In this document: one piece after another, positions 1 through 64,000 of the stretch
How positions within the stretch are numbered: position 1 is the stretch's first letter
Layout of the letters: each line of letters starts with the position of its first letter
Assembly: GCA_052389415.1 (NCBI GenBank)
Contig: JBQTHX010000014.1
Location: 31,862 to 95,861 of the forward strand
Origin: Nitrosopumilaceae archaeon
GTDB lineage: Archaea > Thermoproteota > Nitrososphaeria > Nitrososphaerales > Nitrosopumilaceae
Length of the DNA stretch: 64,000 nt
Direction of reading: 5' to 3'
The notes under the pieces: model-generated
What the model saw: only the letters and a program-made list of their open reading frames with translations
Databases searched by the model: none
Told to the model about the DNA's origin: nothing
Made by a program: the position numbers and the translations under genes

Positions 1-494
1 CTGACTTCTTGAAAAATTCTCTGGTGTAATTTAGTATACAGCCTTTTTTTATGGATAAAATAATCAATTGACGTATTGATTAGATCTCCTGCCAAGGCAT
101 TTTTCCATGGTTGTTTATAATCTTGAGGTTCTGTGACACTCAATATTCTTGCAAAAAGGGTTTTCATATCAGTCCTTCTCCATATTCCTTTATTTTTATC
201 AAGTTCAACATAATCTTCTTTTACAAGAGGTCTAAAAATGTCTTCTAATTGTACATCATTTGCAATTTCACAAATCAGTTGCAGATCTAGTATTGCATTT
301 TGAGCCGTATGCTTTATTCTCCACCAAAAATCAGAATCCTCTGTTTGCCGTTCCTTTTTCTTTAAACCCAACAGTCTTTTTTTCTGATTTGGACTAAGAA
401 ACCCTCTATTTTTGAGAAGAAATCCATATCTCATTCTTAAACGTTCTAACTGATTTTGATTCAATTCTCGTGTATATTCACGATAACTACCCAT
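1..494 (-). CDS. hypothetical protein, 3' end runs off the window
   Basis: Manual translation from ATG at 494: MGSYREYTRELNQNQLERLRMRYGFLLKNRGFLSPNQKKRLLG...; frame stays open to position 1; no family recognised. Confidence 0.6.
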   Translation of the reverse strand, partial: MGSYREYTRELNQNQLERLRMRYGFLLKNRGFLSPNQKKRLLGLKKKERQTEDSDFWWRIKHTAQNAILDLQLICEIANDVQLEDIFRPLVKEDYVELDKNKGIWRRTDMKTLFARILSVTEPQDYKQPWKNALAGDLINTSIDYFIHKKRLYTKLHQRIFQEV

Positions 495-586
495 ATTCTC
501 ATTGAATTATTGTTATATCCTTTCAGATTATGATATTCATTGAATAAAATCAACAAACTTGAGAAAGAGAGAAAAGATCACGGAAT

Positions 587-679
587 TTGACACTGAAAGA
601 ACACATAAACCACTACAACGTAAAATTCCTAAAAGGCTACGGATTCTCAGTCAATGTCAATGTCTCTTTAGAAGAATAA
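587..679 (+). pseudogene. cas1: N-terminal remnant of casposon-type/solo Cas1 endonuclease
   Basis: TTG-started ORF MTLKEHINHYNVKFLKGYGFSVNVNVSLEE*; matches my recollection of the thaumarchaeal casposon/solo Cas1 N-terminus (MTLxxxxNHYNVKxLxGYGxS); stops after 30 codons. Confidence 0.65.
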
Positions 680-733
680 TTCATAGGAATAGACATAGAT
701 TCATTCATAATTTTAGAATTAGATTTTTGTAAC

Positions 734-2089
734 TTATCTTCTGGAATGTTTCATACAGTTTTGAACAAAATTTCTTGCAATTCCTGGTAATCCAAAATGT
801 ATATGCATGTATGAAGCTAGGGTGTTATATTGCATCAAACCATCTTTTTGGTTTTTTATACCAATACCAATGGATAGATCATAAGCAAATTTGGAATCCT
901 TTGGTACTGACTCTAGCTCAGAAAAATGAAACTCATGTCCTTGTATTGTGCTTGAAGTCTTTGCTATAAGACAATCATTTACTATTTTTGCTTTAGTATA
1001 GTTTAGCTTGAGTTTTTTTTGCATCTTTGTTGTAGCATCATAAAGGCCCACCATCTTAAATTTTTTAGAACCATAATCAATTGATCTTGTAAGATACATC
1101 AAACCACCGCATTCTGCATAGATTGGAGTCCTAGACTCGGCAAGTGTCTTGATGTTTTTTTGTATTCTGGAGTTTTTCTCAAGTGCCTCACCCATCACTT
1201 CAGGAAAACCACCTCCAATGTAGATTCCATCACAGTCAGGTACCTCCAAGTCAGATACAGGACTAAAAAACTCTAACCTTGCTCCTTCTTTTTGTAGGGC
1301 ATCCAAATTATCCTGATAATAAAAATTAAAGGATTCATCCAGTGCAACCGCAATTGTTGTTTTCTGTTTTGGATTTTTTTCCTTAGGAATTGAACCAAAA
1401 GATGGAATTTTGCTTCCAATCTGGATGATTTTGCCAATATCGATAAAACTTGACATTGCTTTTGCTATTTTTGATATCTTTGACTGAAGCCGTCTTTGTT
1501 CAGAAACTGGAATCAATCCAAGGTGTCTTGATTCCATTGTAAGATCAGGATCCCTTGGAATAACACCAACAATAGGAATATTCAATGAAGAAAGTGCCTG
1601 CCTACAGAGATTCTCATGTTTTTTGCTACCAACCTTGTTTAGAATAAAACCAGAAATCCTAGAATTCTTTTGAAATTTCATAAATCCAAGGGCTGTCGCA
1701 GCTATTGAACGTGCAGTTTTGCTTGCGTCTAAAACAAGAACTACAGGAGCTTTTAAAATCTCAGCTACGTGATATGTACTAGAAAAATTGGAATCGCCAG
1801 AAAATCCATCATAGAATCCCATAACTCCTTCTATCACAGAAAAATCAGAGCTGGAGTTTTTTACAAAACTTGTTTCAACTGCCCTCAAACCCATAAGCCA
1901 AGGATCCAAGTTTCGTGCAGGATTACCAGAAACTGCGGAAAGATAGCTTGGATCTATAAAATCTGGCCCAACCTTGAATGGCTGTACAGAATATCCACTT
2001 TTTTTGATACCGTGTATAATTGCTGCAGTAATTGAGGTCTTGCCAACACCGCTTGATGTTCCTGCAATAACAATTCGTGGAATTTTCAT
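734..2089 (-). CDS. cbiA: cobyrinate a,c-diamide synthase
   Basis: GTSSGVGKT P-loop, FKVGPDFIDP, EGVMG, C-terminal GATase with AECGGLMYL and GHEFH. Confidence 0.95.
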   Translation of the reverse strand: MKIPRIVIAGTSSGVGKTSITAAIIHGIKKSGYSVQPFKVGPDFIDPSYLSAVSGNPARNLDPWLMGLRAVETSFVKNSSSDFSVIEGVMGFYDGFSGDSNFSSTYHVAEILKAPVVLVLDASKTARSIAATALGFMKFQKNSRISGFILNKVGSKKHENLCRQALSSLNIPIVGVIPRDPDLTMESRHLGLIPVSEQRRLQSKISKIAKAMSSFIDIGKIIQIGSKIPSFGSIPKEKNPKQKTTIAVALDESFNFYYQDNLDALQKEGARLEFFSPVSDLEVPDCDGIYIGGGFPEVMGEALEKNSRIQKNIKTLAESRTPIYAECGGLMYLTRSIDYGSKKFKMVGLYDATTKMQKKLKLNYTKAKIVNDCLIAKTSSTIQGHEFHFSELESVPKDSKFAYDLSIGIGIKNQKDGLMQYNTLASYMHIHFGLPGIARNFVQNCMKHSRR

Positions 2090-3345
2090 GAACCTGTTCC
2101 TGTTATGTTTTTTATCATATCAAAAAGTTGTCTAACTGCCAATTTAGGATGATGTGTTGCCAGACCAATCATACTTGAAATGCTAAAATCTGCTTTAATA
2201 AAGTCAAGAAATTCTTCAGGTGATAGCTCATTTATTATCTCAATCTCTTTATCCCATTCTTTATCGGTTAGCCTAAGCCATCTACTTTGTACTTTGATAG
2301 CAGCCTTAATCTTTGAGCCTATAGCTTTTTTCCAATAATCTTCGTATGGTTTTAACGATTCTTTTGACGTATTACCTTGTAAAATAGATTCAGCTCCTAC
2401 CTGTCCAGCTAGACGACCAAACTCAATTGCATATCTAATTCCTTCAAGTACCAAGGGATTGGCATGCCCTGCTGCATCACCAACAAGTATCAGGTTATCA
2501 GCAACCGTATCATGTGTTAAACCTTCATTTGGTATTAGTCCATAATGGAATTCAATGGGAATTATTTTTCCTAGTTGAGCTAATGGACCAGGTTTTTTGT
2601 CAACAAGTTCTAGTAAGCGTTGTGTAGGATCCACTTGTGACTCCGGTTTTCCTATACCAACACCAATTCTTACTTTATTCTTACCTAATGGGAAAATCCA
2701 TGCATAGCCAGCAGGAGAATATTGTTGCCCTACCATCAGAGCCCATGTTTCTGGATCAACATTTTCTACATAGGCTTCATATTCTGCTCCAACTCCAAAT
2801 CTTTTCCATTGTTGAACTATACCAAGATTTTTCCCAACTATTGAGTGAAAACCACTTGCGTCAATTACAAGTTTAGAGTTAAAAATTAGATCGTCTTTTA
2901 GAGACGTCGCTTTAACTCCTACTAGTTTACCTACATTGATCAAAGGTGATACCACATTAGTTCGTACAAAAATATCTGCACCTACATTAGCTGCTTGATA
3001 TGCCAAAAACTGGTAAGTTTTTCGAACATCTAAAACTGCTGCTTGATATTCACTACTATGTATTGTTACTTGATTATTTGGTGAATAAAAAGAGTAATTT
3101 TTTATAGGATTATAAAAATCGGGTGTAATCCCAAATTTTTTAATCTCGTTAATCCAAGTTACCCCACTAGTTCTAATAGTTTGTGCAATCGCTTCTTCTC
3201 TTTCAAGCACTGCTACACGTATTCCTTTTTTTGCAGCTGCCCATGCAGCAGATGAACCTGCAGGTCCTGCACCTACAATTACTAAATCATAATTGTATTC
3301 CTTAGTCATCAAATCACCATCTTTAAAGCGAAGATTATAAACCAC
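2086..3345 (-). CDS. geranylgeranyl reductase family FAD-dependent oxidoreductase
   Basis: GAGPAG FAD motif, GYAWIFP, VGDAAG; true start may be the downstream MTKEY. Confidence 0.85.
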   Translation of the reverse strand: MVYNLRFKDGDLMTKEYNYDLVIVGAGPAGSSAAWAAAKKGIRVAVLEREEAIAQTIRTSGVTWINEIKKFGITPDFYNPIKNYSFYSPNNQVTIHSSEYQAAVLDVRKTYQFLAYQAANVGADIFVRTNVVSPLINVGKLVGVKATSLKDDLIFNSKLVIDASGFHSIVGKNLGIVQQWKRFGVGAEYEAYVENVDPETWALMVGQQYSPAGYAWIFPLGKNKVRIGVGIGKPESQVDPTQRLLELVDKKPGPLAQLGKIIPIEFHYGLIPNEGLTHDTVADNLILVGDAAGHANPLVLEGIRYAIEFGRLAGQVGAESILQGNTSKESLKPYEDYWKKAIGSKIKAAIKVQSRWLRLTDKEWDKEIEIINELSPEEFLDFIKADFSISSMIGLATHHPKLAVRQLFDMIKNITGTGS

Positions 3346-3453
3346 TCATTTTTTTGTTTCATTTATTTTTGGTTTAAACTTTTAAGAAATCCCTTCAGTG
3401 AGTGTTTATTATGAATTGGATTGATCTGTGGATAACCGTCGTGGTTATTTATA

Positions 3454-4008
3454 ATGAATATTGAATTACATAGTATGGGAGAAAATGGACTTGTTATTGT
3501 TTATACAGGTAAAGGAAAAGGTAAAACCACTGCTGCCCTTGGAATAGCATTACGTGCTGTAGGATATAATTACAAAATTTGTATGATACAATTCATCAAA
3601 GGTTCATGGCACTATGGTGAAATGATTTCCTCAAAAAGATTAGAGCCAGAATTTGAGCTTACTGCTGTTGGTAAGGGTTTTGTTGGAATTATTGATGACA
3701 AGAGTCCTCTTGATGAACATAAAAAAATCGCCCAAGAAGCATTACAACTATGCAAAGAAAAAATTGGAACCGAAAAATATGATATCATTATCCTCGATGA
3801 AATAAACTATGCAATAGACCTAGGATTAATAAAACTAGATGATGTATTAGATTTAATTAAAAATAAACCTCAGAAATTAAACCTAATTCTTACTGGAAAT
3901 CATGTAAAAAAGGAGATTATTGAAATTGCAGATCTTGTTACTGAGATGAATGAGATAAAACATCCTTTCAAATCTGGTATCAAAGCAAAGAAAGGTATCG
4001 ATTTTTAA
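3454..4008 (+). CDS. cobO: cob(I)yrinic acid a,c-diamide adenosyltransferase (CobO/BtuR type)
   Basis: YTGKGKGKTTAALG, QFIKG, LDEI, KHPF..G..A.KGIDF; likely start 3475. Confidence 0.95.
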   Translation: MNIELHSMGENGLVIVYTGKGKGKTTAALGIALRAVGYNYKICMIQFIKGSWHYGEMISSKRLEPEFELTAVGKGFVGIIDDKSPLDEHKKIAQEALQLCKEKIGTEKYDIIILDEINYAIDLGLIKLDDVLDLIKNKPQKLNLILTGNHVKKEIIEIADLVTEMNEIKHPFKSGIKAKKGIDF

Positions 4009-4047
4009 TCAGCAACATTAAATTACGCAGGGAAAATTTGAAGAATT

Positions 4048-4848
4048 GTGACTACAGAAATACATGAACTTCCAGAAGTAGGTGAAATCGTTGTTGCCAC
4101 TGTTACAAGAATAGTGGACCAAGGAGCATATGTTAGCCTGGATGAATTCAATAACATTCAAGGATTTTTGCACATATCAGAAATTGCAACAGGTTGGATT
4201 AGAAGTGTAGAAAAATTTGTTAAGATCGGGGAGAAAAAAATTCTTCTAGTAAAAAGAGTAAATACTGCTAGATCAGAAATAGATTTATCGTTAAAACAAG
4301 TCTCCTCAGATCAAAAGAAAAAGAAACTTTTAGAATTAAAACGAAATGAAAAAGAACAAGTTCTTATTGATGGTTTGAAGTCAAAAGCTGGACTTTCACA
4401 GACTGAAGTAGAAAAATTGGAGGAAGTTTTGATTAATAAATTCAATTCAATTTACGATGCATTTGCAGAAATAGTATCAAAAGGAATAACAGTTTTGGAT
4501 GGACTGAATCTATCAAAAAAAGTAATTTCAGCAATAGAAGAGATCAGTTCAAAGATTCAAGTTCCACATGTAGAAATACGTGGGGTATTGGAAATTACCT
4601 GCACAAAACCTGAGGGAATAGAGATTATTAAAAAATCACTTTTTGAAGCCACGGAAAACAAGGATGCTGCTGTAGAAATTAGCTACATAGGAGCGCCGAA
4701 ATATAGATTAACTATTTCTGCACAGGATTTCAAGACTGCTGAAAGAGCACTTAAACCAGTGCTTTCTACAATTCAGGCCTCGATTGAAAAGAAGGGCGGC
4801 ACTTTCAAATTTACTAGAGAAGAATCAAAGAAGACCAGAGAGGGATGA
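4048..4848 (+). CDS. eif2a: translation initiation factor aIF2 alpha subunit
   Basis: LPEVGE S1 domain, HISEIATGWI, IDLSLK, YIGAPKY; followed by nop10. Confidence 0.95.
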   Translation: MTTEIHELPEVGEIVVATVTRIVDQGAYVSLDEFNNIQGFLHISEIATGWIRSVEKFVKIGEKKILLVKRVNTARSEIDLSLKQVSSDQKKKKLLELKRNEKEQVLIDGLKSKAGLSQTEVEKLEEVLINKFNSIYDAFAEIVSKGITVLDGLNLSKKVISAIEEISSKIQVPHVEIRGVLEITCTKPEGIEIIKKSLFEATENKDAAVEISYIGAPKYRLTISAQDFKTAERALKPVLSTIQASIEKKGGTFKFTREESKKTREG

Positions 4849-4849
4849 T

Positions 4850-5005
4850 ATGAAATTTCAGATGCGTAAGTGCATCTCCTGTAAAAGGTATACTCTAAAA
4901 GAGGATTGTCCTAGCTGTGGAAATAAAACTGTGACAGTCCATCCTGGAAAATATTCACCTGATGATAAATATGCAAGATACCGAGTTTCAGATCGTTACA
5001 AGTAA
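4850..5005 (+). CDS. nop10: H/ACA RNP protein Nop10
   Basis: MKFQMRKCISCKRYTLKEDCPSCG...HPGKYSPDDKYARYR; conserved position after aIF2 alpha. Confidence 0.95.
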   Translation: MKFQMRKCISCKRYTLKEDCPSCGNKTVTVHPGKYSPDDKYARYRVSDRYK

Positions 5006-5092
5006 ATTTCCCTAAATTTTTAGAATGAACAATGTACATTTTGAGTAGATTTAGAAGTTACAACATATAGGGTTTCAATATCAAACTGTTGA

Positions 5093-7252
5093 TTATTCAG
5101 AGTTTGCCATTTCTACAAATGATTCCTGTTTATAGTCATGATTGATTTTATATATCAAAACACCAGAAAAAACTCCACTATCAATTCTATTAAAAGTTGG
5201 TGACGAATACACTAGTTGTAAAGGATCATTTTCACTTTCATATTTGATAGTCTTATCATAGATTGCTGTATAACCAGAAACATAGTTTTGTGATTGTAGT
5301 TCTGAATTAAGATCAACGTAAGCTATTGGTATAAATGGAAACATTTTTCCTAATAGTGTATTTTCCCAAAAGTAATTTGTTGGAGTAAATCCATCATTCT
5401 CAAGGAACTGAGATTGGTTCTCACCAGCAATACGCATGAACCATTGTTTTTTGCTTTCATCTCCTCCTCCACCTAAAATATAAAATTCTCCATCATTTGA
5501 AACAAATTTCTGTCCAACCACATAAACCAAAACATAATCAGCGTCTAATTGTTGGAGAATTTCCCATCCTTTGTCAGGACTGCTAAGCAACATTTGTGCC
5601 ATAGTAACAATTCTATCTGTGGAGATTGTGGCGTTATCTGCAAGTGTAGTTCTCTCACCAAGCGTTGTTATCCAATAACCATAATCCCACCATGATGCAA
5701 TCACTGAATCTTCAGGTGTGTTTAATTTGATCCATTCCATAGAGGCAGGCCAATCATTTGTTGCCATGTTAAAGTTAGAGCCACCGTTTAGGATTGTTGG
5801 CGGTGCTTTGGTTGCAGAAATCCAGTTAACATCAGATGGAAAGACAGTGGGAGAGACAAGCAAAATGATTAACGCAGTACAATAGGAAATCTTAAAGATC
5901 TTTCCTTTTACATTATTGGACTTTTTTTCCATGATATCCTTTTTCATTATTTCTGAAATTATTACGGAAAGACCAATCGATGAGAGAATTATAACTGATA
6001 TCGAGGTAAAAAGCTCTAATCTGGCAAAGGTTGCACCAGCATAGGCCCCAACAAGTCCAATAATTAATGCAAATATGGACATTTCATTTTTGATTTTGGT
6101 TGAAGACGAGCTGTTACCATTAACTACTTCCCTCCTAAAAATTAGCCATATACCTAACCCGGCAAATAATAATAATACAGATAGAAAGAAGAAATTTTGT
6201 GTAAGTGTAGGTGTTGCATGTTCTGCAACTGAATCTACAAGAGGGTCTTTTGTAGTTAAAAATGGATTTATAGCGTTAAGATAACGAAAGCTTGGTAATG
6301 AAAGGACATTAGAGGAAATTATTCCGAATCCAGCAATAATTGATGCTCCTAAAAATGCTAAACTGTTTCTTATTACATTTACTTGCTTACTGATTTTTTG
6401 GATAAATATTAGAATGACTAGAAAAACAGTGGGTCCAATTAAAGCAAATCCGCCGATACCAGTTAGAAAGCTAATTCCTGGTCTTGCGAATAAAGATGAA
6501 ATTAAAACTGTGGTTATTACAAAGGCAGGTATACTCCAAAGAAGAAACTTGTGATCTTTTCTAAAGAATGGAAGGGAAATAATAAACAATCCTAAAGGCA
6601 ATAGGAAAAACTGTATTCCTCCCCAGGAAGCAAAACCTATAGCTAGAAACAATCCACCACCAATTAACTTCCCCAGAGCAACTTTTCGATTTTCTGATTT
6701 TAAACCGCTAAGAAATAGGTAAAGCGCTAAAAGACCATAAAATAGTCCCAGCGGTTCTGATTTGAACCAACCTAGTGTACCCCTGATGATTATAGCTGGT
6801 GACAATGCAAAGAATAACGACGCAAAAAGACCTGCGGTGGTACCACCAATTACCCTGACTAATGCAAAAATGACTATAGCTGTGAACGAACCAAAAACGA
6901 CAGGAAATATTATAGTAAATTCATAGAGATTTGAATTTCCCCCAAAAATTTGATACAAAAATGCTGCTGTAAAATGCAAGGGAACTTGAGATGTTACAAA
7001 CACATCCCTTCCTTGTGGATACCAACTCATATCATCATGCCAATTTACATATGCGTCTACGCCATTGTCAACAAGATATTTGGTTGCTCGATAATTGAAA
7101 AAAGGATCAAATTCATTAAGTTCAAAGCCATAATCAGCTGCTTGTGACCGAATCATTGCAGATATAGAAAATGAAATCACAAGTATACCAATAATTAACA
7201 AATGGTGTAAACGAAATTGAAATCTACCAACTGCAAATAGCTTAGAAGTCAA
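5093..7252 (-). CDS. aglB: oligosaccharyltransferase (STT3 family)
   Basis: EFDPFFNYR, SVAEH, WWDYGY motif, many TM helices. Confidence 0.93.
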   Translation of the reverse strand: MTSKLFAVGRFQFRLHHLLIIGILVISFSISAMIRSQAADYGFELNEFDPFFNYRATKYLVDNGVDAYVNWHDDMSWYPQGRDVFVTSQVPLHFTAAFLYQIFGGNSNLYEFTIIFPVVFGSFTAIVIFALVRVIGGTTAGLFASLFFALSPAIIIRGTLGWFKSEPLGLFYGLLALYLFLSGLKSENRKVALGKLIGGGLFLAIGFASWGGIQFFLLPLGLFIISLPFFRKDHKFLLWSIPAFVITTVLISSLFARPGISFLTGIGGFALIGPTVFLVILIFIQKISKQVNVIRNSLAFLGASIIAGFGIISSNVLSLPSFRYLNAINPFLTTKDPLVDSVAEHATPTLTQNFFFLSVLLLFAGLGIWLIFRREVVNGNSSSSTKIKNEMSIFALIIGLVGAYAGATFARLELFTSISVIILSSIGLSVIISEIMKKDIMEKKSNNVKGKIFKISYCTALIILLVSPTVFPSDVNWISATKAPPTILNGGSNFNMATNDWPASMEWIKLNTPEDSVIASWWDYGYWITTLGERTTLADNATISTDRIVTMAQMLLSSPDKGWEILQQLDADYVLVYVVGQKFVSNDGEFYILGGGGDESKKQWFMRIAGENQSQFLENDGFTPTNYFWENTLLGKMFPFIPIAYVDLNSELQSQNYVSGYTAIYDKTIKYESENDPLQLVYSSPTFNRIDSGVFSGVLIYKINHDYKQESFVEMANSE

Positions 7253-7280
7253 TCATTTTTTGTGGAATTTGTTAGACTTA

Positions 7281-7943
7281 TTACTCTTTTGTGAGAATTT
7301 GTACTTCACAGGATTTTGTCATTTCTTTGAATTCTTTTGCGTCCTTTTCACTGCCAACAATAGTTCCATAATGCATAGGAATTGCAATTTTTGGTTTTAT
7401 TTCCTCAATCGCATTTGCGGCTTCTTTTGCGGTCATTACATAAGTGCCGCTTACAGGAACCAATAAAATATCTGGTTTAAGATCAGTCATTTCTGGAATA
7501 AGGTCTGAATCACCAGTATGATAGATTGATACTCCTTGTATAGTGATAATGAAACCTACCTTCTTGTCTTCTTTTGGGTGAAATGGTTTTTTTGTATCAG
7601 GATTAATTTTATTTATATTATAAGCAGATATGGCTTTAATTTTGATATTGTTTATTGTCTTTTCCTCTCCAGGTGCAATTCCTACCTTGTTTTTTGATGA
7701 TATGTTTAGGATTTGAGGCAAACATTCGTTTGCGGCTACAATTATCGTTTTTTTAGATGTAGTCTTTTCTAGATCATCTAGACTCAAGTGATCAAAGTGA
7801 TTGTGTGAGATTAATACTATATCAGCTGATATTGTTTTTGAAAGCTTGTATGGATCAATACAGATAGTTATTCCTTTTTCTAGCGTGAATGTATCGTGAC
7901 CAAACCATCTTATTTTGGTACCGTGATATTCAAACATCATCAA
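7281..7943 (-). CDS. MBL-fold metallo-hydrolase
   Basis: SHNHFDH, HTGDSD, IPMHYG. Confidence 0.9.
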   Translation of the reverse strand: MMMFEYHGTKIRWFGHDTFTLEKGITICIDPYKLSKTISADIVLISHNHFDHLSLDDLEKTTSKKTIIVAANECLPQILNISSKNKVGIAPGEEKTINNIKIKAISAYNINKINPDTKKPFHPKEDKKVGFIITIQGVSIYHTGDSDLIPEMTDLKPDILLVPVSGTYVMTAKEAANAIEEIKPKIAIPMHYGTIVGSEKDAKEFKEMTKSCEVQILTKE

Positions 7944-7972
7944 GAATTAATTTTTGATCAAGTTAAATTTTT

Positions 7973-8346
7973 CTAAGTTTCTAGAATAATTCTATCATTT
8001 GCTAGCGACAGAACGGAGCCCCCGGATTTTTTTATTCTTTTTTTAAGCTCAGAATCAATGGTGGCTACAATTCCTCTATGGATTTTTGTATATGAAACTA
8101 ATGCTTCATCTACTGATTTTCCTGAGATTTTAATTTTTTTAAAATTTTTAATCAATTGTAAAGCATTAGATGATGAACTTTTTTTTTAACAGTTTTTCCT
8201 TTCGAAATTCGTTCAAGTTCTTTTATAACCAGATCTGGTACCGTAAACTCAATTGTTCCTATCTCTGTTTCAAGGTTTGACAGGTTTTTAATATTTTTAG
8301 ATGAAAGAAGCATTAAAAAACTTGTATCGCAGACAACCTCAACCAA
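7973..8346 (-). pseudogene. PIN-domain protein split by a frameshift at an A9 run
   Basis: N-half VCDTSFL...VIKELE (8152-8346) and C-half VDEAL...VATIDSELKKR (7973-8155) join into one ~124-aa PIN protein by a -1 shift at 8179-8187; conserved position after aIF2 gamma. Confidence 0.8.
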
Positions 8347-9604
8347 CTATAACACCTGCACCAATCAATCTCCACCTTTCGGTTATCCTTCGGCTTAATG
8401 CAACCTTACCCTTCTCAAATAAGCAGACAGGTCTTTTGAACTGTACTTCTATCTTTTCTCCCCTAACGCTTGTAACTTTGGAAAGAATCGGAGCCGTTCC
8501 TATGCTAAGTCTTAAAGATTCTCCAACTTGCACAGATGAAACTTTGATCTCATCCAGCGAACCAACAGCAGTATCAAACAGATTTACTTCGATTTTAGCT
8601 GTTGAAGAATTTTCTGGTAGAGTATCTGGTTTTCCTATTACAGATCCTATCAACGAATCACTTCGCGTCATCGAAGGGTCAAGTGTTGTTCCAATGGCAA
8701 CAAGACCACCAGGTTTAACTTCATCTACAAGACCAGCACCAGTACCTAGAGATGCTATTTGCGTTCTTATTGATTCGTATTTGTTATTTTTTTCGTTTGC
8801 AATACCGGGTTTAATCTCAATCTCATCGCCTACTTTAAAGGAACCTTGTACAATGCTTCCTCCCATTACACCTCCTCTGATGTTCTTAATTTTTGTTCCA
8901 GGTTTATTAACATCAAAGGAACGGAGAACATGCATTACTGTGTTTTTTGATTCTTCACGTTTGGGGGTTTCAATAGTGGATTCAATTGCTCCAATCAGTG
9001 CATCAATGTTTAGTTTGGACTGAGCAGAAATTGGAATAACAGGTGCTTTGCCTGCAGTTGTACCCTTGACAAATTTTACAATGTCATTGTGATTTGCCAA
9101 GGCATCTTCATATGTAACAAGATCAGCTTTGTTTTGCACTAGCACGATTTGTTGGATTCCAAGCGTTTGAAGTGCAAGTAGATGTTCTTTTGTTTGTGGT
9201 TGCGGAACTTTTTCATTTGCTGCGATTACAAGCATAGCACCATCAATTAGAGCCGAACCTGAGAGCATGTTTGCCATGAGGCTTTCATGACCAGGACTGT
9301 CTACAAAACTTACAACTCGTGATAATTCGCTTTCCTTTCCACAGTTATTACAAATTGGTGTTACAGAATACCCAAGAGGAGGTTGACAGCTTTTACATTT
9401 GTAAAACGCTGCATCAGCATATCCTACTCTGATTGTAATCCCACGCTTTAGTTCTTCACTGTGAGCACTGGTCCATACACCTGTAAGAGCCTGTATTAGT
9501 GTTGTTTTACCATGATCAACATGTCCAGCTGTTCCAATGTTAACACATGGTTGTTGTCCATATTTTTTTATGTACCAGTCTGGAAGAGTTTCTCGCCAAT
9601 GCAA
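8339..9604 (-). CDS. eif2g: translation initiation factor aIF2 gamma subunit
   Basis: GHVDHGKTT, RGITIRVGY, Zn ribbon, DSPGHE, QNKAD, WRLIG. Confidence 0.97.
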   Translation of the reverse strand: MHWRETLPDWYIKKYGQQPCVNIGTAGHVDHGKTTLIQALTGVWTSAHSEELKRGITIRVGYADAAFYKCKSCQPPLGYSVTPICNNCGKESELSRVVSFVDSPGHESLMANMLSGSALIDGAMLVIAANEKVPQPQTKEHLLALQTLGIQQIVLVQNKADLVTYEDALANHNDIVKFVKGTTAGKAPVIPISAQSKLNIDALIGAIESTIETPKREESKNTVMHVLRSFDVNKPGTKIKNIRGGVMGGSIVQGSFKVGDEIEIKPGIANEKNNKYESIRTQIASLGTGAGLVDEVKPGGLVAIGTTLDPSMTRSDSLIGSVIGKPDTLPENSSTAKIEVNLFDTAVGSLDEIKVSSVQVGESLRLSIGTAPILSKVTSVRGEKIEVQFKRPVCLFEKGKVALSRRITERWRLIGAGVIVG

Positions 9605-9635
9605 TATTCAGCTTTTAAAAATCTCCTATGTTAAC

Positions 9636-10043
9636 TTATCCCTTTTTTGGTTTTTCAGTTGGTTTTTCTTCAGAAGTTGTTTTTGTGGTTTCATCATTTT
9701 TTAGTTCTCCGTCTAGCACACAGTTTATTTGATAGGTTTCTTCTGTAATGATATTTCCACGAATAAGTTTTCGAAAGCGTTGTCCCTTTTCCGCATCTTG
9801 TAGACCTACTCCTTTAGAAAGCATGATGTACTTTCGTGCTCCTCCATGTATATCGGCCCTTAGAGGAACACCAGATTTGTCACTTCCGCCGGTTATTCTC
9901 ATCTTTCCTGACTGCCCGATTATAGCTGCGTCAACTTCAGTCCCTATTTGCAAACCTACTAATGGATTTGCATCCTTTTCTTTTAGTTCTCTTGATGTTG
10001 ATTTCCCATTTTTGTCAGATATTGTAATCTTAAAGGTAGCCAA
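9636..10043 (-). CDS. rps6e: 30S ribosomal protein S6e
   Basis: ITGGSDKSG.P.R.D, G.R.RK..RG; upstream of aIF2 gamma as in other archaea. Confidence 0.95.
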   Translation of the reverse strand: MATFKITISDKNGKSTSRELKEKDANPLVGLQIGTEVDAAIIGQSGKMRITGGSDKSGVPLRADIHGGARKYIMLSKGVGLQDAEKGQRFRKLIRGNIITEETYQINCVLDGELKNDETTKTTSEEKPTEKPKKG

Positions 10044-10121
10044 GCATTTTGAAAAAGTCTGAAGACTATTAATTAATCTTTGTACATAATGCTTTAAAAT
10101 AATTGTTCTTAAAACAAAATC

Positions 10122-10241
10122 ATGGAAGAGATCAAATGTCCAAAATGCGAAAAGTCGATGATTTCAATGCAATCATGTCACATGTTTTGCACAAACTGCG
10201 GATCACATCTTGATTGTTCTGACAAGGGTAGTTTTTGGTAA
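10122..10241 (+). CDS. 39-aa CPxC...CxxCG zinc-finger microprotein
   Basis: Manual translation MEEIKCPKCEKSMISMQSCHMFCTNCGSHLDCSDKGSFW; TATA-like tttaaaat upstream. Confidence 0.8.
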   Translation: MEEIKCPKCEKSMISMQSCHMFCTNCGSHLDCSDKGSFW

Positions 10242-10242
10242 A

Positions 10243-10416
10243 TTAAAATCCTGATCTGTCAGGATTAAAATTTGTAACCAACTCGCCAACTTTCTCTTTC
10301 ATGATTTCTAAATAATCATCATATGTTGCTTCAAAAGCACATTTAGAACATTTAACCTTAGTCATGTCACTGTCTAGTATAGCAATGTTTTCACATTGTG
10401 GACATTTTGCATCCAT
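10243..10416 (-). CDS. 57-aa zinc-ribbon microprotein
   Basis: Manual translation MDAKCPQCENIAILDSDMTKVKCSKCAFEATYDDYLEIMKEKVGELVTNFNPDRSGF. Confidence 0.8.
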   Translation of the reverse strand: MDAKCPQCENIAILDSDMTKVKCSKCAFEATYDDYLEIMKEKVGELVTNFNPDRSGF

Positions 10417-10467
10417 GAATTCTTTTAGTAATTAGACTATATATTGTTAGATCCAAAGTTTGAATGT

Positions 10468-10541
10468 GCGGAGTTAGTCCAGCCCGGCACGACGTCAGCT
10501 TCCCAAGCTGAAGGCCGCGGGTTCAAATCCCGCACTCCGCA
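10468..10541 (+). tRNA. tRNA-Gly (anticodon CCC), no intron, CCA not encoded
   Basis: Acceptor GCGGAGT/ACTCCGC, anticodon arm TCAGC-TTCCCAA-GCTGA, T arm GCGGG-TTCAAAT-CCCGC. Confidence 0.97.
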
Positions 10542-10558
10542 TTTAATTATAATAAAAC

Positions 10559-10966
10559 TCACAACCTTAGTTTTTTTGCAATTTGATCAAGTTCATCATT
10601 TGTAAGATGAAATTTCTTTCTGAACATACTATGTACCGAACCTGCATCATCGTCAGGAGTTCTAGGTATTATATGAACATGAACATGAGGAATCTCTTGT
10701 CCACTATCTTTTCCATTATGAATAGCTATAAGAGAAGAAGAAAATATATCTTCTATTTTTTTTGTAAGAACTCTTACTAATTCAAATAAATCTGTATTAT
10801 CATCTTTATTCATCTCTTGAATCTTTGAGTAGTGATTTTTTGGAATAACTATTGAATGACCTTTTGTTAAAGGAAATGTATCCAGAAATGCTAATGATCT
10901 TTCCGTTTCCATTATTTTTCGTGCTGGAATTTTTTCTGATATGATATCACAAAAAATGCATCCCAT
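10559..10966 (-). CDS. HIT family protein
   Basis: CIFC N-terminus, PHVHVHIIPR histidine triad. Confidence 0.95.
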   Translation of the reverse strand: MGCIFCDIISEKIPARKIMETERSLAFLDTFPLTKGHSIVIPKNHYSKIQEMNKDDNTDLFELVRVLTKKIEDIFSSSLIAIHNGKDSGQEIPHVHVHIIPRTPDDDAGSVHSMFRKKFHLTNDELDQIAKKLRL

Positions 10967-11010
10967 GAATGATTATTCAGCAAAGCACTGTAAAACCTTT
11001 CTATAGAAAA

Positions 11011-11961
11011 TTAAAGTTCTCTTATTGCTTCAAGTATGTCGGTTTTGTCGGTTGCATTAGGCATCTGGTTCAAATAATTAATGAAATCTTCCTTTGCTTC
11101 AATTTTCTTGTTTTGTTCTAATCTTGCCAACCCACGATTTTTATAAATTGGGCCAAATCGATTGGGGTTTATTTCAATTGCCTTTGAATAAAATTTTTCA
11201 GCGTTTGGAAAATCTTTCGTTTTTAGAAAGTAGTTACCAAGACCACGATATCCTAGATAACATGATTCGTTGTTTTCAATGCTTTTTTGATAGTATTTAA
11301 TTGCCTCCGGAGAACTTTGGTCATTTAACATACCACCTACAAGACAAAATGCGGTAGAGTTTGTCGGATCTATTTCAAGTGCTTTTTTTAATGCATTCAT
11401 TGCTTCATCAGGTTTTTTCTGCAAACGTAATTTTTCAGATAGAAAGCAGAGTCTGTTTGATTTTTCCTTTTTTATGTTTTCAAGGTGCAACTTAGAAAGA
11501 ATGTCAGATGGCGCAATGAGAAGCATCAATCTACCGTCTTCTGACCATTGTAGATCAAATTTTTTTTCTGGAATCACTCCAATAGTATCGGGTTGCGGAA
11601 AATAATGAATTATTGTTCCTTCTGTTTCATCGTATCCTGAGATAATGGAGGCATGTTGCACAGTATCTTGTATACCGGGAAGAATAACAATTGGCGGAAT
11701 TCCTGTATCAATTATTTTCTTTAGTTCTTTGATAGAAGAACTTAAGATTAAACTTGACAAACCTTGTCTTTCTGCCAGTTCAATTCCCTCGATCATTATG
11801 CTTCCTTTCATGTTTGGATATTTTTTTGAGATCTCTTTTGCTTCTGAAAATGGCAAATCAACTCCCCAATATTTGGAAACAACTGTGACTACAAGAGGCA
11901 GACAAGTATTTTCTTCGTCTTCTTCTATAATAGGAAGAAAAAGCACATGTTCTGATTCCAA
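11011..11961 (-). CDS. C39-like peptidase domain fused to TPR repeats
   Basis: ENTCLP (Cys), QHASIISGYD (His), C-terminal TPR helices. Confidence 0.75.
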   Translation of the reverse strand: MESEHVLFLPIIEEDEENTCLPLVVTVVSKYWGVDLPFSEAKEISKKYPNMKGSIMIEGIELAERQGLSSLILSSSIKELKKIIDTGIPPIVILPGIQDTVQHASIISGYDETEGTIIHYFPQPDTIGVIPEKKFDLQWSEDGRLMLLIAPSDILSKLHLENIKKEKSNRLCFLSEKLRLQKKPDEAMNALKKALEIDPTNSTAFCLVGGMLNDQSSPEAIKYYQKSIENNESCYLGYRGLGNYFLKTKDFPNAEKFYSKAIEINPNRFGPIYKNRGLARLEQNKKIEAKEDFINYLNQMPNATDKTDILEAIREL

Positions 11962-11995
11962 GGATTCTGATATCCAATGATAGATATTAAAACCA

Positions 11996-12538
11996 TCAAA
12001 TAAAAAGGAATTTTTCTAAGAGATTTTTTCCATCAGTGCTCATTTCTGGATGAAATTGAGTTCCAAAGATATTCAAATTTTTATATTGTATTATTTCAAA
12101 ATCACAAACATCAGATCTAGCAACTTGCACAAATAGAGGATCTATTTTTGATATTAAATAGGAATGGCTTTCAAATACGTTAATTTTTCCACTGCAAAGA
12201 GGATTTGTTTTTAGAATCTCTATTTCCTGATTTCCCTTATGTATCAGATCCATTTTCTTGAGAGTACCTCCCAACGTTAAAGCAAGAATTTCAGATCCAT
12301 AACAGATTCCAAGCAAAGATTTCATCTCAGAAACAGCGTGTTTGATTATTTTTGAATTAACTGCATTCATTAGAGGATTGTTTTTTCGTCTTCCTGAGAG
12401 AATAAATGATGAATATTCAGATAATTCAGAAAGATTAATTTTATCAAAAGTGATGGTTTTATGATTTGTCTTTCTCTCAATTAGAAAATTTAGTAATGAT
12501 TTTGTATAAACAGATCCATTATCCATAACTAATAACAT
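11996..12538 (-). CDS. stand-alone class I glutamine amidotransferase
   Basis: VMDNGS, LLGICYG, TQFHPE triad motifs. Confidence 0.85.
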   Translation of the reverse strand: MLLVMDNGSVYTKSLLNFLIERKTNHKTITFDKINLSELSEYSSFILSGRRKNNPLMNAVNSKIIKHAVSEMKSLLGICYGSEILALTLGGTLKKMDLIHKGNQEIEILKTNPLCSGKINVFESHSYLISKIDPLFVQVARSDVCDFEIIQYKNLNIFGTQFHPEMSTDGKNLLEKFLFI

Positions 12539-12680
12539 ATTTTAATATAGTTTGTAAGGTATATTGATATATTCTATTTTTTGTTCTATGGAAAAATAGT
12601 TTTAAAGTTCAGTTATTAATTATTGCAGTCACTTGTAATTGATATTATTGATGAAGTGTAATTATTTTCCTTAAATTCAG

Positions 12681-15527
12681 TTATCCAACTTCTATTGATA
12701 TATAGTGTAATTCTGGTATATTTTCTATAATCACAATAGAACCAAAGTTAATCGTATTGTCCTTCTCCCAAACAATTACTCTATCACTTCTTGGTTTTAC
12801 AAAATTCTCTACAAAGCTTGAAATTAGTTTTTTCGTCTCTTCTAGATCAGATTCTTGGAAGAAGGAAATTTTACCTTCTTCAAATGATAATGGAATTTGT
12901 ACTGATGTAGGACTAATAATTTCGAGATTTTGTTCTTCAAATATTGATTTTAATGTAGATATACGTGAATCTCTATCAAGTTCTACGTATCCTCCTTCAG
13001 GTGGTTTAACTCCAGAAAGTTTTGAGAGATATGCTTCAAATGCTTGTTGAGGAGTATTTCCCATTCCAACATAATAATCACCATCAAAAGCAGCTCCTAC
13101 AGCTGCTATTGTTCCTAGTTGAGTAACAACTCCTCCCGAACCAGCAGTATACACTGGAATAAAATAGACATCATGATCACCAATTCTATACAGAATGTTG
13201 TCTCCGATTCGAGGATTTCTAAGTAACGTCTTTAGTTGAGCAAAATCAGGATCTCTGTCCAATGCTTCATTAACAGCCGAAGGACCTAACAGTACGGTTT
13301 CAGAATCAAGCGGTACTTCATAAAATTGTAGTTTCCCCAAGTTTTTCAGATCATTTTCTACTACCATGAAACCTGCTAGGTTTCGCCCTTCTGAGCCGCT
13401 TAACTCAAGAGAAAGTAATCCAACAAATTCACTCGTATCAAATCCTGGAGGTTTTGCTTGTATGTAATATGCACTCTGTCCTTTTGGAACTTCATAGAAT
13501 TCCTTTGCTTGTATAAATGTAGAAATGTCTTTAACATGATATATGTTGTACATCTGAACCTTCCAGTTGAACAATTCCTCAGGATATCGTATTTGTTTTT
13601 CAAGCCACTCAGGAATTTCAATAAACTTATCTTTGTATTGATTTACAAACATATCCGTGAAAAAATCATCTCCTGTTTTTATCAGAGAGATGTTACCATT
13701 ATAGACATCAACTAATGCATATCCTACTAGCCTGAGATATGGATTGCCAACAGTCCACGGTATGTTATGTGTATCAAATCCCACTATCAAAGGAATCAAC
13801 CAATATGTTTTCTCGCCATCTGTGACTGGTAGAGCATCAACTTCTCTACCAAAGAGATCATATTGAAAATAAGGATAAAGTGTTTGCATTCTTTCATGAA
13901 TATCTCTGAATCGCATTATGTGTATTGGCTCTGTTGGATAAGAAAGCAAAAAGTTTGGTTCAAAGATCTGGCTTAACGGGGGTACAACATCTAATCCGCC
14001 TTCCCCATTATATCTAGCGTTATTAAGTTCATCAGTTTGGTCACCTCTATTTGTTGGATAAGCAGACCATGTATCTTGAAAAAGACCACCTTCCCCATAA
14101 TATATTGATCTTTGTTTAAAGATTCTACTACTATCAATTATTGTACCGTTACTTGCTTCAAGTGTAAGAAATCCGTTAGGAACGTGCGTATAAACAAGAT
14201 GTTCATTATACCATCTATTTTCTGCACTTACTGATGAGGGAAGAATAGGTTTCATTGATGCTGTCCAATATAGATTGTCATTAAATCTTAGAATATCGTT
14301 ATCTTCAAAATCAACATATGGTATTAGACCAATTTCTGGTTTTAGTTTTGCAAATGCAGCATCCCAATCCCAGACTCTTACGTTATCAAGAGATTCCTTG
14401 TTTTGTAATATGTAATTTTTTATGTTGCTTGGCGGAACAGATTCTAGTTTTACGTTATGTGTACTGCTCTGTATTTGATCAAGTTGACCAACATATTGGT
14501 TTATTCCAATCTGTTGGGCTTTGTATGGACCAAGATATTCAATTTTTCTTGCATCAGCAATACTGTGATTGACAGCTATTATAGAACCTGCAACTACACC
14601 AATAGCAAGAATTGTTAAGACACGTATGTAGATATCTCTCTTTGAGGGTTGGATAATTACTCTTGAACGATATTTGTCTACGAAATAAAATGCGATCAGG
14701 CTTATTCCTGCTGCAAGTGTTCCACCAATTGCATATCTTGTGTTGTAATCAATCTGGTCTGTGAAGAACATGTTAATGCCAGCCCACAATATACCGATCC
14801 CTATTATTCCTTCAATGGTTGAAATGTAGTCAAGGAATCTTGGTTTTCCTTTTGAAGCGTCGTGCAAGTAGTTAGTTACCACTTTAATTATAGAATGTAA
14901 TCCAAGATACAATACTAATCGGATACCAATTGCAGCAAGGATAGGTGGAACTAAAATGGTTAGCGTTGGGATCATTGGAACGATTAGATTTGTGGCGTAG
15001 GTTGAATCTGTAGGAGGTGTAGTAAACGGAAGTGAAAATAATCCCCAGATACTTTCAACACCCAGATCATTTCCATCTAACAAATATTGTATTGCAAAAC
15101 CAAACATCAGATTGCTAAAAAGTGCTCCAAAGAGTAGCACCTTAGTTATTTGCCAGATTACAAAATTAGGGATGCTTAGTTTGTACTCTTGAAAATTTGG
15201 TATATTTGCAGATATAGAATTACTGTCTCCTTTTTTTAAGAAGTTTATTGCTGTGTGAATCGCATACCACGCTATCGAGGATCGATTTTTAATGTTTACC
15301 CTAATCAATGTGATCGAGGCTAATATCAGTGAGGAGAGGATGGAAAAGTACAGAGGTTTTGTGAAGAGGTCGTCAAACTCATTTACATTCATAAATAACC
15401 AAACTGCCTGGTTACCGACTACACCAAAGATTACTATGGCAATGATCGCAGCAAGTCCTAAGCGTACATACCTTCCAGCATCAGGCGATTGTGGACTATC
15501 TTCAGTAGATGAGCTATACAAAATCAC
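12681..15527 (-). CDS. UPF0182 family membrane protein
   Basis: N-terminal TM bundle, NVRVWD, WYNEHLVYTH, IYYGE, IRYPEELF. Confidence 0.85.
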   Translation of the reverse strand: MILYSSSTEDSPQSPDAGRYVRLGLAAIIAIVIFGVVGNQAVWLFMNVNEFDDLFTKPLYFSILSSLILASITLIRVNIKNRSSIAWYAIHTAINFLKKGDSNSISANIPNFQEYKLSIPNFVIWQITKVLLFGALFSNLMFGFAIQYLLDGNDLGVESIWGLFSLPFTTPPTDSTYATNLIVPMIPTLTILVPPILAAIGIRLVLYLGLHSIIKVVTNYLHDASKGKPRFLDYISTIEGIIGIGILWAGINMFFTDQIDYNTRYAIGGTLAAGISLIAFYFVDKYRSRVIIQPSKRDIYIRVLTILAIGVVAGSIIAVNHSIADARKIEYLGPYKAQQIGINQYVGQLDQIQSSTHNVKLESVPPSNIKNYILQNKESLDNVRVWDWDAAFAKLKPEIGLIPYVDFEDNDILRFNDNLYWTASMKPILPSSVSAENRWYNEHLVYTHVPNGFLTLEASNGTIIDSSRIFKQRSIYYGEGGLFQDTWSAYPTNRGDQTDELNNARYNGEGGLDVVPPLSQIFEPNFLLSYPTEPIHIMRFRDIHERMQTLYPYFQYDLFGREVDALPVTDGEKTYWLIPLIVGFDTHNIPWTVGNPYLRLVGYALVDVYNGNISLIKTGDDFFTDMFVNQYKDKFIEIPEWLEKQIRYPEELFNWKVQMYNIYHVKDISTFIQAKEFYEVPKGQSAYYIQAKPPGFDTSEFVGLLSLELSGSEGRNLAGFMVVENDLKNLGKLQFYEVPLDSETVLLGPSAVNEALDRDPDFAQLKTLLRNPRIGDNILYRIGDHDVYFIPVYTAGSGGVVTQLGTIAAVGAAFDGDYYVGMGNTPQQAFEAYLSKLSGVKPPEGGYVELDRDSRISTLKSIFEEQNLEIISPTSVQIPLSFEEGKISFFQESDLEETKKLISSFVENFVKPRSDRVIVWEKDNTINFGSIVIIENIPELHYISIEVG

Positions 15528-15604
15528 GCTACCTTCATCTGTGTCAAATTAATGTCTTACCAAAAGTCCGTATACAATTTAAGGTCAAAAGAACAAAAGG
15601 TATC

Positions 15605-16618
15605 ATGATACAGTTGGGTATTAGGGATTTGGTGAAGTATCCCTTTCTTGCTGAGACAGGAGAATATCTGCGTGATAAGGGCTTTAATTTAGAGCAGCTT
15701 GGACATCCAGATTGGAAGCCACTTGTAGAAAAAGCATATGGAAGAATCATGGTAGCCACAACAGGACAGATCTACGGTTCAGTGGCTGAAGACTTTGAAA
15801 ATATGGATTCCGAAATTCTTTCTTTTGTAATTGCAGTAATTCTTTTAAAATCAGCTGGTATACCAACCTTAATCAAGAGATTTTCTCTTTCAGAAGCAAG
15901 AAGAGCTGAAAGATATTTACAGCGAGATCTTCAGAAAAAAAATGAAGCCGCATTAGAATTACCATTAAAAATAATGCATGATCTCTTTTCTGTAAAGATA
16001 GTAAGAGAAAGAGATGATTTTGTAATAAGTGTATCAGATTATCTTAAACACGCAATTCATTTTCATGAAAAAGAATGGAAGCTTATTAACAGAAGAGTGA
16101 AAAATGGATCTGTGTTTTTGACAGCACGTGAAACGGTTAGACTCATACGAAAAGAATTAGATGGATACATAAATTCAAAAATTCAGGTAGCTAACATTCC
16201 ATATATTCCTGATACCTTCAAAGAGCGTACAAATGATTTATCCTTGCTTGCAAGAAATTTTTCAGAATACGTTACAATTTCTTCTGATTATCCACCGTGC
16301 ATCAAACATGCAATCGATGTTCTTGAAAAAGGAGAGAATTTGCCACATTCTGGTAGGTTTATGCTTGCTACCTTTCTATTTTCAAAAGGTCAAACGACGG
16401 AACAGATTGCTCCCTTATTTAAGAATGCTCCTGATTATAACGAAAGAATAACTAGATATCAGCTTGAACATATTGCCGGATCTTCTGGGAAAGGAACAAG
16501 ATATTCTTGTCCATCATGTGACAAACTTAAAAGTGAAAATCTTTGTTTTGAAATACCAGAATGTAACGGGATAATAAATCCTGGTCAATTTGGAACAAAG
16601 AGGACTACAAATGCTTGA
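15605..16618 (+). CDS. priL: DNA primase large subunit
   Basis: KYPF N-terminus, PPCI, NLPHSGRF, YSCPSC...C...C Fe-S ligands; start chosen at MIQLG. Confidence 0.93.
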   Translation: MIQLGIRDLVKYPFLAETGEYLRDKGFNLEQLGHPDWKPLVEKAYGRIMVATTGQIYGSVAEDFENMDSEILSFVIAVILLKSAGIPTLIKRFSLSEARRAERYLQRDLQKKNEAALELPLKIMHDLFSVKIVRERDDFVISVSDYLKHAIHFHEKEWKLINRRVKNGSVFLTARETVRLIRKELDGYINSKIQVANIPYIPDTFKERTNDLSLLARNFSEYVTISSDYPPCIKHAIDVLEKGENLPHSGRFMLATFLFSKGQTTEQIAPLFKNAPDYNERITRYQLEHIAGSSGKGTRYSCPSCDKLKSENLCFEIPECNGIINPGQFGTKRTTNA

Positions 16619-17732
16619 AAAAAATCTGAATCTATTAAATAATGCCTTCAAAGAATATTATTTCAAGAATTTCGAACTTGTAGAAATCCCTACAAGAATC
16701 TCGGAACGAGAATTTGGTTACCAAAAATTCAACGAGGGAATGATAAGACATCTGTCCATAAAAGATGTGAAAGAATTACATTTGTTATTAATGACTAAAG
16801 CTCCCTCTGACATATATTGTTCAAATGCATATTACTCCTTTCCTAATCTGTCCATGTCAGAAAAGGATTGGAAAGGAGCAGATCTAATTTTTGATATTGA
16901 CGCAAAAGATCTAAATCTTGATTGTAGAACAAGTCATACTTTTTACAGATGTACATCTTGTCAAAGCATCGTAGGAACAGGAAATAATTGTGTCATATGC
17001 AAATCTACCAAACTTGAAACTATATCATTAGCTTGTAAAAATTGTGTAACTGAATCCAAGAAGGAAGTGATGAAACTTCTTGAAATATTAATCGAAGATT
17101 TCGGAATCAAAAAAGAGGAGATTAAAATCTACTTTTCTGGAAACGAAGGATTTCATATATATGTAGTAAATTTGGACTATCAAACACTTGGCTCAAGAGA
17201 AAGAGCCGATCTTGCTGATTATATTATGTTTAATGGAATGTTGCCAGAGACCCTTGGTGTAAGCAAACAAACTAATTCTAAATCCACACTTCCAGATATT
17301 GATGAGGGGGGTTGGAGGGGAAGAATTGCAAAAGAACTGTTTGGTTCAAAGTTCAAGCGTACAAAGAGTATGCATGAAATCCAATCTGGTGGATATTTTG
17401 TATTTCAGGCAAAATTGCTAGATTGGAAATCAAAAATTGGAGTAAGTATAGATTCAAAAGTTACAATGGACATTCATAGAATTTTTAGATTAGGTGGTAC
17501 TATAAACAGCAAGAGTGGTCTCTCAAAAATAGTGTGTAATGATTTGAAAAACTTTGATCCATTTTCTGATGCATGTCTTATTGATGACGAAAAAGTTGAG
17601 ATTATCGCAAATTGTCCAATTTCATTTAAACTAAAAAATAAAAAATATGGTCCATATGGAAAAGAAAAGATTACTGTTCCAAAACATGTTGCAGTTTATT
17701 TAATATGCAAAGGCTGTGCAGATATTTGTTAA
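16611..17732 (+). CDS. priS: DNA primase small subunit
   Basis: REFG, LIFDIDAKD, FSGNEGFH, DIHRIFR; Cys-rich insertion. Confidence 0.95.
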   Translation: MLEKNLNLLNNAFKEYYFKNFELVEIPTRISEREFGYQKFNEGMIRHLSIKDVKELHLLLMTKAPSDIYCSNAYYSFPNLSMSEKDWKGADLIFDIDAKDLNLDCRTSHTFYRCTSCQSIVGTGNNCVICKSTKLETISLACKNCVTESKKEVMKLLEILIEDFGIKKEEIKIYFSGNEGFHIYVVNLDYQTLGSRERADLADYIMFNGMLPETLGVSKQTNSKSTLPDIDEGGWRGRIAKELFGSKFKRTKSMHEIQSGGYFVFQAKLLDWKSKIGVSIDSKVTMDIHRIFRLGGTINSKSGLSKIVCNDLKNFDPFSDACLIDDEKVEIIANCPISFKLKNKKYGPYGKEKITVPKHVAVYLICKGCADIC

Positions 17733-17806
17733 AATTTCAATATTACTAATTGTTAGAGATTATCTAACACAAGGAGTTTAAATTATACTCGCTAATTACC
17801 CACATT

Positions 17807-18655
17807 ATGAAGGTTGGAATTCATGTATCTATTTCTGGTTCGATAAGCAATGCGGTGGATAATGCCTTAACTTTGGGCTGTAGTGCATTTCAAATTTTTA
17901 CAAGAAATCCACGGGGTTGGAAAGCAAAACAACTTTTAACTGATGACATAAATAATTTTAGAGAAAAATTAGCTTCTAGTAAAATTGAAAGATCTGCCAC
18001 AGTTGCTCACATGCCATATTTACCGAATCTTTCATCTCCAGATCATGATCCTGACTCAAAATCGTTGAATTCACTATTAGAAGAGTTGAAACGGTGTAGT
18101 CAGTTAGGAATTCCTTATCTTGTGACACATCTTGGAAGCCATAAGGCTGCTGGTGACCAAAAAGGAATTGAGAAATTAGTTGAGAATTTTACAAAGGCTG
18201 TAAGAAACTCCCCAAGTGATGTTATGATACTTTTGGAGAATACTGCTGGACAAAAAAATAGTGTGGGTTCAGATTTTGAACAGCTTGCTTCCATTTTTTT
18301 CCAACTAAAACCATCAAAACGATTTGGTATATGCCTGGATACATGTCATGCCTTTGCAGCAGGATATGATCTACGAACCGAAAAATCAGCTAAATCAACC
18401 TTAGAACAATTTGATAAATTCGTTGGAATAGATCACCTAAAGATTATCCATCTTAATGATTCACAAGGAGAAATTGGTTGCCATAAAGACAGGCATGAGC
18501 ACATTGGTCTTGGAAAAATCGGAGAAACTGGTCTCAGATATGTCGTAAGATTTGCCAATTCTAAGAAAATCCCAGTCATTTTGGAAACACCTATTGATGA
18601 TAGATGTGATGCCTTTGGAAACATAAAAAAAGTAAAGGAATTCGCTGAACTGTAG
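17807..18655 (+). CDS. nfo: endonuclease IV
   Basis: GIHVSISG, HMPYLPNL, ENTAGQ, DTCHAF, HLNDS, DRHEHIG, ILETP. Confidence 0.95.
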   Translation: MKVGIHVSISGSISNAVDNALTLGCSAFQIFTRNPRGWKAKQLLTDDINNFREKLASSKIERSATVAHMPYLPNLSSPDHDPDSKSLNSLLEELKRCSQLGIPYLVTHLGSHKAAGDQKGIEKLVENFTKAVRNSPSDVMILLENTAGQKNSVGSDFEQLASIFFQLKPSKRFGICLDTCHAFAAGYDLRTEKSAKSTLEQFDKFVGIDHLKIIHLNDSQGEIGCHKDRHEHIGLGKIGETGLRYVVRFANSKKIPVILETPIDDRCDAFGNIKKVKEFAEL

Positions 18656-18672
18656 TGGTTGGTTGATATGTT

Positions 18673-20136
18673 GTGAACTATGAACAAATAATGCAGCTTG
18701 CTCTAGAACGAGGATTTTATTTTCCAAGTTGTGAGATATATGCAGATGCACAAGCTGGTTTTTGGGAATATGGACCAGTCGGGGTAAGTTTTAAAAATAA
18801 ATTCATAGAACTTTGGAGACGTGAATTCATTAGAAGAGATAGAATGATGGAGATCGATGGTTCTCAGATAATGTCAGAATCAGTTTTTAAGGCGTCTGGA
18901 CATCTAGCAAGCTTTGCGGACCCAATTGTGGTATGTGAAAAATGTAAATCCATTTTTAGAGCTGACAGATTGATCACAGAAGCTACCTCCATCGCAGTTC
19001 CTGAAAGTTCAGATCTTTCCGAGTTTGATAGACTAATCACAGAGCACACTCTAGTTTGCCCAAAATGTAGCGGCAAATTCAATAAAGCAAACAAATTCAA
19101 TATGATGTTCAGAGTAGGAATAGGTCCCGAGTCAGAATCATCTTATCTGAGACCAGAAACATGTCAATCTATCTTTGTAGATTTTCCAAGACTCTATAAA
19201 ACAATGAGAGGAAAGCTGCCTGTTGGAATAGCACAAATTGGCAAGAGTTTTAGAAACGAGATTTCTCCACGCCAAAGTCTTTTGAGACTAAGAGAATTCT
19301 ATCAAGCAGAAATTGAAGTTTTTTGTAATCCAAACAAGCTAAATAATCTTGAAAAATTTTCTGAGATTGAAAACACACAGATCAGAATAATGACAGATGA
19401 TACTATCAAATACATAACATGCAAGGAAGCATTAGATTTAGGGATTTTACCTAACAAACTTGTTGCGTATTATTTGGGATTACTTACAGAGTTTTATCAA
19501 AAAACTGGTATTGATATCAAAAAAAGTAGATTTAGAAAACTGGGAGATAAAGAAAAAGCGTTTTATGCATCAGTAGCTTTTGATTTTGAGGTAGAAACTA
19601 CCACAGGATGGCTGGAACTTGTTGCGTGCAATTATAGATCAGATTATGATCTGAAGAGTCATGCCAATACGAGTAATGAAAAATTTGAAGTGATGGATGA
19701 AGATACTAAGGTTCTTCCACATGTATTCGAACTTTCTATGGGTATTGATAGAAGTCTGTATACGATATTAGAACATAGTTTACGCGATGATAAAGAAAAT
19801 GATAGAGTTGTTCTTTCATTAAAACCGTATCTAGCTCCAATCCATGTAGGTGTTCTTTCACTTATGAAGAAAGATGGTCTAGCAGAAAAAACAGAAGAAA
19901 TTTTTTCAAAGATCAAGAGATCATTTGATGTATTCTTGGATCATTCTGGTGCTATAGGAAGACGGTATAGACGACTCGATGAGGTTGGATCACCCTTTGC
20001 AATTACTGTAGATCACCAAACTCTTCAAGATGATACTGTCACAGTTCGAGAACGTGATTCAATGAATCAAGAAAGGATAAAGATTTCAGAAATCCATTCA
20101 TATATTTCAGGCAAGGTTGCTTTTCCCTTGACATAA
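18673..20136 (+). CDS. glyS: glycine--tRNA ligase (alpha2 type)
   Basis: LRPETCQ, QIGKSFRNEISPR, LREF.QAEIE, IGRRYRR.DE. Confidence 0.97.
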   Translation: MNYEQIMQLALERGFYFPSCEIYADAQAGFWEYGPVGVSFKNKFIELWRREFIRRDRMMEIDGSQIMSESVFKASGHLASFADPIVVCEKCKSIFRADRLITEATSIAVPESSDLSEFDRLITEHTLVCPKCSGKFNKANKFNMMFRVGIGPESESSYLRPETCQSIFVDFPRLYKTMRGKLPVGIAQIGKSFRNEISPRQSLLRLREFYQAEIEVFCNPNKLNNLEKFSEIENTQIRIMTDDTIKYITCKEALDLGILPNKLVAYYLGLLTEFYQKTGIDIKKSRFRKLGDKEKAFYASVAFDFEVETTTGWLELVACNYRSDYDLKSHANTSNEKFEVMDEDTKVLPHVFELSMGIDRSLYTILEHSLRDDKENDRVVLSLKPYLAPIHVGVLSLMKKDGLAEKTEEIFSKIKRSFDVFLDHSGAIGRRYRRLDEVGSPFAITVDHQTLQDDTVTVRERDSMNQERIKISEIHSYISGKVAFPLT

Positions 20137-20222
20137 TGCATTTACCAAGTAATAATTAGCAGCAATTTTTTAAAAGATATAAAAAGTGGACGTAATCGCC
20201 AGTCTTCCCATTGCGAGTTCCC

Positions 20223-20864
20223 CTACTCGTATGTTGATTGTGACGATACTCCTGAGGGTGATGGAACTGATGGGAATCTATCGCCAATCTGTTGTTCTGC
20301 AACTGCAGATGCTTCTTGTAGAATCTTATCTGTTTCTTCACTTGATACATCAGAATCTACGCTAAAGTCTCCACCTGCTAACGAGTCCATCATTAATCCG
20401 TTGAGTGTTTGTGTCATAGAGTTAAGTTCTGCATCTGCTTCAGGCATAAATCTTCCAAGTGAAGATTTTAATCCCTTCATAGTTGACATTGCAGGTGCGA
20501 TAGCTACCATTGCATCTCCAAGATCATGTATGGTAGTCAGGCGCAATTGTACTTGCTCCAATGCCATTCTTGCATTGCCTAACATCTTTGTAACCTTCCT
20601 AATTTCTGCTAACTCGTTGGACAAGACTCTGCTCGTACTAGCATCGTGTTGTTGCATTGCGGCTACGATTCGTTTGAAAAGCTGTGTATCTCGTTCTCTT
20701 AGCTTTCCTAACATAGAATCCATCTTCGATATCTGACCCTGTAATTTGTTTACGGCTCCCTCAATTCTAGGTTTGAGGGCTCCCTGTGGTTTTACAGCGT
20801 CATGTATTCTTTCGTTTAAACCTCTGGTCTCTTGTCGAGTCCAGGTTTTATCGAAGCCTGTCAT
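20223..20864 (-). CDS. cdvB: CdvB/ESCRT-III (Snf7) cell division protein
   Basis: Coiled coil with ELAEIRK, LEQVQLRLTTIHDLGD, KILQEASAVAE and a Pro/Ser-rich tail. Confidence 0.9.
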   Translation of the reverse strand: MTGFDKTWTRQETRGLNERIHDAVKPQGALKPRIEGAVNKLQGQISKMDSMLGKLRERDTQLFKRIVAAMQQHDASTSRVLSNELAEIRKVTKMLGNARMALEQVQLRLTTIHDLGDAMVAIAPAMSTMKGLKSSLGRFMPEADAELNSMTQTLNGLMMDSLAGGDFSVDSDVSSEETDKILQEASAVAEQQIGDRFPSVPSPSGVSSQSTYE

Positions 20865-20920
20865 GCGAGGTAGTTGAAAATTTACTTCTTAATGTCGGGT
20901 GTATATTATCATCAACATTA

Positions 20921-20946
20921 GACTAAATTTAGCTAACAAAATGTAA
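20921..20946. promoter_or_regulatory. conserved cdvB upstream box, copy 1
   Basis: gactaaatttagctaacaaaatgtaa, 57 bp from the cdvB ATG; 23/26 identical to 52468-52493. Confidence 0.7.
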
Positions 20947-20971
20947 ATCAGGCACGTATTTAGCTATTAAC

Positions 20972-21730
20972 ATGCCAAGAATAGTAGTTTTTGATTCTGG
21001 TTTTGGTTCTCTTTCAATAATAAGGTCAATACAAAAAAAGATAAAATTAGAAATCATCTATTTTGCGGATCAAAAGAATTTTCCGTATGGTACAAAATCG
21101 GTTTTCGATCTAAGAAAAATTATTTTATCGACTATAGATAAATTAGAAAAAATATTTGAGCCTGACTTGATAGTAGTTGGATCAAACACTCCTTCGTTAT
21201 TATTAAAAGACATTATCAAACCAAGAATCATTGGCGTTGTTCCACCAATAAAGAAAGCAGTTAACAAGACAAAAACAAATAACATAGCGCTACTTGTAAC
21301 TAAATCTGTTGCAGAAAGTCATTCATTTAATAATTATTTAAAAAAAAATATACCAGATAGAATCAAAGTAATCGTAATAAATGCGTCATCCCTTGTAGAT
21401 CTTGTTGAATCTGGTAAATTTATTCATGCTAAAAATTTTTGCAGAAGAATAATAGAAAAATCATTACTAGAACCAATAATGACTAATAATATTGATGTTG
21501 TAACACTATCCAGCACACATATGCCATTTCTTCTGCCTATTTTACAACAGATATTTCCGAATGTTACTTTTCTAGATCCAGCATGTACAATAGCAGATCA
21601 AGTTGTGAAGAAATTAAAGAAAAAAAATTCAAAAAGAGGCTCATTAAAAATTTTTACTTCTGGAAATGTGAAACTTTTTCAAAAACAATTACTACAGCTG
21701 GGAATAAAAAATACGGTAAAATCATTATAA
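20972..21730 (+). CDS. glutamate racemase-like protein with both catalytic Cys replaced by Ser
   Basis: FDSG.G.LS, D..NFPYG.KS; GSNT and SSTH where MurI has ACNT and GCTH. Confidence 0.8.
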   Translation: MPRIVVFDSGFGSLSIIRSIQKKIKLEIIYFADQKNFPYGTKSVFDLRKIILSTIDKLEKIFEPDLIVVGSNTPSLLLKDIIKPRIIGVVPPIKKAVNKTKTNNIALLVTKSVAESHSFNNYLKKNIPDRIKVIVINASSLVDLVESGKFIHAKNFCRRIIEKSLLEPIMTNNIDVVTLSSTHMPFLLPILQQIFPNVTFLDPACTIADQVVKKLKKKNSKRGSLKIFTSGNVKLFQKQLLQLGIKNTVKSL

Positions 21731-22492
21731 TTTGATCTTTGTTTTTCTGAAGCCATGACTGAAAGTCTTGTCATATAATCTAGAATATTCATAAGATTTC
21801 GGATTGATAACATCACCAATAATTATGATTGCGGTGCGAGTAATTTTTTGATCTCTTATTTTTTTTGTGATATCATTTAGTGTTCCTATTATTATTTTCT
21901 GATCTTTCCAACTTGCGCGATAAACAACAGCGATAGGTGTGTATTTTGAGTATCCTCCTTCGAGTACTTGTTTTACTATATCTGAGAGAAGATGTATGCT
22001 TAGGTAGAATATCATAGTAGCTTTGTGTCTGGCAAGATCTGTGATTCTCTCTTGTTTTGGAACCCTAGTTCGGGACTCGGCTCTCGTAATAATAATTGTT
22101 TGAGTTACGCCTGGTAAGGTGAGTTCAGAACCCAAGGCTGCAGCAGAGGCCAAAAAGGACGTGATTCCTGGGATTATTTCAAATTCTATTCCTTCTTTTT
22201 TTAGATTGTCTGTCTGTTCTCTAATCGCACCATAAATACTTGGATCTCCATCATGTAATCTAATTACTAGCTTACCTTTCTTTGCGCCAGTTTTTAAAAT
22301 GTCAAAAATTTCTTCTCTAACTAATTTTGAAGCATCATGTAGTTTTGCTTTATTACATAATTTAATGATCTCTTGTGGAATCAGAGAACCTGAATAGACT
22401 ACGACATCTGCATCTTGTATCAATTTTTTTGCTTTTAGTGTGATAAGATCAGGATCACCTGGTCCGCAACCAACAAAGTAAACCTTAGACAC
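21725..22492 (-). CDS. cbiF: cobalt-precorrin-4 C11-methyltransferase
   Basis: GCGPGDPDLIT, RLHDGDPSIYGAIREQ, ELTLPGVTQT, SRLYD..F.H.FR. Confidence 0.93.
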   Translation of the reverse strand: MSKVYFVGCGPGDPDLITLKAKKLIQDADVVVYSGSLIPQEIIKLCNKAKLHDASKLVREEIFDILKTGAKKGKLVIRLHDGDPSIYGAIREQTDNLKKEGIEFEIIPGITSFLASAAALGSELTLPGVTQTIIITRAESRTRVPKQERITDLARHKATMIFYLSIHLLSDIVKQVLEGGYSKYTPIAVVYRASWKDQKIIIGTLNDITKKIRDQKITRTAIIIIGDVINPKSYEYSRLYDKTFSHGFRKTKIKL

Positions 22493-23207
22493 GCTTTACC
22501 ACCATTATTGAAAAATATTTGTTAGTGAAAGTATCTTTATCAACTTCTCCAAGTGTCAGTTTTTTAACGATTTCCATATCAGTGCCTACGTCTTGTGCTA
22601 TAGCAAAAATTGAATTGTCAGAAAATCCTGCTTCTTTTAATAAATTAATAACTTGATCAAAATATCTTCCATCCTTTAGGAAAATCATTGTATCACAATT
22701 TTTTGCTGTTTCTTTTACTCTTGAAAGATCATAACAAGCAGGAATTACCGCTACGGTTTCATCGCCTTCTGCAATACTTATTCCTACCTTGGATGCGAAT
22801 GCGAACATAGATACTATTCCGGGAATAACTGTAGTCTTAATTTCTGGATATTTTGATCGTAGTTCACGTTGTATATAGATCCAAGTACTATAGATCGAAG
22901 GATCACCTACAGTAAGATAAACGACATTTTTACCTGATTTTATTGCATTTGCTATTTCTTGAGTATTTTTTTCCCATGTATTTTCAAGTGTTTCTTTATC
23001 CTTGACCATTGGAAAAACCAAGTTAATGATTTCTGGTTTTTTAGAATTGTCAATTATTGAAGATATTATAGAATAAGCTATGCTTGCTTTTCCTTCCTTG
23101 GATGTAGGGCACATTATAATATCTGCATTATGTATGGCCTTCACAGCTTTGACAGTTAGGAGATCAGGGTCTCCAGGTCCACATCCAACACATACTAGCT
23201 CTTCCAT
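22485..23207 (-). CDS. cbiL: cobalt-precorrin-2 C20-methyltransferase
   Basis: GCGPGDPDLLTVKA, FPM, GDPSIYST, IPGI, YFS. Confidence 0.92.
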   Translation of the reverse strand: MEELVCVGCGPGDPDLLTVKAVKAIHNADIIMCPTSKEGKASIAYSIISSIIDNSKKPEIINLVFPMVKDKETLENTWEKNTQEIANAIKSGKNVVYLTVGDPSIYSTWIYIQRELRSKYPEIKTTVIPGIVSMFAFASKVGISIAEGDETVAVIPACYDLSRVKETAKNCDTMIFLKDGRYFDQVINLLKEAGFSDNSIFAIAQDVGTDMEIVKKLTLGEVDKDTFTNKYFSIMVVKRV

Positions 23208-23293
23208 TAGAAGCGATTCAAGTTGTACCTAATTAAAAGTTAGATTTTAAAGAAATACTTTACAATAGTGACAAGCACGAAAATAATGATATG

Positions 23294-23884
23294 TTAGATT
23301 TTTGTTGCTGATATCACAGTAACAGGATTTCTCGCAAGCATCATCGTTCCAGTAGAAGTTTTCCTACTTTTTGAAACAGTTATTTGTGTAACATCGATTG
23401 ATGAAAATTTCAATTTTTCTATTATTTCCAATACAGCAATTAATGTTTCAAGTAAGATTGTACCAATTACTATTCTACCGCCTGATTTTAATTTCGCTTC
23501 ACATAGTCTGAGTATATCTTTAGTATCTCGTCCAGTTCCTCCTATGAAAATCGCGTCAGCGTTTGGTAGTTCAGGAATTTTTTCTATTGCATTACCCAGA
23601 ATTAGGGTAATATTGAAAATTTGAAATTTTTCCATGTTTTTCTTGGTCAATTCAATGGCTTTTGGATCATGATCAATTGAGAATACTTTACCAGATTGTT
23701 TTATCTGCAATGCAGCTTCGATAGATACAGATCCACTTCCACAACCAATATCATATACAATCTGATTTTGTGATAATCTTGCTTTGCTTATCTGTATTGC
23801 TCTAACTTCCTCCTTTGTTATTGGAACCTCTTCTATTCTCTCAAACAATTCATCTGGTATGCCAGGTGTACTATGTTTCCACAT
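23294..23884 (-). CDS. cbiT: cobalt-precorrin-6B C15-methyltransferase (decarboxylating)
   Basis: PGIPDELF, PITKEEVR, DIGCGSGS, FIGG, ARNPV. Confidence 0.93.
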   Translation of the reverse strand: MWKHSTPGIPDELFERIEEVPITKEEVRAIQISKARLSQNQIVYDIGCGSGSVSIEAALQIKQSGKVFSIDHDPKAIELTKKNMEKFQIFNITLILGNAIEKIPELPNADAIFIGGTGRDTKDILRLCEAKLKSGGRIVIGTILLETLIAVLEIIEKLKFSSIDVTQITVSKSRKTSTGTMMLARNPVTVISATKI

Positions 23885-23917
23885 CTAGCAAAATGAGATA
23901 TTATAGATATTTTAGTG

Positions 23918-24334
23918 CTACTTAACAGGAAGACCAGATACTGCTGGATGCATTAGAGTATTCACAAGAATCCAAGAAAATATGAAGATAAAGAAGTAAC
24001 TTCCAATTCCTGTTGTAATTAATTTTTTCTTATCTGATGTAGGTAAGGGAATTCGCATTGCCTTTGCTATTCCATAAGAGACTATGAACAAAAGAATCAT
24101 GATTCCAAAACCCATGTATGCTCTGTAGCTAGAATCAATGGGACCCCCCAGAATGGTGGCAATAATACCAGCTAGTACACCAAGACCAACCCTCATCCAA
24201 AAGAGTGTACCTATTGGATTTTTTGTTATTCCTTGTGTTTGTGTTCCAGTTGGCTCACTTGGAAGTGAATCCTTTATGTTCGAATCATCTATAGATTTCT
24301 TTTCTTCTTCTTTTTTCTTTGGATGTCTGGTCAA
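23918..24334 (-). CDS. three-TM membrane protein, EMC6-like
   Basis: LFWMR followed by three TM helices; GIGSYF..F..SW ending. Confidence 0.55.
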   Translation of the reverse strand: MTRHPKKKEEEKKSIDDSNIKDSLPSEPTGTQTQGITKNPIGTLFWMRVGLGVLAGIIATILGGPIDSSYRAYMGFGIMILLFIVSYGIAKAMRIPLPTSDKKKLITTGIGSYFFIFIFSWILVNTLMHPAVSGLPVK

Positions 24335-24430
24335 GTAAATTTACAAAGTGACTCATAGGAAACCATGCTTAAAATCTTTGTTTCCCACAACAACAGTAAC
24401 AGTATAATTTTGGAGCGATAATGCGTTATC

Positions 24431-26362
24431 ATGACACTCGCAGGGATAGAATTACGTTATCTAGTAAATGAGATCTTTAGAAAAATTGATGGTTATTACG
24501 TGAGTAACATTTATGGAATTAATCGCAATAGCTTGCTTTTCAAGTTACATCATCCGGAAAAACCTGACATTTTACTCATGTTCTCCACATTTGGATTCTG
24601 GATTACTACAATCAAAATTGAGCAAATCGAAGAAAATAGGTTAGTAAAGCGATTAAGAAACGATCTTCTTAGATCGAAAATTTCTTCAATAAAACAAATA
24701 GGTGCAGAGAGGATTGTTTATCTAACATTTAGCACGTTAGAACAAGAGTTTGTCCTTATTGGAGAATTTTTTGGTGATGGGAACATTATTTTATGTGATA
24801 AAAATATGAAAGTAGCTGCTCTTTTGCATTCTATAGATGTAAGGCACAGGAAATTAAATGTTGGATCAAATTATGAGCCGCCACCACAAAGCGGTTTAGA
24901 TATTTTTGATATCACAATGAAAGATCTAATCGGAATTTTGTCTGTTTCAACGCCTGTAGTAAGATGGATAGGTAGATCATTAGGTATTCCATCAAAATAT
25001 GCTGAAGAGATTACGAGACTTGCAGAAATAGATCCATTAAAACCTGGGAGCAGTATTTCTGAAAAAGAAGTGGAGAAACTTCTTATTATAATCAAAGAGT
25101 TGGTAGAAAAAGTTGTAAATGGAATTCATGATCCGATGTTAGTAAAAACTGAAAAAAGTACGGATGTATTTCCCATAAAACTTGGCAATATTGAAAGCAT
25201 GAATTGCATTAAGGTTGCAAGTTTTATGGAAGGGTTGGACACACTTTTTACAAAAAATCTTCTTGAACAAGGCAAATTGTCCCAAGCAGATACTGTATTA
25301 CAAAAAATTGAGGAATTTGAACACAAATTAGAAGAACAAATTAAAGCCATATCAGCAGTCAAAGAAAAAGCTGGTTACATTTCTACTATAGCGAAATCAT
25401 TATGGGATCTAATTTCAGATGGTCAAACCTCAATTGAAAGCATTAAGGTAATAGATACACTCAGAAACCAAAACGCAGTTTTCGTAAAAGAGAGGGGCAT
25501 TTCATTTATAGATATTAACGGTGAAAGAATTCGAATAAGCCCAGATTCGTCGTTGCAAGCTATTGCCTCAACATTATTTAATGAATCAAAAAGACAGGCA
25601 AATGCAGTCAATGATATAGAAATAGCAAAAAGAGAAACTGAAAAGAGTCTAGAAAGGTTTAGAAAACAAGAGAGTATTGCAAAAGATTCTGTCGTGTTTA
25701 CTGTACAGAAAAAAAGAGAATGGTATGAAAGGTATAGATGGTTTTTCACCTCCGATGGTCTTTTAGCAATTGGTGGTCGTGATGCGTCATCTAATTCATC
25801 AGTCATAAGAAAACACCTTGAAAATGATGACAAGGTGTTTCATGCAGAAATCTTTGGTTCACCATTTTTTCTTTTGAAGAAAAGTTCAGAGTCTAATATG
25901 AATAGTATTTTAGAAACTGCGCAAGCAACTGTTTGTTTTAGTAGAACGTGGAGAGAAGGGCTATATGGATTGTCTTCATATTGGGTAAATCCAGACCAAA
26001 TAAAGACAGCAGCTCCAAGTGGTCAATTCATTGCAAAAGGTTCTTTCATTGTAGAAGGCAAGAGAAATTTTGTTAAAGTAAGCAGCATGCGCTTGGCTAT
26101 TGGTCTTTTAGAAAAAAATGAAAGGTATTCTTTGATGTGTGGACCACCTGAACCTGTTAAAAAAAACTGCATTTATTATGTCATGATTGAACCATCAGGT
26201 TTTGAGATGGTAGAAATTGCCAAAAAAATAAAACTTGAATTTCTCAAGTTTAAAGAAAAAGAGGATGTTATCAAGTCAATTAGCATGGATGATTTTACTC
26301 GAGTAATACCTGCTGGCGATAGCCATATTGTTGAATCTGGTGTTGGTCTTGCATACAAATAA
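24431..26362 (+). CDS. rqcH: ribosome quality control factor Rqc2/RqcH (NFACT family)
   Basis: ERI, EFFGDGNIIL, WYERYRWF, GGRDA..N, FHAE..GSP, KGSF. Confidence 0.92.
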   Translation: MTLAGIELRYLVNEIFRKIDGYYVSNIYGINRNSLLFKLHHPEKPDILLMFSTFGFWITTIKIEQIEENRLVKRLRNDLLRSKISSIKQIGAERIVYLTFSTLEQEFVLIGEFFGDGNIILCDKNMKVAALLHSIDVRHRKLNVGSNYEPPPQSGLDIFDITMKDLIGILSVSTPVVRWIGRSLGIPSKYAEEITRLAEIDPLKPGSSISEKEVEKLLIIIKELVEKVVNGIHDPMLVKTEKSTDVFPIKLGNIESMNCIKVASFMEGLDTLFTKNLLEQGKLSQADTVLQKIEEFEHKLEEQIKAISAVKEKAGYISTIAKSLWDLISDGQTSIESIKVIDTLRNQNAVFVKERGISFIDINGERIRISPDSSLQAIASTLFNESKRQANAVNDIEIAKRETEKSLERFRKQESIAKDSVVFTVQKKREWYERYRWFFTSDGLLAIGGRDASSNSSVIRKHLENDDKVFHAEIFGSPFFLLKKSSESNMNSILETAQATVCFSRTWREGLYGLSSYWVNPDQIKTAAPSGQFIAKGSFIVEGKRNFVKVSSMRLAIGLLEKNERYSLMCGPPEPVKKNCIYYVMIEPSGFEMVEIAKKIKLEFLKFKEKEDVIKSISMDDFTRVIPAGDSHIVESGVGLAYK

Positions 26363-26846
26363 GATAAGAAAACCAATATTTTTAGTAGATTCCATGTTGG
26401 GCAATCTTGCAAAGAAACTCAGAGTTTTGGGTTATGACTCTACATATTTCTCGTCGATTGAAGATGACAAACTAGTTACCATAGCAAAAAATGAAAAACG
26501 GATAATATTAACAAAAGATGAGCTTCTTTGTAAAACAGCACAGAAACAGAACATTGATGCAATACTCATAAGAGGAAACGATGAGATTGAGCAAATTATG
26601 CAAGTGCATCAAAGTATAAAGTTTGAAAAATTTGTTATTGATACAAGTAATTCAAGATGTATTATTTGTAATGGCAAATTACAGCTAATAGAAAAATATC
26701 GAATCATAAACAAAATTCCAGAGGGAATTCTGGAAAGAGAAGAAAAATTTTGGATGTGTGAAGGATGTAAAAAGATCTACTGGGAAGGAACTCATTTTGA
26801 AAAACTTCAAGAATTTGCTAAAAAATTAAACAATAGAATACATTGA
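26328..26846 (+). CDS. Mut7-C RNase domain protein
   Basis: FLVDSMLG.LAK.LR.LGYD, LTKD, RC..CNG, C..C.KIYWEGTH. Confidence 0.92.
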   Translation: MLNLVLVLHTNKIRKPIFLVDSMLGNLAKKLRVLGYDSTYFSSIEDDKLVTIAKNEKRIILTKDELLCKTAQKQNIDAILIRGNDEIEQIMQVHQSIKFEKFVIDTSNSRCIICNGKLQLIEKYRIINKIPEGILEREEKFWMCEGCKKIYWEGTHFEKLQEFAKKLNNRIH

Positions 26847-27442
26847 GCCTTTCAGATGACGATGGAGAATTTTTAGTAAAAACAGCTAGATCGGTAGTAA
26901 CAGAATTTCTCAAATCAAGAAAAAGATTGGTTTTGTCCGAGGATTTTAAGTCTAGATTTTCTTACAAATCTGGTGTTTTTGTTACTTTAAACAAAGTAGA
27001 TGAACTTAGAGGATGCATTGGTTTTCCCACTCCAGAAAGAATATTACATCAATCACTTGTAGATGCTGCTATTGCATCTGCTATAGAGGACCCTCGGTTT
27101 CCTCCAGTAAGATACGAAGAATTATCAAATATTTCCTTTGAGATAACCGTGTTAACACCTCCTTGGATGATTAGTGTAGAACATCCACAGGAATATCCAA
27201 GAAAAATAAAAGTAGGAAGAGATGGCTTGATTATCAGATGGGAATTTGGTTCAGGTCTGCTTTTACCACAAGTACCTGTGGAATATGGGTGGGATGAAGA
27301 AGAGTTTCTAAATCATGCATGTGAAAAAGCGGGTGCTAATCAAGATTGTTGGAAGCAGAAAAATACAAAAATATTTAGATTTGAGGGGATTGTTTTCAAG
27401 GAGACTAGTCCAAACGGAAGAATTGTACGAATTCAATTATAG
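26843..27442 (+). CDS. AMMECR1 domain protein
   Basis: GVFVTL, LRGCIG, DPRF, GLLLPQV, CEKAG. Confidence 0.95.
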   Translation: MSLSDDDGEFLVKTARSVVTEFLKSRKRLVLSEDFKSRFSYKSGVFVTLNKVDELRGCIGFPTPERILHQSLVDAAIASAIEDPRFPPVRYEELSNISFEITVLTPPWMISVEHPQEYPRKIKVGRDGLIIRWEFGSGLLLPQVPVEYGWDEEEFLNHACEKAGANQDCWKQKNTKIFRFEGIVFKETSPNGRIVRIQL

Positions 27443-27820
27443 TATTTTGCAATTTTCCGTATCAAGTAGAATTTTTTTTCCATCCTCTATAGAATCATAG
27501 TCTTTGTTTGTTGCCATAACAAGTGGGATGTTCGCTAGAGCACAACCTGATGCAGTAGTAATATCAACTTTTTGACATATCATAGCTCTGGGCGCACATT
27601 TATTTGATTTAAGAGAGTATATCGTATAAGCACCTACACTACTACCAACTCCGAAAGGGAAAATAAGAATTTTGTCTGCAATCGATTTACCAAAAAGATC
27701 GTGTTTTTCGTCTCTTATCTTACCCGTATTTTTGTCAACCGCCCCAAGAAAGTTGATCGGTTTTATTGCTATCATAGCTTGCCCTTGAGCATTTCCTTTA
27801 ACTATTACTTTTATTGTCAT
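27437..27820 (-). CDS. aconitase X swivel subunit (DUF126), phosphomevalonate dehydratase small subunit
   Basis: FLGAVD..TG, H.L.G.SI, GVGSSVG; paired with DUF521 gene. Confidence 0.88.
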   Translation of the reverse strand: MTIKVIVKGNAQGQAMIAIKPINFLGAVDKNTGKIRDEKHDLFGKSIADKILIFPFGVGSSVGAYTIYSLKSNKCAPRAMICQKVDITTASGCALANIPLVMATNKDYDSIEDGKKILLDTENCKIL

Positions 27821-28971
27821 TTAGTTTCCTCCCGAATAATTTGAGTTAGACTTTTAAGATTTACATCAACACCGTTTGATGTTTTCAAATAATATGCTCC
27901 TTTAACACTATTTGTAATTACTCCATCAACGTCTTTTTTGTCAATCAAGGGTGTAAGACAAATACAACAATCAGAAAGAAGTTCCCCTCTGGCATGTTCA
28001 ATCTCTTTAGTATATCCTGCACGTTGTGCTTGTTCCTGAACTGTTCTTGGGCAAAAAATCATGCATCTTTTTTTGAAAATTTTTCCTTTCAACATTATAG
28101 AAAGATCAGATAACTCGTCTAAACCAAGTTGGGGACTACCTAGTGTAATTATATCACCAGAGTCTGTTGTGTTTAGTTCATCATGGATTTTTTGTGCTTC
28201 TTCTTTATCAAAATCTATGGTTTCTCCCTTGGCTTCACCAAAAGTAAACATTCCACATGTACCAGAAGTACCCATTCCAGCACAAAGTGATTTACAACTA
28301 CGTCTATCAGGTTCCTTTACACCAGAAATTGCAACAGAAGATCCTGCAACTTTTCCCGCAAAATATCCAAGCATGCCAAAGGTCAGCTCATCCTTTGGTT
28401 GAGTTTTCAGTCGTATTGTGAGGTTTGGATTTCTTGAATCATCGTTTCTAAGGTCAGAAAAAGGACTTTTGCCAGTCAACGCACTTGCTAGGGCACTAAA
28501 AGCGCCTTCCTTGTTTGTTTTAAGATTAGCTAGTGAATTTGCATAAATTGCTGCATTACTTTCAGCAAAGGCAACGTGTGTCCCCCCTTTTGGTAATTCG
28601 AATATCTCATATGGGATACATGAAAAAGATTGTACCGCACCCATTTTTTCGTAGGAATTTTTTATGCTGTTTTGTTTCTTGATAAAATTCTCTGAGATGT
28701 TATATTCTGAAACAGTGTCTGGATCAAAACCCATTGGATTAACTGTAGTTTTCACTTTAAATTTTGAGTCTATGCTAAGATTTGCAAGAAATTCTTCTCC
28801 TGCATCACCAATTGTGTTATAGTTAACTCCGGAAAGATGAGCCCATTCAATTGGAAGTAAACGAGTTGCATTTGTAGCTTCACCAATTGCTACCAAAACA
28901 CGGTATGCGAGTGAAAGTGTTTCTCCATAATCACCTTTTAGAGCTGCTTCTTCCTCTTTTGTTAATTCCAA
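27817..28971 (-). CDS. aconitase X catalytic subunit (DUF521), phosphomevalonate dehydratase large subunit
   Basis: AHLSGV.Y..IGDAG, SCIPY, ESNA, TNKEG, TNS.K.AYY. Confidence 0.88.
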   Translation of the reverse strand: MELTKEEEAALKGDYGETLSLAYRVLVAIGEATNATRLLPIEWAHLSGVNYNTIGDAGEEFLANLSIDSKFKVKTTVNPMGFDPDTVSEYNISENFIKKQNSIKNSYEKMGAVQSFSCIPYEIFELPKGGTHVAFAESNAAIYANSLANLKTNKEGAFSALASALTGKSPFSDLRNDDSRNPNLTIRLKTQPKDELTFGMLGYFAGKVAGSSVAISGVKEPDRRSCKSLCAGMGTSGTCGMFTFGEAKGETIDFDKEEAQKIHDELNTTDSGDIITLGSPQLGLDELSDLSIMLKGKIFKKRCMIFCPRTVQEQAQRAGYTKEIEHARGELLSDCCICLTPLIDKKDVDGVITNSVKGAYYLKTSNGVDVNLKSLTQIIREETK

Positions 28972-29050
28972 TAAGATATTCTAATCTGTACTGTATAAAA
29001 TACTTGCATGGTCTTTATCCTTATAATACAAACTAATGTAATCAGAATAA

Positions 29051-29704
29051 ATGAAAAAAATTATCAGTGGAATGATAAAGACGATGAATTCCGTAAAACC
29101 TCCAAGAATGACTGCACTTAGAGAGTTGCGTGAAGCAGAGAATGGCGAGCCTCTCAGCATACTTATTGGAACAATACTTTCTGCAAGAACAAGAGATGAA
29201 AACACATCTGCTGTTGTCAAAAAACTATTTTCAAAGTACAACACTGCACGTTCACTTGCTAGAGCCAAAGTCTCAGATGTAGAGAAAATAATAAAGTCGA
29301 CAGGATTTTATCATATAAAGGCAAGAAGGATAATTGAAGTTGCGTCGATCATCGATTTGAAATATCATGGCAAAGTGCCTGATAGTTTGAATGAATTACT
29401 GAAACTACCAGGAGTTGGCAGAAAAACAGCAAACTGTGTTCTAGTTTACGCATTTGAAAAACCGGCTATACCCGTTGATACGCATGTACATAGGATCTCA
29501 AATAGACTGGGTATAGTTGAAACAAAAACGCCAGAAGAGACAGAATTAGCACTAATGAAAAAAGTTCCAAGAAAATTCTGGCTGCAGATAAATGACACAT
29601 TTGTAATGTATGGTCAAAATATTTGCAAGCCAATATCCCCTATGTGTAATATTTGTCAGATAGCAAATGAATGTAAATATTACAAGATTAATTTCGTTTC
29701 TTAG
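29051..29704 (+). CDS. nth: endonuclease III
   Basis: LSART.D, LPGVGRKTA HhH, VDTHVHR, C-terminal 4Fe-4S Cys cluster. Confidence 0.95.
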   Translation: MKKIISGMIKTMNSVKPPRMTALRELREAENGEPLSILIGTILSARTRDENTSAVVKKLFSKYNTARSLARAKVSDVEKIIKSTGFYHIKARRIIEVASIIDLKYHGKVPDSLNELLKLPGVGRKTANCVLVYAFEKPAIPVDTHVHRISNRLGIVETKTPEETELALMKKVPRKFWLQINDTFVMYGQNICKPISPMCNICQIANECKYYKINFVS

Positions 29705-30398
29705 TTTTGAGTAATATTAGAATAATAACTCCAACACCAGCAGCAAGAATGTATGGCAGAAAAAACAATGGATTAGCAGCTGGATTCCCAGAGACAATAT
29801 TGAGTATTACATCTCCTGATGTAGTCGCAGGAGGATCTGTTGATGATTCCATACCATAAACAGAAAAATCTTTTATTTTATAATTATCAAGACTTAAGTT
29901 AGAAACAACAATTCTTTTTCCGTTATTTATTGTCAAACCATTATCATCAGCATAAACAACAATTATTTCCTCGTCATATTTCCAACCAGCTAATTCTTGA
30001 TCATGAAGAACAGCATATCCTACATCAGGATTTTGTACTGCAACCCAGAATTTCATATCTGGTGCTCCACCCATTCCAATTTCAACAAATTTTGTCCTAT
30101 CTTCGTTATCATAGAATCGTATGACTCCATTACCCTGAGGATTTGCATATACTAGCTGGTTTTTTATGTTAAGCTGCCAATTCGTCTGATGTGTGTTTTC
30201 AAACGAACCACTGTATGAATTACGGTTTATTACATTGAATTTTTCATATGGAATGTTGATAGATTCCATAAGTACAGAGGGATTTGATTGAATTTGTGCA
30301 TAAACAGGAAAATTTGAAATTAGGAGTAAAAAGGACAGGACAAGAATTTTTTGCATAAATTTAGCAAAACTTGGTTTTGATGAAAATCTAGTCAACAA
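29688..30398 (-). CDS. exported protein with C-terminal membrane anchor
   Basis: Signal-like N-terminus, beta-rich body, C-terminal TM plus KTKKRN. Confidence 0.65.
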
Positions 30399-31542
30399 AC
30401 GGTTTATCCCAATTCATGATAATTTTTGATATCTCTGGACGGATCATATATTCAGATGGAGTTTGTCCTTCAAGTATCATAGTTCGTAATTTAGTACCAC
30501 TTAGTTGTTCTTGAAATTCAGCTCCGTGCGGACAGTTTTTTTCACTTGCAAAAGAGAGACATTTTTTGCAATAAAAAAATGCAGGATAAAAGATTGGCTC
30601 AATTTCAAGATCAGGATAATCACTAAATATTTTTTGTGCAGCAAAGGGATCGTAGAAGGTTCCAACTCCAGCATGATCACGACCAATAATAATATGGGTA
30701 CAACCAAAGTTTTTTCTCATTATTGCATGATGAATTGCTTCTTTTGGTCCTGCATATCTCATCTCTGTATGAAGGGTTGTTAGATAACACCTATTTTCTG
30801 GATAATAATGTTTGATCAATGATTCGTATGAGCTTACTATAACTTCGTCTGTAAAATCGCCAGATTTTTTCTTTCCTATAAGTGGATTAATAAAAAGACC
30901 ATCATGTGTGTTAAGAGATGCTTTTTGAAGCATCTCATGTGCTACATGTGGTACGTTTCTCGTTTGAAATGCTACAATAGTCTTCCATCCAGCATTTTTA
31001 AAAAATGCTCTTGTATCCATTGGGGTTTTTCGATATTTCCGTATAGGAATTTCTTTAGGTCTTTTTATATAATCAATCTTTCCTGATACTAAGACATCTC
31101 GCATAGACATGGTTTTTGTTACACCTGGATGTTTGGGATCAGTTGTTCCATAGACACCTGTTGAGGTAACAGTTTTATCAAAAGTATAAGCCTCTTCTAC
31201 CTGTAAAATAGCAATAGCATCACCATCAGGGTTCTTCAGTAGCACGTCTCCCGCCTCTTTCATTTTTGTAGCAGTTTGCTTATCAACATCTAAGACTATT
31301 GGTACTGTCCAAGGAACGCCATTTGATAATCTACCTTTACTAACTACACTTTCAAAGTCTCCTTGTGACAGAAATCCTTCGATTGGACTAAAAATGCCAT
31401 CTGCAATGTTTTCAACGTCATTTGCAAGATCTGAATCAATTGAAATAGCAAACATTCCAGAGGGATTTTTTGTTGTAATCCTGTTTACTAATTTACCACC
31501 GTGTGGGATAGCAACACCGTTGTTTTTTTCCAAAAAATTCAC
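30388..31542 (-). CDS. sat: sulfate adenylyltransferase
   Basis: [31 protein letters not shown]. Confidence 0.96.
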
Positions 31543-32261
31543 TTGTTACCGTGATCTGCATGTAATCCGCATTCTTTTTCTGGATCGGTTTCCCACCACC
31601 AACGACCTGCTCGTAAATCTTCACCTGGTTTGATTGCGCGAGTGCAAGGTTCACAACCAATACTTGGATAACCTTTGTCATGCAATTTGTTGTAAGGAAT
31701 CTTATTTGCTTTGATATAATCCCATACTTGTTCCCATTTCCAGTCAATAATTGGGTTTACTTTGATCATGTTGTTATGTTGTTCATCTATCTCAATTTTT
31801 TTGGCGTCTGATCTATTCTGTGTTTGATCACTCCTTAATCCGGTTATCCATCCATCAATGGTTGAAAGCATCTTATTAAGTGGATGAACCTTTCGTATTC
31901 CACAGCAAAGCTTTCTGTTACCGATGCTTTGATAGAATAAATTCATTCCATTTACTTTTACCATTTGCTCAACTTCATTTTGTTCTGGAAACATGACTTC
32001 AATGTGCATATTGTATTTGTTTCGTATTTCATCCATCACATCATATGTCTCCTGATTGAGTCTACCTGTATCAAGTGTAAATACTCTGGATTTTGGATTT
32101 ATCTTCATCAACATATCTATAATCACCACATCCTCTGCACCAAAACTTGATGCAAATGCAACTTTTGGATGAAGATTATCAATTGTCCATTTGAGAATAT
32201 CTTGCGGTGTTTTTAATTTGTCATTTAAATCTAAGATTTGTTGCGAAGTAAATTTATTCAT
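31539..32261 (-). CDS. cysH: APS/PAPS reductase, 4Fe-4S type
   Basis: [39 protein letters not shown]. Confidence 0.95.
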
Positions 32262-32293
32262 AAAAAATTATTCTGCCTATGGCCATATAATTA

Positions 32294-33508
32294 TTGCTAG
32301 GTTTGATTATGCATCGTCCTAGAGTTATAAATAACGATGGATTAAGAAACAAAATGAACGAAAAGACAGTTGTTGTTGTTTTCCCATCTTTATTTTCCTT
32401 GAATAAAATAGATTATCTGATATCAAGTATACATGAAGTACTTAAAACAAAAAAACTGACTTTTAGTAAGATTCGAAAAAATGATTCTGTAATAATAGTA
32501 GAAGCTGAGGATCCAGTATTTGCCTCATCTGCTATAAGTTACCTTTTTGGGATAGAAAAGATAGCCATTGCCAAAGAAATAGAAAATAAATTCAATGTTT
32601 TAGTCTCTACAATAGCCACAGTTGGTGCCAATCTGCTTCTTAAAGATGAAAGGTTCTATGTTAGGGTTGATGGCATAAAAACAGAATTTCTGCCAAAGGA
32701 CGTAGAACTTGCAGCTACCTCCGCTTTGATAGAAAAAACGCTTGATCTTCAAACAAAACCTGGTACAGAGTTCATCCATGATAAAATCATTTACACATAT
32801 CTTACGAAATCACATGCATATGTCTGCATTTTTATTGACAAAGGACTTGGAGGCACTCCATACAAATCTCAAAACAAGAAGGTTTTTTGCAGCATATATG
32901 ATGAGCTTTCAGCTATATCATGTATTCAAACTCTTAAGATGGGTTTTGATGTAAAAATTTTAGTTTGTTATAATAATGAATCTGAGCTCCTCAATTTAGT
33001 TAAAATGTTAAATCAAATTCTATACAGATTTATTCAAACCAAATTTGAATTGTATTTTTGTAAGATTGATATGAAATCTGGAGGAAGAACAATTCTACTT
33101 AAGATTGCAATAATAACAGATATTCTAGCAACTCTTGCTAAAAGAAATAAAATTGATGGAATCTCAATTGCGATTTCGTCATCAATATTTTCTTCATGGT
33201 TTATAGAATATAACATGAAACATGTAATACAAAAAAATGTCTTTCCATTGTTTCCACTATTAGGTGCAGATAACAATATTTTTGAAATTGCAAAAGAATA
33301 CGGTTTAGAAAAATACGCCTCTAAAATTGAAAATCTATGTAAGATGAAATTCAAAAAAGATTTGTCTAAGAACAAGATTAGTAAGGTTTCACAGATCTCA
33401 CGTCGTAATATAAGAACAATAACTATTGAATTAGGATCAAATAATGTACATAACATTATTGACTCGTTGAAATCTAAACATCGTGGATTTAAGCAGGAAA
33501 CAAGCTAA
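32294..33508 (+). CDS. THUMP-domain ThiI-like protein with degenerate PP-loop
   Basis: FGIEK, THUMP-like middle, GLGG.P; no SGGxDS at the expected site; likely start MNEKT. Confidence 0.65.
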   Translation: MLGLIMHRPRVINNDGLRNKMNEKTVVVVFPSLFSLNKIDYLISSIHEVLKTKKLTFSKIRKNDSVIIVEAEDPVFASSAISYLFGIEKIAIAKEIENKFNVLVSTIATVGANLLLKDERFYVRVDGIKTEFLPKDVELAATSALIEKTLDLQTKPGTEFIHDKIIYTYLTKSHAYVCIFIDKGLGGTPYKSQNKKVFCSIYDELSAISCIQTLKMGFDVKILVCYNNESELLNLVKMLNQILYRFIQTKFELYFCKIDMKSGGRTILLKIAIITDILATLAKRNKIDGISIAISSSIFSSWFIEYNMKHVIQKNVFPLFPLLGADNNIFEIAKEYGLEKYASKIENLCKMKFKKDLSKNKISKVSQISRRNIRTITIELGSNNVHNIIDSLKSKHRGFKQETS

Positions 33509-33517
33509 TCTGAGACT

Positions 33518-34747
33518 ATGATAAAGGTGGGACAGTTTATCTATCCATGGGGAAATGGACACTATAGTAGAATGATGTCGTTGGACAGAGTTCTTCCAGA
33601 TTATATTAATGATGAGTTAGAAATTCATTATTCTAGTAAGGGTGATGTATATCAAAAATTATTACAAAAATTTCCTCATAAGAAGAATCAAATCCATGAG
33701 GTTTTGATGCCTACACCTATAGATGGAAAATGCGGGCCTAGTGTAACACTTTCTATGTTAAATTTTTTATTTCCAGTTTCAGGTAATCCACCTCTCGTAA
33801 CTCAAATTTCTAATTATCTAAAAATGGAAGCAGGTCTTTACAACACAGAAAAGTTTGATTTGGTGATAAACGATGGTGACATGGGTTCAAATGTATTGGC
33901 TCAAAGGAGAGGAATCGACTCAGTTTTTGTAACAAATCAATTTAGACCAAAACTCTGGCGATCGCATTTTTATTTTTATCCATCCTTGATATACATCTCA
34001 AAGCAGATCGCAAAGGCCACGAAGATAGTTGTTGCTGACTCGGCTCCTCCAAACACAATATGTGAATACAATCTAAATTTCCCAGATAAGATAAAACAAA
34101 AAGTTGTTTACGCGGGTCATTTTTCGAATGCGATAACAGTAGATCATACTCAAAAGACAGACTTTGAAAAATTAATTGAGAATGAAAATTTTGGTTATTG
34201 GATGCAAACTGGTAACAAAGCCACCAAAGAATTTACAGGTAGAAAGTATGAAGAAGTATTTCACTCAGAAGCTATGCAGGATCAGAGACGCATTGTTTCA
34301 CATGCACAAAATGACCCTTCTCTAGATAAAGTAAAAGGAAAAGATGGTAAGATCTACTCTATTTCATATGCTCTTGAACACAAAATAGATTGGATCCAGA
34401 TTGATGTTGGATTCCTGTCAGAACAAGAAAAAGATACGGTTTTGGATTTGTGTAAATATGCAGTGATAAACGGTTCCCATACAGCAATGTGTGAAATCAT
34501 TGGAACTAAAGCAAAACCAATCATAGGAATCCCTGTTTATGATGAACATGCAAACCAGATAAAATGGGCTGAAGAGAGAAAATTAGGAATTCTTGCAAAT
34601 AACACAAAGCAAGTGATCCAAGCTGTTCACAGCGTTCAAGATAATCATAATACATATGAAGAACACCTAGCAGCTTTTGCTAGAAGTTTTAACCGTAATG
34701 GAGCCACAAATACTGCAAAAATAATTGCGGAAATGCTTGAGAGTTAG
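33518..34747 (+). CDS. GT-B fold glycosyltransferase (GT28-like)
   Basis: WGNGHYSR N-terminal motif, NGSHT, IPVYDEH. Confidence 0.75.
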   Translation: MIKVGQFIYPWGNGHYSRMMSLDRVLPDYINDELEIHYSSKGDVYQKLLQKFPHKKNQIHEVLMPTPIDGKCGPSVTLSMLNFLFPVSGNPPLVTQISNYLKMEAGLYNTEKFDLVINDGDMGSNVLAQRRGIDSVFVTNQFRPKLWRSHFYFYPSLIYISKQIAKATKIVVADSAPPNTICEYNLNFPDKIKQKVVYAGHFSNAITVDHTQKTDFEKLIENENFGYWMQTGNKATKEFTGRKYEEVFHSEAMQDQRRIVSHAQNDPSLDKVKGKDGKIYSISYALEHKIDWIQIDVGFLSEQEKDTVLDLCKYAVINGSHTAMCEIIGTKAKPIIGIPVYDEHANQIKWAEERKLGILANNTKQVIQAVHSVQDNHNTYEEHLAAFARSFNRNGATNTAKIIAEMLES

Positions 34748-34780
34748 AAAGAATTATAATTTTTCTATGCGAAGAAGCAA

Positions 34781-34847
34781 TCTGGTACGCGGCATTTTTG
34801 ATGGGCGAACTGACCGTAAGGGATGACGACATAGACCGCGTACCAGA
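34781..34847 (+). ncRNA. candidate small structured RNA with K-turn-like apex
   Basis: Perfect 12-bp closing stem tctggtacgcgg/ccgcgtaccaga; internal CTGA-cc-GTAA-gg-GATGA; TATA ttataat about 25 nt upstream. Confidence 0.55.
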
Positions 34848-34880
34848 ATTACCAAAAGCTTTTATGGATAATTTTGATGA

Positions 34881-35111
34881 GTGGCGTCATTGACCGATTG
34901 CCCTGAATGCGCTGCAAAGCAGGTAGTAACCGAGATGAAATTTGATTTAAACACAAAACATTTTATTTGTAAAAAATGCGGTCTATATGCTACCCGTGAA
35001 CAAATAAGCGATATTAGAGATAGGTTAAATCAACGCGAAAGAACACGTGAGGATAAACATGATGAGTATAGGGACTGGTGGCAATCAAGCAAGAAGGATA
35101 AGCAGAGTTAA
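34881..35111 (+). CDS. small zinc-ribbon protein
   Basis: CPEC...CKKCG followed by a charged helix ending WWQSSKK. Confidence 0.8.
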   Translation: MASLTDCPECAAKQVVTEMKFDLNTKHFICKKCGLYATREQISDIRDRLNQRERTREDKHDEYRDWWQSSKKDKQS

Positions 35112-35128
35112 TTACAAAGTGAAAGTTT

Positions 35129-35515
35129 ATGGCAAAAGAACTTCCAAAATGGGTCCAAGATGAAATAAACAGCGCAAAGACTGAGAAACCGGAATCAGAA
35201 ACAAGAACAGGTTACATTCTTGAGATATATGATAAAGACATGAGGATTGATGTTCAGTTGTATGAAGAAGTTGAGGACGGACGACGTATTATAACTTTAG
35301 ATTTGCCAACAAAAGTAAAACCAACTAATTTAATGAAAGGTGTTGTGTATGAATTCACCTTTAATTCTTCAAAAACACCTCTAAGTAAAAAACTACTCGA
35401 GTTTCTGAAAAATGAAATGAAAATTGATTATGATGCCTACAAGTTTGAGCTGACTAATCTAGAATTGATGGATGTTGATTCTGATACAGCAGGTCAAGAA
35501 GCTGAAGATGAATAA
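35129..35515 (+). CDS. conserved hypothetical protein
   Basis: Intact 128-aa ORF, beta-rich with acidic tail, co-oriented with upstream gene. Confidence 0.7.
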   Translation: MAKELPKWVQDEINSAKTEKPESETRTGYILEIYDKDMRIDVQLYEEVEDGRRIITLDLPTKVKPTNLMKGVVYEFTFNSSKTPLSKKLLEFLKNEMKIDYDAYKFELTNLELMDVDSDTAGQEAEDE

Positions 35516-35550
35516 ATCAAGATAAGGCAATTAATAATCTCCATAAGAAT

Positions 35551-36330
35551 TCATTTTTTCTTAAAAGCTGCTTCTATGATTGGATTTATTAAATATGGGA
35601 CAGTGTGCTTAAGCCATACTGCGCCTCTTGCAAATGGAGGTACGATTATCTCAGATCTTGGTGATGTAGCTGCCCTTACAATTGCTTTGGCTACAGTTTT
35701 TGGTTCAAGTGTAGCAAACCCATATTTACCTAGTGATTTGAATGACGGGTGATCAAAAAAGTTAGTTCTTACCATTATTGGACTGACTACAGTAACGCCA
35801 ACACCACTTCCTTTTAGTTCATGATACAATCCCTCTGAAAATCCAAGCATAGCGAATTTAGATGCACAATAAGGAGCAATTCCTGGAAGACCAAAACTCC
35901 CTGCTAGAGAAGCTACGTTTACTATATGTCCAGTACTTCGTTCCAGCATTTTTGGTAGAAATGCTTTGATACAGTAAACCATTCCGAAATAATTGGTTTC
36001 CATTTGGGATACTATATCTTCTATGTGTAGTTCCGACACAGTTCCAAATATTGCAAAACCTGCATTATTGACTAGAATATCTATTTTGCCAAATTTATCT
36101 AAAACAGTTTTGCTCATCTGATCTACTTCATTTCGGTTAGAAACGTCACATTGGCAGACTAGTATGTTAGAACCGTATCTGACAAGTTTTTCTGATATAG
36201 AATCTAGATTTTCCTTTCTTCTTGCAACCAAGACAATAGAACTTTTTCGTTTAGCAAATTCCATTGCAGTTGCTTCTCCAATGCCACTAGATCCACCAGT
36301 AATTACTGTAACTTTATTATTAAAATCCAT
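35551..36330 (-). CDS. short-chain dehydrogenase/reductase
   Basis: TGGSSGIG, NNAG, YCASK. Confidence 0.92.
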   Translation of the reverse strand: MDFNNKVTVITGGSSGIGEATAMEFAKRKSSIVLVARRKENLDSISEKLVRYGSNILVCQCDVSNRNEVDQMSKTVLDKFGKIDILVNNAGFAIFGTVSELHIEDIVSQMETNYFGMVYCIKAFLPKMLERSTGHIVNVASLAGSFGLPGIAPYCASKFAMLGFSEGLYHELKGSGVGVTVVSPIMVRTNFFDHPSFKSLGKYGFATLEPKTVAKAIVRAATSPRSEIIVPPFARGAVWLKHTVPYLINPIIEAAFKKK

Positions 36331-36364
36331 AAAGAGAAACTGGATAATTGAAAATAAATGCTTT

Positions 36365-37381
36365 CTACGAAATTTCAGGTTTTTTTGTACGTGGATATAC
36401 GATCTTCATCAAAAGAATCCAGCTTATTACAAGACTAACATGATATGTTGCTATTCTCCATGCGATAACAATATTCCATTGTATACTGTCTTTGGTTGGC
36501 TCAAAAGTCAAACTATTAAGATTTCCAAGATAAGCCCATATACCAAATTCTGTAAGACCTGAACCACCTATTGTTACAGGTATATTTCCTAAAGCATTTG
36601 AGGCCATTGCGGCCAAGAGTGAATCTAAAAACCCTATGAAATAGCCAGCTCCATTTGCAATTACCATAAATGAAATTCCATAAAAGACCCAGGTGAATAA
36701 AGAAAAAATCATAGAAACAACAAATGCCTTTTTTGCGAGTTTATTATGGAGGCTTTGCCTGCTCATATCACAAACTTCTTCCATCCATTGATTTGTTTTA
36801 TCAATGTATTTTGAAGCACGTTCTTTGCCGACCTTTTTTACACTTTTTTCTATCCAAGGTGGAACTTGAAAAGTTCTCTTATAAGATAGGAAAAAAAGAC
36901 CTGACCAAATTGCGGTAACTGGTAAACTTATTGCAATAATTACGATTCCAATAATTAATGCACCATTGAAAAACGCAAAGGCAGCTGAAGTCAACGCAAA
37001 GATTCCCGCTACTAGAACTTCGGTAACGATTTCCATTATTGTAACCCAGGTAGCTTTACCTGTTGGAATTCCTTTCTTTTTTAACCAAATTATTCTTACC
37101 AGCTCACCACCAACAAACGAAGGAGTGGTTGAAGTGACAAATTCACTTCCAATTCTTACTGAAACTGTTTTCCATGGGAGCTCAATATTACCTAGAAATT
37201 TCTTTACCAAGTAATTGAATTTTAAACCCTGCATCAGTAATTTTCCAACAATTGCTAAAGCTGCTCCTACAAAGGGAATGAAACCAACAGCAAAAAGCTC
37301 TTCAAGTTTTATGTCAAATGTTAATGCAATTAAAATAAATGGTATAATGCTAACTGGAATTGCCAAAAGTTTCCAATTCAT
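36365..37381 (-). CDS. flippase-like (lysylphosphatidylglycerol synthase TM) membrane protein
   Basis: TPSFVGGE, P.TIGGSGLTE, WR..TY. Confidence 0.85.
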   Translation of the reverse strand: MNWKLLAIPVSIIPFILIALTFDIKLEELFAVGFIPFVGAALAIVGKLLMQGLKFNYLVKKFLGNIELPWKTVSVRIGSEFVTSTTPSFVGGELVRIIWLKKKGIPTGKATWVTIMEIVTEVLVAGIFALTSAAFAFFNGALIIGIVIIAISLPVTAIWSGLFFLSYKRTFQVPPWIEKSVKKVGKERASKYIDKTNQWMEEVCDMSRQSLHNKLAKKAFVVSMIFSLFTWVFYGISFMVIANGAGYFIGFLDSLLAAMASNALGNIPVTIGGSGLTEFGIWAYLGNLNSLTFEPTKDSIQWNIVIAWRIATYHVSLVISWILLMKIVYPRTKKPEIS

Positions 37382-37437
37382 TGGTTGTTTTAATTAAGGA
37401 TGGAAATATAAGCTCAACATGAAATATAATCAGCAAA

Positions 37438-38196
37438 TTGAAAACTATTTTTATTTTAGGTACGGCAGGATCTGGAAAATCATTACTTGCTTCCAAACTT
37501 TATGATTATTATACCAAAAATGGTGCTTTTGTAGGGGTTCTAAATTTGGATCCAGGAGTTGAAAATCTTCCGTATACATGTGATGTAGACATTAGAGATT
37601 ATGTAGATATCATATCAATAATGAGACAGTACGATTTGGGTCCAAATGGTGCATTAATTATGGCAAATGATCTTATTGCATCAAAAATAGATCAGATTCA
37701 ACTTGATGTTAATAATGTAAACCCAGATTATCTTATTGTTGATACTCCGGGTCAAATAGAGCTTTTTGCATACAGAACAAGTGGTCCATTTTTTGTGCAA
37801 AATTTTGATTCTGAACATAAAGTTGCGTTATTTTTGCATGATGGAGTATTGTTAACCACGCCAAATAATTTTGTCTCAGTTGCACTTCTTGCTACATCGA
37901 TAAAACTAAGACTCAATTTGTCATATCTTAATGTATTAACAAAAACTGATCTAATTGAGGATAAAATTAAAACCATATTAAAATGGTCAACTGATGTAAA
38001 AAATCTCGAAGATGCTATCGCAAAACAGTCTGATGGCGAAAACTATACACTGGTAACTAACATTTTACGAAGTTTGAATATCGGTGGCTTTTCTCAGGGA
38101 CTTCTTCCAATTTCTAATGCGACTGGAGAGGGAATGGTGAATTTGGAAGCAGCATTAAGCAGAATTCTTAATTTGGGAGAGGAGATAGAAGATTAA
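37438..38196 (+). CDS. GPN-loop GTPase
   Basis: GTAGSGKS, NLDPG, LGPNGA, DTPGQIE. Confidence 0.95.
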   Translation: MKTIFILGTAGSGKSLLASKLYDYYTKNGAFVGVLNLDPGVENLPYTCDVDIRDYVDIISIMRQYDLGPNGALIMANDLIASKIDQIQLDVNNVNPDYLIVDTPGQIELFAYRTSGPFFVQNFDSEHKVALFLHDGVLLTTPNNFVSVALLATSIKLRLNLSYLNVLTKTDLIEDKIKTILKWSTDVKNLEDAIAKQSDGENYTLVTNILRSLNIGGFSQGLLPISNATGEGMVNLEAALSRILNLGEEIED

Positions 38197-39114
38197 TTGG
38201 TTACTGGTGTTGATGTAAAGGCTCCTTCTTCTACAGCAAACTTAGGTCCTGGTTTTGATGTCTTTGGTCTAGCCTTGGATGCGTTTTACGATCATGTACA
38301 CCTTGAAAAGAGTGGTCACGGAATTAAGATTCAGAGTTCTGATACAATTCCTCTCATTGTTGAAAAAAATTCCGCCGGCTTGGTAGTAAAAGAAATGACA
38401 AAATCATTTAAGATAAAATCAGGTGTCGTTTTAAAAATCAAAAAAGGAGTTCCTGCAGGTTTTGGTATGGGAAGTAGTGCTGCTTCTGCAGCTGCTGCAG
38501 CCGTAGCATTTGATGCATTGTTTAATCTCGATCTTGATTCAAATACTCTTGTAAAATTTGCAGGCATGGGCGAAAAAGCTAGTGCTGGTTCTATTCATTA
38601 TGATAATGTTGCAGCCTCTACACTTGGCGGTTTTGTTATTGTCAAACAGGAGCCTTTTGATGTCATAAAAATTGAACCACCTAAGGATCTAGTACTTTGT
38701 GTAGCAATTCCAAAACTTGATGTACCTATGAAAAAAACTCAGGTTTCCAGAAGTGTATTGCCACATCAGGTCAGACTTTCAGATTCTGTCCGTAATCTTT
38801 CTAATGCAGCTGCAATAGTTGCCGGATTTATGAAAAAGGATGTTGATTTGATTGGGAATTCTATTAAAGATGTCATAGTGGAACCTGCAAGACAGCATCT
38901 CATACCTGGATTTAATCAAGTAAAGGAAAATGCTCTTCAAGCTGGAGCATTAGGTGTTACGATAAGTGGTGCAGGACCTTCTATCATAGCTTTTACTTCA
39001 AGATCGTCCAATCCTAAAAAAATCTGTAGTGCTATGGAAAAAGGATTCATGTCGACAAAAACAAAATGTAGTACAATTATTTGTAGACCAAGCAAGGGAG
39101 CTGCTGTGGTATAA
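38197..39114 (+). CDS. thrB: homoserine kinase
   Basis: STANLGPGFD, GMGSSAAS, HYDNV, ISGAGPS. Confidence 0.96.
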   Translation: MVTGVDVKAPSSTANLGPGFDVFGLALDAFYDHVHLEKSGHGIKIQSSDTIPLIVEKNSAGLVVKEMTKSFKIKSGVVLKIKKGVPAGFGMGSSAASAAAAAVAFDALFNLDLDSNTLVKFAGMGEKASAGSIHYDNVAASTLGGFVIVKQEPFDVIKIEPPKDLVLCVAIPKLDVPMKKTQVSRSVLPHQVRLSDSVRNLSNAAAIVAGFMKKDVDLIGNSIKDVIVEPARQHLIPGFNQVKENALQAGALGVTISGAGPSIIAFTSRSSNPKKICSAMEKGFMSTKTKCSTIICRPSKGAAVV

Positions 39115-39116
39115 TT

Positions 39117-39872
39117 TTATTTTCTTTCAATAAATGCTTTCATTCTTTCTTCTCTATCTTTTGTTGAAAAGCATAAGGACCAAGAATAAATTTCAAGTTT
39201 TAAACCAGTATCAAGATTTGCGTCATTACCTCGATTGACAAGCATTTTTGCTTTACCAATAGCAAAATTACTGTTTTTTGAAATATTTTTTGCATACAAT
39301 TCAACTTCTGTGAGTAATTTTTCGGCGGGAACTATTTTATTTATCAGCCCCATAGAAAGTGCTTCTTCAGCTGAGATTTTTCTTCCCGTAAAGATCAGAT
39401 CTTTTGCTCTAGCGGGGCCTATAATTCGTAAGAGTCTTTGTGTACCACCCCATCCAGGGCATATTCCAATTGCAACCTCTGGTTGACCAAGTTGTGCATT
39501 TGACGAAGCAAATCTAAGATCACATGCAAGAGCAAGTTCACATCCACCTCCAAGGGCATAGCCATTTATTGCCGCTATCACAGGTTTTTCAATACTCTCT
39601 ATTTTGTTTAAAACCTCATGTCCACGCAAGGCGTATTTTTCTGCCTCTACTGATCCAATTTTACTCATGTATTCTATATCGGCACCTGCACAAAATGCCT
39701 TGTGACCAGCACCAGTAATTACGATCACTTTGGAGGAGTCATTTTCGATCCTTTCAAGGACAGTAAATAATTCGTCCATTAATGCAAAATTCATAGCATT
39801 AAGTTTGTCAGGTCTGTTAATTGTGATTAGAGTAAGTTCCTCGTCCTCATCGACTTGAAGATATTGCAACAT
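39117..39872 (-). CDS. enoyl-CoA hydratase (crotonase), 3-hydroxypropionyl-CoA dehydratase-like
   Basis: INRPDKLNA, AFCAGADI, ALGGGCELA, GQPEV, PGWGGTQRL. Confidence 0.9.
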   Translation of the reverse strand: MLQYLQVDEDEELTLITINRPDKLNAMNFALMDELFTVLERIENDSSKVIVITGAGHKAFCAGADIEYMSKIGSVEAEKYALRGHEVLNKIESIEKPVIAAINGYALGGGCELALACDLRFASSNAQLGQPEVAIGICPGWGGTQRLLRIIGPARAKDLIFTGRKISAEEALSMGLINKIVPAEKLLTEVELYAKNISKNSNFAIGKAKMLVNRGNDANLDTGLKLEIYSWSLCFSTKDREERMKAFIERK

Positions 39873-39961
39873 TGAAAGAGACTATTTCTAGAAATTAAAC
39901 TTTACAGAGTTTTGACCATGAACGAAACTGAGTTATATTACACAATTTACAAAGGAGCTGT

Positions 39962-40786
39962 TTGACTGATCTAGGCTTGGTTTTTGCTGTATTTGCAGCA
40001 ATAAGTTGGGGGACTTTTTTTGTTCCAGTAAGAAAAGTTGGTATAAAAAATATTTACCAGTTACAAGGTGCTACTTCAATAGGCGTATTACTTTTTTCTA
40101 TTCCAGTAGGAAGTTTTTGGGGTTTTGAGATTCAGCTTGGTGGTCTTGCATCAGGTGTCATATGGACTATAGCAAACTTACTTGCTCTTTTCTCTGTAAA
40201 ATTAATTGGTCTAGCAAGAACATCTCCACTTCTTGCAGGTGCTGGCATTATTTCCTCATTTGTGTGGGGAACTGTCTTTTTTAGTGAAACTTTTGATTCC
40301 TTAATTCTTGCACTAACTGCGATAGGGTTACTATTGATTGGATTACAACTTGTAGTAAATGGAGAGAAAGGTTCTATACAAAAAAGAGGTTATTTTGTAG
40401 CTCTTGCTGCTGGTTTGATTGGTGGTACTTACATTATTCCTATGCAAGCAACACAAACCCTTCAATCTGGTTTTTTTTCGTCCAGTCTCTCTATTTTTGT
40501 AATTGGTATATTGTTATTCTTGTTTGCGCGAAGATTCATTAAAAAAGAAACAGTTGCAGGAATAATTTCTGGAAGTCTTTTCAATCTTGGAAATCTTGCA
40601 GTATTAATTTCAGTAGGTCTAATAGGTATAACAATAGCATTTCCAATTTCCCAAACTGCTACTCTTTTTGCTGTGTCATGGGGAATGTTTTACTTTAAAG
40701 AAGTTATTTGCAAACGGGCAATTATGCGTGTTTCTCTAGGTGCTTTAGTAATATTATCTGGTTCTGCTCTTCTTGCTATTGCTTAA
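39962..40786 (+). CDS. DMT superfamily transporter (GRP/GlcU-like)
   Basis: About 10 TM helices in two repeats, WG..F.E motifs. Confidence 0.75.
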   Translation: MTDLGLVFAVFAAISWGTFFVPVRKVGIKNIYQLQGATSIGVLLFSIPVGSFWGFEIQLGGLASGVIWTIANLLALFSVKLIGLARTSPLLAGAGIISSFVWGTVFFSETFDSLILALTAIGLLLIGLQLVVNGEKGSIQKRGYFVALAAGLIGGTYIIPMQATQTLQSGFFSSSLSIFVIGILLFLFARRFIKKETVAGIISGSLFNLGNLAVLISVGLIGITIAFPISQTATLFAVSWGMFYFKEVICKRAIMRVSLGALVILSGSALLAIA

Positions 40787-40819
40787 GCAATTTATTTGGC
40801 TTGAAAGAAAACAGTTGAA

Positions 40820-41497
40820 TTGAAAAAAGCAGTACTAGTTTTCAGTGGCGGTTTGGATTCTGTTTGTGCAGCTGCATATCTACGATCAAAATACGAAATC
40901 TATGGAATTACTTTTTCATATGGTCAGAGAACGAGTCAAGAAATTAGAGCCGCTAAACATTTTGCAAAAATTTTGCATATGAAAGAACATGAAATTATTG
41001 ATATACGATTCATGAAAAAACTTTATGCAAAAACAAATGCACTTACTTATTCTAAGATAGATCTTCCAAAGAAATTTGATTATTCTATAGTTGTACCAAT
41101 ACGAAATGCAGTTTTTCTCTCTATTGCTTCTGCCTGGGCTTTTTCTATTGGTGCCACAGTAGTTGCCTATGGAGCACATAAAGATGATAAACGATATCCT
41201 GATTGTAGACCAGAATTTTCACAAAAGTTGGAGAAGGCATTTAATTCTGGTGAGAAAGATGGAATACAGTTGGATATAAGAAAGAAGATTACAATTTGGA
41301 GTCCCTATAAAGTAGGATTTTCAAAAAGCTATTTGCTAAAAATTGGCTACAAAGACTTGCAGGATGATTTGTTTGATACGTGGAGTTGTTATTCAAATAC
41401 AAAGATTCATTGTGGAAGATGCGAATCTTGTAATAATAGAAAGCTTGCTTTTGATGAAGCTATGATAAATGATGAGACTAGGTATGGAACTCCTTAG
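40820..41497 (+). CDS. queC: 7-cyano-7-deazaguanine synthase
   Basis: SGGLDS, YGQR, VP.RN, YPDCRP, TWSCY, HCG.C.SC. Confidence 0.95.
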   Translation: MKKAVLVFSGGLDSVCAAAYLRSKYEIYGITFSYGQRTSQEIRAAKHFAKILHMKEHEIIDIRFMKKLYAKTNALTYSKIDLPKKFDYSIVVPIRNAVFLSIASAWAFSIGATVVAYGAHKDDKRYPDCRPEFSQKLEKAFNSGEKDGIQLDIRKKITIWSPYKVGFSKSYLLKIGYKDLQDDLFDTWSCYSNTKIHCGRCESCNNRKLAFDEAMINDETRYGTP

Positions 41498-41745
41498 ATT
41501 TTGAGGATTGGTTTTTTGAGAACAAGAGTTCTAATTGGCATGTAATAAACAAGGAACACTCCCCCAACTATGCCCCAGAATATCCAATTAGTCATTTGTT
41601 CATTAAATCCTATTTCTACAAAGTAATTGATTGAGTTCATAGCAATTCCTACTGAAATTCCAACAACGATAAAGAATTCTATGGCATACCATAAAAATTT
41701 AGGAAATGATTCTTCAGGTACATGTACATTATTGTGTACGCCCAT
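41494..41745 (-). CDS. small two-TM membrane protein
   Basis: Two hydrophobic segments, intact ORF. Confidence 0.7.
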   Translation of the reverse strand: MGVHNNVHVPEESFPKFLWYAIEFFIVVGISVGIAMNSINYFVEIGFNEQMTNWIFWGIVGGVFLVYYMPIRTLVLKKPILKI

Positions 41746-41787
41746 ATCAGTCGTGGTTTAGATGTTATTATTTAGTTTTATCAAGTG

Positions 41788-42348
41788 TTAGATTATTTTT
41801 GTCTCAGAGCTATCATTACGAATAAGTGCGATGATATCTGTTCTGGCTTCCTTTTTTTCATAGATTCCTCTGTATGCAATAGAAGTTACTTTAGCATCAT
41901 TTCTAACTCCACGCATTCTCATACAAAGATGTTCGCCTTCTGCTATTACTATAACTCCTTTTACACCTTCAGAGTACAATTCATCAGCAATGTTTTTTGT
42001 TATTCTTTCTTGGATTTGTAGTCTTGCCGAATACTTTTCTACAAGCCTTACTAGTTTTGAAATACCGAAAACTTTACCATTTGGAGAATATGCGATAGCA
42101 ACTTTTCCAAAGAATGGTAACATGTGATGTTCGCACATTGAATAGAATTGGATGTCCTTTGCCATGACAACATCGGAATCTTCAGAAAATTTAACAGATA
42201 ATTCTGATTCTGCCACATAGCCTTTGAAGATTTCTTCATACATGTTTGCTATTCTCTCTGGTGTATCAATCAGGCCCTCTCGATAAGGATCTTCTCCTAT
42301 CTCGGCAATTAACTCTCTAATTAGTCTCTTAACTCTATTTTTGTCCAT
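41788..42348 (-). CDS. folE: GTP cyclohydrolase I
   Basis: REGL.DTP.R, SMCEHH.LPF, SKL.R, LQIQER, HLCM..RG. Confidence 0.96.
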   Translation of the reverse strand: MDKNRVKRLIRELIAEIGEDPYREGLIDTPERIANMYEEIFKGYVAESELSVKFSEDSDVVMAKDIQFYSMCEHHMLPFFGKVAIAYSPNGKVFGISKLVRLVEKYSARLQIQERITKNIADELYSEGVKGVIVIAEGEHLCMRMRGVRNDAKVTSIAYRGIYEKKEARTDIIALIRNDSSETKII

Positions 42349-43061
42349 TATGGTGCTCCTATGAATTTGTGAAGTTGTGGGATTATACGTACTTGATTAT
42401 AATAAGGATAAACAGTATCGTAAAAAGTTAAAAGCTGTTTCAAACTTGGCTCTGCAATTCCATAGCTTGGCTGTATTATAAATCCTGCAATTTGTGATTC
42501 TGAAACAATATTAAAAACTCTTTTTATTAGCTGCTTGAAAGGTTCAAGTTCAGTTTTAGAGCTGACAACAATTTTGATGTATGTAGTTTTATTATAATTG
42601 AGAGCATAGGAAAGACATTGTAATTCATTTTCTAGGAGATCAGGATAATGTTGAATATCTACAAAATCTGAATCAGGGGTCTTGAATTCAATCTTTATGT
42701 AATCGAAATAAGGAAGTATTTCGGCAAATTTTTTTGAATCATAGCAAGATGATTCTATATAAGTTGGAATTTTTTTGGTCTGCACAAATTTTGCAAGTTC
42801 TGATACGGCTTTATGTTGTACTAGTGGATCACCACCGGTAAAATTTACTTTGTATGTGTTTTTTTCTAGGTTTTTTTCAATTAATTGGCATGCTTCATCA
42901 ATAGTATATTCATTTCCAGAATCCATTGGTAGAGAATCTGTTGTATCACAATAGAAACATTTGAACGGACATCCTGCAAGTCTTACAAAAAGGGTTTTAG
43001 TGCCATACAATATTCCTTCTCCTTCCACAGAAGTGAATATTTCAAAAAGTCTAACATTCAA
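42348..43061 (-). CDS. queE: 7-carboxy-7-deazaguanine synthase (radical SAM)
   Basis: EIF.S..GEG, FVRLAGCPFKCFYCDT, TGG.P, PQLHK. Confidence 0.93.
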   Translation of the reverse strand: MNVRLFEIFTSVEGEGILYGTKTLFVRLAGCPFKCFYCDTTDSLPMDSGNEYTIDEACQLIEKNLEKNTYKVNFTGGDPLVQHKAVSELAKFVQTKKIPTYIESSCYDSKKFAEILPYFDYIKIEFKTPDSDFVDIQHYPDLLENELQCLSYALNYNKTTYIKIVVSSKTELEPFKQLIKRVFNIVSESQIAGFIIQPSYGIAEPSLKQLLTFYDTVYPYYNQVRIIPQLHKFIGAP

Positions 43062-43114
43062 GTGTTCGATCTTTAATCTTTCAATATTTATTCAATTGGA
43101 TCTAACTGGAAGAA

Positions 43115-43312
43115 TTAGGTTGAGACTGTCTCTGTTTTTCTAGCGAACAATCCTGAAATGAATATAACAACCCCTAGAATTCCAATTAGACTTCCTACAA
43201 ATTCTATGGTGTCTTTGATATCAATTTGCGTTGGAGCTAATAAGATTGCAAGCATTGCGCCTACAACAATCATTGGAATGCCTATACATACAGAAATTTT
43301 TTTGGAAACCAT
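43115..43312 (-). CDS. small two-TM membrane protein
   Basis: 65 aa, two TM helices. Confidence 0.7.
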   Translation of the reverse strand: MVSKKISVCIGIPMIVVGAMLAILLAPTQIDIKDTIEFVGSLIGILGVVIFISGLFARKTETVST

Positions 43313-43387
43313 GCTGAGTGTAGGTACAAAAAACGTATATGAAGTTTTTGGGTGTAGACTAGAATAAAACGATTTTTGTAAAAATTG

Positions 43388-44665
43388 TCATGATGTTATT
43401 TTTTGTATCATGAGAATTATTTTTTCAATCTCACTTAATGTATTGGATGCTTTATCAGTTGATTTATCAACTTCTAGTTTGGCAGTTTCAAGAAGAGAGA
43501 AACCACGTTTTATCCATTTGATGGCAATCTCATTATCAGAAATTGTTTCAGATAGTTTGTTTAGTTTTTCTTCAAGAGTTTGAATTTTTGTTTTTATTCT
43601 TTCTAGTTTTGAGTCAGCATTATTTACTCTATTTGTCATGCTTGTTGTTTCCGAAGTCGAAGTATCTTCTGTTTCTCCAGTTAGTGCTTCCAAACCATTA
43701 AGGATCTCGTTTATTGAGCTAATTTTATGTAATGCATCTTTCAATTTGTTTTCTAAAACAAATTGTTTTAATTCCACAATCATATTATTTGCAGTTTTTA
43801 TCTTGATTTTGGAATCATCATCATGTAGGATTTCATTCAAATCTTCAATTTTTAACTCAAATTTATGAATAATATTGTTTAATCTGTTAATGGTTGAGGG
43901 TGGAATTTTTTCTTTAATTGTATTGATTTCTCTTGCATAGTCTCCTAATTTTTTCGGATCAGAGATCTTTTGAAGTTTTTCTTTTGCAATTTGAAGGTTA
44001 TCTATAATGTCCTGTGACAAATCAAGAGCCACTGCTTGAGAGATGAGTTTATCTAGATTTTCTATTTGTTTTGCAGCAAAATTTTTCGCTCTATCAGAGG
44101 TCCTTTGTTTTGCTACATCAGAAATAGAAGCATATGCTCCAATGATGAACTGCTTTGCTACTGCTAATGTTTGATTCACTTCATCAAGATTTCCTGATTC
44201 TAGATTTTGTTTTGCTATTTGTATTAGATTATCAAACTCTGTGAAGTCAATTTCAATATTGTTTTTTGTCGCTAGATTTTTAAGTCGATTGGCATCATTT
44301 TCGATCCTAATAATTGCAGTTTTTAATCTAGCTGTATCATCTTCAGTTGGTTGTGAAGTCTCAATTAGGTCACTTGCCTCTCGGAACAGTTTCATTGAAG
44401 TAAGAAAGTGTTGTTTTGCTAAAGCAACATCTGCGTTTAAAACTGATTTTTCAAGCTCGTCAGTTTCAGCAGAAGCTTGCTCATAGAGTGTACTGATTTC
44501 ATTTGGTACAGTCTCAAATTGAGATAGCCTGATCTTAATGTTATCTCTTGCCTGCATTGCAATTCTAAGTAAAGAATCAAGCTGTGCGTCTGCATAAACC
44601 TGTAATGGAGCAGCAACTATCATGCTTGCAACTAATGTTAGTAGAATTATGGCAAATGATTTCAT
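43388..44665 (-). CDS. secreted alpha-helical/coiled-coil protein
   Basis: Start MKSFAIILL (signal peptide ending VYA) overlaps upstream stop as ATGA; amphipathic helical repeats. Confidence 0.75.
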   Translation of the reverse strand: MKSFAIILLTLVASMIVAAPLQVYADAQLDSLLRIAMQARDNIKIRLSQFETVPNEISTLYEQASAETDELEKSVLNADVALAKQHFLTSMKLFREASDLIETSQPTEDDTARLKTAIIRIENDANRLKNLATKNNIEIDFTEFDNLIQIAKQNLESGNLDEVNQTLAVAKQFIIGAYASISDVAKQRTSDRAKNFAAKQIENLDKLISQAVALDLSQDIIDNLQIAKEKLQKISDPKKLGDYAREINTIKEKIPPSTINRLNNIIHKFELKIEDLNEILHDDDSKIKIKTANNMIVELKQFVLENKLKDALHKISSINEILNGLEALTGETEDTSTSETTSMTNRVNNADSKLERIKTKIQTLEEKLNKLSETISDNEIAIKWIKRGFSLLETAKLEVDKSTDKASNTLSEIEKIILMIQKITS

Positions 44666-45891
44666 TCCTGATTTTCCTCCAAAGTCTTTCGTAATTTTAT
44701 AAGATTCTGTTGGTCTATTTTTTCTATTTCTATTATTCCTTCTCTTTCCAGTCTTTTTACTGCACGCCAAGTTGTTGTACGTGGGAGAAGGAATTTTTTT
44801 CGTAACTCACTTTCATAAACTTGACCGCCATTTTCAGAGATATATGATACCATGTCTTTGTCTTCTTGACGTAATTCTGGTTTGAGTCTGAATATCGTTT
44901 CTTTGTCTGCAGGCACAATTTTTTCATTCTTTGGTAATAGGTCAACAGTTTTTTTGATTGCAGATTTCGCTCTTTTTACAAAAAGTGAAATTGTGATTAT
45001 TGCTCCTGCTACTGTACCAATTGTAGCTGCAGTTGTTACAATGGTACCTCCAATAGATGATAGTGGATTATTGTCTGGTTTTGGTTCGTCAATTAAGAGT
45101 GCTGTTTTCTGTTCTTGTACAGCAATGTTCTTTGCTTCATTTGCAAGCACCTCTGCGCTTGAGAATTTGTTTTCATTAAATGCAGAAACTGCTTCTTCAA
45201 GTTTAGCTGATGCAAGAGGTGTTTTAATTTCCTCCTCATTAATACTATAAATAAAATCTCGCGCTTTTTCTATTGCAAGAGTTGCAGTTTGTGTAGTACC
45301 TAAAACTCCAAATACATAGTTAATCTCAGCAGCTCCTTCAGGAAGTGAAATAAGCGATTGCTCATCAACTACTTGCATATTGAGTGGAAAAGCATTCATT
45401 CCTACAATTACAGTATTTTTTGGTAAGAGTACAGAATATTCATATGGTGTATCAATAGAAAACGACCAAATCTTTCCGTTTTTTGTAACTAAATCTGCGG
45501 TATCATAATCGACTTTAACTTGAGAAGCTCCTAATGTCTCAATTACTACATTCTTACCATCAATCTGACTAGAAAGTAATAGGTCATTTTCATCCTGAGC
45601 TATTAGATTATCAACACTAGTTCCAAAAAGTTTCATTGTGAAATCTGGCTCTAATGGATCTACTTCGGTAGAGAAAAAGACATGTGTAGTACCATCTGTA
45701 TCAATCGTAAAATCCAGAACCCTTGATACTCCAAAGGCATAGTGAGGTATGGATGCTATAGCTACTAATGTAAAACATACAGCTATCAGAGGAGCTCGAG
45801 CCATCATTGTCAGGATATTAGTAATCCTTACAAAAATCATTCTTTCTTGCCTTGCATACTCTACCTGGGCTACCTCTAGTTTTTGGTCCAT
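44662..45891 (-). CDS. membrane-anchored winged-helix transcription regulator with extracellular domain
   Basis: Signal peptide, beta-rich external domain, TM, C-terminal wHTH (GGQVYESELR..LPRTTTWRAVKRLEREG); true start probably at MMAR. Confidence 0.75.
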   Translation of the reverse strand: MDQKLEVAQVEYARQERMIFVRITNILTMMARAPLIAVCFTLVAIASIPHYAFGVSRVLDFTIDTDGTTHVFFSTEVDPLEPDFTMKLFGTSVDNLIAQDENDLLLSSQIDGKNVVIETLGASQVKVDYDTADLVTKNGKIWSFSIDTPYEYSVLLPKNTVIVGMNAFPLNMQVVDEQSLISLPEGAAEINYVFGVLGTTQTATLAIEKARDFIYSINEEEIKTPLASAKLEEAVSAFNENKFSSAEVLANEAKNIAVQEQKTALLIDEPKPDNNPLSSIGGTIVTTAATIGTVAGAIITISLFVKRAKSAIKKTVDLLPKNEKIVPADKETIFRLKPELRQEDKDMVSYISENGGQVYESELRKKFLLPRTTTWRAVKRLEREGIIEIEKIDQQNLIKLRKTLEENQE

Positions 45892-45894
45892 TTT

Positions 45895-46182
45895 TTAATA
45901 CCTTAGATTCATTGCTTGGACGAGAGTCTGGAACTTTTGAAATTCTTGAAAGAATTTGATGCCTTTTTCAGTTATCACAAAGAGTCGGTTTCTGTTGTCT
46001 TTCATTGAATCTACTAATCCAGCTTCAATTAGTTTTTGGCACTTGTCAAGCACTGCATAATGTGACAAGTTTGCTCTTCTAGATATAGCAGATACAATCA
46101 CCCCTTGTGTACCACCGTCCATGGTTACACCCAAGATATCGGCAATTATGCCCATTTCTGATCTGTATTGTTGTTTTGACAT
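45895..46182 (-). CDS. small winged helix-turn-helix regulator
   Basis: YRS..GII.DIL, ANLSH, L.EAGL, ITEKG. Confidence 0.88.
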   Translation of the reverse strand: MSKQQYRSEMGIIADILGVTMDGGTQGVIVSAISRRANLSHYAVLDKCQKLIEAGLVDSMKDNRNRLFVITEKGIKFFQEFQKFQTLVQAMNLRY

Positions 46183-46230
46183 GCTATGTTATAGGCTGGA
46201 TAGATAATGAGGGACGCCTTGAAACACCAC

Positions 46231-46251
46231 AGCGGAACGCCTAGCGGAACG
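46231..46251. promoter_or_regulatory. direct repeat AGCGGAACG x2 upstream of wHTH operon
   Basis: Copies at 46231-46239 and 46243-46251, 12-bp period, GC-rich in an AT-rich genome. Confidence 0.45.
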
Positions 46252-46324
46252 GCTGTTCTTGAGGATGGAATGGTCAAAATTTAACAAACTACGAAGCGGG
46301 GGAGGTTATTTTTGCATCTCTAGA

Positions 46325-47311
46325 TTAAACAAATACATGAATGATTAAGGTACTAACAAAGGCTACTGCGGCACTGGCCGGTATAGTTATTATCCAGGCC
46401 CATATGATTTTCTTTCCAATTCCCCATCTTACTGCAGAAACACGCTTTACCGCACCTGCTCCCATGATGGCTCCTGAAATTGCGTGAGTAGTACTTGCAG
46501 GAACTCCAAGATGAGCAAGAACAGCAAGAATGGAGGCTCCGCCTGTTTCTGCAGCAAAACCTTGGTATGGTTTAAGCTGTGTAATTTTTACAGCCATTGT
46601 TTTGACTATCCTCCATCCTCCCAAAAAAGTACCAAGACCGATTGCAGCTGCGGCAATAAGAACAACAAAGAAGGGTACCTCAAAACTAGTAATGATACCT
46701 TCTGTAAGTAGGATTAACGCGATTATTCCCATAGTCTTCTGACCATCATTTGCTCCATGGGTTAAGGAAAAATACGTAGAGGAAACAAGTTGCAGCCTGC
46801 CAAAGACTGAATTTACTGTGCTTGGTCGCCTTTTTGCAAATATAGTGATAAGCAGAGTGGCTAGTAGAAATGCTGTTACAAGACCTACTACAGGAGAAAC
46901 GATAATCCCAATGCCCACCTTTTCTAATCCACCCAAGATTATCGCATGCATTCCAGCCCCTGCAATTCCAGCCCCCAATATACCGCCTATTAGCGCATGA
47001 CTGCTTGATGATGGTAGACCTAGTAACCATGTAATTAGATTCCAGACTATTGCGCCAACAAGTGCTCCGATAACAATGTAAATTGTTACAAAGTCTGGGT
47101 TTATGATCCCCTTTCCTACCGTGGTTGCAACCGCAACCCCAAAAACAAATGGCCCCACAAAGTTGGCAATAGCTGCAAGGGTAACTGCTTGAAGAGGTCG
47201 TAATATTCTTGTACCTACTACAGTTGCAATGGAGTTTGCTGCATCGTGAAAACCATTGATAAAATCAAAAAATAATGCTACAAGAATAGCTCCTATAGCA
47301 AGTTCATACAT
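46325..47311 (-). CDS. pit: PiT family inorganic phosphate transporter
   Basis: NGFHDAANS, PSSSSHA, HGANDGQK, PASTTH. Confidence 0.95.
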   Translation of the reverse strand: MYELAIGAILVALFFDFINGFHDAANSIATVVGTRILRPLQAVTLAAIANFVGPFVFGVAVATTVGKGIINPDFVTIYIVIGALVGAIVWNLITWLLGLPSSSSHALIGGILGAGIAGAGMHAIILGGLEKVGIGIIVSPVVGLVTAFLLATLLITIFAKRRPSTVNSVFGRLQLVSSTYFSLTHGANDGQKTMGIIALILLTEGIITSFEVPFFVVLIAAAAIGLGTFLGGWRIVKTMAVKITQLKPYQGFAAETGGASILAVLAHLGVPASTTHAISGAIMGAGAVKRVSAVRWGIGKKIIWAWIITIPASAAVAFVSTLIIHVFV

Positions 47312-47320
47312 GATGAAAAC

Positions 47321-47953
47321 CTAAGTGTATTTTAGAACAATGTCTTCAATAGAGTCTGCCACATCTTGACACCTATCCGAGGTGGTTTCTAATGCGTCAT
47401 AGATCTCTTTCATTTTTATTATTGTAATTACATCTTTTCCTTCAAATAATTCGCCAACAGCCCTGCGATGAATTTCATCAACTCTGTGCTCTGACTCGCT
47501 GACGTTTCTGCAATGATCAATTATTGATTTGTCTGCTTTAACATTGTTTAATCGTGTAATCATAAAATTGACTTCTTTTGTTGCAACTGTGAGTTCCTTT
47601 GCCATTTCAAGCATATATGGCGGAGAGGTTGTTATTCTAAAATTAATAATTCTTCCAGATATTCCCTCGATATAGTCTAAAATATCGTCTGTTTTTGATG
47701 CAATTCTTGAAATGTCCTCTCTATCTAATGGAGTGATGAAAGTTTTGTTCAATTCTTCGAAAACAGAGTGTGTTAGCTTGTCTGCCTCTCTCTCCAGCTT
47801 CCTGATCTTGGCATGATTTTCCTCTAATTTATCAAAGTTGGCAAATAGATCAGCAAGTAGATTTGCCACCTCTTCTGCCTTGCAAGCAAGATCATTTAAG
47901 ATTCCGAGAATTTCTTTCTCATTGGACTTTAACCAAGACATCCATTGTGGCAT
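47321..47953 (-). CDS. DUF47 PhoU-like phosphate transport regulator
   Basis: E.EAD, FITPLDREDI, E...D.C.D; upstream of pit. Confidence 0.92.
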   Translation of the reverse strand: MPQWMSWLKSNEKEILGILNDLACKAEEVANLLADLFANFDKLEENHAKIRKLEREADKLTHSVFEELNKTFITPLDREDISRIASKTDDILDYIEGISGRIINFRITTSPPYMLEMAKELTVATKEVNFMITRLNNVKADKSIIDHCRNVSESEHRVDEIHRRAVGELFEGKDVITIIKMKEIYDALETTSDRCQDVADSIEDIVLKYT

Positions 47954-47986
47954 GATCTGTGTCTAAAGTACATGGTTAAATCTGTG

Positions 47987-48016
47987 TTCTATATACGACA
48001 AGGGAACTATATAGTT
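47987..48016. promoter_or_regulatory. CTATATA(G) boxes upstream of DUF47-pit operon
   Basis: Perfect palindrome aactatatagtt at 48005-48016 and a second ctatata at 47989-47995. Confidence 0.45.
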
Positions 48017-48183
48017 AACAAAAAATATTGTAAATATCGTGTTAAAAATCGATCTTCTGTAGCTCCACTACAATACCTATACTGCATTATTCTGAAAAAT
48101 TAATGAGTGAAGTTGATAATTATTTGCAATATTTTATGAAAAGAATAAGGTATATTTATCGAATCTAAAATTGGCATCTCATC

Positions 48184-48567
48184 TTGAAAAAGAAAAATCA
48201 TAAAATTGATCTAATTCCAGTAGTTGAAGATATCCTATCTATTGATCCAGCGATGAGATTTGCTGCAATCATAGATCTTAAAGGGAATATTTCAGAATCA
48301 ATTATGAAAGAAGGTAAAACATCGCTAAAATCTCAGAAGGAGGAAGAGCATTTTTGCAAGCAGGTGGCAATAAGAAGAAAAATGCGAAATGAGTTTAATA
48401 AAAGTCTTGGAAAAGTAGATTATGTTCATATTGAACGTGAAAAGGTTACCCAAATTGTAGTGTATCCTAAACGAAAAACGGTCTATGTTACAATGGAGCC
48501 CGATATTGATACAATAAAAAAGTTAAAAATTGTAAAACTAATTAAAGAAAAAACTGAGCATTTATAA
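48184..48567 (+). CDS. thaumarchaeal roadblock/profilin-like fold protein
   Basis: MRFAAIID.KG, LG.V.Y....REKV pattern of a small expanded family. Confidence 0.65.
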   Translation: MKKKNHKIDLIPVVEDILSIDPAMRFAAIIDLKGNISESIMKEGKTSLKSQKEEEHFCKQVAIRRKMRNEFNKSLGKVDYVHIEREKVTQIVVYPKRKTVYVTMEPDIDTIKKLKIVKLIKEKTEHL

Positions 48568-48617
48568 AAATTAAGAAAAAGTAAGGGAAAAATTAGTTTT
48601 TTGGATTGAATTTACTT

Positions 48618-48968
48618 TTATTCGGAAGCAGATTCTGCTGCTTGTGGAGAACCTTCTCCAACTACTTCGGCAGTAGCAAATCGTCCCCCAACTTGGGTGA
48701 CTTTTACTTTAGTGTTCTGTCCTACTTGTCCTCCTTTGACGAATATCACAAAACCGTCTACTCTTGCGATACCGTCTCCTTTTCGACTAATTTCCGTAAT
48801 AGATACATCGTATTCTTTTCCGGTTTCTACTGGTTTTGGTCTGTCATCAAATCGTCTATCGCCGCCAAATCGTCTACCGCCTCCGTAACCTCTATTGCCG
48901 TAGCCTCTATTGCCGCCGTATCCTCGGTTTTCAGAGCCTTCGCCAAAACCGCCTTCGTTATAGCTCAT
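48618..48968 (-). CDS. TRAM-domain RNA-binding protein with RG/YG-rich N-terminus
   Basis: PKPVE.G.EY.V.I...SRKGDGIARV.GFVIFV; SD aggaggtg upstream. Confidence 0.92.
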   Translation of the reverse strand: MSYNEGGFGEGSENRGYGGNRGYGNRGYGGGRRFGGDRRFDDRPKPVETGKEYDVSITEISRKGDGIARVDGFVIFVKGGQVGQNTKVKVTQVGGRFATAEVVGEGSPQAAESASE

Positions 48969-49152
48969 CGTTGCACCTCCTTCTCGGTTATCTTATAAAT
49001 CCTAACCCTATAAAATCTGATCAGCAGATTAATTTTACAATCTGGGAAGTTTAGTTCTAATTTAATAACAAAATTTGCAGTTTTATTTTGAATTATGTCA
49101 ATTCCATAGCTATTATCTTTTTATATATTGTAAATTACACTATTTTATATAA

Positions 49153-49708
49153 TATGTTTGAAAAGTTCAAAAAAAACCTAGATAAATTTAGAGAACTTTC
49201 ATCTGATGAAAACAAAGATGGTAAGGGTAATGTCACTATGGAAAAATTCAATCCTGATGACCCAGTAACAGAGATTGAACAAATAAAAATACCTGAACGT
49301 GTTGAACAAGCTAGTATGAGCCAATCAAGTGACGACATAGGCATTAAATCACTCATGGATAAGAGAGCAAAACTTGAAGAAGCGATAGATTACGTGGGAC
49401 TAATGATAAAAAATCTCAAAGACAAACGCACCAAGCTCGAAAAGAGTATCGAAGATGAATCAGTGGATATTAAGAATCTTAAAGAAAAATTGAACAAAGT
49501 GAGTCAATATATTGATGAAGAAAAACAAGGAATTAGGAACCTATCACAGAAAAGATCAGATGTTGAAAAAGAGGCTGATGATGTGGCCGTAATAATTGAC
49601 AATTTACGTGAAAAACTCTCATCAATTGATCACATAGTAGATGAAGAAGGAAATAAAATAAAGAACTTCAAAGAATCAAAATCTAAAATGGAAAGTACAT
49701 TCAGCTAA
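49153..49708 (+). CDS. coiled-coil protein
   Basis: Long heptad-pattern region; start taken at MFEKF. Confidence 0.7.
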
Positions 49709-50016
49709 AAAGTAAAACCTTCCTTTAACATTGAATTGAGATTTTCTTTTATTTCCTCTACGTCGGATATTGCATTCAGATCACGTATCAAAACTTCTGT
49801 TGCTAAACATTGATTCTTAGTAAATTGATAGTAGCATTCTAATCTTTCTTGATATGTTTTTGATTTATGGAAAGTTATCCAAAAGTTTTCAGATGCATGT
49901 TGGACATAGAGTAAAAATTTGTGCATTGTGTCCTTTACTTTTGGAGAAGAGTTATCTTTCATCAAACCGATCAGGATTTGTTCTAATTTACTTTCCAAGT
50001 TTGACTCGTAAATCAT
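49705..50016 (-). CDS. hypothetical protein
   Basis: 103-aa helical ORF. Confidence 0.6.
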   Translation of the reverse strand: MIYESNLESKLEQILIGLMKDNSSPKVKDTMHKFLLYVQHASENFWITFHKSKTYQERLECYYQFTKNQCLATEVLIRDLNAISDVEEIKENLNSMLKEGFTF

Positions 50017-50197
50017 CTGATAAAGGTCGATTTCTTTTGTTATGCATTTTCTTACCTATGCCTTGTTAAAAATCTTCATACAATAAATTGCAATAAAAGG
50101 CATATTATTACATAGTTTATTCAAATTATTCTATGAATCTTATATTTCAATTATTTTTTTAGAGTAAGATTTAAATAATTTTATCACGTTATAATAT

Positions 50198-50400
50198 TTC
50201 CTATCAAAGGACATCCTCCCAAGATAGGAATCATGCGGATAAAAGCTGCGGACAAGGACCCAAATCCTTTCCGTAAAAGACGAGCCCAAATGAGATGAAA
50301 CATTCCCGTTGGTGTTGACAAAGGTCAACATAGGCTAAATGGATCCATTGGATCCGGTCTGGTGCTTTTGGCGTGTACTACAACACGCTCTGCATGATGA
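50198..50400 (+). ncRNA. candidate ~200-nt multibranched structured RNA
   Basis: At least eight nested helices; G-U pairs all favour the + strand; TATA tttaaata at 50170-50177; T-run at 50403-50407. Confidence 0.6.
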
Positions 50401-50510
50401 TATTTTTCTGATTTCAATTATAAATATATCAAATTAAAATCAACAAAACTGTAGAAATTATTAAAATGCATCATACAATATCTGGCAGCATCTGTGAATA
50501 TACAAAGTAA

Positions 50511-51779
50511 ATGTCATTATCTCAAAGTAGAAAATGGATCTGGTATATTCTTCCATCTCAAATTACAGCAGAGGGTTTACGCACTGTAATACCGTTATAT
50601 GTCATATTCCTTGGAGGAGACATCGGTGAAGTTTCTCTAGTAGCAGCACTTCATTATGGCGCGGCAGCTCTTGGTTCCTTATTCTGGGGAAAGGTGATTG
50701 ACAGATTCCATGTAAGAAGAGCTGTTTTGATTGTTTCCTTTTTTTTTATAATAATTTGTTGTTTTTGGCTATACCTTACAAATGATCTCTTTACACTTTT
50801 TGCTATTTCCCCAATAATTGGATTCTTCTTGGTAGGAAAGAATCCTGTTACCCATTTACTGGTAATGGAATCAGCCCCTAAGAATCAATGGAGTTGGTTA
50901 TTTGCAAGGACATCAATAATTGCAACTTTTGGAATGTTTGGTGCTATGATAATCGGTGCTGTATGGAGTGTATATTTTGATTTGAGCCCTTATTTTTTGA
51001 TATGTGCAGTATCAACAGGAATTGCATTAGTATTTACTACTACAATCAAGGGATCAAGTTTTCATCTTGAACGAAGCAGTATTGCACATTCAATACATGG
51101 GTTGAGCTATAGTTTTACTCACTTTCATCTGATATTTCCTAAAATCTTAGAATTATATGATTTCAAGCATATAATTTCAATTTTCAGGGGAAAGGTTTCA
51201 CATGAAATAGGAATCTTGTTTTTGGCTAACTTTCTTTTCTATTTTGGAAGTAATATCTATTTTACAGCATATACGCCATTTCTGAAACATTTTGATTTTG
51301 CAGACTCTACTGTCTTTTTGATTTATGCGATACAAACATGCGCGATGATTGCGATTTTCTTTGTTGCCCCCAAATTGATATCTAAATTGGGAGAGGATCG
51401 TGCGATATTGATTGCCTATGCACCAAGAATATTGGCGGTTCTTGTTGCTGGCTTGGTAATACCTATCATGATTGGAGCTGGCATCTTTGTGGTTTCAATT
51501 ATTTCGGTAGGATTAATGGTCATAGCCTTTTCCATTTTTAGCATAGCTAGCTCTGTGATTTTTTTTAAAAGCATTCCACAAGGTTTTGAAGGAAAATATC
51601 TTGGAGTCAACAGTTCTGTTACAGGAATTGGAGTCTTTGCTGGAGCTATAGTAACGGGAGAGCTAACAAATCTAGTTGGATATACGAATCTATTTTTGAT
51701 AGCCGCTGTGGTTTTGGTGCTGTCTTTTATCTTGTTTAGAGGATATCTGCGATACAGATTATCGCACAATGTAGTTTAG
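50511..51779 (+). CDS. MFS transporter
   Basis: 12 TM helices, G...DRF..RR motif A. Confidence 0.88.
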   Translation: MSLSQSRKWIWYILPSQITAEGLRTVIPLYVIFLGGDIGEVSLVAALHYGAAALGSLFWGKVIDRFHVRRAVLIVSFFFIIICCFWLYLTNDLFTLFAISPIIGFFLVGKNPVTHLLVMESAPKNQWSWLFARTSIIATFGMFGAMIIGAVWSVYFDLSPYFLICAVSTGIALVFTTTIKGSSFHLERSSIAHSIHGLSYSFTHFHLIFPKILELYDFKHIISIFRGKVSHEIGILFLANFLFYFGSNIYFTAYTPFLKHFDFADSTVFLIYAIQTCAMIAIFFVAPKLISKLGEDRAILIAYAPRILAVLVAGLVIPIMIGAGIFVVSIISVGLMVIAFSIFSIASSVIFFKSIPQGFEGKYLGVNSSVTGIGVFAGAIVTGELTNLVGYTNLFLIAAVVLVLSFILFRGYLRYRLSHNVV

Positions 51780-52411
51780 ATGTAACGCGCTGAAGTTGAT
51801 TGACCCGAAGGCATTGAAGGTAATTTGTCGTTGACTGCCGCCTCTGCAACTGCTGCCGCTTCTGACAGTATCTTTTCTGATTCCTCGTTTGTTGATTCTG
51901 AATCTATTCCAAAGTCACCATTGTGGAAGGTGTCTGTCATAAGACCACTCAACATCTCTGTCATACCACTTAGTTCCTGGTCTGCCTCTGGCATGAATCT
52001 TATAAGTGATGATCTTAGACTTTTCATTAGTCCTATTGTTGGAACTATAGTTACTACAGTATCTCCAAGATCGTGGAATGTTGTTAATCTAAGTTCGATT
52101 TGTTCTAGAGCTATTCTTGCATTGCTTAATAGTTTGGTAACTTTACGAACTTCAGCTAATTCTTTTGATAATACTCTGCTTGTAGTGGTGTCATGTTGTT
52201 GAGTTGCTGTAACAATTCGTTTGAAAAGTTTTTCGTCCTTTTGTTTTAGTTTTGTAACCATTCCGTCTAGTTTAGAAATCTGAGTCTGCAGTTTTTTTAC
52301 TGCCGTCTCTAATCGTGGCTTTAATGGACCTTTGGGATGTAATGCATCGTTTAGTTTTTCACCAAAACTTGTTGTTTGAGGTTTGGTCCAGCTTTTTACA
52401 AAACCAGTCAT
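51776..52411 (-). CDS. cdvB: CdvB/ESCRT-III (Snf7) cell division protein, second paralog
   Basis: ELAEVRK, LEQIELRLTTFHDLGD, KILSEAAAVAE; paralog of 20223-20864. Confidence 0.9.
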   Translation of the reverse strand: MTGFVKSWTKPQTTSFGEKLNDALHPKGPLKPRLETAVKKLQTQISKLDGMVTKLKQKDEKLFKRIVTATQQHDTTTSRVLSKELAEVRKVTKLLSNARIALEQIELRLTTFHDLGDTVVTIVPTIGLMKSLRSSLIRFMPEADQELSGMTEMLSGLMTDTFHNGDFGIDSESTNEESEKILSEAAAVAEAAVNDKLPSMPSGQSTSARYI

Positions 52412-52467
52412 GATAAGCAGTTCAAAAATTAGTTATTAATTCAAGGTGTGAAACGAGGTTTACTGTG

Positions 52468-52493
52468 GACTAAATTAAGCTAACTAAATGCAA
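52468..52493. promoter_or_regulatory. conserved cdvB upstream box, copy 2
   Basis: gactaaattaagctaactaaatgcaa, 57 bp from the cdvB ATG; 23/26 identical to 20921-20946. Confidence 0.7.
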
Positions 52494-52596
52494 GGTTATG
52501 ATTTCGAGCAATAAACCCTTCAAAATTATAAATCTCGAAAAATTTTTTTATAACCTAAATTGGATATATCCTTACAATCGATCCTCAGACCAGAGA

Positions 52597-52704
52597 TTAG
52601 TGCGTCAGTTGTATGCTATTTCTCTGCGGATGGATTTTCTTTATGTGAATTTCCAGTGCAGTTGTTGATTGCTGAAATTCACAGCAAAGTGGACATTTTT
52701 CCAT
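52597..52704 (-). CDS. 35-aa C2H2 zinc-finger microprotein
   Basis: Manual translation MEKCPLCCEFQQSTTALEIHIKKIHPQRNSIQLTH: C-x2-C-x12-H-x4-H with Leu at H-3. Confidence 0.7.
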   Translation of the reverse strand: MEKCPLCCEFQQSTTALEIHIKKIHPQRNSIQLTH

Positions 52705-53072
52705 TTTATTTAATGCCTGTGAATTGGAAAAATTGTATTTAAATATTTGGTTTAACTTGTTTGAGGAAATATTTTGTTGAAAATTAATTAAAATAAATTG
52801 AAAGTTGTTGGTATCTGAGAAATTAGTTTCGTCTCATTGTAAAAAAACTCTCAGAAAAATGAGAAATGATATTGGTAAATAGATCTCTAAAATAAACCAA
52901 AAATTGCCATTTTTGGGAAATAAGGTTTTGAGATAATTGAAATATTCATAATAAAATTAGTTAACAATTACAAATTTTTAAATATTTTGCATGGAATTAC
53001 TTAGAATCTAGAATAAACAGTAATAGTTAAATCTTTTTATTATCCCGGACCGAAACTTTTATTAGATATAAG

Positions 53073-53990
53073 ATGACGCGCGAAAATTTTGGTTCTGGTG
53101 GCGGACGCTGTCCACGTTGTGGAAAAGGTCCCATGGTAACTGACAGTACTACCGGAGAAATGTTTTGTGGAAATTGCGGTTTCGTACTAACTGAAAGAGT
53201 TGAGGAATCAGGACCAGAATGGAGATCGTTTTCAAAAGAAGAACATGAGGATCGAAGTAGAACTGGAACTCCCACTTCACTTGCGATGCATGACATGGGT
53301 CTTGCAACCATTATCGGTCCAGCAGATAAGGATGCATCTGGAAAACCACTTTCTGCTTCTATGAAAAGTACTATTGAACGTCTAAGAACTTGGGATAGTC
53401 GAAGTCAAGTTCATGAACCAGTAGACAGAAACTTTAGACAAGCCTTTAGTGAGCTCGACAGACTAAAAGACAAGCTAGCTCTTTCTGATGCAGTTATAGA
53501 AAAAACTGCATATGTTTACAGAAAGGCATTGGATAAAGGCCTAGTAAGGGGAAGATCAATTCCTGGACTAGTTGCGGCTGCATTGTATGCTGCATGCAGA
53601 GATACGGAAACACCAAGAACTTTGACTGATGTAGCAAATGGAATTAATATCAAGAGAAAAGATGTTGCAAGATGCTACAGATTGCTTCTAAGAGAACTTG
53701 ATCTAAAGATGCCAGTTGTAGATCCAATAAAATGTGTAGCAAGAATTGCAAGCAAAGCTGGATTGAGTGAAAAAACAAAAAGAAAAGCACTGCTAATTCT
53801 AAAGGATGCTGCTGAAATTGAAATTTCTGCAGGAAAAGATCCTATGGGACTTGCAGCCGCTGCATTGTATCTTTCTTGTGTGATGAATGGAGAGAACAAG
53901 ACACAAAAGGACGTTGCTCAGGCAGCAGGAGTTACCGAAGTGACTATACGAAATAGATACAAAGGGTTAAAGGAATCCCTAAAACTATAA
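53073..53990 (+). CDS. tfb: transcription initiation factor IIB
   Basis: CPRCG...CGNCG ribbon, GPEWRSF, GLVRGRS, GKDPMG, GVTEVTIRNRYK. Confidence 0.97.
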   Translation: MTRENFGSGGGRCPRCGKGPMVTDSTTGEMFCGNCGFVLTERVEESGPEWRSFSKEEHEDRSRTGTPTSLAMHDMGLATIIGPADKDASGKPLSASMKSTIERLRTWDSRSQVHEPVDRNFRQAFSELDRLKDKLALSDAVIEKTAYVYRKALDKGLVRGRSIPGLVAAALYAACRDTETPRTLTDVANGINIKRKDVARCYRLLLRELDLKMPVVDPIKCVARIASKAGLSEKTKRKALLILKDAAEIEISAGKDPMGLAAAALYLSCVMNGENKTQKDVAQAAGVTEVTIRNRYKGLKESLKL

Positions 53991-54020
53991 TTTTTTAAAA
54001 ATTAAATTATTTTATTTTTC

Positions 54021-54443
54021 ATGAAAAAAATAATATATGTTGTAATTATAGTTGCAGCGGCAATAGCAATAGGAATATCTTTAGAGCCAAACTCAAAAGA
54101 ATCAGCCATCTTTCATGTAACACTTGCAGATCCTAAACTTTACGTCAATGGAATTTTTTCTGATACTTTTATGATTCAAAAGGGAATGTATCAATTTAGT
54201 TTTGTACCAAATGGTGATAGTCCTGAGACTCTTTCTATTGCTCTAAAAGGTCCAACCTTTTCTTTTGCAGAAGATTTTCGTCTGAATGGAACATTGCATG
54301 ATACCGGAATTTCTTCTTATTACACCTGGAACTATATCGGAAAAAAAGAGATCAAGGTGGATGAAGATCAGCAACTACAAATTGTGATACATCCGCACGA
54401 AAATTTACTTGGAAGCGTATCTGTCGATTTAACTAGAAAATAA
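54021..54443 (+). CDS. exported beta-rich hypothetical protein
   Basis: N-terminal TM/signal, HVTLADP, FVPNGDSP. Confidence 0.7.
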   Translation: MKKIIYVVIIVAAAIAIGISLEPNSKESAIFHVTLADPKLYVNGIFSDTFMIQKGMYQFSFVPNGDSPETLSIALKGPTFSFAEDFRLNGTLHDTGISSYYTWNYIGKKEIKVDEDQQLQIVIHPHENLLGSVSVDLTRK

Positions 54444-54444
54444 T

Positions 54445-54563
54445 TGGCGTAGCCCCCCGTCAGACGTGCAGAGATTTCCTCTTTGAATCGGCTCCAAGGC
54501 CGGTGTTCATTTCAAGTTCTGCGGGACTACGCAGTTTAAGCAGTAGATTTTGCATCCTTCTGC
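54445..54563 (-). ncRNA. candidate ~120-nt structured RNA
   Basis: Minus strand: hairpin GCAG..GGAT/ATCT..CTGC, then GCGTAGTCCC/GGGGCTACGC enclosing GCAGA/TCTGC, TTGAA/TTCAA, CGGC/GCCG; G-U pairs favour minus strand; TATA-like at 54587-54595. Confidence 0.55.
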
Positions 54564-54695
54564 ATATTTTGTCATATGACTTTCAAGTATTTATCATTTC
54601 ATGTTAATTTTTTTACATTAAGGTAAGTTCTTCACTAATTTTTTGAAGCAAAAATCATCTTTTAAAATTATTAAGTAATAAAGGATAGTGATTTT

Positions 54696-55439
54696 ATGAA
54701 ACTTTCCCAGAAAGTTGCTCTTGTTACAGGTGGCAGTCGTGGTATTGGAAAAGCCATCTCAAAAATGTTCGTGCAGGAAGGGTCGCTAGTCACTATCACA
54801 GCAAAAGATCCAAAGAGATTAGAAAAAACAGCAAGCGAACTTGGAAATGTGTTTTTTGTGGCAGGCGATATAAGGAATGAAAATGATGTTCAAAATGTTG
54901 TAAAGAGAACCATAGAAAAATTTGGTAAAATTGATATTTTGGTAAATAATGCGGGAATTTTTCCTCAAGTTAAACCGTTACATGAGATTACAGACAAGGA
55001 ATGGAATGAAGTAATAGATGTGAATTTAACAGGACAGTTTAGGTTTACCAGAGCAGTTATACCGTTTATGAAAAAAAATGGCGGAACAATAATAAATATT
55101 TCTTCAGATGCTGGACTGAAAGCATTTGAGAATTTTGAGGCGGATGCATACACAGCGTCAAAAGGGGCTTTAGTACTGTTAACAAAAGCATGGGCAGTAG
55201 AATATGCAAAATACAAGATTCGTGTAAATTGTGTCTGCCCTGGAGTAGTTGAGACGGATATGACTGCACCCTATCTAGTTTCTGAATCAGATAGAAAAAT
55301 GGCCGTGGCAGAACATCCTATTGGTAGGACAGGCACCGTAGAAGATGTAGCAAATGCAGTTTTGTATTTTGCATCAGATGATTCTTCATGGACTACTGGA
55401 GCAATTCTGCCATTGGATGGTGGAGTATCGGCAAAATAA
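54696..55439 (+). CDS. short-chain dehydrogenase/reductase (FabG-like)
   Basis: TGGSRGIG, NNAG, YTASK, IRVNCVCPG, DGG. Confidence 0.92.
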   Translation: MKLSQKVALVTGGSRGIGKAISKMFVQEGSLVTITAKDPKRLEKTASELGNVFFVAGDIRNENDVQNVVKRTIEKFGKIDILVNNAGIFPQVKPLHEITDKEWNEVIDVNLTGQFRFTRAVIPFMKKNGGTIINISSDAGLKAFENFEADAYTASKGALVLLTKAWAVEYAKYKIRVNCVCPGVVETDMTAPYLVSESDRKMAVAEHPIGRTGTVEDVANAVLYFASDDSSWTTGAILPLDGGVSAK

Positions 55440-55442
55440 TTT

Positions 55443-56189
55443 TCATGTAAGAAATTCTTCTGCTCCCAGTCCTTCTGGCGTAATTTTTATCCATCTGTTT
55501 CTTCCTATTTGTTCAATCTCTACAAACTTCCAATCAAGCAAGAGAGGCTGGATTATGTTTTTATCAAGACTAGCAAATCTCGCTTGCTGGAAATTCTCTT
55601 CTCTTGCATTTACTATTAGGAGTCCATTTTCATAAGCGAGCTCTGCCATCTCTTTTTTAGTTATCTTGCCGCCATGTTCTTTAATTATTTTTAGTGCTTG
55701 AACAAGCACAGACTTTGGAGTATGAATTTCGTATGCAGGTAGCTGAACAAGTGTTTTTAGACCAGAAGATAATTGTGCACCTTTAACAGTTGCATAGCTT
55801 TCAGGCTCTGCATAGTACGGTGTTAGTTTGTTTTTTCCTTTAAACATCATACAGGCCATCATGCATGCAATTGCCTGAATTTTTGATCCTGAAGAAACGT
55901 TTACAAAAATGTCGTTCTCCTTTTCTTTTTGTACTATCTCTTTGACTGATTTTAAGATCTTAAACGGATCAAACCTGTCTGAATAGATTATCTGAACATC
56001 GATCTTTTCTTTTTTTAATTCTGTCCTGATCTTTTCCATGTACCCAAGAGCCTTGTCCTTTGAAGGGTCGTCATGCATCAAGAGCCAGACCTTGTCTGCC
56101 TTCAACTTCTTGGCAGAAAGTACAATCCTGTCTATCTCAAAGCCCACAGGAGCAATGTGTACACGCAGATTTGCCAGACTAGTCATCAT
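55443..56189 (-). CDS. DUF6293/HFX_2341-family regulator (CARF-like Rossmann domain plus wHTH)
   Basis: RVHIAPVGFE.DR, VNVSSGSK, YY..PE.Y, C-terminal wHTH ending ITPEG; start at MMTS. Confidence 0.8.
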   Translation of the reverse strand: MMTSLANLRVHIAPVGFEIDRIVLSAKKLKADKVWLLMHDDPSKDKALGYMEKIRTELKKEKIDVQIIYSDRFDPFKILKSVKEIVQKEKENDIFVNVSSGSKIQAIACMMACMMFKGKNKLTPYYAEPESYATVKGAQLSSGLKTLVQLPAYEIHTPKSVLVQALKIIKEHGGKITKKEMAELAYENGLLIVNAREENFQQARFASLDKNIIQPLLLDWKFVEIEQIGRNRWIKITPEGLGAEEFLT

Positions 56190-56346
56190 GGTATGTATAG
56201 TTTGCATACTAATCTCATGATATATAATAATTCTCTGATTCTATACTAAAACATGAAAGCGGTTTGCAAGTTGGAAAAGGAAATAGAGATTCATGTATTT
56301 CCTGCAGTCAAATCAATCTTTGAACTAAAAGAATAATTTGAAAATT

Positions 56347-57543
56347 CTATTCTGTGATCTTGTATACTGATTTTGTTGATGGCGAAAGAGGAAGTGTGTT
56401 ATCAATTGATTTCCAGACAAAAGTTTCTACAGTATATGTATCAAGTTTATTGGGAGACCAAGACTGTGAAACACCGAGTTTTTGATCTACTGCAATTGAT
56501 CCCTTCGACCACGAAAGTGCTACTACAATTCCAGTAGAGTCTGTTACTTGAACAAGATAAACAAATGGTTGTTCATAGTCTTGTCTGTTTTTGATTTCTG
56601 CTGCAACATGCAGTTGCTGTCCTACCATTGGTTTTTGTACAATCTTTCCTGAACTGTCTGTTAACATTACATTTTCAAGTGTGACTTTATTAGATGAAGG
56701 CGAATTGGATGAAAGTATAGATTCGGTTGTTATTTCCAAATTATCAGCTACTCCAAATGGTGATGGTAGAGTATGATCTACATTTTTTGCATATAGCGTA
56801 TCGTCAAAGATAGCATGTAATCTGTTTCCGCTAGATTTATCACGTGATGTAAAGGAAAGATTTGCTACAAAGATACCAGAATCTTCATCTGTTTCTGTTG
56901 CATCGATCTTTATTCCTGCAATATCAGAATCTGATGATATCTCAACAGTAACAGTATCGCTTGATTCTGGATTTAGATTCATGTCAGGATCAATAATTTG
57001 GATTCTTGCTGTCTCATCTGGAAGATATGATGGCTTGTCAAAACTGATTATACCTTCATTCCATCGTATCTGTGCGATTTGTGTGAGAACCACACCATCT
57101 GCAAATTCAAATGAAATTGTTATTCCATCATCTCTGTCTGCCTCTAGAAAACCGCTTGTTGGGCCAGAACCTAAAGTTCTTGGATGTGTGTCTATCTTGC
57201 CATCTCCATCAGCGTCGTGTGAAAATCCAGTCAATGTTACTTCGCCTGTGAAAACTCCACTATTTTGTGATGTCTCTACTAATTTGTATGGTTCAAGATC
57301 GTGTCCATGTGTTGATATTTTTATGTGATATCCTTGATGATCTCCAATAGAATCTATCCCGTTTTTGTTTTCGTTCCAGCTTGGTGCATTGATCATTATC
57401 TGAATCTTGTCTGTCCAACTGTAGACCTGTTTATCAGTAGCAATCGGTGCATACGGTTTGTAATAGTTAGGTATTGGTTCTGCACTTGCTACAGAAAATA
57501 ATAATGAAAAAAGGAATAGTGATACTAGATATTTCTTGTTCAT
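56347..57543 (-). CDS. secreted surface protein with S-layer-like repeats
   Basis: Signal peptide, two ET..SG.F repeats, DPDMNL.P, C-terminal QPFVYLVQV...SQSW.P...FVW domain. Confidence 0.75.
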   Translation of the reverse strand: MNKKYLVSLFLFSLLFSVASAEPIPNYYKPYAPIATDKQVYSWTDKIQIMINAPSWNENKNGIDSIGDHQGYHIKISTHGHDLEPYKLVETSQNSGVFTGEVTLTGFSHDADGDGKIDTHPRTLGSGPTSGFLEADRDDGITISFEFADGVVLTQIAQIRWNEGIISFDKPSYLPDETARIQIIDPDMNLNPESSDTVTVEISSDSDIAGIKIDATETDEDSGIFVANLSFTSRDKSSGNRLHAIFDDTLYAKNVDHTLPSPFGVADNLEITTESILSSNSPSSNKVTLENVMLTDSSGKIVQKPMVGQQLHVAAEIKNRQDYEQPFVYLVQVTDSTGIVVALSWSKGSIAVDQKLGVSQSWSPNKLDTYTVETFVWKSIDNTLPLSPSTKSVYKITE

Positions 57544-58082
57544 GTTTTCATCCAGGGCTTTTGTTCAAGTAAATCAATTGATTTTATCATGTCATCAATT
57601 TTTGTAGTTATTGCAGTTACTGATCTAAACTCTTCATACATCATCTTTTCTTCTTCAGCTGAAAGAATATCTTTTTGTGCAGAATCAAAAAATTTTTCTT
57701 CTTTTGTTATGTGGTCGTCTAGGTAAATGGCATATGTTCTAAGAAATCTTGCTACTGGTTCTCTAGCATCCTGACCTTCCTTCCATCTTTGTAAATGGGT
57801 TCCTACGCTTCTTGCTATTCTTCTGCCAAATTCATGCTCTATCATAAATCCCCTGATCTCTTTTTTGAGAGAGTCATAGCTTGCAACACAGGGAAAGTAG
57901 GCATCTTCTTCTCTTGTGTAGTGTATTGCGTCTAAAAATTCTGCCATTATTATCGTGATTTGCTCAATGTCTGAAAAGGGGATCTGCTTTCCTTCATAGA
58001 GATCCTTGTAACACTTTGTGATTATCTTTTCCAGTCGTCTTATCTGGATATGATCCTGCCTAAGAGATTCTGTCGCGCTCAT
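57540..58082 (-). CDS. hemerythrin-like cation-binding protein
   Basis: L..DH, H..REE..YFP, EH..GR, HI.KEE. Confidence 0.88.
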   Translation of the reverse strand: MSATESLRQDHIQIRRLEKIITKCYKDLYEGKQIPFSDIEQITIIMAEFLDAIHYTREEDAYFPCVASYDSLKKEIRGFMIEHEFGRRIARSVGTHLQRWKEGQDAREPVARFLRTYAIYLDDHITKEEKFFDSAQKDILSAEEEKMMYEEFRSVTAITTKIDDMIKSIDLLEQKPWMKT

Positions 58083-58915
58083 TCTACTCTGAATAGAGTT
58101 ACTTTCCTAGGATTATATTGAATTATTCCAAAGTGCGGCTTTGGTTCACCTACTCCATAGTATCCGCTAGGTCCGCCCAGCCCCAGTCTTATTAGGTAAT
58201 TGCTTGATTTGTCAATCTCTATTTCCTTTTTTCCAAGTGTATAGTCTGATACTTTATCATGTTTTTCTTTAAGCTTGGGAAAAATGTTATGGACTTTATT
58301 ATTTTGCATTAAAGCAGCTTCTTCGTGCTGATGGCCACATAAAATTATGAAATTTCCAAGATGATTTTTTGCTTCATCAAACGCAGATGATGCCTTGTAG
58401 TTATATCCAGAATAGCTAAAGAACTCAAACTCTTCTTCAGAGAGTCTTTGCCATGTTCTTTGATATAACCAGATTTCATCACCATATGCATTTTTTGGTG
58501 TTATCTTTTGGGGATCTAGTGGGCCGCCGTGAACGCAGACTAGTCTATTTTTGGAATCAATGAATTGCTGCTGGCCAAACGTTTCATCCTTGTTTTGTTC
58601 GAAAAATGGAAGATCATCACTTTGTAATTCTTGATGTGCTACCAAGCTTTCAAGTGTACTCCCACTAACTTGCCTTTTGTACAAAAATGCTTCATCATGA
58701 TTTCCCATGACAGATATGATTGGATAATTTTTCTTTAGAGATTCCAGTCTTGCAAGAACTTGCCTTGGATTATTGCCTCGTTCTAAAAGATCTCCTAGAT
58801 TTATTATTCTCTCAAAGCTGCCATATCTTTTTGTAAAATCATCGCTAGAGGCAATCTTTAGGATGGTTTCTAAAGCATCAATGTCTGCGTGAATATCGGA
58901 AAAAACTAGATCCAA
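58079..58915 (-). CDS. calcineurin-like metallophosphoesterase
   Basis: SDIH, LGDL..RG, GNHD, VHGG, CGHQH. Confidence 0.9.
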   Translation of the reverse strand: MDLVFSDIHADIDALETILKIASSDDFTKRYGSFERIINLGDLLERGNNPRQVLARLESLKKNYPIISVMGNHDEAFLYKRQVSGSTLESLVAHQELQSDDLPFFEQNKDETFGQQQFIDSKNRLVCVHGGPLDPQKITPKNAYGDEIWLYQRTWQRLSEEEFEFFSYSGYNYKASSAFDEAKNHLGNFIILCGHQHEEAALMQNNKVHNIFPKLKEKHDKVSDYTLGKKEIEIDKSSNYLIRLGLGGPSGYYGVGEPKPHFGIIQYNPRKVTLFRVE

Positions 58916-58935
58916 TGTGTTTGTATGTATCTAGC

Positions 58936-60219
58936 TTAATTTCTAACTTTATGGTGTCTGTTTTTGGCATGCGAGTTTAATTTTGTTATGACGATGGCGG
59001 GTGCAACAAAGTACATGCCTGCATTGAGTAGGATTATCCCGATTCCAAATGTTATCATTTCAGCTTCAGAATCAATGTCCAGATAGTTTAGAATTGAAAG
59101 AGTTGAGATCAATGGTGTTATGGCGGCCTTTACCAATTCTTTGAAGACTGGGTTTTGCCTTTCCCAATCTGCAATTGTCGGACTAAAGGAATAGTAGAGC
59201 GAATTAAACGCAGTCATAAATGTCGAGCCTGAAGATGTCTTTAGTAGAGTATTGTCACGTAATTCTCTGAGTAGCTGAACTTGCGGTGCCAGTTCTGATC
59301 CAAATGATGCTGTAGCTATAAGACAGCCGCTTTGTGGAGCTGGTTCAGGTGTAGGAGTAGGTTCCACCGTTTCGACTGGTTTTGTAGTGTTCTCCTCTTT
59401 TGGTTCTTCGATAGGAGTAGGTTCTGGTTCAATCTCTTTTGGCTCTTCTGTTATTTGCTCTGGGGCTGTAGGCTCCGCGTTTTCTTGGTGTGGTAGTTTT
59501 CCTAGAACAGATTTAGCTCTACGAATCTCATCATCGCTATATCCTATCTGTTTTAGTTCTTTTTCAAATGTCTCCTCAGAAATCACTCCATCCCTGTAAA
59601 GCTCTATCAAAGTTTGATCAAGACGAAGACCTTCTAGTTCTGGAGGAGGTGAACCTTCAGTAACTGTAAATTTTAATGTCTTGATAAAATAAGGCTCGTC
59701 AGGTTTTGACTTTGTTGCCCATGCAAATTTTATTTCATATTCACCAGTTGGCTGGCTCTTTGTGTTACAGATATCAGAATAGCTTTGCTGTATTTTGGTA
59801 TTGACTATAATATCACAGACGCTGTGTGGTAGTCCGTCCAGATATACTGGTTTTGGATTTGTCAATGCAAAAAGTGAAAATGTTATGGTCTTGTCTGCAA
59901 AGTTTTTTCTCTGTGCATCCTCATAGGTGTAAATTGGAAAACACATCTCTGTGCCGCACGGGCCTGGAACATTGGTTCCTATAGCTGTTGCTGCAAATGG
60001 TAGATACAAGTAAAAGTCTGGATACGGGTATGGTTCGTCTGAGATATCTGCAAAGTTTGCAACTGTGATTGTAATTTTTGTTCCAGGCGGTCCGGAAGTT
60101 GGTGTCATTGTTATTTCTGGTTCTCGTAAGTGGCTAGCATCATACTTTGCCCAAGCTGAACTTAGTGGTAAGAGCAAAAGTATCAGTGTAAAAGCTAGTA
60201 GCTTTTTCAAATCTGGCAT
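58936..60219 (-). CDS. CFI-box-CTERM domain surface protein
   Basis: Signal peptide, PTSGPPGT.ITI Ig-like start, PE/PT linker, GCLIATASFGSELAPQVQ.LRE.RD, C-terminal TM. Confidence 0.88.
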   Translation of the reverse strand: MPDLKKLLAFTLILLLLPLSSAWAKYDASHLREPEITMTPTSGPPGTKITITVANFADISDEPYPYPDFYLYLPFAATAIGTNVPGPCGTEMCFPIYTYEDAQRKNFADKTITFSLFALTNPKPVYLDGLPHSVCDIIVNTKIQQSYSDICNTKSQPTGEYEIKFAWATKSKPDEPYFIKTLKFTVTEGSPPPELEGLRLDQTLIELYRDGVISEETFEKELKQIGYSDDEIRRAKSVLGKLPHQENAEPTAPEQITEEPKEIEPEPTPIEEPKEENTTKPVETVEPTPTPEPAPQSGCLIATASFGSELAPQVQLLRELRDNTLLKTSSGSTFMTAFNSLYYSFSPTIADWERQNPVFKELVKAAITPLISTLSILNYLDIDSEAEMITFGIGIILLNAGMYFVAPAIVITKLNSHAKNRHHKVRN

Positions 60220-60267
60220 GATCTCAGATGTATAATTATTAAAAATTGCTACTTATTACTAGTAAAA

Positions 60268-61055
60268 CTAGGCAGAACTAGGCAGTTTTAAATGATTATT
60301 TCTAATTCTCTTTAAAATCATGAATTCCCGATAATGTAAATCTCTAAAGGAATCTTCTAAAGTTTGAATTGTTTGTTCACCTAATTTTGTAGGATTTTTT
60401 GTCTCGCATTTTGGAAGATCTTTTGTAGCATAAGCCAAAACTATGGACCACTTGGAAAGATCAAAGACCTGCCTAACCATTTTTTTGCATAAATTGATTC
60501 GAACCCTTCGTCTATGAAAACTTCTCTCTCTAAATCTGACTTTTTTATACGTCCGAGTGTAGTCCTTGAATCAATTTGAATTTTGTTAGATGTTAGCGCG
60601 ATTCCAGTTAAGTCGCATCTAATTTTGATTTTAACAGGCTTATGTCCTAATTCATCAAGAAAGTTATTTACCATGTTTCTAACAGAATAAAATGCAATGA
60701 GCTTGCTTTGTAGGCATACATTAACTAATTTTTGTGTGTAATAAACCAGAGAATATTCAGGGTAATCAGAAAATTTTTCTTTTAATAATTTTTCTAAATC
60801 TTTGTAAGAATTACTTTCTTTAACTTCATGAGCAATTGGGTATCGTAATCGTTCCCAGCTATTTTTTTCTATTTGTACAGGATCCCTTGCAAAACGAAGT
60901 AATCCATTGAAATAAGAAAATTTTCGAATGTGTAATTTGAGAAATACCTTCTTATCGGGAGAATTTTTAGATTTTATCGAGTTCGTATACCTAACTACTC
61001 GTTTTGAATAATCTAAGAGAGCTTTTTGTAGTAGGTTATTGTTTTTATTCATCAT
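60268..61055 (-). pseudogene. hypothetical gene, possibly frameshifted or truncated
   Basis: ORFs 60441-61055 and 60268-60480 overlap in different frames around a T7 run at 60480-60486. Confidence 0.4.
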
Positions 61056-61566
61056 GTTTCATAATTGCAAATTCTTCATTGTTTCTCACAAAGCGATATA
61101 GATCTGGGTAACGTTTACGCACATCATTACAAGTTTCTATCGCATCATTGTATCTTACAAGAGAAATTAAAACTTGAACTTTCGTTTGAAGTACGTGTCC
61201 CAAAAATGGTCTACGTGCATTATGTTTCTCAAACAAGTCGAACATTTTATCATAACATTTTAGAGATTCTTCGAATCTTCCAACCTTTTCTAACCTCCAT
61301 GCTAAATCGCCTAATATCATTAAATCATTGCCCTTGTAAACCCTCATTAATTCAAAACAAGCTTTCGCATCTTCATATCTGACCAGTTTCTTTAAGGAAG
61401 GGGATTTGTCAGATAAAGCCAAAACGTTTTTTGGATCAATTTCAAGAACTTTGTCATAATACTTTATTGCTTCACGATATTTTTTACTCTGGTAGGCTGA
61501 AAATCCTTTCTTAATTAAAGCGTCTCTTTTATCGATGTTATCTAAAACTTTCTTTATTTTTTTCAA
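61045..61566 (-). CDS. tetratricopeptide repeat protein
   Basis: KG......KY.EAI.YYDKVLEIDP and further TPR units. Confidence 0.8.
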   Translation of the reverse strand: MKKIKKVLDNIDKRDALIKKGFSAYQSKKYREAIKYYDKVLEIDPKNVLALSDKSPSLKKLVRYEDAKACFELMRVYKGNDLMILGDLAWRLEKVGRFEESLKCYDKMFDLFEKHNARRPFLGHVLQTKVQVLISLVRYNDAIETCNDVRKRYPDLYRFVRNNEEFAIMKHDE

Positions 61567-61751
61567 TAGAATATGAAGATCTAACCTAACCTAAAGCCTT
61601 ACGACACATAGCATGTTTTCGGGAACAAAGTGGGGGTAAATCATTTTTATTGAGATTCAATAGTTGGTGCTGGTTTAAATCATATTTGATTTTTCAAGTC
61701 ATTTACTTGATAAATCTCAAAACTTAAGAATGAGCCACCACTCGATGACAA

Positions 61752-62633
61752 TTGTTGAGTAATTTTACAGTAATAGGTGGAAAAGCTTCAGAGGACCTTG
61801 CAAAAAAGATAGCAGCCAAGTTGAAAGGAAAATACATCAAATCTGAGCTAAGGATTTTCCCAGACGGAGAAAGCAAGATTACAGTCTTTGGCAAGCCAAA
61901 AAATGGAAGGATTGTAGTGGTCCAGTCTACCTATCCGCCAGTGGATTCCAACCTAATACAGGCACTCTCACTTGTTGCAAAGGCAAAAAAATACTCCTCG
62001 CAGGTTTATGCAGTAATACCATACCTTGGATATGCAAGACAGGACAAGGAATTTCTCCCAGGTGAGGTAGTTACAATGTCTGTTGTTGCAAAGATGTTCC
62101 AAGCTGCTGGTGCAACCAAAGTCATTGTAGTTGATATCCACAGTAAAATGGCATTAAATCTTTTCAAGATCCAAGCAAAAAATGTTAGTGCAATATCAGA
62201 GCTTGTAAAGTATTTCAAAAAATTAAAGCTAAAAGATCCGTTAGTAGTATCACCAGATCTTGGCGGAATTGAAAGAGCAAGATACTTTGCAAGTCTTTTT
62301 GGTACTAGATTCATCGCACTAAAAAAATACAGAGACAGAAATACTGGCAAGGTAGAGATAAGATCAGCAAACCAAAAACAAGTAGAAGGAAGAGATTTGA
62401 TTCTAGTTGATGATATGATAAGCACTGGTGGAAGCATAGTAAAGGCAGCCGAATTTCTAAAAAAACAAAGGTGCAGAAACATCTACGCAGCTTGTACACA
62501 TGCATTGCTGATTGGCGATGCAGAAAAAAGAATCAGAAAGGCAGGAGTATCAAAGATAGTAAGCACAAACACCATCCCAAACAAGACAGGCATAGTAGAT
62601 GTCTCACCTATCATATCCAAGGCAATTGTCTGA
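61752..62633 (+). CDS. prs: ribose-phosphate pyrophosphokinase
   Basis: FPDGE, PYLGYARQD, SPDLGG, VDDMISTGGS. Confidence 0.96.
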   Translation: MLSNFTVIGGKASEDLAKKIAAKLKGKYIKSELRIFPDGESKITVFGKPKNGRIVVVQSTYPPVDSNLIQALSLVAKAKKYSSQVYAVIPYLGYARQDKEFLPGEVVTMSVVAKMFQAAGATKVIVVDIHSKMALNLFKIQAKNVSAISELVKYFKKLKLKDPLVVSPDLGGIERARYFASLFGTRFIALKKYRDRNTGKVEIRSANQKQVEGRDLILVDDMISTGGSIVKAAEFLKKQRCRNIYAACTHALLIGDAEKRIRKAGVSKIVSTNTIPNKTGIVDVSPIISKAIV

Positions 62634-63568
62634 TGCAGAGCTTTTTTGTAGTATCAGGCGAAAATGTAGAACTAGCTAAAGACGAGATTGTTGCCATATC
62701 AAAAAGCTATGATAGATACACATCATATGAAACAGATTCCAAGCTTGTCATAACAAATTCCATTGTTCCATGGAACAAGATAGCTCAGAGATCTACATTT
62801 GTAAGAACTGCAGGAAAGATAGTAGACACTTTTTCTGATCTGTTCTCAGAGCTTGATTTGACACTGTTACACAAATCAGACACGTTTGCATGTAGGACAA
62901 TCAATCTTTCATCAAAAAGAATAGATCTTTCCAGTATAGAAAAAACAGTTGGTACTACAATAAAACAAGCTTCTGGAGCTAGAGTTTCTCTAACAAACCC
63001 AGCACTAACAGTTTATCTTATTTTCACTGACATCCAGAACTATCTTGGTTATTCAACCAAGATTCCAGAACAAAAAAGACCAAAGAAGATAATCAAATCG
63101 CCTTTTGAGCTAAACTGGAAGCTTAGTAGAGCAATGGTAAATCTTTCAGGATTAAACGAAAAAGAGACTTTGTGCGATCCGTTTTGTGGTACAGGAACCA
63201 TACTTTTAGAAGCTGAATCAATGGGAATCAAATCCATTGGTATTGATTTTGACAAGAAGATGTGTGATGCAGCAAAAAAGAACCTAGATGTAAACGGATA
63301 CAGTTCAAAAATAATCAATGCAGGATACGAACACATCAAAAAGACAAGCTATGATGGAATTGTGACTGACTTGCCATATGGAATATCATCAAAATCCTCA
63401 GAATCACCAAAAAAGCTAGTTTCCGATTTTATATCCATTCTACCAAAGAAAAAGAAGCTTGCTCTCATGTGCAAAAAAGAGCTAGCAGACCAAATAGAAT
63501 TAAAACAAGCTAAAAGATACGAAATTTACAGGCATAAAAGCCTGACTAGGACGATCTTGATAAAATGA
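62633..63568 (+). CDS. THUMP-domain tRNA guanine N2-methyltransferase (Trm11/TrmG10-like)
   Basis: Start [10 protein letters not shown]; [20 protein letters not shown]. Confidence 0.85.
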
Positions 63569-64000
63569 AATTAGTATTCTTGGGAACATCGGCTGCACAG
63601 CCAACAGAAAACAGGGGCATGACATGCATCTGTCTAGTTTTAGAAAAAGAGATCCTCATGTTTGATGCTGGCGAAGGAGCCCAAGTTGCATTTCACAAGG
63701 CAAAGCTTGGCTGGAATAAAAAATTAAAGATCTTTGTTACACATTTGCACGGTGATCATTGTGTTGGAATTTTAGGATTGTTGCAAACAATGTCATTACA
63801 AAGCAGAACTGAATCTGTCGAGATCTATGGACCAAAAGAAATCGAGGATTTTTTGGTAGCAAATCTGAAGATACTAAATTTTGGTTTATCTTTTCCTCTA
63901 AAGATTGCAACAATAAAAGAAGGATTGGTTCTTGATGAGCAAACCTACACTATATCTGCATGTGAGGCAATGCATTCCATTCCTGCATATTCTTATGTCT
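63565..64000 (+). CDS. rnz: ribonuclease Z, partial (runs off window)
   Basis: Manual translation [18 protein letters not shown]...FDAGEG...THLHGDH. Confidence 0.93.

Follow-up and report, generated by a model that had tools for sequence, protein, structure and literature searches.

Genes at the two loci

The window, that is, the whole 64-kb stretch of DNA that was analysed, carries two genes, cdvB1 and cdvB2, whose products are assigned by their sequences to ESCRT-III of the CdvB1/B2 type (Table 1). Both products are matched by NCBIfam NF041005 (cdvB1, E 3e-48, 164 bits; cdvB2, E 4e-46, 157 bits) at scores below its curated cut-off of 350, which is tuned to Sulfolobales. The cdvB1 product also matches PDB 9s97, 'Cell division protein B2' (E 7e-46), and Pfam Snf7 gives 29.3 bits for cdvB2, above the gathering threshold of 27.3, and 18.8 bits for cdvB1, below that threshold. 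The two proteins are 59% identical, which bears out the divergence of the coding sequences claimed in the original prediction, and the neutral sites of the pair are saturated because only 42% of the third codon positions are identical. For comparison across genomes, 80 cdvB1 loci with 81-99% amino acid identity were used (the best 80 of 283 confirmed matches, all of them cdvB1 orthologues), drawn from 80 genomes of Nitrosopumilaceae (Nitrosotalea, Nitrosopumilus, Nitrosarchaeum, and Nitrosotenuis). The paralogues are old, since the orthologues from other genera share 81-86% of their amino acids with cdvB1 and only 56-60% with cdvB2.

Each gene has a divergent neighbour. A glutamate-racemase-like gene lies head to head with cdvB1 and is the neighbour in 69 of the 80 loci, with an ATG-to-ATG distance of 101-110 nt. 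A TFB (TFIIB) gene lies upstream of cdvB2 across a 661-bp non-coding spacer, identified by Pfam TFIIB (1.8e-40) together with a Zn ribbon, and by NF001658 at 377 bits against a cut-off of 384. Rfam gave no match over 52300..53200, the tRNA scan found none in this spacer and one unrelated tRNA-Gly, and no copy of the box described below precedes the TFB gene. An ORF of 56 aa (52498..52668) stands where a leaderless gene driven in the opposite direction by that box would start; a search for homologues of 30-98 aa returned none, so the ORF was treated as non-coding. The proximal promoter of cdvB2 is repeated, at 15/17 positions, 528 bp upstream, a match that carries no weight here.

Table 1. Positions in the window of the two cdvB genes, their promoter elements, and the divergent neighbouring genes. 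Offsets count from the ATG of the gene named.
Feature	Position	Strand	Offset and sequence	Remarks
cdvB1, ESCRT-III gene, CdvB1/B2 type	20223..20864	-		213 aa; ORF, NF041005, PDB 9s97, orthologues
Box C of cdvB1	20887..20894	-	-30..-23, CATTAAGA	Probable TATA box of a leaderless promoter
ACACC of cdvB1	20898..20902	-	-38..-34	'ggtgt' of the original prediction
Box B	20903..20916	-	-52..-39 of cdvB1, GTTGATGATAATAT	A/T-rich, TATA-like
Box A core of cdvB1	20923..20939	-	-75..-59, TTGTTAGCTAAATTTAG	Constrained block -76..-57 = 20921..20940
Predicted TATA box of the racemase-like gene	20941..20949	+	-31..-23 of the racemase ATG, ATGTAAATC	
Glutamate-racemase-like gene	20972..21730	+		Head to head with cdvB1; TIGR00067 E 3e-37, 128 bits, below the cut-off of 147
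cdvB2, ESCRT-III gene, CdvB1/B2 type	51776..52411	-		211 aa; ORF, Pfam Snf7, NF041005
Box C of cdvB2	52434..52441	-	-30..-23, AATTAATA	Probable TATA box
ACACC of cdvB2	52445..52449	-	-38..-34	5/5 identical to cdvB1, same offset
Box A core of cdvB2	52470..52486	-	-75..-59, TAGTTAGCTTAATTTAG	
TFB (TFIIB) gene	53073..53990	+		Divergent from cdvB2; context only

A box shared by the two cdvB promoters

The upstream regions of cdvB1 and cdvB2, aligned on the ATG and ungapped, are identical at 23/26 positions over -82..-57, at 5/18 over -56..-39, at 26/38 over -38..-1, and at 29% over -200..-83. The box of 26 bp begins 57 nt from the ATG in both genes (20921 = 20864+57 for cdvB1; 52468 = 52411+57 for cdvB2), so the original prediction of a box at an identical offset is correct in its coordinates and its strings, and the elements written there as 'ttaat' (offset 25) and 'ggtgt' (offset 34) likewise align between the promoters with no gap, the 18 bp between ggtgt and the box having diverged as was said. 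The match is stronger than had been stated: when the window's 65 upstream regions, each anchored on its ATG, are compared in all 2080 pairs, the best same-offset 26-mer agrees at 23 positions in the cdvB pair and at no more than 17 in the other 2079.

The extent of 26 bp stood only in part. The stretch at -76..-57, that is, 16-20 bp termed Box A, is constrained among orthologues, whereas the distal six nucleotides (-82..-77) are not (11.4 changes per column, compared with 2.25 in the core). They probably fall within the TATA box from which the divergent racemase-like gene is transcribed, as judged from their position relative to its ATG at 20972 and from the family-wide position of TATA boxes, and the stretch 20941..20949 shows no conservation at a constant distance from cdvB. 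Box A of cdvB1 includes a 10-bp palindrome, CTAAATTTAG. The Box A core of cdvB2 agrees with the majority base of the cdvB1 orthologues at 14/17 positions and has one mismatch to GTTAGCTAAATTTAG, a string that, with at most one mismatch, is found at two places in the 64-kb window, namely the cdvB1 box and the cdvB2 box.

Conservation and specificity of Box A

The core TTGTKAGCTWAATTTAG is found at exactly -75 in every readable cdvB1 promoter (78/78 sequences; 76 loci with enough upstream sequence), a count that leaves out four loci with less than 90 nt upstream. Rates were taken as Fitch changes per column on a tree of 76 unique sequences and amount to 2.25 in Box A, 1.12 in Box C, and 2.95 in Box B, compared with 7.8-10.7 in the spacers and 8.7 at codon position 3, so that over four or more genera Box A changes roughly one quarter as fast as synonymous sites. 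The spacers change at the neutral rate, yet there are zero indels from -76 to the ATG. Columns that are at least 95% identical number 32 per 100 in the cdvB1 promoter and 0-8 in control promoters, and cdvB2 has the base most common among the orthologues in 29/36 constrained columns compared with 22/44 of the others (Fisher p 0.005). Within the palindrome, conservation is asymmetric, with five and nine changes at the outer bases of the right arm and one and zero at those of the left arm, so a simple homodimer site fits Box A less well.

The string GTKAGCTWAATTTAG occurs once in 66 of the 80 loci, always at the Box A position of cdvB1, and no further copy of Box A was found in 1.21 Mb of loci together with the 64-kb window (1.27 Mb), DNA that covers cdvB1 loci and the window and in which cdvA, cdvC, and the third cdvB paralogue do not occur. 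In a PWM scan of the same 1.27 Mb, the true boxes scored 24.7-32.5 bits and the best other match 16.1, and there were 13 other matches of at least 12 bits compared with 9 in shuffled DNA; within this DNA, the box is carried only by cdvB1 and cdvB2. The cell-division regulon put forward in the original prediction is thus a conjecture, with these two genes as its only members in the DNA scanned. The original prediction had staked its case on three expectations, and the data agree with it: the box is present at the same offset in the orthologous promoters, it is far better conserved than the spacers and third codon positions, and it is absent from other promoters in the 1.27 Mb. In a phage collection, the promoter DNA gave only chance matches (E 0.7) and the CdvB1 protein gave none.

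These results leave next to no room for a box of no function. The paralogy of cdvB1 and cdvB2, and hence the common ancestry of their promoters, would be the basis for regarding the match as chance, a relic of the duplication, or a product of gene conversion, but the flanks are only 29% and the third codon positions 42% identical and thus saturated, the next promoter pair reaches 17/26, and the box evolves at a quarter of the synonymous rate over four or more genera. A conversion limited to 20 bp and repeated in each lineage is not credible, and conservation, offset, and the pair control together rule out all three sources with near certainty.

It is very improbable that the box serves the racemase-like gene, either as its BRE or upstream element or as part of a shared bidirectional promoter, and lies near cdvB merely through the compact 105-bp intergenic region. 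The head-to-head arrangement in most loci is what such a reading would predict, and the left arm of Box A falls at the BRE position of the racemase-like gene because the predicted TATA box of that gene abuts Box A. Against it, cdvB2 has the box and, in place of a racemase neighbour, the non-coding spacer; the box remains at -75 of cdvB in 7/7 informative loci in which the racemase gene has moved or is absent; the distance between the two ATGs, hence that between the racemase ATG and the box, takes 12 different values (101-1431 nt); and an alignment on the racemase ATG leaves zero conserved columns. It is cdvB, and not its neighbour, to which the box belongs; a role for the racemase-like gene alone is contradicted, and the factor bound there may also regulate that gene. 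At the racemase start there is a partial second copy of the box arm, 17 nt long, which is not kept among the orthologues.

Core promoter and proximal elements

Box C is a conserved A/T-rich block within -31..-21 and is the probable TATA box of both genes. The heptamer ATTAAGA is found at -29 in 78/78 sequences (exact in 76), and its first six bases, ATTAAG (-29..-24), did not change once on the 76-sequence tree. A G such as the one within Box C is unusual in TATA boxes. In cdvB2, Box C has the same offset as in cdvB1 and agrees with the orthologue majority at 6/8 positions. In a dereplicated set of 237 upstream regions, the frequency of T is highest at -30..-28 (37, 42, and 51%) and that of A at -27..-24 (43-48%), and position -1 is C in 30%. 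Of five neighbouring control promoters, three have a TATA block at -31..-21 as their sole conserved block and two have no such block. A position-anchored EM motif had its start peak at -40..-38, with the TATA part at about -29..-24, although its PWM holds only 3.2 bits and carries little weight. With it, the Box C region of cdvB2 scores 5.2 bits, close to the median of the promoters, and Box A 3.7 bits, and so weak a matrix does not allow the three boxes to be ranked. A de novo EM motif from 227 upstream regions was spurious, driven by residual orthologous redundancy, and was discarded. For thaumarchaeal amo genes, Bartossek et al. locate the TATA box 23-24 nt ahead of the start codon and take the transcripts to be leaderless (PMC3379541).

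Position statistics, the neighbouring promoters, and this published account of other genes make it probable that cdvB1 and cdvB2 are leaderless. Because the invariant ATTAAG stands at the TATA position of the family, some 38 bp would then separate Box A from the core promoter downstream of it. This agrees with the original placement of the box upstream of a TATA element, the TATA-like sequence being at the canonical position for the family (PMC3379541). The 22 nt from Box C to the ATG, neutral in rate and free of indels, are as predicted for the TATA-to-start spacer of a leaderless gene. Box A itself would not be the TATA box of a leaderless transcript, since its A/T-only octamer ends at -60 and not at -24.

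The ACACC element changes 0, 0, 2, 1, and 5 times in its successive columns among cdvB1 orthologues and is found at -41..-35 in 0/227 other promoters. A role for it as a BRE is not supported: four neutral bases part it from the TATA-like element, and none of the 227 other promoters has it at that position. The exact combination ACACC-N4-ATTAA has three matches in the window, namely the two cdvB promoters and one site inside an ORF; with at most one mismatch, there are 11 matches in the window compared with 6.2 expected, none of them in a further promoter. Box B is kept in cdvB1 orthologues only, where -52..-34 has a mean of 2.95 changes per column compared with 8.7 at codon position 3, and cdvB2 matches it at 4/14 positions.

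Function of Box A

As diverged paralogues and relatives throughout the family keep the box at the same distance from the gene, Box A is probably the binding site of a regulator. With roughly even confidence, we read it as the site of a sequence-specific regulator, probably an activator, of both cdvB paralogues. Box A is conserved, specific to these genes, held in a fixed register, and set apart from the usual TATA site of the family, as an upstream activator site would be, its upstream position following from the probable leaderless start. That transcription is leaderless, that a protein binds, that it activates, and that there is any tie to the timing of the cell cycle is inferred. Upstream activator sites are known in archaea for Ptr2 (Methanocaldococcus), TFB-RF1 (Pyrococcus), and the ARA box (Saccharolobus), all of which are sequence-specific and lie just upstream of the BRE/TATA of a weak promoter, where the bound factor recruits TBP or TFB. 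By analogy, this mechanism would be the likeliest for Box A, and we know of no sequence resemblance between Box A and these sites.

The proposed arrangement would comprise a double-stranded DNA element of 16-20 bp with its palindrome and an asymmetric conserved 5' arm, placed some 38 bp upstream of a core promoter that would give leaderless mRNAs from a weak and atypical TATA box (ATTAAGA / ATTAATA, -29..-23) that lacks a conserved BRE immediately next to it. Box A would be occupied by a sequence-specific DNA-binding regulator, probably a dimer, that sets the output of both paralogues together, most likely by aiding TBP/TFB onto the weak core promoter. The strict spacing would reflect a protein-protein register with the initiation complex, and ACACC in both genes and Box B in cdvB1 may be further contacts of the same assembly.

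Alternatively, Box A may itself be a core promoter directed toward cdvB, with TTGTKAGC as an unusual BRE, perhaps read by a TFB paralogue, and TAAATTTA as the TATA box, giving a start at about -36 and a leader of 35 nt; it would work by itself or as one of a tandem pair whose other member is the leaderless promoter at Box C. We consider this possible though unlikely. It would account for a conserved 5' arm of 7-8 nt directly before the A/T-only octamer and for the asymmetric conservation, and a spacer of 23 nt, the local norm, leads from the end of the octamer to A(-36) after the invariant C(-37), the usual C(-1)/A(+1) start context (PMC3379541). The restriction of ACACC to cdvB, its absence from the same position of the 227 other promoters, and the location of Box B in cdvB1 orthologues at the place of the promoter-proximal A/T element for a start at -36 also agree with it, and the Sulfolobus division genes, including cdvB1 and cdvB2, are described as needing TFB2, with a differing BRE-TATA spacing (bioRxiv 10.64898/2026.09.06.749720). 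However, a block at -67..-60 is conserved in 0/5 controls, whereas the TATA block at -31..-21 is present in three of the five, and cdvB has its ATTAAG there. A 35-nt leader with 22 neutral distal nucleotides should allow indels, of which there are none in the 78 sequences; there is no Shine-Dalgarno-like sequence before the ATG; and RNAalifold returned 0 conserved pairs over -40..+30 of 30 sequences, so a role in RNA structure is not supported. Word usage also goes against it, as 6-mer statistics at -34..-21 relative to distal upstream DNA, which are rough and come from a set with related promoters, give 0.27x for AAATTT, 0.29x for ATTTAG, and 4.9x for TAAATT, so that Box A does not share the word usage of local TATA boxes.

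A repressive role is doubtful. Here, Box A, together with Box B in cdvB1, would be an operator or architectural site at which a repressor or a nucleoid-associated Lrp-like multimer silences the genes outside division, and conservation, specificity, and fixed register would be explained equally well. The A/T core of Box A begins at -67 and that of Box B at -46, a separation of 21 bp or two helical turns, which would suit cooperative binding on one face, and the short-box division regulators known so far in Sulfolobales, aCcr1 to aCcr3, are described as repressors (PMC9976878; PMC13199686). Cooperative binding to Boxes A and B is not the mechanism shared by the two genes, since cdvB2 is without Box B. 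Moreover, a site 30-45 bp upstream of TATA does not itself block TBP/TFB, and a poor core TATA box with no conserved BRE beside it suggests a promoter in need of help and not of silencing.

A further reading, which we rate as improbable, regards the cdvB1/B2 promoters as a dedicated class, distinguished by Box A, by ACACC standing off a G-containing TATA box, and by a rigid register of 76 bp, and read by a specialised TFB and/or TBP paralogue in place of a classical regulator. The TFB gene divergent to cdvB2 would be a possible candidate, and the class would be the counterpart of division-phase transcription driven by TFB2 in Sulfolobus.

Relation to known systems

Among the systems compared with the favoured regulator site, the aCcr1-box, A(T/G)G(A)TA(G)A(T/G)TACN, spans 9 bp and is the site to which the RHH repressor aCcr1 binds in the promoters of cdvA and further division genes of Sulfolobales (PMC9976878). 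Both are short conserved boxes at equivalent positions in the promoters of Cdv genes across a taxon, and the aCcr1-box is thought to time cytokinesis. Unlike the aCcr1-box, Box A is 16-20 bp long, has another sequence, stands some 38 bp before the probable TATA box, and is seen on CdvB1/B2-type genes of Nitrosopumilaceae, so it is not an aCcr1-box as described there.

The TFB2 promoters of S. acidocaldarius resemble the present ones in that cdvB1 and cdvB2 are co-regulated there at transcription initiation (bioRxiv 10.64898/2026.09.06.749720). Both systems depart from housekeeping promoters, the TFB2 system by its BRE-TATA spacing and the present one by ACACC 4 nt off the TATA-like element and by Box A, and a TFB gene adjoins cdvB2 in the window. 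The TFB2 system was established by ChIP-seq and genetics, whereas Box A is known from sequence alone, and the available part of the TFB2 paper reports no upstream box (bioRxiv 10.64898/2026.09.06.749720). In addition, the TFB of the window scores almost as a standard TFIIB, and TFB2 is linked to gar1 according to the same source, whereas no gar1 is apparent beside the window TFB in the ORF lists, where two short ORFs precede it and the following gene is without a Pfam match.

As for other promoter motifs defined de novo in Nitrososphaerota, the literature searched yielded only TTCSGSMTTTGWACYANT, a copper-limitation motif of Nitrososphaera viennensis that lies between -35 and -70 relative to the start codon (PMC7785015). 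It is similar to Box A in length and in position relative to the start codon, but its sequence, its gene set (copper uptake), and the family differ, and it was defined from co-expressed genes, unlike Box A, which was defined from paralogues and orthologues. No regulator or cis-element of thaumarchaeal cdv genes was found described in the literature searched. The main text of the Red Sea mdRNA-seq paper, as available, gives no thaumarchaeal promoter motif or leader length (PMC5069720), and a 2024 review of the archaeal cell cycle calls its control in TACK archaea unclear (PMC7617429).

Implications for cell division in Nitrosopumilaceae

A sequence of 17 bp fixed throughout the family offers a practical handle, as the ammonia-oxidising archaea are, to our knowledge, without genetic tools. 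These archaea divide by Cdv/ESCRT-III, have an ordered cell cycle, and possess many TFB paralogues. Box A may be used as bait for its binding protein, as a genome-wide search pattern for co-regulated genes, and, where the TFB paralogues are assayed by in vitro transcription, as a marker promoter. Should a TFB paralogue prove to be the factor, cell-cycle control in thaumarchaea and in Sulfolobus would be linked, and if the cdvB1/B2 promoters are indeed a dedicated class, cell-cycle control by TFIIB paralogues would predate the split between Nitrososphaerota and Thermoproteota.

The two cdvB genes and their surroundings

The window (35% G+C) derives from a Nitrosopumilaceae archaeon resembling Nitrosotalea, and its two ESCRT-III genes, cdvB1 and cdvB2, are separated by 31.5 kb and encode proteins of 59% identity. 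Both proteins matched NCBIfam NF041005 (E 3e-48 and 4e-46) at 164 and 157 bits, under the cut-off of 350 of a model that we take to be tuned to Sulfolobales, and PDB CdvB2 9s97 was matched at E 7e-46; one protein was over the Pfam Snf7 gathering threshold and the other under it. In Nitrosopumilus maritimus, Nmar_0029 and Nmar_0061 share approximately 50% identity with each other and approximately 30% with the polymer-forming CdvB Nmar_0816, according to Ng et al. (PMC3684127), and the cdvB1/cdvB2 pair would fit as their equivalent. A Pfam scan of 60 further ORFs found neither cdvA nor cdvC in the window. The DNA primase genes lie 2.5 kb from cdvB1 (small-subunit gene end 17732 to cdvB1 stop 20223) and carry no Box A copy. 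Two possible DNA-binding proteins, one Sso10a-like winged-helix and the other Csa3/HFX_2341-like with CARF and winged-helix domains, are encoded less than 6 kb from cdvB2, with no link to the box.

Features of the two cdvB promoters and their neighbourhood (window coordinates, or offsets counted back from the ATG)
Feature	Position	Strand	Observation
cdvB1	20223..20864	-	ORF; ESCRT-III, CdvB1/B2 type
cdvB2	51776..52411	-	ORF; ESCRT-III, CdvB1/B2 type
Glutamate-racemase-like gene	20972..21730	+	TIGR00067 E 3e-37, below cut-off
Predicted racemase TATA box	20941..20949		
TFB (TFIIB) gene	53073..53990	+	divergent from cdvB2
cdvB2-TFB spacer	52412..53072		661 bp, A/T-rich
DNA primase large and small subunit genes	15509..17732	+	
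Possible DNA-binding proteins	45895..46182; 55443..56207	-; -	
Control TATA blocks, examples	17777..17783; 23228..23238; 24400..24410		-31..-21
Partial second Box A arm, ATTTAGCTATTAACATG	20958..20974		14/17 to 20927..20943
Box C and following bases, cdvB2	52425..52441		17 nt; recurs at 52953..52969, 15/17
cdvB1 vs cdvB2, upstream	-200..-83		29% identity
cdvB1 vs cdvB2, upstream	-82..-57		23/26
cdvB1 vs cdvB2, upstream	-56..-39		5/18
cdvB1 vs cdvB2, upstream	-38..-1		26/38
cdvB1 vs cdvB2, third codon positions			42% identity
Box A	-76..-57		2.25 mean Fitch changes per column
Box B	-52..-34		2.95 mean Fitch changes per column
Box C	-30..-23		1.12 mean Fitch changes per column; ATTAAG invariant
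Spacers			7.8-10.7 mean Fitch changes per column
Codon positions 1, 2, 3			1.44, 0.64, 8.73 mean Fitch changes per column

The element shared by the two cdvB promoters

The original prediction described a 26-bp box at an identical offset upstream of both genes, and its coordinates and strings all proved correct on re-reading the window. In the ungapped, ATG-anchored comparison, the cdvB pair shared 23 positions of this box, while every other promoter pair shared at most 17 in an empirical null of 2080 pairs, formed among the window's 65 upstream regions, which were anchored at the ATG and compared at identical offsets.

Among cdvB1 orthologues, constraint falls into three blocks, here labelled Boxes A (core -75..-59), B, and C. 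The cdvB2 promoter agrees with the majority base of the orthologues at 29 of 36 constrained columns vs 22 of 44 others (p 0.005), including 14/17 in Box A, 5/5 in the motif ACACC, and 6/8 in Box C; the left part of Box B is missing from it (4/14). The palindrome proposed originally, TTAGCTAA, is perfect in 30 of 79 sequences, the 12-mer GCTAAATTTAGC in 38, and the palindrome CTAAATTTAG in 59, and Box A also has a conserved 5' arm without symmetry.

The partial second copy of this arm lies 31 bp off, overlaps the racemase start codon, and is absent from the closest orthologous loci. Part of the proximal cdvB2 promoter (17 nt) has a second, equally oriented copy close to the TFB gene, 528 bp upstream of the first; in A/T-rich DNA, this may be due to chance.

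Conservation among cdvB1 orthologues

A genome scan confirmed 283 relatives, and the best 80 of these, from Nitrosotalea, Nitrosopumilus, Nitrosarchaeum, Nitrosotenuis, and other Nitrosopumilaceae, were analysed. All 80 are cdvB1 orthologues, with 81-99% identity to cdvB1 (99% in the nearest loci) vs 56-62% to cdvB2, which places the cdvB duplication before the family radiation. Between -76 and the ATG, the alignment of their upstream regions to the window is free of gaps. Four loci were too short; in all 78 readable sequences (76 loci and the two window genes, each with 90 nt or more upstream), the best match to TTGTTAGCTAAATTTA was found at -75 with 0-3 mismatches, so that the box is present in the orthologous promoters, and ATTAAGA at -29, exact in 76. 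In Nitrosotenuis chungbukensis MY2 (complete genome; locus L060, 9991..10003), codon 3 is followed by one additional base, through an assembly error or a genuine frameshift, so that the conserved ATG and the remaining codons are in different reading frames; the boxes are intact at their usual offsets, for which the ATG was shifted by one base.

The tree used to count changes per column by the Fitch method comprised 76 unique sequences. Box A changes more slowly than the spacers flanking the boxes, which upholds the greater part of the 26-bp box; its distal end (-82..-77) is unconstrained (11.4 per column).

Assignment of the element to cdvB

The racemase-like gene and cdvB1 are arranged head to head in 69 of the 80 loci, across an intergenic region of approximately 105 bp; the ATG-to-ATG distance takes nine values within 101-110 nt, and 128, 248, and 1431 nt in three further loci. 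Box A is nevertheless at -75 of cdvB in all seven informative loci where the racemase gene has moved or is absent, and cdvB2 has no racemase neighbour, which assigns the box to cdvB. The predicted racemase TATA box and the distal, unconstrained end of the 26-mer overlap. Peptidoglycan is not known from these archaea, and a putative Box A factor might co-regulate the racemase-like gene. The spacer between cdvB2 and TFB is unusually long; it gave no Rfam match or tRNA, and its sole ORF, of 56 aa, has no homologues.

Position of the core promoter

In a set of 237 dereplicated upstream regions, taken from the window and the loci, T reaches 37, 42, and 51% at -30..-28 and A 43-48% at -27..-24, with a G+C content of 17-24% at -30..-24 and C at 30% at -1. 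Five independent neighbouring promoters served as controls in gapped alignments: a TATA block is the sole conserved block in three (AP endonuclease, corrin methylase, and NFACT), the other two have none, and columns of at least 95% identity number 0-8 per 100 vs 32 in cdvB1. Bartossek et al. (PMC3379541) likewise place the TATA box of thaumarchaeal amo genes 23-24 nt before the ATG and suggest leaderless transcripts. Box C of cdvB lies exactly at the usual TATA position, and the 22 nt from it to the ATG evolve at a neutral rate, yet have neither gained nor lost a base, as predicted for the TATA-to-start spacer of a leaderless mRNA. No conserved RNA fold was predicted across -40..+30. The TATA blocks of the three control promoters and the enrichment of C at -1 are comparative evidence that most Nitrosopumilaceae mRNAs are leaderless.

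The main alternative is that Box A itself forms a BRE/TATA directed at cdvB; it could then be an upstream promoter, perhaps one recognised by a TFB paralogue. The conserved arm and A/T octamer of Box A have the BRE/TATA layout, the octamer is followed, at exactly one TATA-to-start distance, by the invariant C-A of ACACC, and interest is raised by TFB2, which drives cdvB1/cdvB2 transcription in Sulfolobus according to a 2026 preprint (bioRxiv 10.64898/2026.09.06.749720). However, the TATA position in the control promoters speaks against it, as do three further points: the neutral leader that it implies shows no indels, a Shine-Dalgarno sequence is lacking, and AAATTT and ATTTAG are rare where local TATA boxes lie.

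Specificity of Box A

Of the 80 loci, 66 contain a single copy of the degenerate 15-mer GTKAGCTWAATTTAG, in each case at -73..-59 of cdvB1, and no other copy exists in the 1.21 Mb of all loci. Allowing at most one mismatch, the window contains this 15-mer only in the two cdvB promoters; at up to three mismatches, there are 10 matches vs 3.7 expected. When 23 distinct box sequences were combined into a matrix, they scored 24.7-32.5 bits, while the highest score elsewhere in 1.27 Mb was 16.1 bits, and Box A is absent from the other promoters there; other sites of at least 12 bits numbered 13 vs 9 in shuffled DNA. ACACC is equally specific, being found at its position in 0 of 227 other promoters. 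A cell-division regulon had been proposed; no further Box A copy was seen in the sequence covered, approximately 64 kb of this genome and, in other genomes, the surroundings of cdvB1.

Proposed promoter architecture

Box A differs from the aCcr1-box of Sulfolobales and is classed as a gene-specific upstream promoter element, a kind known in archaea. For thaumarchaeal cdv genes, the literature found describes neither a regulator nor a cis-element, and no relevant paper found contains the Box A motif strings. From the control promoters, the position of Box C, the indel-free spacer, and the absence of an RNA fold, a layout is proposed in which Box A would be followed, in cdvB1 only, by an A/T-rich Box B, then by ACACC (-38..-34), four neutral bases, a weak TATA box (ATTAAGA or ATTAATA, -29..-23), and a 22-nt spacer to an ATG that would also be the transcription start. 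On sequence grounds, Box A is most likely the putative site of a sequence-specific regulator upstream of a weak core promoter, serving both paralogues. As in the original prediction, we lean towards activation; a putative bound protein might also confer cell-cycle timing on the cdvB promoters.

Follow-up and report, generated by a model that had tools for sequence, protein, structure and literature searches.

A candidate structured non-coding RNA gene of an undescribed family in Nitrosotalea-type ammonia-oxidising archaea

Locus and putative transcription signals

The window analysed here, a stretch of 64,000 nucleotides, stems from an archaeal genome of 1.43 Mb with a GC content of 36%. Genes near the locus of interest encode a DUF6659 protein, a Snf7/CdvB homolog and TFB, a set that is typical of ammonia-oxidising Thaumarchaeota. 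The candidate RNA gene occupies positions 50197–50407 of the + strand (~205–211 nt), a span that is supported by its predicted fold and folding z-score and by covariance-model matches that are full-length in all homologs. An MFS transporter gene with its start codon at 50511 follows on the same strand, and an ATG-started open reading frame (ORF) of 63 aa (50140–50331) overlaps the RNA region on the minus strand. The GC content of positions 50200–50399 is 0.47, compared with 0.215–0.305 just upstream and 0.275 just downstream, and a genome-wide ranking of GC islands gave no separation of the RNA locus from small GC-rich genes.

A BRE-like A-rich stretch and a TATA box, tttaaata (50170–50177), together form a putative archaeal-type promoter at 50162..50177 (+ strand), a reading that rests on the archaeal consensus. 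The sequence CTTAAATAATTT is invariant in all 12 aligned homologs, which come from several genera, while the flanks diverge, and 16 of the 17 loci examined, including four of the five most distant ones, have (C/T)TAAATA at an unchanged distance from the RNA; the distant locus L113 has no clear TATA element. The preliminary description of this locus, made from the sequence alone, had placed the TATA box ~25 nt upstream of the RNA; the element is present, but lies 21 nt before the 5′ hairpin P0. With the usual archaeal spacing, transcription would start at a purine 2–3 nt before P0. Between the TATA box and the RNA start is a conserved TCACGT block (50184..50189, + strand), in which A37, C38 and G39 are invariant among the 12 homologs and which reads ACGTA(T/A) in most of the 17 loci; it is possibly a promoter-proximal element.

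At the other end of the gene, a T5 run (50403–50407, + strand) begins 4 nt after helix P1 and is presumed to be an archaeal oligo-T terminator. ATTTTT is invariant in 12/12 sequences, and a run of five or six T residues is present in all 17 loci examined, even the most distant. A T-run after the RNA had likewise been noted before, and the RNA as modelled here passes the end originally assigned to it by a few bases, its 3′ end probably falling within the run. Both ends of the RNA have been placed in this way on the basis of the TATA spacing and the T-run in the DNA.

Predicted fold and covariation

The minimum free energy (MFE) of the + strand is −75.1 kcal/mol (z = −5.57), and none of 200 dinucleotide shuffles was equally stable; the minus strand folds more poorly (z = −4.04). 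The predicted + strand structure consists of a 5′ hairpin, P0, followed by a domain that is closed by P1 and contains two nested junctions and five hairpins. P0 (50199–50205/50223–50229 and 50209–50211/50217–50219, spanning 50199..50229) thus lies outside the P1-closed domain; it has a 3 × 3 internal loop (AAA/CAA) and carries CCUCC within its apical loop. P1, the closing helix of the multi-branch domain, is formed by 10 bp including one G-U pair (50230–50239/50389–50398). Inside P1, the helix P2 (50240–50246/50364–50370), which is part of the MFE fold, encloses the hairpin P3 (50247–50252/50270–50275 and 50254–50258/50265–50269; hairpin 50247–50275) and a second, inner junction (50278..50360) formed by P4 (50278–50281/50357–50360) and P5 (50283–50286/50333–50336). 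P4 and P5 enclose the hairpins P6 (~50289–50310) and P7 (50312–50319/50324–50331, spanning 50312..50331, with the top UGAC-AAAG-GUCA), after which comes the hairpin P8 (50341–50346/50350–50355; hairpin 50341–50355). The last hairpin, P9 (50371–50376/50383–50388, spanning 50371..50388; GCGUGU/ACACGC), is placed between P2 and P1.

Every helix listed in the preliminary description is present both in the sequence and in the MFE fold. The first of these needs trimming, since relatives do not retain its outer two pairs (tt/aa). The sixth hairpin reads UGGGA/UCCCA in relatives; the copy in the window has one mismatch there, and its fold takes an alternative pairing. It had also been argued that G-U pairs favour the + strand. 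In the family alignment, 172 cells are G-U or U-G compared with 73 that are A-C or C-A, which is only a mild argument, given that the + strand was used to fit this alignment; stronger evidence comes from the conserved TATA element and the T-run.

Comparative analysis provided strong covariation support for the fold, in a model-fitted as well as in a model-free alignment. In alignment A6 (53 distinct sequences), whose pair counts, like those of A5, are inflated by fitting to the model structure, 93.1% of the pair cells form standard pairs, and 55 of the 67 pairs have changed on both sides in at least one sequence. When the 3′ partners were slid by one to three columns, 31.6–44.6% of the A6 cells were paired and 16–27 pairs showed double changes. 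None of 500 column shuffles of A6 reached the observed value in any of five measures, a control that ignores kinship among the sequences. The plain MAFFT alignment A3 (12 sequences) gave 94.2% paired cells, compared with 37–44% after sliding, and double changes in 12 pairs, compared with 0–7.

Double changes are spread over the structure. The lower stem of P0 shows an A-U to G-C replacement in 8 of the 53 sequences, and all nine modelled pairs of P1 have undergone a double change somewhere in the family, the pairings seen being AUCAUGCAG/CUGCAUGAU, GUGCAACAG/CUGUUGCAU and, in distant members, AUGCAGUAG/CUACUGCAU. P2 occurs as AAAGC/GCUUU, UGAGC/GCUCA and CAGGCG/CGCUUG, with double changes in 5/5 pairs, and P3 has double changes in eight of nine pairs. 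Pairings of P4 include GAUG/CAUC and GACG/CGUC (GAYG/CRUC) as well as AAGG/CCUU, and those of P5 include AAGCC/GGCUU and GAAACA/UGUUUC. P4 is the weakest helix, with 72% of its cells paired. In place of P2, P4 and P5, RNAalifold predicted a competing local pairing from the first alignment; the more divergent sequences favour the nested version over this local alternative.

Four elements are fixed in sequence at a level of at least 90%, namely P0, P1, the top of P7 and the core of P9. P0 is nearly invariant, with the sequence UCCCUaUCAAAGG...AGAuAGG conserved at ≥90%. Conservation in the family peaks at the top of P7, UGAC-AAAG-GUCA, where 53/53 sequences have the same two top pairs; UGACAAaGGUCA is conserved at ≥90% and is also retained in the most distant members, which keep only P1, P7, P9 and the U-run. 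Some members of the family close P6 with a GAAA tetraloop (GGA-GAAA-UCC, GNRA-type). The fixed 3 × 3 internal loop of P0 resembles what we take to be a classical tetraloop receptor, a resemblance offered as an idea rather than a finding. A scan of all column pairs for extra helices or pseudoknots yielded only A-rich stretches opposite the 3′ U-run.

Distribution and comparison with known RNA families

Of 41 relatives searched with BLASTN, 13 gave a match to the region, among them 9 of the 10 genomes from its own genus; the tenth is a genome that is 58% complete. A covariance model (R1) was built from 12 sequences and was later refined as R2 and R3. Of 151 genomes of the family Nitrosopumilaceae, 37 gave a match to R1, always exactly one. 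Four genera were complete (g1, 9/9; g6, 10/10; g9, 5/5; g11, 9/9); the tallies of g6, g9 and g11 each contain one unpublished genome (G114, G115 and G100, respectively), without which they are 9/9, 4/4 and 8/8, and the loci of these three genomes were used in no alignment. Matches in other genera were found in g12 (1/2), g40 (1/1) and g32 (1/9, weak). R3 strengthened the matches in g40 and g12 and added divergent copies in g38 (E = 6e-12), g10 (6e-8) and one g14 genome (5.6e-19), although E-values of home-built covariance models such as these are rough. Divergent copies occur in five more genera beyond the four complete ones.

In an order-wide sample of 151 genomes, nothing outside the family exceeded 18 bits, and the best matches there (E = 0.003–0.006 per genome) are at chance level for 151 genomes. 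A pattern scan covering one genome per prokaryotic species returned 42 loci, 38 archaeal and four labelled as bacterial. All 38 archaeal loci are full-length model matches (102–240 bits), with record titles that include Nitrosotalea sp., Candidatus Nitrosotalea devanaterra, and uncultured Nitrosopumilaceae or Thaumarchaeota, whereas the four bacterial-labelled loci have no model match. Two patterns were also run on viral contigs, where the single match scored 3.7 bits with the model and was not confirmed as a virus-borne copy. As judged from these searches, the RNA is a feature of the Nitrosotalea-type part of the family; for most other sampled genera the result is ‘not found’ rather than ‘absent’, given the search filters and divergence.

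The preliminary description saw no RNase P, SRP, 5S or riboswitch signature, and the 4227 covariance models of Rfam 15 bear this out for the window and eight homologous loci. At gathering thresholds, the whole window contains one match, a tRNA at 10468–10541, and none at the RNA. A relaxed search of positions 49900–50700 (E ≤ 10) gave six matches of 13.6–20 bits, compared with gathering scores of 50–100, the best of them reaching 20 bits against a gathering score of 60; the eight homologous loci (E ≤ 5) gave three unrelated weak matches, none of which lies on the RNA. The genome has its own archaeal RNase P RNA (RF00373; C81:10601-10878, 184.8 bits) and its own archaeal SRP RNA (RF01857; C14:1704-2016, 114.5 bits), the latter ~80 kb from the RNA locus, which the RNase P model left unmatched. 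ARAGORN predicted no tRNA or tmRNA gene in 50000–50600.

Small guide RNAs and Y RNAs were also considered. Box C/D RNAs have a 5′ C box and a 3′ D box that form a K-turn and are ~50–70 nt long. The present RNA differs in its length of ~210 nt, and its only AUGAUGA-like string falls within the 3′ P1 strand and the tail; this string has no conserved CUGA partner, as the letters beyond the T-run vary. H/ACA RNAs are made up of one to three hairpins that each carry a large pseudouridylation pocket and precede an ACA box. Here, a closed multi-branch domain is found rather than tandem hairpins, the internal loop of P0 measures only 3 × 3, and the 3′ tail, GAUAUUUUU, has no ACA. A Y RNA was considered because one distant homolog follows an RNA 3′-phosphate cyclase gene; the TROVE domain of its protein partner Ro60 (PF05731) had no match in genome G000 (94% complete), with the control positive in 2 of 14 genomes.

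Neighbouring genes and possible modes of action

In 30 of 35 loci, a divergent gene of 103 aa is separated from the RNA by a constant 153–176 nt. Its product belongs to no Pfam or NCBIfam family, and the gene was rejected as a partner as genera that lack the RNA have it too (61 of 151 genomes carry it). The product of the 206-aa gene upstream of the RNA is a coiled-coil protein, and its SMC-like hits all stay below threshold. The gene downstream of four distant homologs specifies a protein that combines a coiled coil with a repeated GDxGRL...SDQxYL motif; this protein is unrelated to the 206-aa protein, and its nearest relative in its own genome is on another contig (E = 2.5e-5). No gene recurs beside the RNA in all contexts examined, and no partner protein was found by neighbourhood.

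The MFS gene is the neighbour that bears most directly on function. At 28 of the 35 loci with enough flanking sequence, from four genera, the RNA precedes one and the same MFS gene by 52–114 nt and shares its orientation; because relatives share gene order, these loci and the exceptions alike do not represent independent events. This arrangement would suit a leader or riboswitch that acts in cis on the transporter gene: the domain would sense a ligand or signal and apportion polymerases between stopping at the T-run and continuing into the MFS gene. Aptamers typically have such a junction-rich architecture, and in genus g9 the distance from the modelled RNA end to the ATG is only 52 nt. We nevertheless consider such a role unlikely. 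The T-run is constitutive and directly follows the closing helix, the column-pair scan gave no covarying alternative anti-terminator pairing, and the invariant P0 hairpin stands outside the closing helix. In addition, a AAATGCATC-ATACAATA block (50464..50482, + strand) is located outside the RNA, ~30 nt before the MFS start codon. This spacer block, AAATGCATYRTACAATAATA, is conserved across the four genera, ends 26–30 nt before the MFS ATG and, in g9, comes directly after the T-run of the RNA; it may represent the BRE/TATA of the MFS gene itself, which would imply a separate and nearly leaderless MFS mRNA.

The two genes also occur without each other. MFS orthologs sharing 48–60% identity are found in g34 (9/9), g37 (9/9), g42 (4/5) and g43 (2/2), where they have short AT-rich upstream spacers with no GC island, and different upstream genes; a search upstream of the orthologs at 11 loci with filters off gave no RNA match (best 10.8 bits). 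Conversely, two g11 genomes have lost the MFS gene and retain the RNA (131–141 bits) beside a convergent Snf7 gene, and in one of them a remnant of the MFS promoter block is still visible. Five distant homologs reside in other neighbourhoods, with a plastocyanin-like or an RNA 3′-phosphate cyclase gene upstream and with genes for coiled-coil proteins of no known family, unrelated to MFS, downstream. A riboswitch or leader calls for consistent downstream genes and for no promoter in between, whereas here the downstream genes differ and a promoter, as suggested by its motifs, appears to intervene. On such comparisons of sequence and gene order, which agree in their direction, the RNA is shown to be independent of the neighbouring MFS gene, and the preliminary description was right to rank a leader below a stand-alone gene; some coupling of the two by read-through is possible.

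We regard it as probable, at roughly 70%, that the locus is an independently transcribed gene for a stable, structured non-coding RNA of an undescribed family. The original proposal of a stand-alone RNA of an unrecognised class is supported by the lack of a family match, by the strong covariation and by the lack of conservation of the 63-aa ORF. This ORF, which had been named as a potential alternative, is ATG-started and overlaps the region, and P7 is an inverted repeat at the DNA level. That the locus is a small protein gene or a DNA element instead of an RNA is, however, extremely improbable. No reading frame is open across all homologs, several of which have stops in all six frames, including the copy in the window (1–5 stops in each); indel lengths among homologs are not divisible by three, no Pfam family matches the ORF, and neither a protein nor a DNA site would explain compensatory substitutions in 55 of 67 pairs. 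The 63-aa ORF should therefore not be annotated as a gene.

Two further readings accept the RNA and assign it a different kind of action. It might be a regulatory sRNA whose P0 apical loop, CAUCCUCCC (anti-Shine–Dalgarno-like), base-pairs with purine-rich mRNA sites while the rest confers stability. The loop is predicted to be single-stranded and is ≥90% conserved within the four main genera, but its CCUCC is lost in distant members, while P1, P7 and P9 are kept, and nine covarying helices far exceed what seed pairing would need. Nor does its own genome offer an outstanding complementary site: segments of P0, P3, P6 and P7 each have 6–11 complementary matches of 12 nt, of which one to four per segment lie elsewhere than on the antisense strand of the locus, and no match outside the locus is longer than 13 nt. 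An sRNA is thus quite unlikely. A new ribozyme, self-cleaving or trans-acting, is suggested by the complex, junction-rich and strongly conserved fold, by the fixed internal loops and by the GNRA-type loop of P6 in part of the family, a complexity that is unusual for a simple regulator. We consider catalysis very improbable in view of the lack of a match to Rfam ribozyme families and of any pointer to a substrate, and of the single copy at a fixed locus, with no association with mobile elements and no copy found in viral contigs. The P7 motif recurs at other genomic sites within a collagen-like repeat gene and a subtilisin-type protease gene, in both cases as a coding coincidence. The 3′ end of the 16S rRNA, with which the anti-Shine–Dalgarno-like loop of P0 would be compared, was not found in the assembly.

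The mode of action that fits best is that of a ribonucleoprotein, because two hairpins are fixed in sequence, the consensus promoter is strong and the copy number is strictly one in the four genera. Transcription would start ~20 nt after the BRE/TATA and stop in the T5 run after the last helix, giving an RNA of ~210 nt that would act in trans as a compactly folded molecule, most probably as the RNA subunit of a lineage-specific ribonucleoprotein, or as its scaffold. P0 and the top of P7 (UGAC-AAAG-GUCA) would then be sites of protein or tertiary contact. Expression, action in trans and protein binding are all what we infer from the DNA and its homologs. The RNA represents a new class in that it fits no described family, and its function may be of a known kind. 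The stronger proposal, that it is the core of a new Nitrosotalea-lineage ribonucleoprotein or ribozyme with a function that has no counterpart among described archaeal RNAs, is put forward tentatively and may well prove wrong.

Among universal RNAs, RNase P RNA and SRP RNA are comparable in being single-copy, GC-rich relative to the genome and built of many helices, and they are themselves the RNA parts of ribonucleoproteins. The present RNA, in contrast, is matched by neither model and occurs in only part of a single family rather than universally. Hgc and SscA in Rfam are orphan GC-rich non-coding RNA genes of AT-rich archaeal genomes, and OLE and raiA are large orphan RNAs of bacteria. All four resemble it as GC-rich structured islands in AT-rich intergenic DNA, with conserved folds and orphan functions, and they sometimes adjoin genes for membrane proteins; it differs from them in taxon and architecture and has no Rfam match to any. 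RNAs of such elaboration have often proved to be catalysts, sensors or ribonucleoprotein cores. To our knowledge, few archaeal RNAs with complex folds have been described beyond rRNA, tRNA, RNase P RNA, SRP RNA and guide RNAs. The present analysis adds one of ~210 nt, in which nine helices covary and which is preceded by a consensus promoter element; its gene is present as a single copy in all genomes sampled from four ammonia-oxidising archaeal genera, including records titled Nitrosotalea. If it is indeed a ribonucleoprotein or ribozyme core, it would be one of very few lineage-specific archaeal RNAs with a complex fold beyond the universal ones.

Riboswitches that have been found in archaea are those for TPP and fluoride, and surveys find only a handful, according to the main text of one article (PMC5473149). 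As they are described there, the likeness consists in a junction-rich conserved fold upstream of a transporter gene on the same strand; the present RNA differs from them in having its own T-run after the closing helix and a promoter-like block before the transporter gene, in an association with the transporter that is not kept across the family, and in the lack of an Rfam riboswitch match. The nearest analogue in print appears to be Tan1 (Thalassoarchaea ncRNA 1), which the main article presents as an abundant orphan non-coding RNA of 229 nt in marine group II Euryarchaeota (PMC5069720). On that account, both are archaeal RNAs of ~200–230 nt that are restricted to one lineage, have a predicted complex structure and no Rfam family, are orphan in function and are encoded by stand-alone genes. 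Tan1 belongs to another phylum, however, and the two are likened by description, not by sequence; moreover, Tan1 was found through its expression, whereas the Nitrosotalea-type RNA has comparative support only.

No description of the RNA was found in the openly readable full text of main articles, and the main text of the Nitrosotalea genome paper makes no mention of non-coding RNAs at the RNA locus (PMC4836417). The same text records cultured representatives of Nitrosotalea (PMC4836417), and experimental study of the RNA is therefore feasible.

Genes and spacer flanking the RNA

A gene for a 103-aa protein (window 49705–50016, − strand) is located divergently from the structured RNA gene, and its product belongs to no family in Pfam or NCBIfam. 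Comparison of spacing and identity among relatives revealed that the distance between this gene and the RNA is nearly constant (153–176 nt) in 30 of the 35 RNA loci with sufficient flanking sequence, and that the protein shares 62–89% identity among the RNA-bearing genera and at most 46% in the rest of the family.

Between the RNA and the downstream MFS transporter gene lies a block conserved in sequence across genera (ATTAAAATCRACAAAACTGTAGAAATTATTCAAATGCATC...ACAATA; window 50433–50482), the 3′ part of which looks like the MFS promoter; a regulator could bind in its 5′ part. In one genome of g11, an RNA-bearing genus of the same family, the MFS gene is missing (L044:1703–1800). Because the promoter-like block persists there, followed by an ATG and then a stop codon, the sequence suggests a recent deletion of the MFS gene at this locus.

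Proteins encoded downstream of distant RNA homologs

At four loci carrying distant homologs of the RNA, the 3′ flank encodes a protein family without a Pfam match (L108:1774–3039, L113:2–1483, L112:2043–2810, and L114:2104–2904). Each member contains one or two copies of the motif GDxGRL...(K/R)PL(Y/F)xSDQxYL, and the family is further marked by a conserved MPKGW and by a coiled coil that is long and rich in K/E.

Other features of the window and genome

A second local GC peak (0.43–0.48) includes the gene for a small TRAM-domain protein of 116 aa (window 48618–48968, − strand; domain match, E = 5e-14), which is overlapped by a 130-aa + strand ORF without a family match. A collagen-like Gly-X-Y repeat gene with GDKGP-type repeats was found on another contig of this thaumarchaeal genome (G000:C63:2700–3400); it came up because GGTGACAAAGGTC matches the motif of P7, a conserved hairpin of the RNA. 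Other RNAs of the genome include a tRNA (window 10468–10541, + strand; 65.7 bits) and the SRP RNA, which resides on the window's contig, ∼30 kb ahead of the window start (G000:C14:1704–2016).
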